Origin: Erysipelothrix larvae
GTDB lineage: Bacteria; Bacillota_I; Bacilli_A; Erysipelotrichales; Erysipelotrichaceae
DNA length: 32,000 bases
Direction of reading: 5' to 3'
Assembly: GCF_001545095.1 (NCBI RefSeq)
Contig: NZ_CP013213.1
Span: forward strand, 1,680,001-1,712,000
Made by a program: the position numbers and the translations under genes. The notes below the pieces were generated by a model that searched no databases, was not told the origin of the DNA, and was given only the letters and a program-made list of their open reading frames with translations. Below, one piece after another: positions 1 through 32,000 of this stretch (positions are counted from its first letter, which is position 1; the number at the start of each line of letters is the position of its first letter).

Positions 1-2
1 CA

Positions 3-227
3 CCCTCACTTTTGAATGCGATTAACATTAAGCATCCCATTTCTAAAGGGATCGGACTGGGAACCAGTGCCCATGCAGTGGGAACCTCAAAAGCCATAGA
101 ACTGGGGGAACTTGAAGGAACTATGGCAGGGCTTGCCTTGATTCTTTCAGGAATTATTACCATTATTATTGCTCCCCTGTTTATACTGGGATTACCTTAT
201 ATTGAACTATTGGGAGGTTATCTATGA
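3..227 (+). CDS. LrgB/CidB-family membrane protein, C-terminal part (5' end outside window)
   Basis: The frame is open from the window edge. GLGTSAHAVGTSKAIELGELEGTMAGLALILSGIITIIIAPLF resembles the conserved LrgB C-terminus. The stop overlaps the next start (ATGA at 224-227). Confidence 0.75.
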   Translation, partial: PSLLNAINIKHPISKGIGLGTSAHAVGTSKAIELGELEGTMAGLALILSGIITIIIAPLFILGLPYIELLGGYL

Positions 228-673
228 AAATTCTCTTTGTGTGTCTTGGAAATATTTGTCGTTCACCCATGGCTGAAGCCTATATGCGTGATCTTTTACG
301 AAAGCATCAGGTCACATCCATGGTGGTTGATTCATGCGGTACTTCAGGATGGCATCAGGGTGAGCGTCCCCATCACAAAACTTTAGAGGTGCTTACTAAA
401 GATGGTGTTTCATCCTCAAATTTACGTTCACGACCACTTATGGACTCTGACTTTGATACCTTTGATGTTATTATTGGGATGGACAAAAACAATGTCCGAG
501 ATTTAAAGCGATTAGCTCCGCCTCAATATCATCCAAAGATTCATTTGTTCTTAGATGTTCTTACAGGTTATGAAGGCTGTGATGTACCTGACCCTTGGTA
601 TACGGGGGATTTCGAGGAAACACGACGTTTCGTGCGTGATGGTGTATCTGCCTGGTTTACAAAACTTATGTGA
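224..673 (+). CDS. Low-molecular-weight protein-tyrosine phosphatase
   Basis: N-terminal P-loop signature CLGNICRSP (CX5R-S) and a DPWY Asp loop near the C-terminus. The 149-aa size is typical. Confidence 0.9.
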   Translation: MKILFVCLGNICRSPMAEAYMRDLLRKHQVTSMVVDSCGTSGWHQGERPHHKTLEVLTKDGVSSSNLRSRPLMDSDFDTFDVIIGMDKNNVRDLKRLAPPQYHPKIHLFLDVLTGYEGCDVPDPWYTGDFEETRRFVRDGVSAWFTKLM

Positions 674-681
674 AATAATAG

Positions 682-700
682 ACGCCTTGATGGCGTTTTT
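682..700 (+). terminator. Weak rho-independent terminator after the phosphatase gene
   Basis: acgcc-ttgat-ggcgt hairpin followed by TTTTT, immediately after the stop codon. Confidence 0.45.
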
Positions 701-705
701 ATTAT

Positions 706-745
706 AAAAAAAGAAACCCACTTTGGATAAAATGATGAGGGTTTC
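706..745 (-). terminator. Candidate rho-independent terminator downstream of recQ
   Basis: On the minus strand, a gaaaccc...gggtttc stem is followed by a T7 run. It lies ~140 nt past the recQ stop. Confidence 0.45.
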
Positions 746-886
746 CTGTCTTTTGGTGTAATTTGGCTGTCGTTATAATGCGTTGACCGACTTAAGTTTG
801 AAATAGGAGTAATTCATCAAAGTGTAATGGTTTTCGATGGATTTTGGTTGAAAATTGATTATATTAAATGTGTATATCAGCGGTTT

Positions 887-3010
887 TTATATTTGTGATG
901 CTAAAAAAGCCCTTATGGTGAAGTAGGTGACTTCCTTTGGAAGTTGATCCTTCATTGCTTTTAAACCATCGTCACGATGGGCATTGACGACTTCTTGAAG
1001 TTGTTCACGAATCTTTTCAGGAATAAAAGGTGTCAAATCGAGTAGTTGTGCTTCACCACATTTTAGCAAATGGTTTTCAATTGTTTGCGTTGTCATCTCA
1101 CGCAGTTTCGCGATTTCTTCGATGGTATACCCATCGTGATAAAGTTCTAAAGTGAGTAGATGTGTCGGTGTTTTATCCATTGTAACCTTCGCCTTTTTTG
1201 GTCTTTTCTCTTTGACTTCAACGACTTTTGTTTCAACAGGGAGGGCTTCCTCATTGAATTTGGATAAAACTTCCAAAAATTTCGGTCCGTATTTTTTTTG
1301 TTTTTGCACTCCTATTCCATTAACCTTTAGGAAGTCTTCCAAAGTTTTTGGAAACTCAATGCAAAGATTCATTAACACTTTGTCTGAGAAAATGATAAAT
1401 GGGGGAACGCCTTCTTCAGAAGCAATTTCACGTCTTAGAGCGCGTAACGCTTCGAATACAGGATTCTCTTGTGTAAGGCGTTTGGTTTTACCCTGTTGTT
1501 TGCGCCACACTTTCATGTTTCCAAGTAAAACTGCTTTACCCTTAGGCGTTATTTTAACAACAGGAAATTGTCCTTGTTCGACATCTAAATAATTTTCTGA
1601 TATCAGAAATTCAATAAATGTGCTGACATCCTTTGCTCTTTGACCCTTGAACAACCCGAAAGTAGATAATTCGTTAAATTGGAATTTGAGGATATTTTTA
1701 TTTTGAGATCCGACCAACACGTGAGCCACCATCGTTTTCCCAAAGCGTTGTCCCATTCTCATAACACAAGAAAGGACTTTTTGAGCGTCGACTGTGACAT
1801 CAATCCGTTCTCTAGTATCGGTACAGTTTCCACAACGGCCACAGGCTTCGATATCATATTCGTCAAAATAATTTAAAATGAAGGTTTGAAGGCATCCTTC
1901 GGTATGGCTATAATCTACCATCGTTTGAAGTTTTCTCAGTTCATCAGCTTGACGATCCTCGCTTGTGGATTGTTCAATTAAATAACGTTGCACTTGGACA
2001 TCTTGGGAGCTATATAATAGGATACATTCACTATCCAATCCATCACGACCTGCACGACCTGCTTCTTGATAATAACTTTCCATGTTTTTGGGCATTTGGT
2101 AATGAAGAATATAGCGTACATTGCTGCGATCTATACCCATTCCAAAGGCAGAAGTGGCTACAACTACATGAACGCGATCAAATAAAAAGTCTTCCTGACT
2201 CTGAGTCCGTTCTTCTTTAGAAAGTCCTGCATGGTATTTTGCCACGAAGATTCCATCCTTTTTAAGTTGGTTATAAAGGTTATCCACATCTTTACGAGTA
2301 GCAGCATAGATAATCCCCACTTCTTGGCTGTTCTTTTTAACATAGTCTCTAATGAACCGCTCGTTATCTTCGCCTTTCAAAACTTGAAACGATAAATTCT
2401 TTCGCTCAAAGCTTGTCATAATGGTGTGTTCTTGTGGTATGTTGAGAAGCTTGCAAATATCATCTCGTACCAATGAAGTAGCTGTAGCGGTCAAAGCAAG
2501 AATAATTGGCTTTATCGGGAGTTGGTTTATAAAACCGCGAATTTTTTGATAGCTTGGTCGAAAATCATGCCCCCATTGGGAGATACAGTGTGCCTCATCA
2601 ATCGCTACAAGCGGAATCTTCAGATGCTTTATGGTTTCTAAAAAATCCCAAGAATCTAGACGTTCTGGTGCAACATAAAGTAACTTGATTTCACCCATAG
2701 CAATGCGACGCATACGTTGGTTCGTCTGTTTGATCGTTAGGGAACTGTTGATATAAGTTGCTGCAATCCCCATCTGCTCCAAAGTATCAACCTGATCTTT
2801 CATGAGCGAAATAAGGGGGGAAATAATAAGACTCATCCCTTCAAAAACGAGTGCTGGGATTTGGTAACACATGGATTTTCCGCCACCAGTGGGCATGATT
2901 CCCATCGTATCGTATCCCTTTAGGATTTGTTCAATAATCTCTTTTTGTCCACTTCGAAACGCTGGATATCCAAAATATTCTTGTAATTTCTGTTCTGCTT
3001 GTTTGAGCAT
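887..3010 (-). CDS. recQ: ATP-dependent DNA helicase RecQ with extra C-terminal HTH-like extension
   Basis: MPTGGGKS Walker A, DEAH box (AIDEAHCISQWGHDFRPSY), RecQ zinc cluster (CRCGNC) and an HRDC-like segment. A Lys-rich linker and ~90 further residues follow. GAGAGG RBS upstream. Confidence 0.93.
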   Translation of the reverse strand: MLKQAEQKLQEYFGYPAFRSGQKEIIEQILKGYDTMGIMPTGGGKSMCYQIPALVFEGMSLIISPLISLMKDQVDTLEQMGIAATYINSSLTIKQTNQRMRRIAMGEIKLLYVAPERLDSWDFLETIKHLKIPLVAIDEAHCISQWGHDFRPSYQKIRGFINQLPIKPIILALTATATSLVRDDICKLLNIPQEHTIMTSFERKNLSFQVLKGEDNERFIRDYVKKNSQEVGIIYAATRKDVDNLYNQLKKDGIFVAKYHAGLSKEERTQSQEDFLFDRVHVVVATSAFGMGIDRSNVRYILHYQMPKNMESYYQEAGRAGRDGLDSECILLYSSQDVQVQRYLIEQSTSEDRQADELRKLQTMVDYSHTEGCLQTFILNYFDEYDIEACGRCGNCTDTRERIDVTVDAQKVLSCVMRMGQRFGKTMVAHVLVGSQNKNILKFQFNELSTFGLFKGQRAKDVSTFIEFLISENYLDVEQGQFPVVKITPKGKAVLLGNMKVWRKQQGKTKRLTQENPVFEALRALRREIASEEGVPPFIIFSDKVLMNLCIEFPKTLEDFLKVNGIGVQKQKKYGPKFLEVLSKFNEEALPVETKVVEVKEKRPKKAKVTMDKTPTHLLTLELYHDGYTIEEIAKLREMTTQTIENHLLKCGEAQLLDLTPFIPEKIREQLQEVVNAHRDDGLKAMKDQLPKEVTYFTIRAFLASQI

Positions 3011-3081
3011 ATTTCAACCTCTCTATTTCATATCCTCCCACTCATTAACATAAGATTAATCACCTAAATTCACTGAATGAT

Positions 3082-3101
3082 AAAAACGGCGCACCGTTTT
3101 T
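3082..3101 (-). terminator. Short bidirectional-looking terminator between the metallophosphoesterase gene and recQ
   Basis: aaaaacgg-cgca-ccgttttt: a hairpin flanked by an A-run and a T-run. Confidence 0.4.
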
Positions 3102-3170
3102 GTTACTTCCTTTTAAACATCTGCTCCAAGACTTATCACTGTGTAATTATTGATATAAAAGTGACTGGCT

Positions 3171-3974
3171 TTAAAGGGTTTGACTTATCTGGGTTTTTGA
3201 TAAATCAAGTACCACGATTTCTGGGGTTGCAAAAAAGCGCAGTGGAAATCCACCAATGCCTTTTGATATATAACATAGCATGCCATGTTCAACATGATAC
3301 CCTCGCACTAAATCTTGACCAAATTCACTGCGTACAGCGGGTGCATAATGACCAAAGAATGTAATCTGTCCACCATGGTGATGACCAGCAAGTCCAAAAG
3401 CAAATTGATGTGCATTGGGGTTTTTACGTAACACTTCAGGTTCATGGCTTATTAAGATTGACTGTTCTTTTTGAGTATTGAGTGGTGGAATGTAAGGATG
3501 TCCCAATCGGTAATCATCCGTTCCATAAAGGGTGTACCCTTCCCATTCAATCCATTCATTCACAAGCAGTTTAATGTTTGCATCTTGATATGCTTGTTTG
3601 ACTGTTTCCAAATCCAGATAATCATGATTTCCTAAGACAGCAATACATTCAATATCTAAATCTTTGAAGTAGTTAAAGACAGGGTTTGGATATGTACGGG
3701 GTTTGGTGATGATGTCCCCACCAATTATCACAAGATCAGGCTGTTGTGCTTTAATTGCACGACATACGCGTTTCATGAAGTGATGCTTAAATTTGGTTAC
3801 ATAATCTAAGTGAATGTCTGAAACAAAGACGATTTTAAGGGGTTTTTCGGATTTCTTAAGGTCTGATTTGTTAAGATCTAGGTGTGTGACTTTGAGGGTA
3901 TTTGCTTCAATAAATCCCCATATCAATCCCAAAACACACAGCAGAAAAAGCCACTTAATCATGGTGTAATCCAT
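3171..3974 (-). CDS. Membrane-anchored calcineurin-like metallophosphoesterase (YkuE-like)
   Basis: Motifs VSDIHLD, GGDI, GNHD and GHHHGG appear in canonical order after an N-terminal hydrophobic anchor. The start is uncertain (ATG at 3974 or 3962). It overlaps the coaX stop. Confidence 0.85.
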   Translation of the reverse strand: MDYTMIKWLFLLCVLGLIWGFIEANTLKVTHLDLNKSDLKKSEKPLKIVFVSDIHLDYVTKFKHHFMKRVCRAIKAQQPDLVIIGGDIITKPRTYPNPVFNYFKDLDIECIAVLGNHDYLDLETVKQAYQDANIKLLVNEWIEWEGYTLYGTDDYRLGHPYIPPLNTQKEQSILISHEPEVLRKNPNAHQFAFGLAGHHHGGQITFFGHYAPAVRSEFGQDLVRGYHVEHGMLCYISKGIGGFPLRFFATPEIVVLDLSKTQISQTL

Positions 3975-4716
3975 CCTCTTGAGCTAGGTGGAAAAGACCC
4001 TCATTCACAAGATCATCAATCCAGATATAATCATGCAAGCGTGCTTTAAATAGGGATGAATATCCTCCAGTTAAGACAACGGTGCAAGATTCACCCAGTT
4101 CGTGTTGTACTTGTTGTGTCAGACCCCGTATTTGATAATAAGTTGCGTACATAATACCCGATTGAATGGCAGAAACGGTATCATGTCCGATTACCTGTTG
4201 TGGAAATTCGAAGGACACTTGTGGAAGATGGGGGATTTTTGCATGCATCGACTTCATGGATTCACCCAGTCCAGGAATAATAATTCCGCCTTTAAATGCG
4301 CCGTGTTGATTCACTGCAGTGATTTTTGTAGCACTTCCCACATCCACGATCACCAAGGGTGGCCTAAATCGTTTCATCGCACCGATGGAACTTGCGATAA
4401 AGTCTGCACCGATTTCATCGGGGTTGTCCAGTAAGTTCTTAAACGTTGGTATTGTTTTTTGTGAGACACTGATGGGTGGGCATTTAAAAACATCTTCGAG
4501 TACTCGCATTAAAAGATCATGAATACGGGGTACAACACAACTCAGAATCACCTTATGAACACTGTGTGTCATGGATTTGAAGTGTGCTGTATATGCATCA
4601 TAAGCATGATCAAGATCCGTAATGGTCTCAAAGCGTTTTTTTTCAACTATTTCTTGGGTTTCATTATAGAGTATACATACGATATTTGAATTCCCCACAT
4701 CGATTGTACAAATCAT
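3955..4716 (-). CDS. coaX: Type III pantothenate kinase
   Basis: MICTIDVGNSN N-terminal phosphate-1 motif, DVGSATK and GGYS motifs. I prefer the ATG at 4716 over the GTG at 4725 used by the ORF track. Confidence 0.88.
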   Translation of the reverse strand: MICTIDVGNSNIVCILYNETQEIVEKKRFETITDLDHAYDAYTAHFKSMTHSVHKVILSCVVPRIHDLLMRVLEDVFKCPPISVSQKTIPTFKNLLDNPDEIGADFIASSIGAMKRFRPPLVIVDVGSATKITAVNQHGAFKGGIIIPGLGESMKSMHAKIPHLPQVSFEFPQQVIGHDTVSAIQSGIMYATYYQIRGLTQQVQHELGESCTVVLTGGYSSLFKARLHDYIWIDDLVNEGLFHLAQEDGLHHD

Positions 4717-4961
4717 CGTTCTCACATCCTAACTGTTCAATTATAGGCTATATTTTCTTTCTTATCAAGAACGATTATACAACATGATAAGTAGGGTTTG
4801 AATCACGTATTTGATTTCATCTGAAAACAATACAAGCACGCATAATATCACAAGTAATTGAGTGGTTTGTTGTTTCATAAATTCATTCCTTTATTTCGTC
4901 CTTATGGTGATTAATTTTTGATATGTTTCACGGCAGGTTCATATAAAGCACGTGCTATTTG

Positions 4962-4970
4962 TGATATAAT
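4962..4970 (+). promoter_or_regulatory. Extended -10 element (TGaTATAAT) directly upstream of apbE
   Basis: tgatataat ends 6 nt before the apbE ATG. No Shine-Dalgarno sequence lies between them. Confidence 0.45.
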
Positions 4971-4976
4971 GCTCTT

Positions 4977-6095
4977 ATGAAAAAAATATTATCCATTGTG
5001 CTTGTTGGACTACTTTTAGTAGGGTGTGGCACAAAAGAACCTGAATCAGAATACACACGATATACCAACCAAACATTAACAGCAGGCTTTGATACCGTCA
5101 TGACTCTGCTTGCTTATACAAAAACTAAAGATGACTTTGATGATTACTTCGACATGATGCGTAATGAGTTCATTCATTACAATGAGCTCTTTGATCGATA
5201 CAATAGCTATACAGGCGTTAATAACATCAAAACCATCAATGATAATGCAGGAATTGCAGCAGTTGAAGTGGACCAAGAGATTATTTCCATGTTGCTTCTC
5301 GCACGGACTTATTCTGAAATAAGCAGCTATTTTGATATTACCTTAGGTGCAATGCTTGAAATTTGGCATGATTATCGTGAAGCGGGTGAATTAAAGAATG
5401 CTGAAGGGTTAGAAGGTGAAATTCCATCCCTTGAGATTCTTGAAGAAGCCATGGCATTTACAGGATGGGATAAGGTTGAAATTGATGAAACCAATCATAC
5501 CGTATTCTTAACCGAAAAAGGCATGTCCCTTGATGTAGGTGCAATCGCCAAAGGATATGCAACTGAAAAAGTTGCACTAAAGCTTGAAGCTGAAGGCCTG
5601 GAATTTGGGATTGTCAGTGGTGGTGGAAATATTCGTACCATTAATACACGCGCTGATGGTGCTTCATGGGCAATTGGGATTCAAGAACCTTCCGTGCTTG
5701 CGACTGCAGAGAATATTGATGTAATCAGCATTCCCCATTCAGTATCGGTTGTGACATCGGGTGATTATCAACGCACCTTTACAGGACCTAATGGTGAAAG
5801 TTTCTCTCATCTCATTAATCCTAAATCGTTATTCCCAGCCACAAACTTTAGATCCGTCAGTGTAATTATGAAAGACTCCGGTGCTGCTGATGCCTTGTCT
5901 ACGGCTCTATTTATGATGACTTATGAAGAAGGACAAGACTTTGCACAACGTTACAATCAAGACCATCCTGATGATCAAATTGGTGTGTTTTGGATTGTGG
6001 ATGATAACCCAGATTGGTATCAACAGGGTGATTACTCCTTTAATATGACGGATAACCTTAAAGAATACAGCAGAAACCTAAACCAAGCGGATTAG
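4977..6095 (+). CDS. apbE: FAD:protein FMN transferase (ApbE family) lipoprotein
   Basis: Lipoprotein signal with lipobox LLVGC. ApbE motifs include GAIAKGYA and TSGDYQR. Confidence 0.88.
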   Translation: MKKILSIVLVGLLLVGCGTKEPESEYTRYTNQTLTAGFDTVMTLLAYTKTKDDFDDYFDMMRNEFIHYNELFDRYNSYTGVNNIKTINDNAGIAAVEVDQEIISMLLLARTYSEISSYFDITLGAMLEIWHDYREAGELKNAEGLEGEIPSLEILEEAMAFTGWDKVEIDETNHTVFLTEKGMSLDVGAIAKGYATEKVALKLEAEGLEFGIVSGGGNIRTINTRADGASWAIGIQEPSVLATAENIDVISIPHSVSVVTSGDYQRTFTGPNGESFSHLINPKSLFPATNFRSVSVIMKDSGAADALSTALFMMTYEEGQDFAQRYNQDHPDDQIGVFWIVDDNPDWYQQGDYSFNMTDNLKEYSRNLNQAD

Positions 6096-6107
6096 GTTTC
6101 TTTTTTA
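6074..6107 (+). terminator. Rho-independent terminator of apbE
   Basis: 8-bp stem aaacctaa/ttaggttt containing the stop codon, followed by cTTTTTT. Confidence 0.6.
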
Positions 6108-7052
6108 TGTCAGTGCATTTAAGAGCGCATAGCCCTGTTCATTTAGTTCCCAACGGTAATGACCACTAATCCCTTTGGAGTCATTGAGTGAAACCAGTAC
6201 ATCTTGTTCGAAGTTGAATTGATAGGGATGGGCACTGTGTATCAGGCGTGGGAGTCCATCTTGATTGTAGTGGTCTGAAAGGATTCCAACATGGTCGAGT
6301 GAAAAGAATACGATGTCACCGCCTTGCCATTGAGCTTTGTCATCAAGATCTCGTGAAAGTGATCGTGTGTTTCGTTCAAAAAACACGATCAAATTACGCA
6401 CACGTCTGAAATCAATGTTTGCATCTTCAGCATACGGATATGCATCTGGGTCTTGATCAATATCAAGATCCATCATTGCTTTTAGGTTGTACCCTGCTTC
6501 TTGTAGTGAACGCCAAACAAGATCGGTGCATACCCCTTCTGTTTCTGGGGGGATACCCCCTGCATAGTAAACACTTTTATACTGTGGTTTGAGTTGGGCT
6601 TGATGATAAGCACCCGTTAAGATGTCTTGATTATCTGAGTGACCATTGTTGTTTTCATCGTGTTCAAGGTCTAGGATTTCGTAGTTGAAATCTTGGGCTG
6701 AATACGGCTCTTGAAGCAAGATATTGTAGAACACCAAAAGATAGGTAAAAACGATCAGTACAATGGGAACAATCACATAGGTCACATGTCGGTCTCGATA
6801 TTGCACAATAATCAGTGCATAAACACTCATCATTAAAAACGTGTCTTTAAGTGAGAGTCGAAACCAGAATTCTAAAATAATATACAAGCACACATAGCAT
6901 AATAGGCTCAAATGCACGCGATCTTTATACAGAAGCGACACACTAAAAATCGCAAGGTATACCAGGATGATTCCGAGTGGTGGAAGTTTTAAGAGCATTA
7001 ATGTGCACATTAACGCAACAATACCAAATGTCTGAATTGTTTTGTGTTTCAT
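6105..7052 (-). CDS. Membrane protein with C-terminal DUF1287-like domain
   Basis: About four N-terminal hydrophobic segments. The C-terminal part (GVCTDLVWRSLQEAGYNL...NIDFRRVRNLIVFFERN...GDIVFF...HVGILSD) resembles DUF1287. Confidence 0.7.
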   Translation of the reverse strand: MKHKTIQTFGIVALMCTLMLLKLPPLGIILVYLAIFSVSLLYKDRVHLSLLCYVCLYIILEFWFRLSLKDTFLMMSVYALIIVQYRDRHVTYVIVPIVLIVFTYLLVFYNILLQEPYSAQDFNYEILDLEHDENNNGHSDNQDILTGAYHQAQLKPQYKSVYYAGGIPPETEGVCTDLVWRSLQEAGYNLKAMMDLDIDQDPDAYPYAEDANIDFRRVRNLIVFFERNTRSLSRDLDDKAQWQGGDIVFFSLDHVGILSDHYNQDGLPRLIHSAHPYQFNFEQDVLVSLNDSKGISGHYRWELNEQGYALLNALT

Positions 7053-7130
7053 AACGCCTCCAAATAAACTATATATAGTCTACCATGCACAATGAAAAAA
7101 TGACATCATCCGTTGGATAATGCCACAGTT

Positions 7131-8906
7131 TCACATTAATAATTCGTCTTCTGTTGCACGTGGTAGACATAGACTCACTTTAAAGAGATCGCCATCAATC
7201 TTGATGCTAAAGCTTCCACCCAGCATTTCCATGATATTCCGTGCGATGCTCAGTCCAAGTCCACTGCCTTCTGTATTGCGTGAAGAATCACCGCGTACAA
7301 AGCGTTCCATCAGTTCTTCTTCAGTAATATTCAAGGCATCTTTAGAGATATTTTTGATGGATAAGGTTGCGTGTGTCTCATTGAGTGCACCATCAATATA
7401 GACCCGTGTATGTTCTTGGGCATACAGGGTAAGATTGCGCAGGACATTATCAATCACGCGCCAGAGATATTTCCCATCTGCAAGGACATCCACATCCACT
7501 GCATCCAGTTTTGATATGAGTTCTAGGTTTCTTTCATGAATCTTGTCCTCATATTCCCCAATGGATTGTTCCCAGAAGACTTTAAGGTTAATCGGTTCTT
7601 TGATGAGTTCAACATCCATGGTATTAATCTTCGCTGCTTCAAAAAGATCATCGGTAAGTTTTTTGAGACGATGGACTTGTTTATCTACCACCCCTAGATA
7701 TTCAGTTTGTGTTGGGGATAAATCTTCATGTTTCAATAAATCCACATAGTTTACAATCGAAGTCAGGGGTGTTTTTAAGTCATGGCTGACATTGGTAATG
7801 AGTTCCGATTTTGTTCGCTCACTTTTGAGTTGTTGTTGGACAGCATCATCAAGTCCACTTTGAATTTCAGTAAGGTTTGAACTGATGTCATTTAGGGCTA
7901 CGGATGTGAGGTTCACCGCTGTGTTCGTATAAGTTCCACTGCGTATGTCTAAGCTCAGCTTTTGTAGCACTTTGATTTCTGCAGTGTGTTTAATCCAAGC
8001 ACGGGTAATCACAAAATAAGGTACCCAGAAAAGAATCATCACAAAAACAAACAGTTCTCCATCCATTCCTAAGGATATGAGACTCATAATTAAGCCTACT
8101 AAACCAATGTAACTCAATCCCATATGGTTATTTTTGGAGTAGGTGATGATGCCAATGAGCATGTTTATCAAAGAGTTTTTAAACAACACACCCGCATTAA
8201 TTCTCACAATGAGACTTCGCACGATGACAAGTGTTGTTATAAAAAAGATAAGGACCCAAAATTCATCCACCATCGTCATTCCCAAAAGACTAATAAATGC
8301 AAAGGCGATAAGTTCAAGGGGGATGCGCTCGAAAAAAGAGAGTGCATAGGTTCCATCAGCCTTTTGTCCGATGTATTTGAAACTAAAAATTGCGATGATA
8401 AGCGTGAGTAATGTCGCAATGCCTGTTGCAATATACAGCGCAGGGCGATATTCCAGAACAAAATTGACTTCCCTGAATTGTTGATCAATCCAATCATCTG
8501 CATTACGCCAATTCAGTTCAAATTCTAACGTATACTGGCGTGTGTCATTGTCTAGGTTTACTTCATAACCATACACCATGATGACTAATTTTGATGATTG
8601 AGAGAGTCTGGATGTATTGGTGAAGACTTCTTCACCATTAACCAGAAATCTTAAATCCAGATTTGTATTTTCCGGTTTAAATTGAAGTTGATTGTTCTCA
8701 CTTACTTGACCAAAATCTACATAGTCATAGATAAATTCTTGTACGACACTATATCCATAGTTTCTCACGATGAGGTTTTTTTCGATTGATCCATCACTGA
8801 CAATATTGACGATTGAGCTCGCAATACCAATTCCAATCCAGCCACAAAGGCATGACAAAAAGGCAATCCAAAACAGGATCAGGGTTTTCGTTTTTTTATA
8901 TTTCAT
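7131..8906 (-). CDS. Sensor histidine kinase (multi-TM, large N-terminal extracytoplasmic segment)
   Basis: H-box SHDLKTPLTSI, N-box NVLRNLTLYA, G-box GSGLGLSIA. Its start lies 1 nt after the stop of the upstream response regulator. Confidence 0.9.
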   Translation of the reverse strand: MKYKKTKTLILFWIAFLSCLCGWIGIGIASSIVNIVSDGSIEKNLIVRNYGYSVVQEFIYDYVDFGQVSENNQLQFKPENTNLDLRFLVNGEEVFTNTSRLSQSSKLVIMVYGYEVNLDNDTRQYTLEFELNWRNADDWIDQQFREVNFVLEYRPALYIATGIATLLTLIIAIFSFKYIGQKADGTYALSFFERIPLELIAFAFISLLGMTMVDEFWVLIFFITTLVIVRSLIVRINAGVLFKNSLINMLIGIITYSKNNHMGLSYIGLVGLIMSLISLGMDGELFVFVMILFWVPYFVITRAWIKHTAEIKVLQKLSLDIRSGTYTNTAVNLTSVALNDISSNLTEIQSGLDDAVQQQLKSERTKSELITNVSHDLKTPLTSIVNYVDLLKHEDLSPTQTEYLGVVDKQVHRLKKLTDDLFEAAKINTMDVELIKEPINLKVFWEQSIGEYEDKIHERNLELISKLDAVDVDVLADGKYLWRVIDNVLRNLTLYAQEHTRVYIDGALNETHATLSIKNISKDALNITEEELMERFVRGDSSRNTEGSGLGLSIARNIMEMLGGSFSIKIDGDLFKVSLCLPRATEDELLM

Positions 8907-8907
8907 A

Positions 8908-9597
8908 TTAATACTCCGTTATTTTATATCCTTGTCCCCACACCACATGAATGTAACGTGGGTTCGCAGGATCGATTTCTATTTTTTCTCTGAGGTGTCT
9001 GATGTGTACGGGAATTGAAGATTCCGCACTGATGTTGGTTTCATCCCAAATGGCATCAAAGATGCTTTGAAGTGAGAACACATGACCCGGTCGTGACATC
9101 AGAAGTTTTAGAATTGAGAATTCAATGGGGGTTAAACGCACAGACTCTCCTAAGACACTGACTGATTTTGTGGAATCATTGACGACAATATCCCCAATAT
9201 TCAATTCCACATGACTTTGCTTATACGGTTGATAATAGGTATAGCGTCTGATTTGAGAGCGCACACGTGCAATGACTTCGATTGGATTAAAGGGTTTTGT
9301 AATGTAATCATCCGCACCACAGTTCAATCCTAAGATTTTATCAGTGTCTTCACTTTTTGCACTGATTAGGATCACTGGGATATCGATGGTTTTTCTCAGT
9401 TCATTCAGTGTTGTGATGCCATCCATGATGGGCATCATAATATCCAACAACAAACAATGCACTGGATTGTGTTGAATATAGTCTAAGGCATCTTGGCCAT
9501 TATGAAATCCAACAACTTCATAGCCTTCAGCTTCAAGGTAAATTTGAAGGGCTCTTACAATATCTTTTTCATCATCACATACGCATATTTTCGGCAT
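8908..9597 (-). CDS. OmpR-family response regulator
   Basis: CDDEKD acidic pocket, LLDIMMP phospho-Asp, SAKS/KPF, and a winged-helix C-terminus (GQGYKI). I chose the ATG at 9597 because GGAGGA lies just upstream; the ORF track uses 9609. Confidence 0.9.
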   Translation of the reverse strand: MPKICVCDDEKDIVRALQIYLEAEGYEVVGFHNGQDALDYIQHNPVHCLLLDIMMPIMDGITTLNELRKTIDIPVILISAKSEDTDKILGLNCGADDYITKPFNPIEVIARVRSQIRRYTYYQPYKQSHVELNIGDIVVNDSTKSVSVLGESVRLTPIEFSILKLLMSRPGHVFSLQSIFDAIWDETNISAESSIPVHIRHLREKIEIDPANPRYIHVVWGQGYKITEY

Positions 9598-10708
9598 CGC
9601 TTCCTCCATTTACTAAAGTTTCATAATAGTCTGTTAACCATTGACCGGTCTTTTTGTTATTAAAGCCCAATTGATCCAAAGTCTCAGCTTGTGATACTCG
9701 GTTAACACGTTCAAAGTTTATAATCGTGTCAGCCCACATGCCAGGATCTTTTAAGGGTAAAAAGGTAAACGGTTCAATCAGTTTTGATTCTGAACTGACG
9801 GTATCTGCGACAACACACGGAAGTCCACTACATTGTGCTTCGACAAGAACATAGGGTAACCCTTCAAACAGGGATGGTAAGACAAAGATGTCAAACCCTT
9901 GTAGGATACGCTCTGTAGACGATAAGACACCGGTATAGGTTACGTGTCCCTCTAATCCTAAGGCTTTCACTTTTTGTTTGATTTTTGGTTCGAGTTCCCC
10001 TTCCCCTACTAATACAAGATGGGCGTTGGGTTGTATTTTTATCAGTTTTTGAAAGACGTCGATGAGAAACTCATGATTTTTTTGAAAGTGAAAACGTCCA
10101 ACATGTCCAACGACAAATTTTCCATTGAGATTATACGTTTCACGTACGGCATCACGTACGTTTGGATTGTATGCATATTGGGATACATTGATGCCATTAT
10201 TCACCACAATGAAAGGACGATTACCATACAAGAATTCTCCTGCTACATGTGAACAAGCAAGCAGTTGAGTTGCATACTTTGGAATTGATTTTGTAGCACA
10301 ATCAAAGCATTTTGAAATGATTTTACTTTCTACGATATTTTCACTGGCATGTGAATGGGATAGGCGAATCTTAATTCCTAATTTTTCCATCTGTTTCAGC
10401 ACAATACTATTCAGTGCATTCATATGCGCATGGACAATATCATAGTCTTCATATTTGATTTGTTTTTTGATTTCACGAATTGAAGGGCCTTTGATTTTTA
10501 AATCTTGCGGTGTATATGGGATGCGATAGATTTTACACCCGTGATCCAATACTTCCTGATCAAAGTCTCCTGGGGTTCTTCCAAAAACCATAAAATCAAT
10601 ATGTACACGTGTTGCATCGATTGTGCGTAGTGTATTCATCAAAAACGTTTCAGTTCCTGCTCTTTTTAAGGTCCCACCGTGTACAAACAAAACTTTTATA
10701 GGTTTCAT
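9575..10708 (-). CDS. Glycosyltransferase family 4 (GT-B, GT1-type)
   Basis: Typical C-terminal EGLPYVLVEAQCSGLPCV motif. I chose the ATG at 10708 (MKPIKVLFVHGG) because a GGAGGG RBS lies 7 nt upstream. The 3' end overlaps the response-regulator start by 23 nt. Confidence 0.85.
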   Translation of the reverse strand: MKPIKVLFVHGGTLKRAGTETFLMNTLRTIDATRVHIDFMVFGRTPGDFDQEVLDHGCKIYRIPYTPQDLKIKGPSIREIKKQIKYEDYDIVHAHMNALNSIVLKQMEKLGIKIRLSHSHASENIVESKIISKCFDCATKSIPKYATQLLACSHVAGEFLYGNRPFIVVNNGINVSQYAYNPNVRDAVRETYNLNGKFVVGHVGRFHFQKNHEFLIDVFQKLIKIQPNAHLVLVGEGELEPKIKQKVKALGLEGHVTYTGVLSSTERILQGFDIFVLPSLFEGLPYVLVEAQCSGLPCVVADTVSSESKLIEPFTFLPLKDPGMWADTIINFERVNRVSQAETLDQLGFNNKKTGQWLTDYYETLVNGGSDAENMRM

Positions 10709-10778
10709 AAAAAATCCCTCCATATTCATTTTACAATATCTTTTATAAATCACAAAGGCTATTTAATGAGATTGTGTG

Positions 10779-11120
10779 TTATGAAGGCATTTCTTCATCA
10801 TAAGCTTGAATCAGTGGGATAAATCCCAGCATGGACAAAACAATTCCTTTGATATCTGATTTGAAAATGATTGCGATCATGAACAATGCGAGGATCATGC
10901 TGATATTCAAAGCCCGGGATGCTTTTTTTGGTGACGTCATTTCTTTGAAGTAACAACATATAATCACGCTGATAAAGATAGGAATAAACCCGACTATAAA
11001 TACAGTCAGCAAATGATTCTCACACGCTTTATTGAATACAAATAATATCAGAAACACCCCTACAAGTCCTCGAATAAACAATAACCATGAGTTGTATCGA
11101 ACCATCTCTTTTTGATACAT
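10779..11120 (-). CDS. Small 4-TM membrane protein, unknown function
   Basis: 113-aa hydrophobic ORF with a strong AAGGAGGTG RBS. It is the first gene of the GT-RR-HK string. Confidence 0.6.
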   Translation of the reverse strand: MYQKEMVRYNSWLLFIRGLVGVFLILFVFNKACENHLLTVFIVGFIPIFISVIICCYFKEMTSPKKASRALNISMILALFMIAIIFKSDIKGIVLSMLGFIPLIQAYDEEMPS

Positions 11121-11224
11121 CTCACCACCTCCTTTGTATAGACTTATTCTACCAATATCACGTTTAAGGTAATAGTTACAAATCCTTAAGAATTGATTAA
11201 GATTTTAAAAGCACCGATATTTTT

Positions 11225-11249
11225 AAAAAAAAAGACACTTAAGTGTCTT
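11225..11249 (-). terminator. Perfect 18-nt palindrome plus T-run
   Basis: aagacactt/aagtgtctt followed on the minus strand by T9. It lies ~280 nt downstream of the eno stop (11532) and ~215 nt below the eno terminator. Confidence 0.55.
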
Positions 11250-11463
11250 ACTAACCTGTCATATCTCAAGATCATAACGGTGTTGATTATATTATTGATT
11301 ATTTAGGTGTAAATACTTTTTTTACATAATTTCAAGGTCGTCCACTTCTTCAGGTTTTATATCACGATACCCCCATTTTACAATAGATTGCCTTAGCATG
11401 GAATCACCATAGATTTAGTCGACACTTTTTTGATAAGTGTAAAAGGAGCTGATGATTTCTCAT

Positions 11464-11505
11464 AAAAAAAGATGGGTACAAAACCATAGGGTTTCATATC
11501 CATCC
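11464..11505 (-). terminator. Rho-independent terminator of the pgk-tpiA-eno operon
   Basis: ~14-bp interrupted stem (gatggatatgaaacc / ggttttgtacccatc) with a ctat loop and a T7 run, ~30 nt after the eno stop. Confidence 0.75.
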
Positions 11506-11531
11506 TTTAACTTTAAATTAATTCAAGTGAA

Positions 11532-13591
<2,060 letters not shown>

Positions 13592-14791
13592 TTATTTTTC
13601 CTCAATAATTGCAATTCCTGGCAATTCTTTTCCTTCCATAAACTCAAGACTTGCACCACCACCTGTAGAGATGTGGGTAATCTTGTCTCTAAATCCTAAT
13701 TGAATTGCAGCAGCAGCTGAATCACCACCACCGATTACACTTAGAACTCCTGGAAGTTCTGTAATAGCCTTACATACTTCTAATGTACCTTTTGCGAACG
13801 CTGGGAATTCAAATACACCCATTGGGCCATTCCATACAACAGTTTGAGCGCCTTCAAGTTCTTTCTTAAAGAGTTCAATTGTTTCTGGTCCAATGTCAAG
13901 TCCCATCATGCCTGCAGGCATATTTTCAGTAGGTGCTACTTCATGATGTGCATCTGGAGCAAACGCGTCAGCAACAACGTTATCAATTGGTAATACCAAT
14001 TTACCGTCTGCTTTTGCAAGAATTGCTTTTGCGACATCAATGCGATCTTCTTCAACAAGAGAAGTTCCGACTTCTAAACCTTGTGCTTTGAAGAATGTGT
14101 ATGCCATACCACCACCAACAATTACTTTGTCAGCTGTGTTTAATAGATTTTCAATTACATTAATTTTATCACTTACCTTAGCGCCACCAAGGATTGCAAC
14201 AAATGGACGCTTAGGACTATAAATTGCTTCACCTAAGAATTTTACTTCTTTTTCAACTAAGAACCCAAGAGCTGAAGGTAGATTTTCTGCGATACCAACT
14301 GTTGATGCATGTGCACGGTGTACTGAACCGAATGCATCCGTTACAAATAGATCGCCTAAACTTGCCCAATATTTACCTAACTCAGGATCGTTTTTGCTTT
14401 CACCTGGTTCATAGCGAGTGTTTTGTAGAAGTACAATTTCACCATTGTTAAGTGCATTCACTGCTTCTTCAACTTTTGGTCCACGTGTTGCATCAACAAA
14501 TGAAACCTTCACATCTGGAAGTAGCTCTTGCAAACGAACTGCAACAGGTGCCATGTTGTTCTTCTTCTTGTCTGCCTCTGTTTTTTCTGGATCTTTATGA
14601 TTCACTTTACCTAAGTGAGACATTAAGATCACACGTGCATTGTTTTCAACCAAGTATTTGATGGTTGGCAACGCACCGAGAATACGATTGTCATCAGTAA
14701 TTACACCATCTTTGAGTGGAACATTGAAATCCACGCGTACAATGACTTTCTTACTGTCAACATTTAAATCTTTGACCGTTTTCTTTGCCAT
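13592..14791 (-). CDS. pgk: Phosphoglycerate kinase
   Basis: Canonical RVDFNVP and GGGDS(A)A motifs. 399 aa. Its stop abuts the tpiA start. Confidence 0.97.
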
Positions 14792-14818
14792 AGGATCCTC
14801 CTTGTTTTACCATTTAAC

Positions 14819-14847
14819 ATTATACCAAATTTTACTGCGTCTTACAA
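14819..14847 (-). promoter_or_regulatory. Sigma-A type promoter of pgk operon
   Basis: Minus strand reads TTGTAA - 17 nt - (TGg)TATAAT, ~25 nt upstream of the GGAGGA RBS of pgk. Confidence 0.6.
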
Positions 14848-14898
14848 CGTGAACAAGCTATCTTGACAAAGTTTTCACACAACCATTTATTGTCCTAA
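14822..14898. repeat. Left copy of ~77-bp direct repeat flanking the IS1634-like element
   Basis: By hand alignment to 23030-23107 I count about 8 substitutions and 1 indel over 77 nt. Confidence 0.8.
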
Positions 14899-15030
14899 GA
14901 GTTTGACAGCTATAATTTAATTAAGTTATCTTTGGTGCACTAGTTAGTGCGCTTTTTTGTCAATACTATTTATATTTTATGTTCCATAACGTCCCATTGA
15001 AAGGTGTAATATACCTAATAAGGAGGATCT

Positions 15031-15627
15031 TATGTATCTCAATCAAAACAAATCTCATAAAGGAATCTATCATACAATCACTCATGCCTATCGGGAAAAG
15101 CGAGAAAAAGAAAGAGCGCAATGTTAAGAATATTGGATATCTTGACGACCTTAAACTCCAATACGACGATCCAATCGCACATTTCAAACAAGTCGTTAAG
15201 GACATGACACTTGAAAAAACTAAAGATACCAAGGTTGTACTAACGATTGATAAGAGTGCAATCATAGATACCAATTCACCGAACATTAACGTCAAAAGTG
15301 CGTTTATCTATAAAATGATTCATACATTAGGGCTTCCAGATATTCTTGGGTAAAATTCAACGTAAACATAAAGCTGAGTATAGATTTATTGATATTCAAC
15401 GGTTCTTAACGTATAACCGTATCTTAACCCCTTCCAGCATCCAAGAAGCCTATAATCATAAGACCTCATAGATTCATTCCTTTGATTTAGAAACTACATG
15501 ATGTCTACCGTTTCTTAAGTGTTTTGACACCCTATAAGGATGCTTTAATCGAACACATGAATAAATCAATTGTTGACACCTTTGGTAAATGACATGTTTC
15601 ACGCACCTATTATGACTGTACCAATAA
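15031..15627 (+). pseudogene. IS1634-family (DDE) transposase, N-terminal ~200 codons, multiple frameshifts and stops
   Basis: Pieces read in three frames: MYLNQNKSHKGIYHTITHAYREKREK / NVKNIGYLDDLKLQYDDPIAHFKQV... / GKIQRKHKAEYRFIDIQRFLTYNRILTPSS / HDVYRFLSVLTPYKDALIEHMNKS...TYYDCTN. The fragment ends right after the YYDCTN catalytic-Asp motif. Confidence 0.7.
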
Positions 15628-15885
15628 AACAAATAAACATCAGATTTACTATTTGTTTCGTAAATCGTATCGTCATGAAGACCAACCCACTGTAACAAGA
15701 CTTATCTAATGAGCCTGACCCGTATTTCCTTTCTTTTTATTTCTGGTAAAACTTAATCGTGAATGTGCATTTTTGTCGCTCCTCATAGTTTAACCACCTT
15801 AAAAAGAACACCACCCCGTCATACTACTATAATTAGTAGATGAGTCTTTGAACTTGTATCTCTCGCTAAGATCTTTTTGTTTTAT
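15621..15885. repeat. Copy 1 of internal ~270-bp direct repeat
   Basis: Aligns with 18115-18399. The first ~100 nt are near identical (ccaataaaacaaataaacatcagattt...gacccgtatttcctttc); the rest is diverged with indels. Confidence 0.8.
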
Positions 15886-15977
15886 TAAACACTTTATTGA
15901 ATACATACGAAATCACTAAGCCTTATCATAGAACTTATGTCAAAAATAGTTTTTTCAACCTCGTTTCATGATCATTC

Positions 15978-16544
15978 TTAGCGTTCAACTATTCGAGATT
16001 TATACCTTTTACTCAACATTTTTCGTGCCACAACCGAGATATCTTGATTTTCAACAAACATTTTATTTCTGTTTTTTCCGATGTACAGGTTTTCTATTGG
16101 GCTTCTTCTAAGTAATGCTGAGTAATAACTTGAAGCCAAATCTGAGTAATCTTTGTTTTGGTTGTGAATCAGAAAAATCAATAACATTTGCTCACTCTCT
16201 GCAATATAATCGAGTGATTCTGAAGTGTCATTATACTGATCCGTCATATGTCCAATTCTTCTCAATATTATATTTTCAAACTGATCTGGGAACATGCAGT
16301 AGGCCGCATTTAATATTTCAAAGTATGTTCCACTTCTATCTTCAATATTTGACTCTAAATAGTGGTTTAACGCTTCCAATTCAGAATCCCTTATTTCTTT
16401 TGTGCGAAATTGAATCAGTGAGTGAAAAGTAAATTGCTCTTTATCAGAAAAAGCACTATTTCGAATAACGTTGATTATTACAAGTGCATTAATTAATCCA
16501 ATCGGGAACAATAATACAGCCAGTAAATTTAAGACGTAGCTCAA
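15978..16544 (-). CDS. Hypothetical protein with N-terminal TM anchor and ~150-aa soluble domain
   Basis: 188-aa ORF with a TTG start and no clear RBS, so the start is uncertain. I recognise no motif. Confidence 0.45.
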   Translation of the reverse strand: MSYVLNLLAVLLFPIGLINALVIINVIRNSAFSDKEQFTFHSLIQFRTKEIRDSELEALNHYLESNIEDRSGTYFEILNAAYCMFPDQFENIILRRIGHMTDQYNDTSESLDYIAESEQMLLIFLIHNQNKDYSDLASSYYSALLRRSPIENLYIGKNRNKMFVENQDISVVARKMLSKRYKSRIVER

Positions 16545-16579
16545 ATAAACACATATAGTAGTTAATGAAAATACAGTGA

Positions 16580-16918
16580 TTAAACAAACTGATCCCGAAC
16601 TTTGTTGATATTTCTTCCAAATACATTTCTTTCTTCAAAGATACTTCTTTGAGCAATGATCCCTAAAGGATTTATTCTAAAAGGTTTGAAATATAGAGGC
16701 CCTATCTTCCTGACTCCTCCCTCAAATAACCATAGTGAAAAATCATCAATATTAGAGATGACCACTGCACCAACGAGTGTTAACATCAATACAATGACCA
16801 GTAAAACGAACACTAAAGTCCAGGGATTTAATTCTCCTCTAAAACTATCAATGATTTGGAGCATAATAAAACCATCAATCACTCCCAGAAAAATATATAA
16901 CATCTTTTTATTATTCAT
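16580..16918 (-). CDS. Hypothetical 2-TM membrane protein (candidate immunity protein of cassette C)
   Basis: 112-aa ORF with two hydrophobic helices, directly downstream of leader-peptide copy C. GGAGG-like RBS (gataggtggagg). Confidence 0.5.
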   Translation of the reverse strand: MNNKKMLYIFLGVIDGFIMLQIIDSFRGELNPWTLVFVLLVIVLMLTLVGAVVISNIDDFSLWLFEGGVRKIGPLYFKPFRINPLGIIAQRSIFEERNVFGRNINKVRDQFV

Positions 16919-16944
16919 CTCAATTTTCCTCCACCTATCAAATA

Positions 16945-17290
16945 TTAATACCAGACTCTATTGTTCCAAACATATGACACCGCCAAACTAACTTCTAGAC
17001 CTGCAATAAAACCCCCTATAAAACCGCCCAGAAATGACGCAATTTTAATTACTGGTGTACCAAATTTTAACAGCAGCCCAACTATATCCATAATCACCAA
17101 CTTGTGCCTATGATTTGGAGAATAAAGCCCATGACCACCCAGCCGCTACTCGTGCCTTTGATACATTAATACTCCAACTATTCCATACTCCTTCTAAATT
17201 ATTACAAAAGTTTGTTGCGTCTGCTCCATCCAAATACATCATTTCTTCCTGTTCTAATTCAACATAATTCATAGGTAAACCTTATTCCAT
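16945..17290 (-). pseudogene. Double-glycine-leader peptide paralog C (disrupted)
   Basis: ATGGAATAA (ME-stop) occupies the position where copies A and B read MELGLP. Two sub-ORFs remain. 17108-17272 encodes MNYVELEQEEMMYLDGA-DATNFCNNLEGVWNSWSINVSKARVAAGWSWALFSKS (54 aa). 16945-17091 encodes MDIVGLLLKFGTPVIKIASFLGGFIGGFIAGLEVSLAVSYVWNNRVWY (48 aa), in another frame. Confidence 0.6.
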
Positions 17291-17375
17291 AATTTTAGCT
17301 CCTTTTTCTATCATTTCAAGAGTATACGACAGTTTTAGACGTACACTGATAATTGTGCCACAGTTTGAATCAAGC

Positions 17376-18179
17376 TTACATTTTAGTATTAATTTCTTCC
17401 AATTTGGATTTGTATACGAGCCATCTTATTTGAAAGAAAGGAAAATCGCTGAATAATAAGCTAAAGATTGCTGCAGGAATATAATCAAAATAGAGCAAAG
17501 GAAAAGTCAAGCACAAAAGTACGACCGCTAAAATACAATACTTTAGGACTAGCACATAAACTAATTTATTATTCTTCCACTCCTTTGATAAGCGAAAGCA
17601 CTCATAAAAAGAAAGTAGTGTATAACTTCCTAATGTGAGATAGACTAGTAAATTATCAACTGATATTGCTGCTAAAACAATAACAAGTAGCCAAAACTTT
17701 ACTTGACGAATTTTCTTTGTTTGTTTGCTTTCAAAAAAAATGTCAGTACCATGCTCCGTGATAACGTTACACGCTTGACTAAAAGACTCTTCACTAATTT
17801 TATTCATCGATTCAATAAGACGGATATGAAACACTAATGACATGATGATCAAGAAGCACTGTATTCCATAGAATAGAAGTGTACCTAACTGATGGAAATA
17901 ATTTAGGCACATATAGAAAACAAGCAACAGACTCAGTAAAAAAACACTTGATTTTTCGTATGGCTTACCTCGGTTTAAGGATCTAATTGCGTCCATTGGT
18001 AACAAAATAAGCGTATAGAAAATCAAAGATAAAAATGGTAAATATGAAATTAATAGGCTCAGTATATTCATAGGTTCAAAAACAAATATGTAATTAGCAC
18101 TATAAATAAATGAACCAATAAAACAAATAAACATCAGATTTGCTATTTGTTTCGTAAATCGTATCGTCATGAAGACCAA
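17376..18179 (-). CDS. Hypothetical polytopic (~7 TM) membrane protein
   Basis: 267-aa hydrophobic ORF. The likely start is the ATG at 18170 (MTIRFTKQ). Its first ~20 codons are duplicated at 15626-15698. Confidence 0.6.
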   Translation of the reverse strand: MVFMTIRFTKQIANLMFICFIGSFIYSANYIFVFEPMNILSLLISYLPFLSLIFYTLILLPMDAIRSLNRGKPYEKSSVFLLSLLLVFYMCLNYFHQLGTLLFYGIQCFLIIMSLVFHIRLIESMNKISEESFSQACNVITEHGTDIFFESKQTKKIRQVKFWLLVIVLAAISVDNLLVYLTLGSYTLLSFYECFRLSKEWKNNKLVYVLVLKYCILAVVLLCLTFPLLYFDYIPAAIFSLLFSDFPFFQIRWLVYKSKLEEINTKM

Positions 18180-18399
18180 CCCACTGTAATCAGACTTATC
18201 TAATAAACCTGACCCGTATTTCCTTTCTTTTTTATTTCAAGCTAAACCTAGTAAAATTGAACCGTGAATGTGTACTTTTGTTTACCTTTGAATCTTAACT
18301 ACCCTCAGGAGAGTATTGCCACTTCTTACTACTGTAATTGCAATTAGCTAAAATAAATCTTTGAACTTTTCTCTCACGCTAGGATCCTTTTATGTTTTA
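18115..18399. repeat. Copy 2 of internal ~270-bp direct repeat
   Basis: See 15621-15885. This copy runs from inside the 5' end of the 267-aa gene to the first codons of the IS110 transposase stub. Confidence 0.8.
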
Positions 18400-18487
18400 C
18401 ATCGGAATCGATATTGCTACGTGTAAGCACTATGTCGCTGTTATTGACCAACATGGAGAAGTATTTGGTGAACTACCCGCCACTTAG
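18392..18487 (+). pseudogene. IS110-family transposase, N-terminal 31 codons only
   Basis: MFYIGIDIATCKHYVAVIDQHGEVFGELPAT-stop. IGIDIAK-type N-terminus carrying the first Asp of the DEDD fold, then truncated. Confidence 0.6.
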
Positions 18488-18610
18488 CATACGCTCGAAG
18501 TGGGGGCTTCTTGAGAACAAAGCAAACTTAATCGACATTCCTGTCGACCAGCGGTCACTTTTATTTATCAAGCTATCCCCGATGTCCCATCGGTTTATTG
18601 TTTTTCATTC
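18488..18610 (-). other. Candidate IS200/IS605-type right end (omega-RNA/reRNA scaffold remnant) downstream of the tnpB stub
   Basis: Non-coding stretch immediately 3' of the TnpB fragment. It contains short stem-loops (ccgatgggacatcgg) and abuts the IS110 stub. Confidence 0.3.
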
Positions 18611-18898
18611 TTAGGATTGATGCGAAAGTCTTAATCCTTCATTCAGGATATTGATGCTTGCATTCAAATCACGATCGTGTGTGATGTTGCAGTTGGAACA
18701 TTCCCATTGACGTATCTCCAGTGGTTTCTTTCCATCATTATGTCCACAGTGAGAACACAGCTGACTGGACGGATACCAGGAATCAATCTTGATTACTTTT
18801 TTCCCATACCAACCGGCTTTGTATTCGAGCTTTGCCACAAATTGTGACCACGACACATCTGCAATACTCTTTGAAACCCGCTTCGTCTTCATCATTTT
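18611..18898 (-). pseudogene. TnpB (IS605 OrfB) C-terminal fragment
   Basis: MMKTKRVSKSIADVSWSQFVAKLEYKAGWYGKKVIKIDSWYPSSQLCSHCG...WECSNCNITHDRDLNASINI. This is the zinc ribbon (CxxC...CxxC) and RuvC-III DRDxNA motif only; the first ~300 codons are absent. Confidence 0.75.
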
Positions 18899-19271
18899 TT
18901 TCCAAACTCTTTATGTCATTTTGGATTGTTTGGATGGATGCGTTCAAATCTGACAATTTCTCTTTCTTTTATTCCAATGATTTTTGAGTTGATGTTGTCG
19001 AATAAGTTTCACTCTCTACCTTACTTTTATACCCAATTTTTCCCTTGATTAATGCTTGTTCACTTTCTATGAGCGTTGTACGAACCAGCCGATCTCGCTA
19101 TTGCTTCCCCTCTCCCACACCTCACGATGTGAAACTTGCAGGTCGCTATCAATTCGCGATAGATACGCTCCTTGGGACTTTCACCTAAGATATATGACTG
19201 CCTGTCATACTATAAAAATGAGAGATCCTAATTCAAAATATCTCCCAACTCTTATAAAGTACTGCTACTAC

Positions 19272-19451
19272 TTAACTCTTTGAAGAATTTGAGAGCCACG
19301 TTACAAAAGCAACAATAAACACTATCCCAAATGCGATAAAAGAATAAATAGTTCCAAATTTGAAAATAACTTCATTTATAACAAATAATAATATCCCAAT
19401 AACTAACAATATTGTTGATTTGATTCTCTTATCCAAAACAGTATCCATCAT
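19272..19451 (-). CDS. Small 2-TM protein, candidate immunity protein of cassette A
   Basis: MMDTVLDKRIKSTILLVIGILLFVINEVIFKFGTIYSFIAFGIVFIVAFVTWLSNSSKS (59 aa). Its start overlaps the 3' end of peptide gene A by 23 nt. Confidence 0.55.
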   Translation of the reverse strand: MMDTVLDKRIKSTILLVIGILLFVINEVIFKFGTIYSFIAFGIVFIVAFVTWLSNSSKS

Positions 19452-19815
19452 TTCCGTAACTTCCAAACCAACCATCAGCGGCATCAATTCCCCATGCTAC
19501 AAAATATCCAACTGATAGTGACGCAATGCCAGCTAATCCACTAATTGTGGCTACAATCTTTTTTCTCATACTTATTGAAACACTAAAATACTTTGCTATT
19601 GCACCTGCAATACTATTCACATTATTAGTAATCCATTTTTTTGCAGCTTGTCCCTTTACTGACCATATACCAAATAAGAGTAATGCTACATCAATCCCAG
19701 CTGCAATTGCATCTCTTGAATTCCACCAATTTCTACCAAAACTCAAGCCACCATCCAAGTACATCATTTCTTCTTGTTCTAATTCAACATAATTCATCGG
19801 TAGACCTAATTCCAT
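19429..19815 (-). CDS. Double-glycine-leader peptide A (bacteriocin-like precursor), intact
   Basis: AGGAGG RBS 8 nt upstream of MELGLPMNYVELEQEEMMYLDGG, which fits the GG-leader consensus (acidic/hydrophobic pattern ending in GG). The mature part is ~105 aa with two hydrophobic, Gly/Ala-rich segments. Confidence 0.7.
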   Translation of the reverse strand: MELGLPMNYVELEQEEMMYLDGGLSFGRNWWNSRDAIAAGIDVALLLFGIWSVKGQAAKKWITNNVNSIAGAIAKYFSVSISMRKKIVATISGLAGIASLSVGYFVAWGIDAADGWFGSYGNDGYCFG

Positions 19816-19926
19816 AGTCATAGCCTCCTGTTTCTACCTTTACTCAGGTTTATCTGAGTGTCACCAATCTTAATGATTGGGCCAATACTAACCCCTAACC
19901 CCTTATATTAACCAACTCCTTTAATG

Positions 19927-20162
19927 CTAGTTTTTGAAGTTCAGCAAATTAAGAACCCATTCAAGATAGGTTTCTTCTTCATAAATGATGCGTGCTTCAA
20001 TTGGCATTGATTTGAAGAGTTTTTTTCTGTGTCTTGTTTACTTGATAATTCTGTACTTTCGATTGACACCATGACTTTATATAATAGAGTATTCCCATCT
20101 GATGTTTCTTGTGAAAGTACTACAGATTCATTGGAGATAAGTTGTCCTGTTATTGTTCCATA
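19927..20162 (-). pseudogene. C-terminal ~75-codon remnant of HlyD-type bacteriocin secretion accessory protein (copy A)
   Basis: YGTITGQLISNESVVLSQETSDGNTLLYKVMVSIESTELSSKQDTEKKLFKSMPIEARIIYEEETYLEWVLNLLNFKN-stop. An in-frame stop lies just upstream. Homologous to 21192-21425. Confidence 0.6.
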
Positions 20163-20214
20163 CTAATTACTGTTTTAACGATCATTGACTTGATAATTGC
20201 GATATCAGGATCAT

Positions 20215-20688
20215 TTATAGTATCGATCTAACTATTCTTGTTAACTTGAAATATTTACGAATCAATCCCACCACGATTACCCATATTGGAAGAAGTAAAA
20301 CCAAAACCCACAACTTCCCTGTAAAGGAAGCACTTAGAATAATTAACGAAACAAAAATACCTACAATAATAGAAAACAAAATCAGACTCAAAAATCCGAA
20401 CCTCCATGAAATCAATTCATAATCTCTTGTACTGATTTCATATGCATATTTAGGGGACACACTAATATTCATATTCTTGTCTATTTTTACTTCCACAGTT
20501 TCATCACAAGGAATGTTGAAAATCTCGATTACAATGGGTGGCTGAAGATCTTCTTGAAGAATCCCACTCATGCAATCTAAAAATATTGACATCACCGATT
20601 TAAACCTATTATTAAAAATTGAGGTTTCTATAAGCAAGTTATTACCATGAATAGAATACTTATAGTTATCTGGCAAGTTAATTTTCAT
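20215..20688 (-). CDS. Hypothetical protein with C-terminal 2-TM region (candidate immunity protein of cassette B)
   Basis: 157-aa ORF. Its AGGAGG RBS overlaps the stop of peptide gene B. It has an ~85-aa soluble N-terminal domain and two C-terminal TM helices. Confidence 0.6.
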   Translation of the reverse strand: MKINLPDNYKYSIHGNNLLIETSIFNNRFKSVMSIFLDCMSGILQEDLQPPIVIEIFNIPCDETVEVKIDKNMNISVSPKYAYEISTRDYELISWRFGFLSLILFSIIVGIFVSLIILSASFTGKLWVLVLLLPIWVIVVGLIRKYFKLTRIVRSIL

Positions 20689-20697
20689 AATCTCCTC

Positions 20698-21080
20698 CTA
20701 AATCACAATTTGGTTATTTATTATATTATCAGTAACATAGTCTAAACCTAATGCAAAAATTCCTCCAACTGAAGTAAAACACCAAGCATTTCCTAATATT
20801 GCGTTTCCAACTTTACCTGACGCAACGTTAATTGTAACTCCCAATGCCCATTTTGCTGCTTTAGGAACTAAACCACTTAATTGAGGTAAATATTGCCTAA
20901 TTAGGCAGATGCAGCTTGCTTTCCCATAAACTTTATTGGAGCAAGATACCAGCAAAAAGGCGTGGCAACCGCATCAATTATTGTCGATACCCACCCTCTA
21001 GAAAACGTTAATCCTTCATCCAAGTACATCATTTCTTCTTGATCTAATTCAACATAATTCATCGGTAGACCTAATTCCAT
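20698..21080 (-). pseudogene. Double-glycine-leader peptide paralog B (frameshifted, GG changed to EG)
   Basis: MELGLPMNYVELDQEEMMYLDEG-LTFSRGWVSTIIDAVATPF, then the frame is lost at a T5 run (plus-strand A5 near 20944-20948). It continues as LLVSCSNKVYG...PKAAKWALGVTINVASGKVGNAILGNAW...NNQIVI. Confidence 0.65.
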
Positions 21081-21191
21081 AGTCATATCCTCCTGTTTCT
21101 ACCTTTACTCAGGTTAACACAAGTCTTACCAATCTTAATGATTGACCCAATACTAACCCCTAACCCCCTATATTAACCACGTCCTTTAATA

Positions 21192-21425
21192 TTAATTTCT
21201 ATAGTTAAGTAAATTAAGAACCCATTCAAGATAGGTTTCTTATTCATAAACAACCCGTGCTTCTATTGGTATTGATTTAGTCAGTTTAACTGTTTCTTTC
21301 TTGCTCGTTAATTCTGTACTTTCGATTGACACCGTGACTTTGTAAAATAGAGCATTCCCATTTGATGTTTCTTGTGAAAGTGTTCCTGAATCAATGGAAA
21401 CAAGTTGTCAAGTTATCGTTCCATA
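21192..21425 (-). pseudogene. C-terminal remnant of HlyD-type accessory protein (copy B, with internal stops)
   Basis: YGTIT-stop-QLVSIDSGTLSQETSNGNALFYKVTVSIESTELTSKKETVKLTKSIPIEARVVYE-stop-ETYLEWVLNLLNYRN. Confidence 0.6.
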
Positions 21426-21700
21426 CTTATTGCTGTTTATACCTGCAATCGCAGGATAGGTTAAATCACTCGTGATATCCTTGATATCAACTCGGACCGC
21501 CCTTACATTCATGTTTAACTTTTCTAGTCCCTCAACAAGTCCTTTTACACTTGTTTTATGTGCATCTGTTTTTATTGACTTCCCGTATCTTCATAATGGG
21601 CATTTTTCTTCTTATACGGTAATAACACAGTTGATATTACAGCTGCTGCGCAATCTGATGCATCATGTTGGTTTGTATTCTTATACTTTTTAAAACTCAT
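21426..21700 (-). pseudogene. N-terminal C39 peptidase domain remnant of a bacteriocin-processing ABC transporter
   Basis: MSFKKYKNTNQHDASDCAAAVISTVLL (the Q-x4-DC catalytic-Cys motif). After at least 2 frameshifts it reads MPIMKIREV / IKTDAHKTSVKGLVEGLEKLNMNVRAVRVDIKDITSDLTYPAIAG. It is fused directly to the accessory-protein tail. Confidence 0.65.
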
Positions 21701-22009
21701 ATATCCCCTTGTCACATTTTAATGTTATTCAAAAATAATTAGTTGAATTCAAATAAGATAAACTCAATATATTTAATATCCATATGTTTAAATTCACGTT
21801 TATAACATGTCTTTATTAAATACCATCGATACCCTAAAATTGATATCAATATACTAATGATATATATTTTATATGGATATAATTCTACTTATTTTTATCA
21901 TAGTTGAAAGATTTTACTAGATTTTGCCAAAATGAATAACGCCATATAAATAAGAATAACACATATATAATTGCATTAACTATTGGGTTCATTTCATAGA
22001 GTTGAATTT

Positions 22010-22306
22010 TTAGTACGGTATAAATAAGCTCTTTTTCAATCTATTTTGATCAATGAAGTATTGAAGGTTGTTCATGAAAATCACATGCTTATTACAATCC
22101 AAACATTTAGTCCTTTGTTTGTTTTTTTTTGTGGTGTTAGACCTTGTTTTAAAAGTATGAGTTCCTTCGTAGTGACAGCATATGAATTTTCCTTTATCAT
22201 CTGTTGTTTTATCTATGATTTTCTCGCTTAATAGTGCTTGATAAATTCTACCAATTAGCTCTAGTTTAATCTTTTGACTCTTATTAAGCCATTGTTTTAA
22301 TATCAT
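22010..22306 (-). CDS. Hypothetical zinc-ribbon protein (possibly a transposase N-terminal fragment)
   Basis: 98-aa ORF with a CC-x...-CxxC spacing (FICCHYEG...KCLDCNKH) and a Lys-rich linker. No further motif recognised. Confidence 0.35.
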   Translation of the reverse strand: MILKQWLNKSQKIKLELIGRIYQALLSEKIIDKTTDDKGKFICCHYEGTHTFKTRSNTTKKNKQRTKCLDCNKHVIFMNNLQYFIDQNRLKKSLFIPY

Positions 22307-22346
22307 TCATTGTGACCCACCTACAGGTTGTATAGGTACTAAAGTA

Positions 22347-22921
22347 TCATAAGAATACGACAGTCCTCGTCATCAACTAAGATTAACTACACTCGACAAA
22401 CCTCGTATGGAGTATCTATGTATGTCTTGGACATTCAATATGACAAAGAAGGAAACATTATTCCTAAAGTCTTAAAATTAAACCGCGAAGTTATTGAAGA
22501 AGAATCAAAGCATGATGGTTACGATTCTATTGTAACCAGTGAGATTGAAATGGAAACTCAAGAGATCATTGACGCATACCGAGGATTAGCGAAAATTGAG
22601 GATTCATTCAAAGTCTTGAAATTTGAATTTAAAGCGCGTCCAGTTTATCTTTCCAATAAAGAGCGAATTGCAAGTCATTTCCTAATCTGTGTTATCTCTT
22701 TAGTAATTATGCGCCTAATTGAAACTTTACTTGGAGATACATACTCGACGCAACGAATCGCAAACTCACTAAACAAATATCAAGCACATCCTTTTGAAGA
22801 TAACATCTATTTGCTCAATTATTATGATGAAGTACTTGGGTGTTTATCGAAGATTTATACCATAGATTTAAATAAGAAATATCAAGAAAGAAACGAATTA
22901 AAAAATATTTTCAAAATCTAA
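22347..22921 (+). pseudogene. IS1634-family transposase, C-terminal ~190 codons
   Basis: ...HDGYDSIVTSEIEMETQEIIDAYRGLAKIEDSFKVLKFEFKARPVYLSNKERIASHFLICVISLVIMRLIE. This is the typical IS4/IS1634 C-terminal Y-R-E/K region. The frame is open from 22347 and the first ATG is at 22418. Confidence 0.7.
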
Positions 22922-23029
22922 AAAGTTGTCCCTAATATGGAACAACATTTTATTACAAATAAAGCATCAAGTATCTACTATTTAAAGGGATACTTGATGC
23001 TTTTATACTTTATTACTGTCAAACTAAAG

Positions 23030-23107
23030 ATACCAAATTTTACTACGTCTACCAAGGTGAACAAGTTGTCTTGACACAGTTTTCACGCAACCATTTATTG
23101 TTCCTAT
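23030..23107. repeat. Right copy of ~77-bp direct repeat flanking the IS1634-like element
   Basis: Aligns with 14822-14898. It starts 4 nt outside the right IR. Confidence 0.8.
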
Positions 23108-23113
23108 AACGCG

Positions 23114-23147
23114 AAAAAAAGCAGGGTTACTGAATTGTATACCCTGC
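23114..23147 (-). terminator. Rho-independent terminator of the cop operon
   Basis: gcagggt...accctgc 7-bp stem that includes the copZ stop codon, followed on the minus strand by T7. Confidence 0.65.
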
Positions 23148-23321
23148 ATTGCGAATTGCATTTTTTGCGGCATGAATCGCGTCATTGTCGCCACTTACTG
23201 ATACTGTTTTGTTTTCTAAACTAATTTCGTAGTCAACACGTGTGTTATCAAGTTCTTCAGAAATGTGTTTCACACAATTTTGACACTTCATATCAGGCAC
23301 AAACAATATATGTTTTTTCAT
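23127..23321 (-). CDS. copZ: Copper chaperone CopZ (HMA domain)
   Basis: 64 aa with MKCQNCV (MxCxxC) metal-binding motif, immediately downstream of copA. Confidence 0.88.
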   Translation of the reverse strand: MKKHILFVPDMKCQNCVKHISEELDNTRVDYEISLENKTVSVSGDNDAIHAAKNAIRNAGYTIQ

Positions 23322-23334
23322 ATTTGATTACCTC

Positions 23335-25779
23335 CTATTTCATTTTAAACTTAAATCGTCTTAAACGCAACGCATTTAACACTACAGATACAGAACTGAA
23401 TGCCATTGCTGCTCCAGCAATCATTGGGTCTAATAATGGACCATCAAATAAAGCATAAATCACACCCGCAGCTACTGGAATACATACAACATTATATAAG
23501 AATGCCCAAAATAGGTTCTCTTTAATGTTTCGTAAGGTTTTCTTACTGAGTTTAATTGCACCCGATACACCATGTAAATCATCGCGCATTAAGACAATGT
23601 TTGAGGATTCTACTGCAACATCCGTTCCGGTTCCAATTGCAACACCAATGTCTGCTTGAACTAAAGCGACTGCATCATTGATTCCATCCCCTACCATCAT
23701 TACCGTTTTATTGCCTTCTTGGAGTTTTTTTATGTGTTCTGATTTTTCTTCAGGCAAGACTTGTGCTATCACATGACTTAGACCCAGTTGTTTTGATATA
23801 GCTTGTGCTGATTTAGGATGATCGCCTGTAAGCATGACAACATCGATGTTCATATCTTTAAGTTCTTGAATCACATCCACAGCTTCTTCTTTGATTGAGT
23901 CTGAAACGCCTATAAGGCCTAATAAGGTTCCATCATAAGCAACATACATTGCGGTTTTCCCTTCACTTGAAATGGCATTTGCGCGTTCTTCATCATAAGC
24001 TACTTGGGCGAAGTCCATCAGTTTTGCATTTCCAATATATGCGTTTTTACCCTTTATTTTTGCACTCAATCCCATACCATGATGTTCAAAGTATTGGTCG
24101 GTTGGCAATAATTGAATGTCATCCGATGTTGTTTTATCAATGATTGCTTTGCCTAAAGGGTGTGTTGAATTTGATTCAAGCGATGCTGCAATTTGAAGCA
24201 TCAGTGCTTTGTGGTCGGATTCAACATCACTGACACTTGGTTTTCCATGTGTGAGTGTTCCTGTTTTATCAAACACTACAACATTGGTTTTTGCGGCAAG
24301 CTCAAGACTTTCAGATGATTTAATAAAGACACCATGGCTTGCGCCAACTCCGGTTCCTACCATGATTGCTGTTGGGGTTGCCAAGCCAAGTGCACACGGA
24401 CATGCAATGACAAGCACGGTTACAAAAATGGTAAGACTAAATTCAAGATCACCAGTGGTAATATACCATAGGATTCCAGCCACAGTCGCAATCACCATGA
24501 CAACGGGCACAAAAACTCCAGCAATCATATCTGCGAATTGGGCGATGGGTGCTTTTTCTGTTTGGGCCTTTTCAACAAGACGAATAATTTGGGCTAATTT
24601 TGTGTCTTTGTTTGTGACACTTGCTTTAATTACAAGGCTTCCATTGACGTTTAAGGTTCCCATCGTGACATTACTGTCAATTTCTTTGTCGACTGGTAAG
24701 CTTTCACCTGTAAGCATGGATTCATCCACACTGGATCGCCCTTCAATCACAATTCCATCCATTGGAATGGATTCTCCAGGTTTAACACGCAGGATATCAT
24801 TCACGCGAATCTCATCTGCATCAATCACTTTTTCTTCACCATCAACGATTAAGATCGCGGTTTTTGGTTTTAAGTTTAAGAGTGCTTTGATAGCTGAGGT
24901 GGTTTTTACTTTAGAAATATCTTCCATCAAACGACCAAGACCCACTAATGCAAGTACAACAGCTACTGTTTCATAGTAAAGGTGCATTGCAAAGTGTGTG
25001 TCTCCCATGAAAACACGTACTGAACCATATAGACTGTAGGTAAAGGCACTTAATGTCCCTACCGCAACCAATGAATCCATATTTGGTGCTCGATTCAAGA
25101 GCGCTTTAAAGCCCTTAATTAGTGTATGACGATAGATTCCCATCACAATAACTGCTACCACAAACTGAAAAATCACAAAAATGTATGGATGTTTCATGTG
25201 GTCTAAAAATGCTGGTATGGGTAGATTTGCAAATAACATCGGTCCCATTACAACATAAAGCATGATTGCGCCAAGAACAAGTGACACGATGACGCTGTTT
25301 CGATGTTTAATGATTTCCTTTGTCTTTTCATCTTTATCATCTTGAAAGATATCTTCTTTGTCCGATGGTGTATAGCCACTTCTTGTGATTGCATCATAGA
25401 TTTCAAACTTACGAACTTTCTGTGGATCATAGTCAACATGTGCTGAGTTTGACAACAGGTTAACACTGATAGACTCAACACCTTCGAGTTTCTGAACTGC
25501 TTTTTCAACATGTGCCACACATGAAGCACAACTCATCCCTTCAACATTCAGGTCCAGTGATTCCACTTCCTGTGGACGTTTTACCTCATAACCACTTTTA
25601 TGGACTGCTTTGATGATATCCTCAGTTTTATCATCACCTTCAAATTCAACATGTGCTTTATTTGTTAAGAGATTGACGGATACATTCTTAACACCAGGTA
25701 CACCTTCAATCGCTTTTGTAACATGACTCACACACGAGGCACAACTCATGCCTTCTACATCATAATTTCTTTCACTCAT
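23335..25779 (-). CDS. copA: Copper-translocating P1B-type ATPase
   Basis: Two N-terminal HMA domains (GMSCASCV twice), CPC in TM6 (IACPCALGLATP), DKTGTLT, HP and GDGINDA motifs. Confidence 0.96.
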   Translation of the reverse strand: MSERNYDVEGMSCASCVSHVTKAIEGVPGVKNVSVNLLTNKAHVEFEGDDKTEDIIKAVHKSGYEVKRPQEVESLDLNVEGMSCASCVAHVEKAVQKLEGVESISVNLLSNSAHVDYDPQKVRKFEIYDAITRSGYTPSDKEDIFQDDKDEKTKEIIKHRNSVIVSLVLGAIMLYVVMGPMLFANLPIPAFLDHMKHPYIFVIFQFVVAVIVMGIYRHTLIKGFKALLNRAPNMDSLVAVGTLSAFTYSLYGSVRVFMGDTHFAMHLYYETVAVVLALVGLGRLMEDISKVKTTSAIKALLNLKPKTAILIVDGEEKVIDADEIRVNDILRVKPGESIPMDGIVIEGRSSVDESMLTGESLPVDKEIDSNVTMGTLNVNGSLVIKASVTNKDTKLAQIIRLVEKAQTEKAPIAQFADMIAGVFVPVVMVIATVAGILWYITTGDLEFSLTIFVTVLVIACPCALGLATPTAIMVGTGVGASHGVFIKSSESLELAAKTNVVVFDKTGTLTHGKPSVSDVESDHKALMLQIAASLESNSTHPLGKAIIDKTTSDDIQLLPTDQYFEHHGMGLSAKIKGKNAYIGNAKLMDFAQVAYDEERANAISSEGKTAMYVAYDGTLLGLIGVSDSIKEEAVDVIQELKDMNIDVVMLTGDHPKSAQAISKQLGLSHVIAQVLPEEKSEHIKKLQEGNKTVMMVGDGINDAVALVQADIGVAIGTGTDVAVESSNIVLMRDDLHGVSGAIKLSKKTLRNIKENLFWAFLYNVVCIPVAAGVIYALFDGPLLDPMIAGAAMAFSSVSVVLNALRLRRFKFKMK

Positions 25780-25791
25780 ACCTTCACCCTC

Positions 25792-26052
25792 TTATCCAAT
25801 CATTTTATTAACTAACTTTAGAACCTCATCGATTTTTGCTTCACCTTGATCAGTTTCAAAGGCTTCTACGACACAATTTGTCATGTGTTGTTTCAACATT
25901 TTTTCGTTTGCTTTTTTAAGTAAAGCAATTGATGCAAGAATTTGATGCGATACATCCACACAGTATCGTTCTTCATCAAGCATTGAAATTGCTGCATTCA
26001 ATTGCCCTTGAGCAGTCTTAAGATATTTCATTGCTTCTTTCTTTTCATTCAT
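25792..26052 (-). CDS. csoR: CsoR-family copper-sensing repressor
   Basis: 86 aa, all-helical, with the DUF156/CsoR pattern and C...H...C ligands (YCVDVSHQILA...TNCV). It is the first gene of the cop operon. Confidence 0.85.
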   Translation of the reverse strand: MNEKKEAMKYLKTAQGQLNAAISMLDEERYCVDVSHQILASIALLKKANEKMLKQHMTNCVVEAFETDQGEAKIDEVLKLVNKMIG

Positions 26053-26064
26053 AAGAACCCTCCT

Positions 26065-26080
26065 CCCCCTATGTAGGGGG
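26065..26080 (-). promoter_or_regulatory. Candidate CsoR operator
   Basis: GC-rich inverted repeat CCCCCTA-TG-TAGGGGG sitting between the putative promoter and the csoR RBS. It resembles known CsoR boxes (G/C tracts flanking an AT core). Confidence 0.6.
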
Positions 26081-26105
26081 TGTATAGTCTTAGTATAAAG
26101 GATTG

Positions 26106-26127
26106 GATAAAAAAAGGCAACGCCTTT
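26106..26127 (-). terminator. Weak terminator after the atypical regulator gene
   Basis: aaaggc-gtt-gccttt followed by T7 on the minus strand. The stem is only 6 bp. Confidence 0.35.
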
Positions 26128-26134
26128 GCATCAC

Positions 26135-26836
26135 CTATTCCTTCCACTTATACCCAACCCCACGCACTGTTACTAGGTTTTTTCGTCCTAATTTATCTCT
26201 TAGCCGTTTAATATGGACATCGACCGTACGTCCTTCATCCTTCTCTGAAATACTTGTATCGTTGAGTGCACGAATGATCTCATGGCGTGATAAAACACGG
26301 TTTTTGTTTCGTATAAAGAACTCTAGAAATTCAAATTCACGGATTGTAAGTGAAATCTCTTGTCCTTCTTTTGTGACAGTATGACTGTGAACATTAAGAC
26401 AAACACCGTCCGATTCAATGTAACGGGTCCCTAAGTTACGGATTGTCATAGTACGTTTGATTTTTTCCCAATTCAGGGTTTCACTGCGGCTTAGGTCAAC
26501 AATCGTATCAACTTTTGCAGTGAGTGCATTCATTTCTAGTGTGTCCTTGACCTGTGATGTACACAAAATGGTACAGATATACGGACGAACTGCTTTGATT
26601 GCGCCAAGCATTTGTACACCTTTCATAAACTCTAGGTCATCATAGGCAATGACTAAAGTTACTGAATGATTAATACAATATGCAATGGCATCGAGAGGGT
26701 CTTTTAGCCGATGGACATCATAGGATGTGTGCGATAATTTATGGTAAATGCGATTCATGCCTTCACAGGCACCGTATACGGTTAGTATCAACAGGGGTAT
26801 CTCCTTTATGTTTAAATCTCGAGTCATTTTATGCAT
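26135..26836 (-). CDS. Orphan OmpR-type winged-helix regulator with degenerate receiver domain
   Basis: The C-terminus is a clear trans_reg_C domain (LTIREFEFLEFFIRNKNRVLSRHEI...VDVHIKRLRDKL...VRGVGYKW). The N-terminal domain lacks the DD acidic pair (LLILTVYGA) and the conserved Lys. The start is uncertain (26836 or 26827). Confidence 0.75.
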   Translation of the reverse strand: MHKMTRDLNIKEIPLLILTVYGACEGMNRIYHKLSHTSYDVHRLKDPLDAIAYCINHSVTLVIAYDDLEFMKGVQMLGAIKAVRPYICTILCTSQVKDTLEMNALTAKVDTIVDLSRSETLNWEKIKRTMTIRNLGTRYIESDGVCLNVHSHTVTKEGQEISLTIREFEFLEFFIRNKNRVLSRHEIIRALNDTSISEKDEGRTVDVHIKRLRDKLGRKNLVTVRGVGYKWKE

Positions 26837-26991
26837 GGGTAATTCGTATGAGTCTATTCATAAATAAGCGAGCATTGATATATTTCCTTAATAAATTTTA
26901 AAAATATGTCAAATTTATTTTTAATAATTAATCAACCCTATAGATATTAGTGGGACTGTTAAGAGTACTACCTAGATCTTTATGTTCCCAC

Positions 26992-27037
26992 AAAAAAACC
27001 AAAGGATTCAACAAGCAAGAAATCGAACCCTTTGGTT
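26992..27037 (-). terminator. Rho-independent terminator of deoD
   Basis: aaccaaagg...cctttggtt 9-bp stem followed by T7 on the minus strand, ~15 nt after the deoD stop. Confidence 0.6.
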
Positions 27038-27051
27038 AATATTTTAAATAA

Positions 27052-27768
27052 TTATGCGTTACTGATCGCAGCTTCAAGTGCAATCTTCATCATGTTAGTG
27101 AATGAATTTTGACGTTCTTCTGCAGTTGTCACTTCTTCAGTTACAAATGAATCTGAAATAGTTAAAAGACATGCTGCTTCTTTATTTAGATTTTTTGCAT
27201 TCGCAAACAATGCAAAACTTTCCATTTCTACACAAAGAACACCGTGATTATCACGAAGATCTTCGTATGTTACCCCAGAATCGCGATAGAATACATCACT
27301 TGAATGTACCCGTCCTTCAATAACAGGAATATTGAGTGCTGTCGATGCTTCTAGAATGCGTTTGTTTAGTGATTCACTTGGTTCAAGTGTATCTTGTTGG
27401 TATCCAAATGCGACCTTCGCAAAGGATGACTCACTGAATGCACTGTTTGCAAGCACAACATCGTAAACATGTGCTTTGTCTGAGTATGACCCAGCAGATC
27501 CAATACGAATAATTGATTCAACATCGTATTGTGAATATAATTCATATGAATAAATTCCGATACTTGGTTGTCCCATTCCTGAACCCATTACTGTAATTGG
27601 GTGCCCTTTGTATGTTCCTGTAAAGGCGAACATATTACGAACATCATTCACTTGTTTTACATCTTCTAAAAATGTTTCTGCAATGAACTTTGCGCGAAGT
27701 GGATCTCCAGGCATTAATACTACTTTTGCAATTTGCCCTTTTTCTGCATTAATATGTGGTGTTGCCAT
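27052..27768 (-). CDS. deoD: Purine nucleoside phosphorylase, DeoD type
   Basis: MATPHINAEKGQIAKVVLMPGDPLRAKFIAETFLEDV... and VEMESFALF are canonical for the hexameric PNP. Confidence 0.95.
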   Translation of the reverse strand: MATPHINAEKGQIAKVVLMPGDPLRAKFIAETFLEDVKQVNDVRNMFAFTGTYKGHPITVMGSGMGQPSIGIYSYELYSQYDVESIIRIGSAGSYSDKAHVYDVVLANSAFSESSFAKVAFGYQQDTLEPSESLNKRILEASTALNIPVIEGRVHSSDVFYRDSGVTYEDLRDNHGVLCVEMESFALFANAKNLNKEAACLLTISDSFVTEEVTTAEERQNSFTNMMKIALEAAISNA

Positions 27769-27899
27769 GCTTATTCCTCCTTAAGCTACCCTTTAATTAT
27801 AACCGATTTAACAATAAAATACATGTGATATATTTGTGAGTCTTTAATCGAGTCGTAAGCATGTCCTAACAAAAGCATCAATGATTCCCATTCAAACAA

Positions 27900-30800
27900 T
27901 CAATCTTTTTTTGATAACCGTCTTTCTAATACTATGCAAAGCAGTCCCATGGAAATGATCAACAGATTAAAAGAATGGGTTTCAATGCCTGTATTTGGCA
28001 ATCGATTCTCTTGGTTGTTTGTATCATCGGGTTTGACTCCACCTTGAATAGAATCTGTGTCATTAGGATCTTGCGGTAGTGGTTTACCTGTGTTAGGAAG
28101 TGATGGTTTTTGTGGTTTTTCTTCAGGATCTTGTGGCAATTGTTCTTCAGGTTGGTTGGTTTCAACTAGAACGTTAATGAGATCGTATCCATCTTGGATA
28201 AGTTCGTAGAATTCTACAGAAATTTCCTCTATTGTGTAGACTATTTCTGAACCATTCATATATTGAGGAAGTCCAGAGTAAATAAAGGTCCAGACATCCC
28301 CGTTGATGATCCATACTGGATTAATATCCATAACTTCAACATCATTAGCAAAGAGTTTTAATGTAATTGAATCAGGACGTAACCCCTGTTTATCACTGTT
28401 ATCCACCCATGTCTTGGTTCCAGTTATACTTGTGAAGGATTGTCTTCGAACATTGCGGAAATTATATCCGTCTTGAATCGATTCATAGCCCTCAACACCC
28501 ACTTCTTCTACAGTGTAATCAATTGCTTGTCCTTTCGCATAGAATGGTAAATTTGTATATTCATAAGTCCAGACATCCCCGTCTTTTGAAGTCCAAGTAG
28601 GTTGGTAGTTTGTTTCCACACCATTTGCTATAAGTATAAGCTTGATGCTATCAGGTCTAAACCCTTCTACATTATGATCATCCACCCATGTCTTGGTTCC
28701 TTCGATGGTCATATAGGATGGTTCGCGGGTATTCGTGAAATCATAACCATCCTTTGTTGTGGTATAGCCATCAACTGCTACTTCTTCTACAGTGTAATCA
28801 ATTGCTTGTCCTTTCGCATAGAATGGTAAATTTGTATATTCATAAGTCCAGACATCCCCATCTTTTGAAGTCCATGTTGGTTGATAGTCTGTTTCTTCGC
28901 CATTTGCTTTGAGAATGATTTCGATGGAATCAGGTCTTGCTCCTTCACTGTTGTGGTTGTCAATCCATGTTTTGGTTCCTGAAATTGACAAGTAGGTAGG
29001 GATTCGAGTGTTGATTAGATTAAAATCTTCCTGTGTAAAGTCATATCCACTGACCCATTTCTCTGTGACTGTATATTTTATTTCTTGTCCATTAGCATAT
29101 TGTGGTAAGTTTGTATATTCATAAGTCCAGACATCTCCTTCTTTTGATGTCCATGTTGGTTGGTAGTCCGTTTCGTCACCATTTGCTTTGAGTACAAGTT
29201 CAATGCTATCTGGTCTAAACCCTTCAGAGTTGTGATTATCAACCCAGGTTTTGGTCCCTTCGATGGTTATATAGGATGGTTCATGGGTATTCGTGAAATA
29301 AAAACCATCCTGTGTTGTGGTATAACCTTCGACAGGTACTTCTTCTACAGTATAGTTGATTGCTTTTCCACCTTCCACAAATGGCAAGTCTGAGTACATG
29401 TAGGCCCATGTATTTGTATCAGTATTAAACCAGATTGGTTCAACACCTTCTACAATTTCGCCATTTGCTCTGAGGATGAGTTGAATGGAGTCTGGTCTTA
29501 ATCCTTCACTATTGTTGTTGTCAACCCATACCTTATGACCTGCTATCGTCATCTTAGATTGACTGTTTTCAAAGGTTCCAAGGAAAAGGATTTCATCATC
29601 ATCTGATGTTTCACCTAGTGTGAAGTATCTAAGATTGTTGCTGGTTAGATAGCCAAAAGGTGCTCTTTTTTCTTTAAGATAATAGGTTTGTGCTTCTAGT
29701 TTTGAGATTGTAAGCATTCCTTTTTCATTTGTGATGAGAGGGTCTGTTCCTTCTGGGTCAACTTGATATATTTCTTCATCTCTTATGACCACTTTTTTGA
29801 AGTTTGTTATTTGAACGGAGTTTGCATCACAAGGTTCTCCAGTACACATGAACAGTTCGAATTCTGCATTAGGGAGTGTTACGGTTTCATCATCTGCATC
29901 AACCTTTATCAATGATACAGTTCGAGGTGTATTTTCTACCATGATATGATTAATTATTTTGCTTGATGTAGTGAATGGCGTTATTGCTTTGGATCCTTCG
30001 ACACGATAATAACCATCACTTTGTGTAACTTCAAGCAGATAGTAATTACCGGTGGGAAGTCCACTGAGAATTAAGGTTCCATTTCCACCAGTTTCTACTT
30101 GTTTGAATGATCCGCTATTTGAATAGACGTATTTATTACCATCTTTATTGAAGTTCATTTGGACGTTGTCTGAGGTTCTATACACTTCAAAGACTGTATT
30201 AGAAATCAGTCCTTCATACGATTCGACACCTTCAGTGTAGGTGTTCTCATACAATGAATCCGATTTATATACCACAACATCTCCTTTAGTCGCAGTAAGT
30301 TTTATGCTGTCATTCCAGAAGTTATCTTGCTTCTTTTCGTAAGTGAATTTTTCACATCCGGTCTCAATATTTACCCGATTGGTTACATAGGGTTCATTGA
30401 TGGTTTCAAGGTCTTGGTATTTAATCCCTGTAGTTACGGTAAGTTGAAGATCATAGAGATAGGGCCCAATGTATTTGCCTTCACCATCTGTTTGAGCGTA
30501 ATAATCTATCGATTTTCGATACACTTCCGACATGTTTTCCCAGGTTTCAAGGGTATAGCTGTCGTTGTATTTCCCTACAATGATATCACTGTTTTGTTTG
30601 CCTTCTTGGTGCGCAGTTTCGATGATCTCATTGACATAATCATAGGATTGAATCATTTGATCGACAATTTCTTTATAATAAGAATAGTTAACATCCGTAT
30701 AACGGAGTCCTGTTGAACCAATTGCACCCAGGTTCATCACTAGGCGTTCACGTGTTCGTGATGGATTTTCTGGATCTGCTTCAAGGACGATTGCATACGA

Positions 30801-31802
30801 TCGGGGGGTGTTTTTAACTGCTTCAAGAACTGTATCATTACTCTTCTCTGAAGATGATAGATTTGTAAGAAGATCATATAACCGCGTTTGTTTGGAATAA
30901 GGGTAACGGATTGCAGTTGTCCCATTAAAATCATCGGAATACAGGTAGATTGGGGTTTCTAAGTTAATAATTTTTGCGTTAGCTGACGTTGTGAAAGAAA
31001 GATTTGAATCTAAGATTTCTTCGATAATCAAATCATCATATTTACTGTTTTCATAATTATCTTCAAAGTCAGTGAATTGATTTGAAAGGTAATTATTAAT
31101 GGTGATTTTCCATGTTATGGTGTTTTGATTTTGACTGTATGAATTCAGTGTCTTCCCCATTTTCACAACTTGACTTGGTTTGATGACTGAGATTGATGTT
31201 TCGGCAGTTGAGGGTTGTGTGACGTTTACTTTCGCAATCAGCTCATCATTATAGTAAAACTCTGAATGCTCTCCCACTTTATTCCCAGAAAAGTTAGCAC
31301 TTCCGTATAGTGTACCTGAGATATCTACTTTATTTTCAATCCCTTCAGTAAAGACAATCCGATAGGATAGTTTTGTATGGGTATCATCGATGGGGGTCAC
31401 AATGAGTGTTGCTTTTCCAATCACGGAGTTATCAAAGGTTAGTGTGCGTTCATGTGAAAGATTCGTAAAGGTTGTGGTATCATTTCCAACTGCTATCAAT
31501 AAGTCAAATTCGATATAATCTCCTTGATGAAATGTGTCTTTATTTTGATCGATGACTGACCACGCTAAATTGATTGATAACGTTTGTGATGTTCCCGTAT
31601 AATCAATTTCTGAAGGCCCTGTTTTGCCAGATTCATCATAGACAGTCTTGCCTGCAATTGTGATGTTCATCGAATCGATTTGGAAATCTTCCGTGACATT
31701 ATTTCCTGTTTGTGTGTCATTATTTGTATCCGCTTGAATGACCAAATTACCTACGATGAGTGTAAAAATGCAGGTAAGGATGAGAATTGATTTTTTAAGC
31801 AT
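27900..31802 (-). CDS. LPXTG-anchored surface adhesin with SpaA/prealbumin-like and five CnaB-type repeat domains
   Basis: Signal peptide MLKKSILILTCIFTLIVGNLVIQA, with an AGGAGG RBS 6 nt upstream of the ATG at 31802 (the ORF track starts at 31859). C-terminal LPNTG, hydrophobic stretch and RRLSKKD tail. Repeats of the form GTKTW(V/I)DN.N.EG.RPDSI...Y.V.E. Confidence 0.9.
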   Translation of the reverse strand: MLKKSILILTCIFTLIVGNLVIQADTNNDTQTGNNVTEDFQIDSMNITIAGKTVYDESGKTGPSEIDYTGTSQTLSINLAWSVIDQNKDTFHQGDYIEFDLLIAVGNDTTTFTNLSHERTLTFDNSVIGKATLIVTPIDDTHTKLSYRIVFTEGIENKVDISGTLYGSANFSGNKVGEHSEFYYNDELIAKVNVTQPSTAETSISVIKPSQVVKMGKTLNSYSQNQNTITWKITINNYLSNQFTDFEDNYENSKYDDLIIEEILDSNLSFTTSANAKIINLETPIYLYSDDFNGTTAIRYPYSKQTRLYDLLTNLSSSEKSNDTVLEAVKNTPRSYAIVLEADPENPSRTRERLVMNLGAIGSTGLRYTDVNYSYYKEIVDQMIQSYDYVNEIIETAHQEGKQNSDIIVGKYNDSYTLETWENMSEVYRKSIDYYAQTDGEGKYIGPYLYDLQLTVTTGIKYQDLETINEPYVTNRVNIETGCEKFTYEKKQDNFWNDSIKLTATKGDVVVYKSDSLYENTYTEGVESYEGLISNTVFEVYRTSDNVQMNFNKDGNKYVYSNSGSFKQVETGGNGTLILSGLPTGNYYLLEVTQSDGYYRVEGSKAITPFTTSSKIINHIMVENTPRTVSLIKVDADDETVTLPNAEFELFMCTGEPCDANSVQITNFKKVVIRDEEIYQVDPEGTDPLITNEKGMLTISKLEAQTYYLKEKRAPFGYLTSNNLRYFTLGETSDDDEILFLGTFENSQSKMTIAGHKVWVDNNNSEGLRPDSIQLILRANGEIVEGVEPIWFNTDTNTWAYMYSDLPFVEGGKAINYTVEEVPVEGYTTTQDGFYFTNTHEPSYITIEGTKTWVDNHNSEGFRPDSIELVLKANGDETDYQPTWTSKEGDVWTYEYTNLPQYANGQEIKYTVTEKWVSGYDFTQEDFNLINTRIPTYLSISGTKTWIDNHNSEGARPDSIEIILKANGEETDYQPTWTSKDGDVWTYEYTNLPFYAKGQAIDYTVEEVAVDGYTTTKDGYDFTNTREPSYMTIEGTKTWVDDHNVEGFRPDSIKLILIANGVETNYQPTWTSKDGDVWTYEYTNLPFYAKGQAIDYTVEEVGVEGYESIQDGYNFRNVRRQSFTSITGTKTWVDNSDKQGLRPDSITLKLFANDVEVMDINPVWIINGDVWTFIYSGLPQYMNGSEIVYTIEEISVEFYELIQDGYDLINVLVETNQPEEQLPQDPEEKPQKPSLPNTGKPLPQDPNDTDSIQGGVKPDDTNNQENRLPNTGIETHSFNLLIISMGLLCIVLERRLSKKD
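28143..29540 (-). repeat. Five tandem 279-282-bp coding repeats (CnaB-type domains)
   Basis: Unit starts at 29540, 29258, 28979, 28700 and 28421. Units 3 and 4 share an identical 79-nt run (28502-28580 = 28781-28859). Confidence 0.9.
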
Positions 31803-32000
31803 GTGCGCCTCCTGTGCTGTCTTCTGTACTTCGTTTTTCCAACAAAAAAAATCAACCAATTAATTGAAACGGAAGATTTTATTCGTGAACCTTTGCTTTA
31901 TTCTTTTGGCGAACCCCTCGCTTATCGTAATGTGTGTTTTTCAGGGTGATAAAAGGGCGTAATTCGCTTTAAACTTCTCAAACGTCGCTTACTATTTTAG

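Follow-up and report, generated by a model that had tools for sequence, protein, structure and literature searches.

Three genes on the minus strand of a 32,000-nucleotide stretch of the Erysipelothrix larvae genome (the window) open with nearly the same leader and diverge beyond it, raising the question of what they encode and in what state the locus is. The leader is a true repeat, as first annotated: its 46-nt core occurs at 17227-17272, 19752-19797, and 21017-21062 with 2, 0, and 1 mismatches, respectively, and was not matched in any of 100 shuffles (chance expectation 0). It forms part of a 74-nt repeat family whose copies are 85-89% identical. The encoded 23-residue leader, MELGLPMNYVELEQEEMMYLDGG, is identical to the Streptococcus pneumoniae RtgC leader at 20 of 23 residues, matches the published leaders of RtgC/G/T/W, and has Pro(-18) plus Y/L/M/L at -15/-12/-7/-4, the rtg leader features named by Wang et al. 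(mBio 2020, PMC7018657). In pneumococcus, RtgC (SP_0115, SPD_0116) was demonstrated to be secreted by RtgAB, and RtgA-type recognition was shown to involve the 23-aa leader, including an N-terminal motif at positions -22 to -18 that contains Pro-18 (PMC7018657). Judged by their sequences, the three leader genes are related to the rtg peptides of pneumococcus (RtgC/SP_0115 family), and the locus is very probably a decayed rtg-type double-glycine (GG) toxin locus in which the export pump and two of the three peptide genes have been lost. Unlike the pneumococcal locus, the 32-kb window has no Rgg/SHP (RtgR/RtgS-like) regulator, so that the label 'rtg' is given solely for leader, cargo, and transporter type.

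The initial annotation had instead proposed an undescribed family of GG-leader effectors, arranged in three working toxin/immunity cassettes. Generic models do miss the family—Pfam Bacteriocin_IIc gives 14.2 bits (cut-off 27.1), and there is no NCBIfam model hit—and the E. larvae genes are called hypothetical (copy A is AOC36_07915, 'hypothetical protein'). Against this, leader and cargo both match published RtgC, the GG peptides were described by Wang et al. in 2020 (PMC7018657), and 'SP_0115 family bacteriocin-like peptide' is the name that the pneumococcal homologues carry at NCBI. Moreover, copies B and C, the partner of C, and the transporter are pseudogenes, which the initial annotation missed. 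The RtgC match and the frame disruptions refute the proposal, which is barely credible; the peptide family is already described, and the E. larvae locus is a new, decaying example of it.

Features of the E. larvae locus, in window coordinates
Feature	Position	Strand	Basis
Disrupted 313-aa membrane-protein gene (three predicted TM segments); putative partner of C	15978..16918	-	Clustering
Copy C, pseudogene; second cargo family (~107 aa, C-terminus ...WNNRVWY)	16945..17290	-	Three-frame translation
Polytopic membrane protein of 267 aa, intact, with ~6 hydrophobic segments, immediately upstream of C	17376..18179	-	ORF and hydropathy
IS200/IS605 TnpB C-terminal fragment, flanked by cassette A and the 267-aa gene	18611..18895	-	PF07282, NF038281
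59-aa two-TM protein, putative immunity protein	19272..19451	-	Two hydrophobic segments
Copy A, GG peptide of rtg type (RtgC/SP_0115 family), intact	19429..19815	-	ORF and homology
Accessory gene (RtgB/ComB-like, HlyD-family), second degraded copy, last ~80 codons	19930..20174	-	tblastn and repeats D1/D2
157-aa intact protein AOC36_07920, hydrophobic C-terminal region, downstream of B	20215..20688	-	ORF and hydropathy
Copy B, GG peptide pseudogene, divergent member of the RtgC superfamily	20698..21080	-	Three-frame translation
Accessory-protein C-terminal tail, first copy, residues ~365-450 of ~450	21195..21494	-	tblastn
Transporter N-terminus remnant, C39 peptidase, residues ~1-93 of ~740	21426..21706	-	tblastn
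IS1634-family transposase C-terminal fragment, upstream island edge	22418..22921	+	NF033559

Within the leader-gene cassettes, only copy A and its overlapping 59-aa partner are intact; the 157-aa and 267-aa genes are likewise still open. Copy A encodes 128 aa, the leader plus a 105-aa cargo, and is 40% identical to RtgC over its full length (E 2e-23). The cargo is predicted to be helical, with hydrophobic segments rich in Gly/Ala/Ser; its structure model is weak (pLDDT 68, pTM 0.45) and gave no significant fold match and no solved relative. The partner gene overlaps the 3' end of copy A by 23 nt, and a peptide 92% identical to A adjoins a partner 86% identical to the 59-aa protein on a related metagenomic contig (L001). 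Each of 12 RtgC-like genes examined from other genera abuts or overlaps a small membrane ORF (59-99 aa), TM segments here and throughout being assigned with a crude hydropathy script.

The ~105-aa mature product initially predicted for all three cassettes holds for A and fails for B and C, which carry stops and frameshifts. Copy B has a one-base frameshift near 20904-20906 and a premature stop at 20901-20903, continues in another frame, and reads E-G (LDEG) versus G-G at the cleavage site; with one frameshift repaired, it shares 62% identity across 126 aa with P0179, an intact protein of 127 aa (E 3e-56). The 157-aa protein AOC36_07920 could possibly be its immunity partner, a guess as to role; it had no Pfam or NCBIfam hit, and tblastn of the locus ORFs found no homologue in the fetched loci. 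Copy C is interrupted by TAA at 17282-17284 (codon 3 of the MEL start) and TAG at 17108-17110, changes frame before 16945-17100, and has G-A as its cleavage site; once repaired, it aligns end to end with a 107-aa peptide of a Streptococcus MAG (L018:6248-6571; 44% identity, E 1e-20). Membrane-protein ORFs do lie downstream of all three leader copies, but the 112-aa and 188-aa ORFs assigned to C are halves of a single broken 313-aa gene: they lie in different frames and share one 90% cluster with intact P0031 (313 aa) of a relative. The 267-aa protein had no family hit in Pfam or NCBIfam and no detected homologue among the fetched loci. The 5' end of its gene and the region upstream are duplicated at 15612-15883.

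The mature cargos are as divergent as first described (BLASTP A versus B, E 0.22; A versus C, E 3). The locus resembles pneumococcal rtg in its array of differing cargos behind one leader and in its small downstream membrane protein, as well as in the frequent loss of the transporter while peptide genes are kept; it differs in that its host is an Erysipelotrichia species, its transporter is a C39 stub fused to an accessory tail, and cargos B and C fall outside the types of the four published sequences compared.

The sharing of ~360 nt upstream of A and B, including the accessory-gene tail, was confirmed (19816-20175 versus 21081-21438, 83-86% identical); copy C has in common with them only the RBS and leader. 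Most of this module is the second accessory tail, which matches residues ~370-450 of the accessory proteins of 25 loci in two frames (tblastn). The first tail copy matches accessory proteins of related loci at E 1e-22 to 5e-27 (tblastn) and has an in-frame TAA near its end. Joined to an accessory tail, the C39 remnant is split over two frames and keeps the Q...C motif QHDASDCAAAV; tblastn with transporters of about 25 loci placed residues 2-31 at 21694-21605 and residues 41-93 at 21575-21426. Missing from the window are ~650 transporter codons, a ~160-aa ORF, and ~365 accessory-gene codons, and no intact transporter is present within its 32 kb. The complete arrangement is seen in 25 of 33 related Bacillota loci (Streptococcus, Helcococcus, Facklamia, Bacillus-group, Erysipelotrichales), where an intact ~740-aa C39/ABC transporter, the ~160-aa ORF, and the accessory gene precede peptides with the same leader. 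Along with the remnants and pneumococcal RtgC secretion, this conservation outside E. larvae upholds the initial reading of the leader as a GG export signal tied to C39 ABC transporters. The locus sits in a ~8-kb low-GC island with pgk on one side and a copper-ATPase (CopA) gene on the other, and contains a TnpB fragment (PF07282, E 4e-27; NF038281 positions 272-360 of 360) and an IS1634-family fragment (NF033559, E 2.6e-30; positions 335-455 of 483). The Pgk, Eno, and CopA sequences are exact matches to E. larvae, identifying the window as its chromosome.

The function of the rtg peptides could not be determined by the authors who described them (PMC7018657), and none of these peptides is known to be antimicrobial. 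A profile search (1.84 billion representatives, 620 hits) showed that the RtgC-type cargo of ~105 aa is also present at the C-terminal end of Rhs proteins and Sec-signal proteins, a new observation for a domain without a Pfam match. With just the cargo part of the profile (positions 23/26-125), the alignment covers the very C-termini of the RHS proteins P0171, P0173, P0183, and P0083, beginning directly after the TIGR03696 core (E 1e-9 to 2e-13 library-wide), as well as Sec-signal proteins of ~200-265 aa. All delivery contexts read have a small membrane ORF after the domain, mostly with two hydrophobic segments and in a few cases one (crude scan). The match might be a compositional artefact of hydrophobic, Gly/Ala-rich helices, the sequences being membrane-like and of low complexity and their pairwise identity just 26-34%. 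This is highly improbable: besides the library-wide E-values obtained from the cargo region alone, pairwise BLASTP with compositional adjustment gave E 5e-11 and 1e-11, the domain edges coincide exactly (from the GG site or Rhs core to the C-terminus), the downstream partner is of the same kind, and the invariant motifs are polar (WWNS, D19, D88, D91, NGY-F; in alignment A3 the N, D, G, A, D, D, and Y columns are invariant).

The RtgC-type cargo stands exactly in the variable C-terminal toxin position of Rhs/YD-repeat polymorphic toxins (Zhang et al. 2012, PMC3482391), with a small membrane ORF following at L037 and L042; the E. larvae domain, unlike these, has a GG leader for delivery and no Rhs shell. 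Among the passages of that catalogue consulted, the only pore-forming entry is Tox-WTIP, a different two-helix domain (PMC3482391). Sequence comparison therefore lends support to the idea of rtg peptides as membrane toxins, and the cargo/partner arrangement suggests polymorphic-toxin/immunity logic, strengthening the original proposal of a conserved head, variable payload, and downstream membrane protein. Alternatively, the peptides could be secreted signals or colonisation factors, like the pneumococcal GG peptides CSP, BriC, and VP1, the membrane proteins being receptors or unrelated; the sole rtg phenotype is indeed a colonisation advantage of an rtg-active strain. We consider this unlikely, as a hydrophobic ~105-aa cargo far exceeds known pheromones in size, the same domain fills the Rhs C-terminal toxin slot, and a small membrane ORF is tightly coupled to it in each context read.

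In intact loci, the RtgA-type C39-peptidase transporter (~740 aa), paired with an RtgB-type HlyD-family accessory protein, recognises the 23-aa leader, cuts after Gly-Gly, and exports the cargo. Under the toxin reading, the copy A cargo would be a membrane-targeting toxin that the two-TM protein at its 3' end neutralises in the producer's membrane, roles suggested mainly by the same domain and kind of partner at Rhs C-termini and in Sec-signal proteins. In E. larvae, a deletion may have taken out the ~160-aa ORF and left only remnants of the transporter and accessory genes; a duplication would later have copied the accessory tail, together with spacer and leader, to a site ahead of A. Export of copy A is improbable unless the genome encodes a compatible transporter at another site, in which case cassette A would still be a working weapon. 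That A and its partner are intact and conserved in the metagenomic contig fits such use, as does the known cross-use of ComAB and BlpAB; yet the pneumococcal ComAB and BlpAB do not accept rtg leaders, the window has no transporter, and the adjacent cassettes are decaying, which makes a working weapon rather unlikely. If A is not exported, the locus would be at most a remnant that preserves immunity, a state paralleled by the 83% of pneumococci that lack functional RtgAB.

One further lead is the Bfe1 family T6SS effector model (NF053698), which residues 65-121 of A match at positions 244-301 of 313; at E 0.053 and 13 bits, against a 315-bit cut-off, this is not a relationship. Similarities to class II GG bacteriocins (Blp pneumocins, CibAB, lactococcin A) and class II microcins (colicin V) include cleavage and export of a GG leader by a C39 ABC transporter with an accessory protein, a hydrophobic Gly-rich cargo, and a small membrane immunity gene, here putative, directly downstream. 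Unlike class II bacteriocins, the rtg-type peptides stay below the Bacteriocin_IIc threshold and would kill only by presumption; their leader has an extra N-terminal recognition motif, and their cargo is about 105 aa versus typically 30-60 aa.

Near-identical leaders open three minus-strand peptide genes in the window (A, B and C; Table), as the initial annotation had noticed: their 46-nt core occurs exactly three times in the window, with 0 (A), 1 (B) and 2 (C) mismatches, and had 0 matches in 100 dinucleotide-preserving shuffles. A repeat finder grouped the leader copies into a 74-nt repeat family of 85-89% identity. The leader of A, MELGLPMNYVELEQEEMMYLDGG, is of the double-glycine (GG) type, with Y, L, M and L at positions -15, -12, -7 and -4, all of which are found in RtgG, a peptide of the pneumococcal rtg locus (PMC7018657). 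As described by Wang et al. 2020 (PMC7018657), that locus encodes an Rgg-type regulator (RtgR), a pheromone (RtgS), a peptidase-containing ABC transporter (RtgA) and an accessory protein (RtgB), together with several GG peptides whose signal sequences are highly conserved. Such leaders are recognized and cleaved by RtgAB in pneumococcus, where RtgAB, not ComAB or BlpAB, is the secretion route of the rtg peptides; this was established experimentally for RtgC and RtgG only, and secretion is promoted by a motif at -22 to -18 that includes Pro(-18) (PMC7018657). In A and B these positions read E-L-G-L-P, Pro(-18) included; the motif is also present in C, but is interrupted there by a TAA. At the processing site, B ends in E-G (reading L-D-E-G) and C in G-A.

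Searching for homologues of A gave pneumococcal proteins that all start with MELVLPNNYVALEQEEMMYLDGG and bear the NCBI name 'SP_0115 family bacteriocin-like peptide' (E 1e-11 to 3e-12 against pneumococcal clusters). SP_0115 is RtgC according to the table of a review, whose supplement supplied the sequences compared here. Of the 23 leader residues of A, 20 are the same in RtgC, and over the full length the two peptides are 40% identical (141 alignment columns, E 2e-23). Because A matches RtgC both at the leader positions and along its whole sequence, it belongs to a family already described, and not, as first proposed, to a new one.

Three working cassettes had been proposed, of which A alone is open: it is a clean 128-aa ORF from its MEL start (AOC36_07915, annotated 'hypothetical protein'). 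B meets a stop at 20901-20903 and continues in a different frame; repair of a one-base frameshift near 20905 yields 126 aa, 62% identical to P0179, an intact 127-aa homologue (E 3e-56). B is a divergent member of the superfamily only, its intact orthologue P0179 matching the family profile at E 1.8e-9. In C the third codon is TAA, a TAG follows at 17108-17110, and the frame changes ahead of 16945-17100; once repaired, C can be aligned from end to end with a streptococcal peptide of 107 aa (...WNNRVYY; 44% identity, E 1e-20), and pairwise comparison detected no similarity to A. The 112-aa and 188-aa ORFs behind C, originally counted as two genes, fall in the same 90% cluster as a relative's intact 313-aa protein and are thus halves of one broken gene. 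Relatedly, the B orthologue of Helcococcus bovis (locus L004, 850-1229) is likewise frameshifted and reads as two ORFs of 75 and 46 aa; barring an assembly error, B-type cargo has thus been disrupted separately in two genera.

A and B, but not C, share an upstream module: repeat blocks found only in these two are 83-86% identical, in keeping with the ~360-nt module reported at the outset, and a three-way alignment agrees, with C having only the ribosome-binding site and leader in common. All ORFs of 36 retrieved loci were translated and searched against the window with tblastn, which identified what stands in front of the peptides as pieces of an RtgA-type transporter and an RtgB-type accessory gene (Table). 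As these remnants cover only the ends of the two genes, a deletion took ~650 transporter codons, a conserved ORF of ~160 aa and ~365 accessory codons; a later duplication would then have copied the accessory tail, spacer and leader. Pfam scans detected no intact transporter anywhere in the 32-kb window, and neither those scans nor tblastn with the locus ORFs detected an RtgR/RtgS-type regulator homologue in the island. Because the transporter is gone, A is probably not exported in E. larvae. The situation resembles that in pneumococcus, in which peptide genes often outlast the transporter: RtgAB is functional in only 17% of strains, yet the peptide genes are kept in most (PMC7018657). One might speculate that the partner gene is kept for protection against neighbours, a plausible reason for survival of the locus. 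The locus is a new, decayed one of the rtg type, and the 'hypothetical' genes AOC36_07890-07920 make up an rtg-like bacteriocin island in which a single peptide gene and its partner are intact; for the E. larvae genome this is mostly a correction of annotation.

Table. Features of the peptide island and its surroundings (positions within the window)
Feature	Position	Strand	Remarks
Two ORFs, left edge of island	14979-15471	+	presumed resemblance to IS1634 N-terminus
Second direct repeat	15612-15883 and 18106-18396		94% identity over 127 nt, flanks weaker
Peptide gene C	16945-17290	-	leader core 17227-17272
IS200/IS605 TnpB C-terminal fragment	18611-18895	-	RNA-guided nuclease family; model positions 272-360 of 360
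59-aa membrane-protein ORF	19272-19451		overlaps A by 23 nt
Peptide gene A	19429-19815	-	leader core 19752-19797
Block common to A and B	19732-20022/20997-21287		86% identity
Block common to A and B	20022-20175/21285-21438		83% identity
Accessory tail, second copy	20174-19930	-	more degraded; in front of A
Peptide gene B	20698-21080	-	leader core 21017-21062
Accessory tail, first copy	21494-21195	-	last ~85 residues (~365-450) of ~450-aa HlyD-family accessory proteins
Transporter remnant	21706-21426	-	residues ~1-93 of ~740-aa C39 ABC transporters; two frames; catalytic-cysteine motif kept
IS1634 transposase C-terminal fragment	22418-22921	+	right edge of island
OmpR-type regulator	26135-26836	-	weak receiver-domain match (E 0.0014, under Pfam cut-off)
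1319-aa surface protein	27900-31859	-	five Cna-B repeats and SpaA-like domains

The island (~14.85-23.1 kb) is located between pgk and the gene of the copper-ATPase CopA, and its GC content is 31-36%, lower than that of the flanks (37-41%). The Pgk, enolase, CopA and RecQ encoded in the window match exactly the proteins of E. larvae, a member of Erysipelotrichia. Insertion-sequence debris includes a TnpB fragment between cassette A and the 267-aa membrane-protein gene upstream of C, and an IS1634 fragment at the right edge. There is no support for placing the whole island within one split IS1634 element, the right-hand fragment alone being recognizable: the two left-edge ORFs, which we take to resemble the IS1634 N-terminus, matched no model and no plasmid sequence, and a 16-nt inverted repeat (14900/23010) was at chance level, with no extension. 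The second direct repeat spans the upstream region and first ~25 codons of the 267-aa gene; its 15.6-kb copy reads MTIRFTKQIVNLMFICFIGTVIIGA and then a stop, making it a truncated remnant of another array unit. Promoter and terminator scans gave background levels. Outside the island, the OmpR-type regulator and the large surface protein, with a phosphorylase-family gene between them, are unrelated to it.

In a scan of one genome per species, 33 loci carried an rtg-type leader. Their hosts are Streptococcus, Helcococcus, Facklamia, Marinilactibacillus, Natronobacillus, Proteiniclasticum, Solobacterium, Stoquefichus, other Erysipelotrichales and, from the Bacillus group, Neobacillus, Niallia and Rossellomorea. 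In 25 of the 33 the peptides adjoin an RtgA-like transporter (61-81% identity to its streptococcal counterpart; split in three loci), which supports the initial proposal of export by a C39 transporter; these 25 also have a ~155-185-aa ORF and an accessory gene, with at most three peptides per locus. The others are mostly cut by contig ends or are orphan-like streptococcal loci. Rgg-like HTH genes (42-43% identity) occur in streptococcal loci only, and in one variant locus a histidine kinase and LytTR regulator take their place. Thus the leader is conserved outside this genome and does sit beside C39 transporters, and the precursors did not match a non-secreted protein family. The RtgA-type exporter and rtg leader are widespread, forming a conserved module in several Bacillota orders; the literature that we found describes it in pneumococcus only.

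The ~155-185-aa ORF lies between the transporter and accessory genes in nearly all RtgA-type loci (e.g., L002, 7994-8461; L024, 6542-7009; L040, 10817-11293; ~22 other loci), has no Pfam family and is 43-66% identical across genera; it may be a third exporter component. Two metagenomic contigs (L044, 8685-9528; L045, 861-1704) carry P0004, a homologue 53% identical to A, overlapping a preceding 158-aa ORF that is a C39 peptidase domain alone and is itself preceded by a MarR-like HTH gene. Either a transporter has been truncated here, or the ORF encodes a leader peptidase that works on its own.

In order to trace the cargo, i.e., the mature part behind the 23-aa leader, a profile was built from 17 family members and searched against 1.84 billion representative proteins, giving 620 matches at E ≤ 1e-3. 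Most were ~105-140-aa GG-leader peptides, some with a sister type of leader (...LVMPSNYAVMDEEEMMYVEGG). With its cargo part alone (profile positions 23/26-125), the profile also matched the extreme C-termini of larger proteins. Four have RHS/YD repeats (P0171, 1136 aa; P0173, 499 aa; P0183, 616 aa; P0083, 306 aa), and in each the TIGR03696 Rhs_assc_core match ends 1-4 residues ahead of the cargo match. About ten others (198-265 aa; P0075 and P0076 among them) have an N-terminal signal peptide and a linker region before the domain, and a Weissella protein (P0196) has a different N-domain, so that the domain has four carriers: GG-leader, Sec-signal plus linker, Rhs and Weissella forms. The RtgC cargo is homologous to these Rhs- and Sec-delivered C-terminal domains; mature A aligned end to end both with P0083 (E 5e-11) and with a further protein, P0123 (E 1e-11). 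A 13-sequence cargo-only alignment has N9, D19, G80, A84, D88, D91 and Y102 invariant, and WWNS and NGY-F motifs nearly so.

No Pfam or NCBIfam model covers the cargo domain, and all ten island proteins gave nothing above threshold in these libraries. Even pneumococcal SP_0115 is matched by no NCBIfam HMM, so that the 'SP_0115 family' name must have a source other than the HMMs of that library. With Bacteriocin_IIc (PF10439), A scored 14.2 bits (E 0.044), below the Pfam gathering threshold of 27.1, and B and C were not matched. Structure prediction was weak, giving five helices at low confidence (pLDDT 61.6 with 12 sequences, 68.2 with 29); Foldseek against the PDB returned no match with E below 4, and a profile search of PDB sequences returned none.

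A small membrane-protein gene accompanies the domain in each carrier form examined. In other genera, a 59-99-aa ORF abuts or overlaps the 3' end of the RtgC-like gene in 12 of 12 cases; most encode two hydrophobic segments, and a crude scan gave one in L002, L040 and L043. These partners are similar in topology across genera, with no evident sequence similarity. The 59-aa ORF behind A is 86% identical to the partner of a 92%-identical relative of A on a metagenomic contig. Rhs forms (L037, L042) are followed by a 62-aa two-TM ORF, uncalled in L042; the Sec form (L043) by a 74-aa membrane ORF; the Weissella soli form with its different N-domain (L038) by an 83-aa two-TM ORF; and the variant-leader form (L040) also by a small membrane ORF. 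From this arrangement we infer an immunity role for the partners.

Polymorphic toxins are marked by one C-terminal domain placed on several trafficking modules, with a small partner gene adjoining (PMC3482391). The RtgC-type domain resembles polymorphic toxins in the sense of Zhang et al. 2012 in two respects: the domain is found on different trafficking modules, and a small membrane gene, presumably for immunity, lies directly downstream. In the part of their catalogue covered here, Tox-WTIP is the only pore-forming entry (PMC3482391). Our literature search found no link between rtg peptides and Rhs toxins, although its coverage was incomplete and it is weak evidence of absence. The toxin/immunity array logic first suggested for the window thus stands as architecture, with the domain on several modules and partners adjoining, while toxicity and immunity themselves are putative.

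Occurrence of the RtgC cargo in the C-terminal toxin position of Rhs proteins, with a small membrane partner, lends genomic support, of an independent kind, to the hypothesis that rtg peptides act as toxins. We lean towards the view that the ~105-aa RtgC/SP_0115 cargo constitutes a so far uncatalogued polymorphic-toxin domain that acts on membranes, is paired with its own small membrane immunity protein and has at least three delivery routes. In Bacillota it would travel by a GG leader and RtgA-type transporter, by a Sec signal plus N-terminal linker region, and as the C-terminus of Rhs proteins; rtg loci would then count as polymorphic toxin systems whose trafficking relies on a peptidase-containing ABC transporter. 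The mature domain may insert into the target-cell membrane, and the small partner may block it in the producer. That the rtg peptides are correctly identified as polymorphic membrane toxins seems to us more likely than not. If so, the open question of their function would be answered, and the RtgAB-type exporter and leader pair would reach far past streptococci, into Erysipelothrix, Helcococcus, Facklamia and taxa of the Bacillus group.

Residues 65-121 of A weakly matched the C-terminal part of the NCBIfam model 'Bfe1 family T6SS effector' (E 0.053; score 13 bits, cut-off 315 bits), and this might point to an additional route by which related domains are delivered in Bacteroidales. At L042 (1-9650), the gene for the 1136-aa Rhs protein with the RtgC-like C-terminal domain adjoins agr-like genes encoding AgrB, a LytTR regulator and a histidine kinase.
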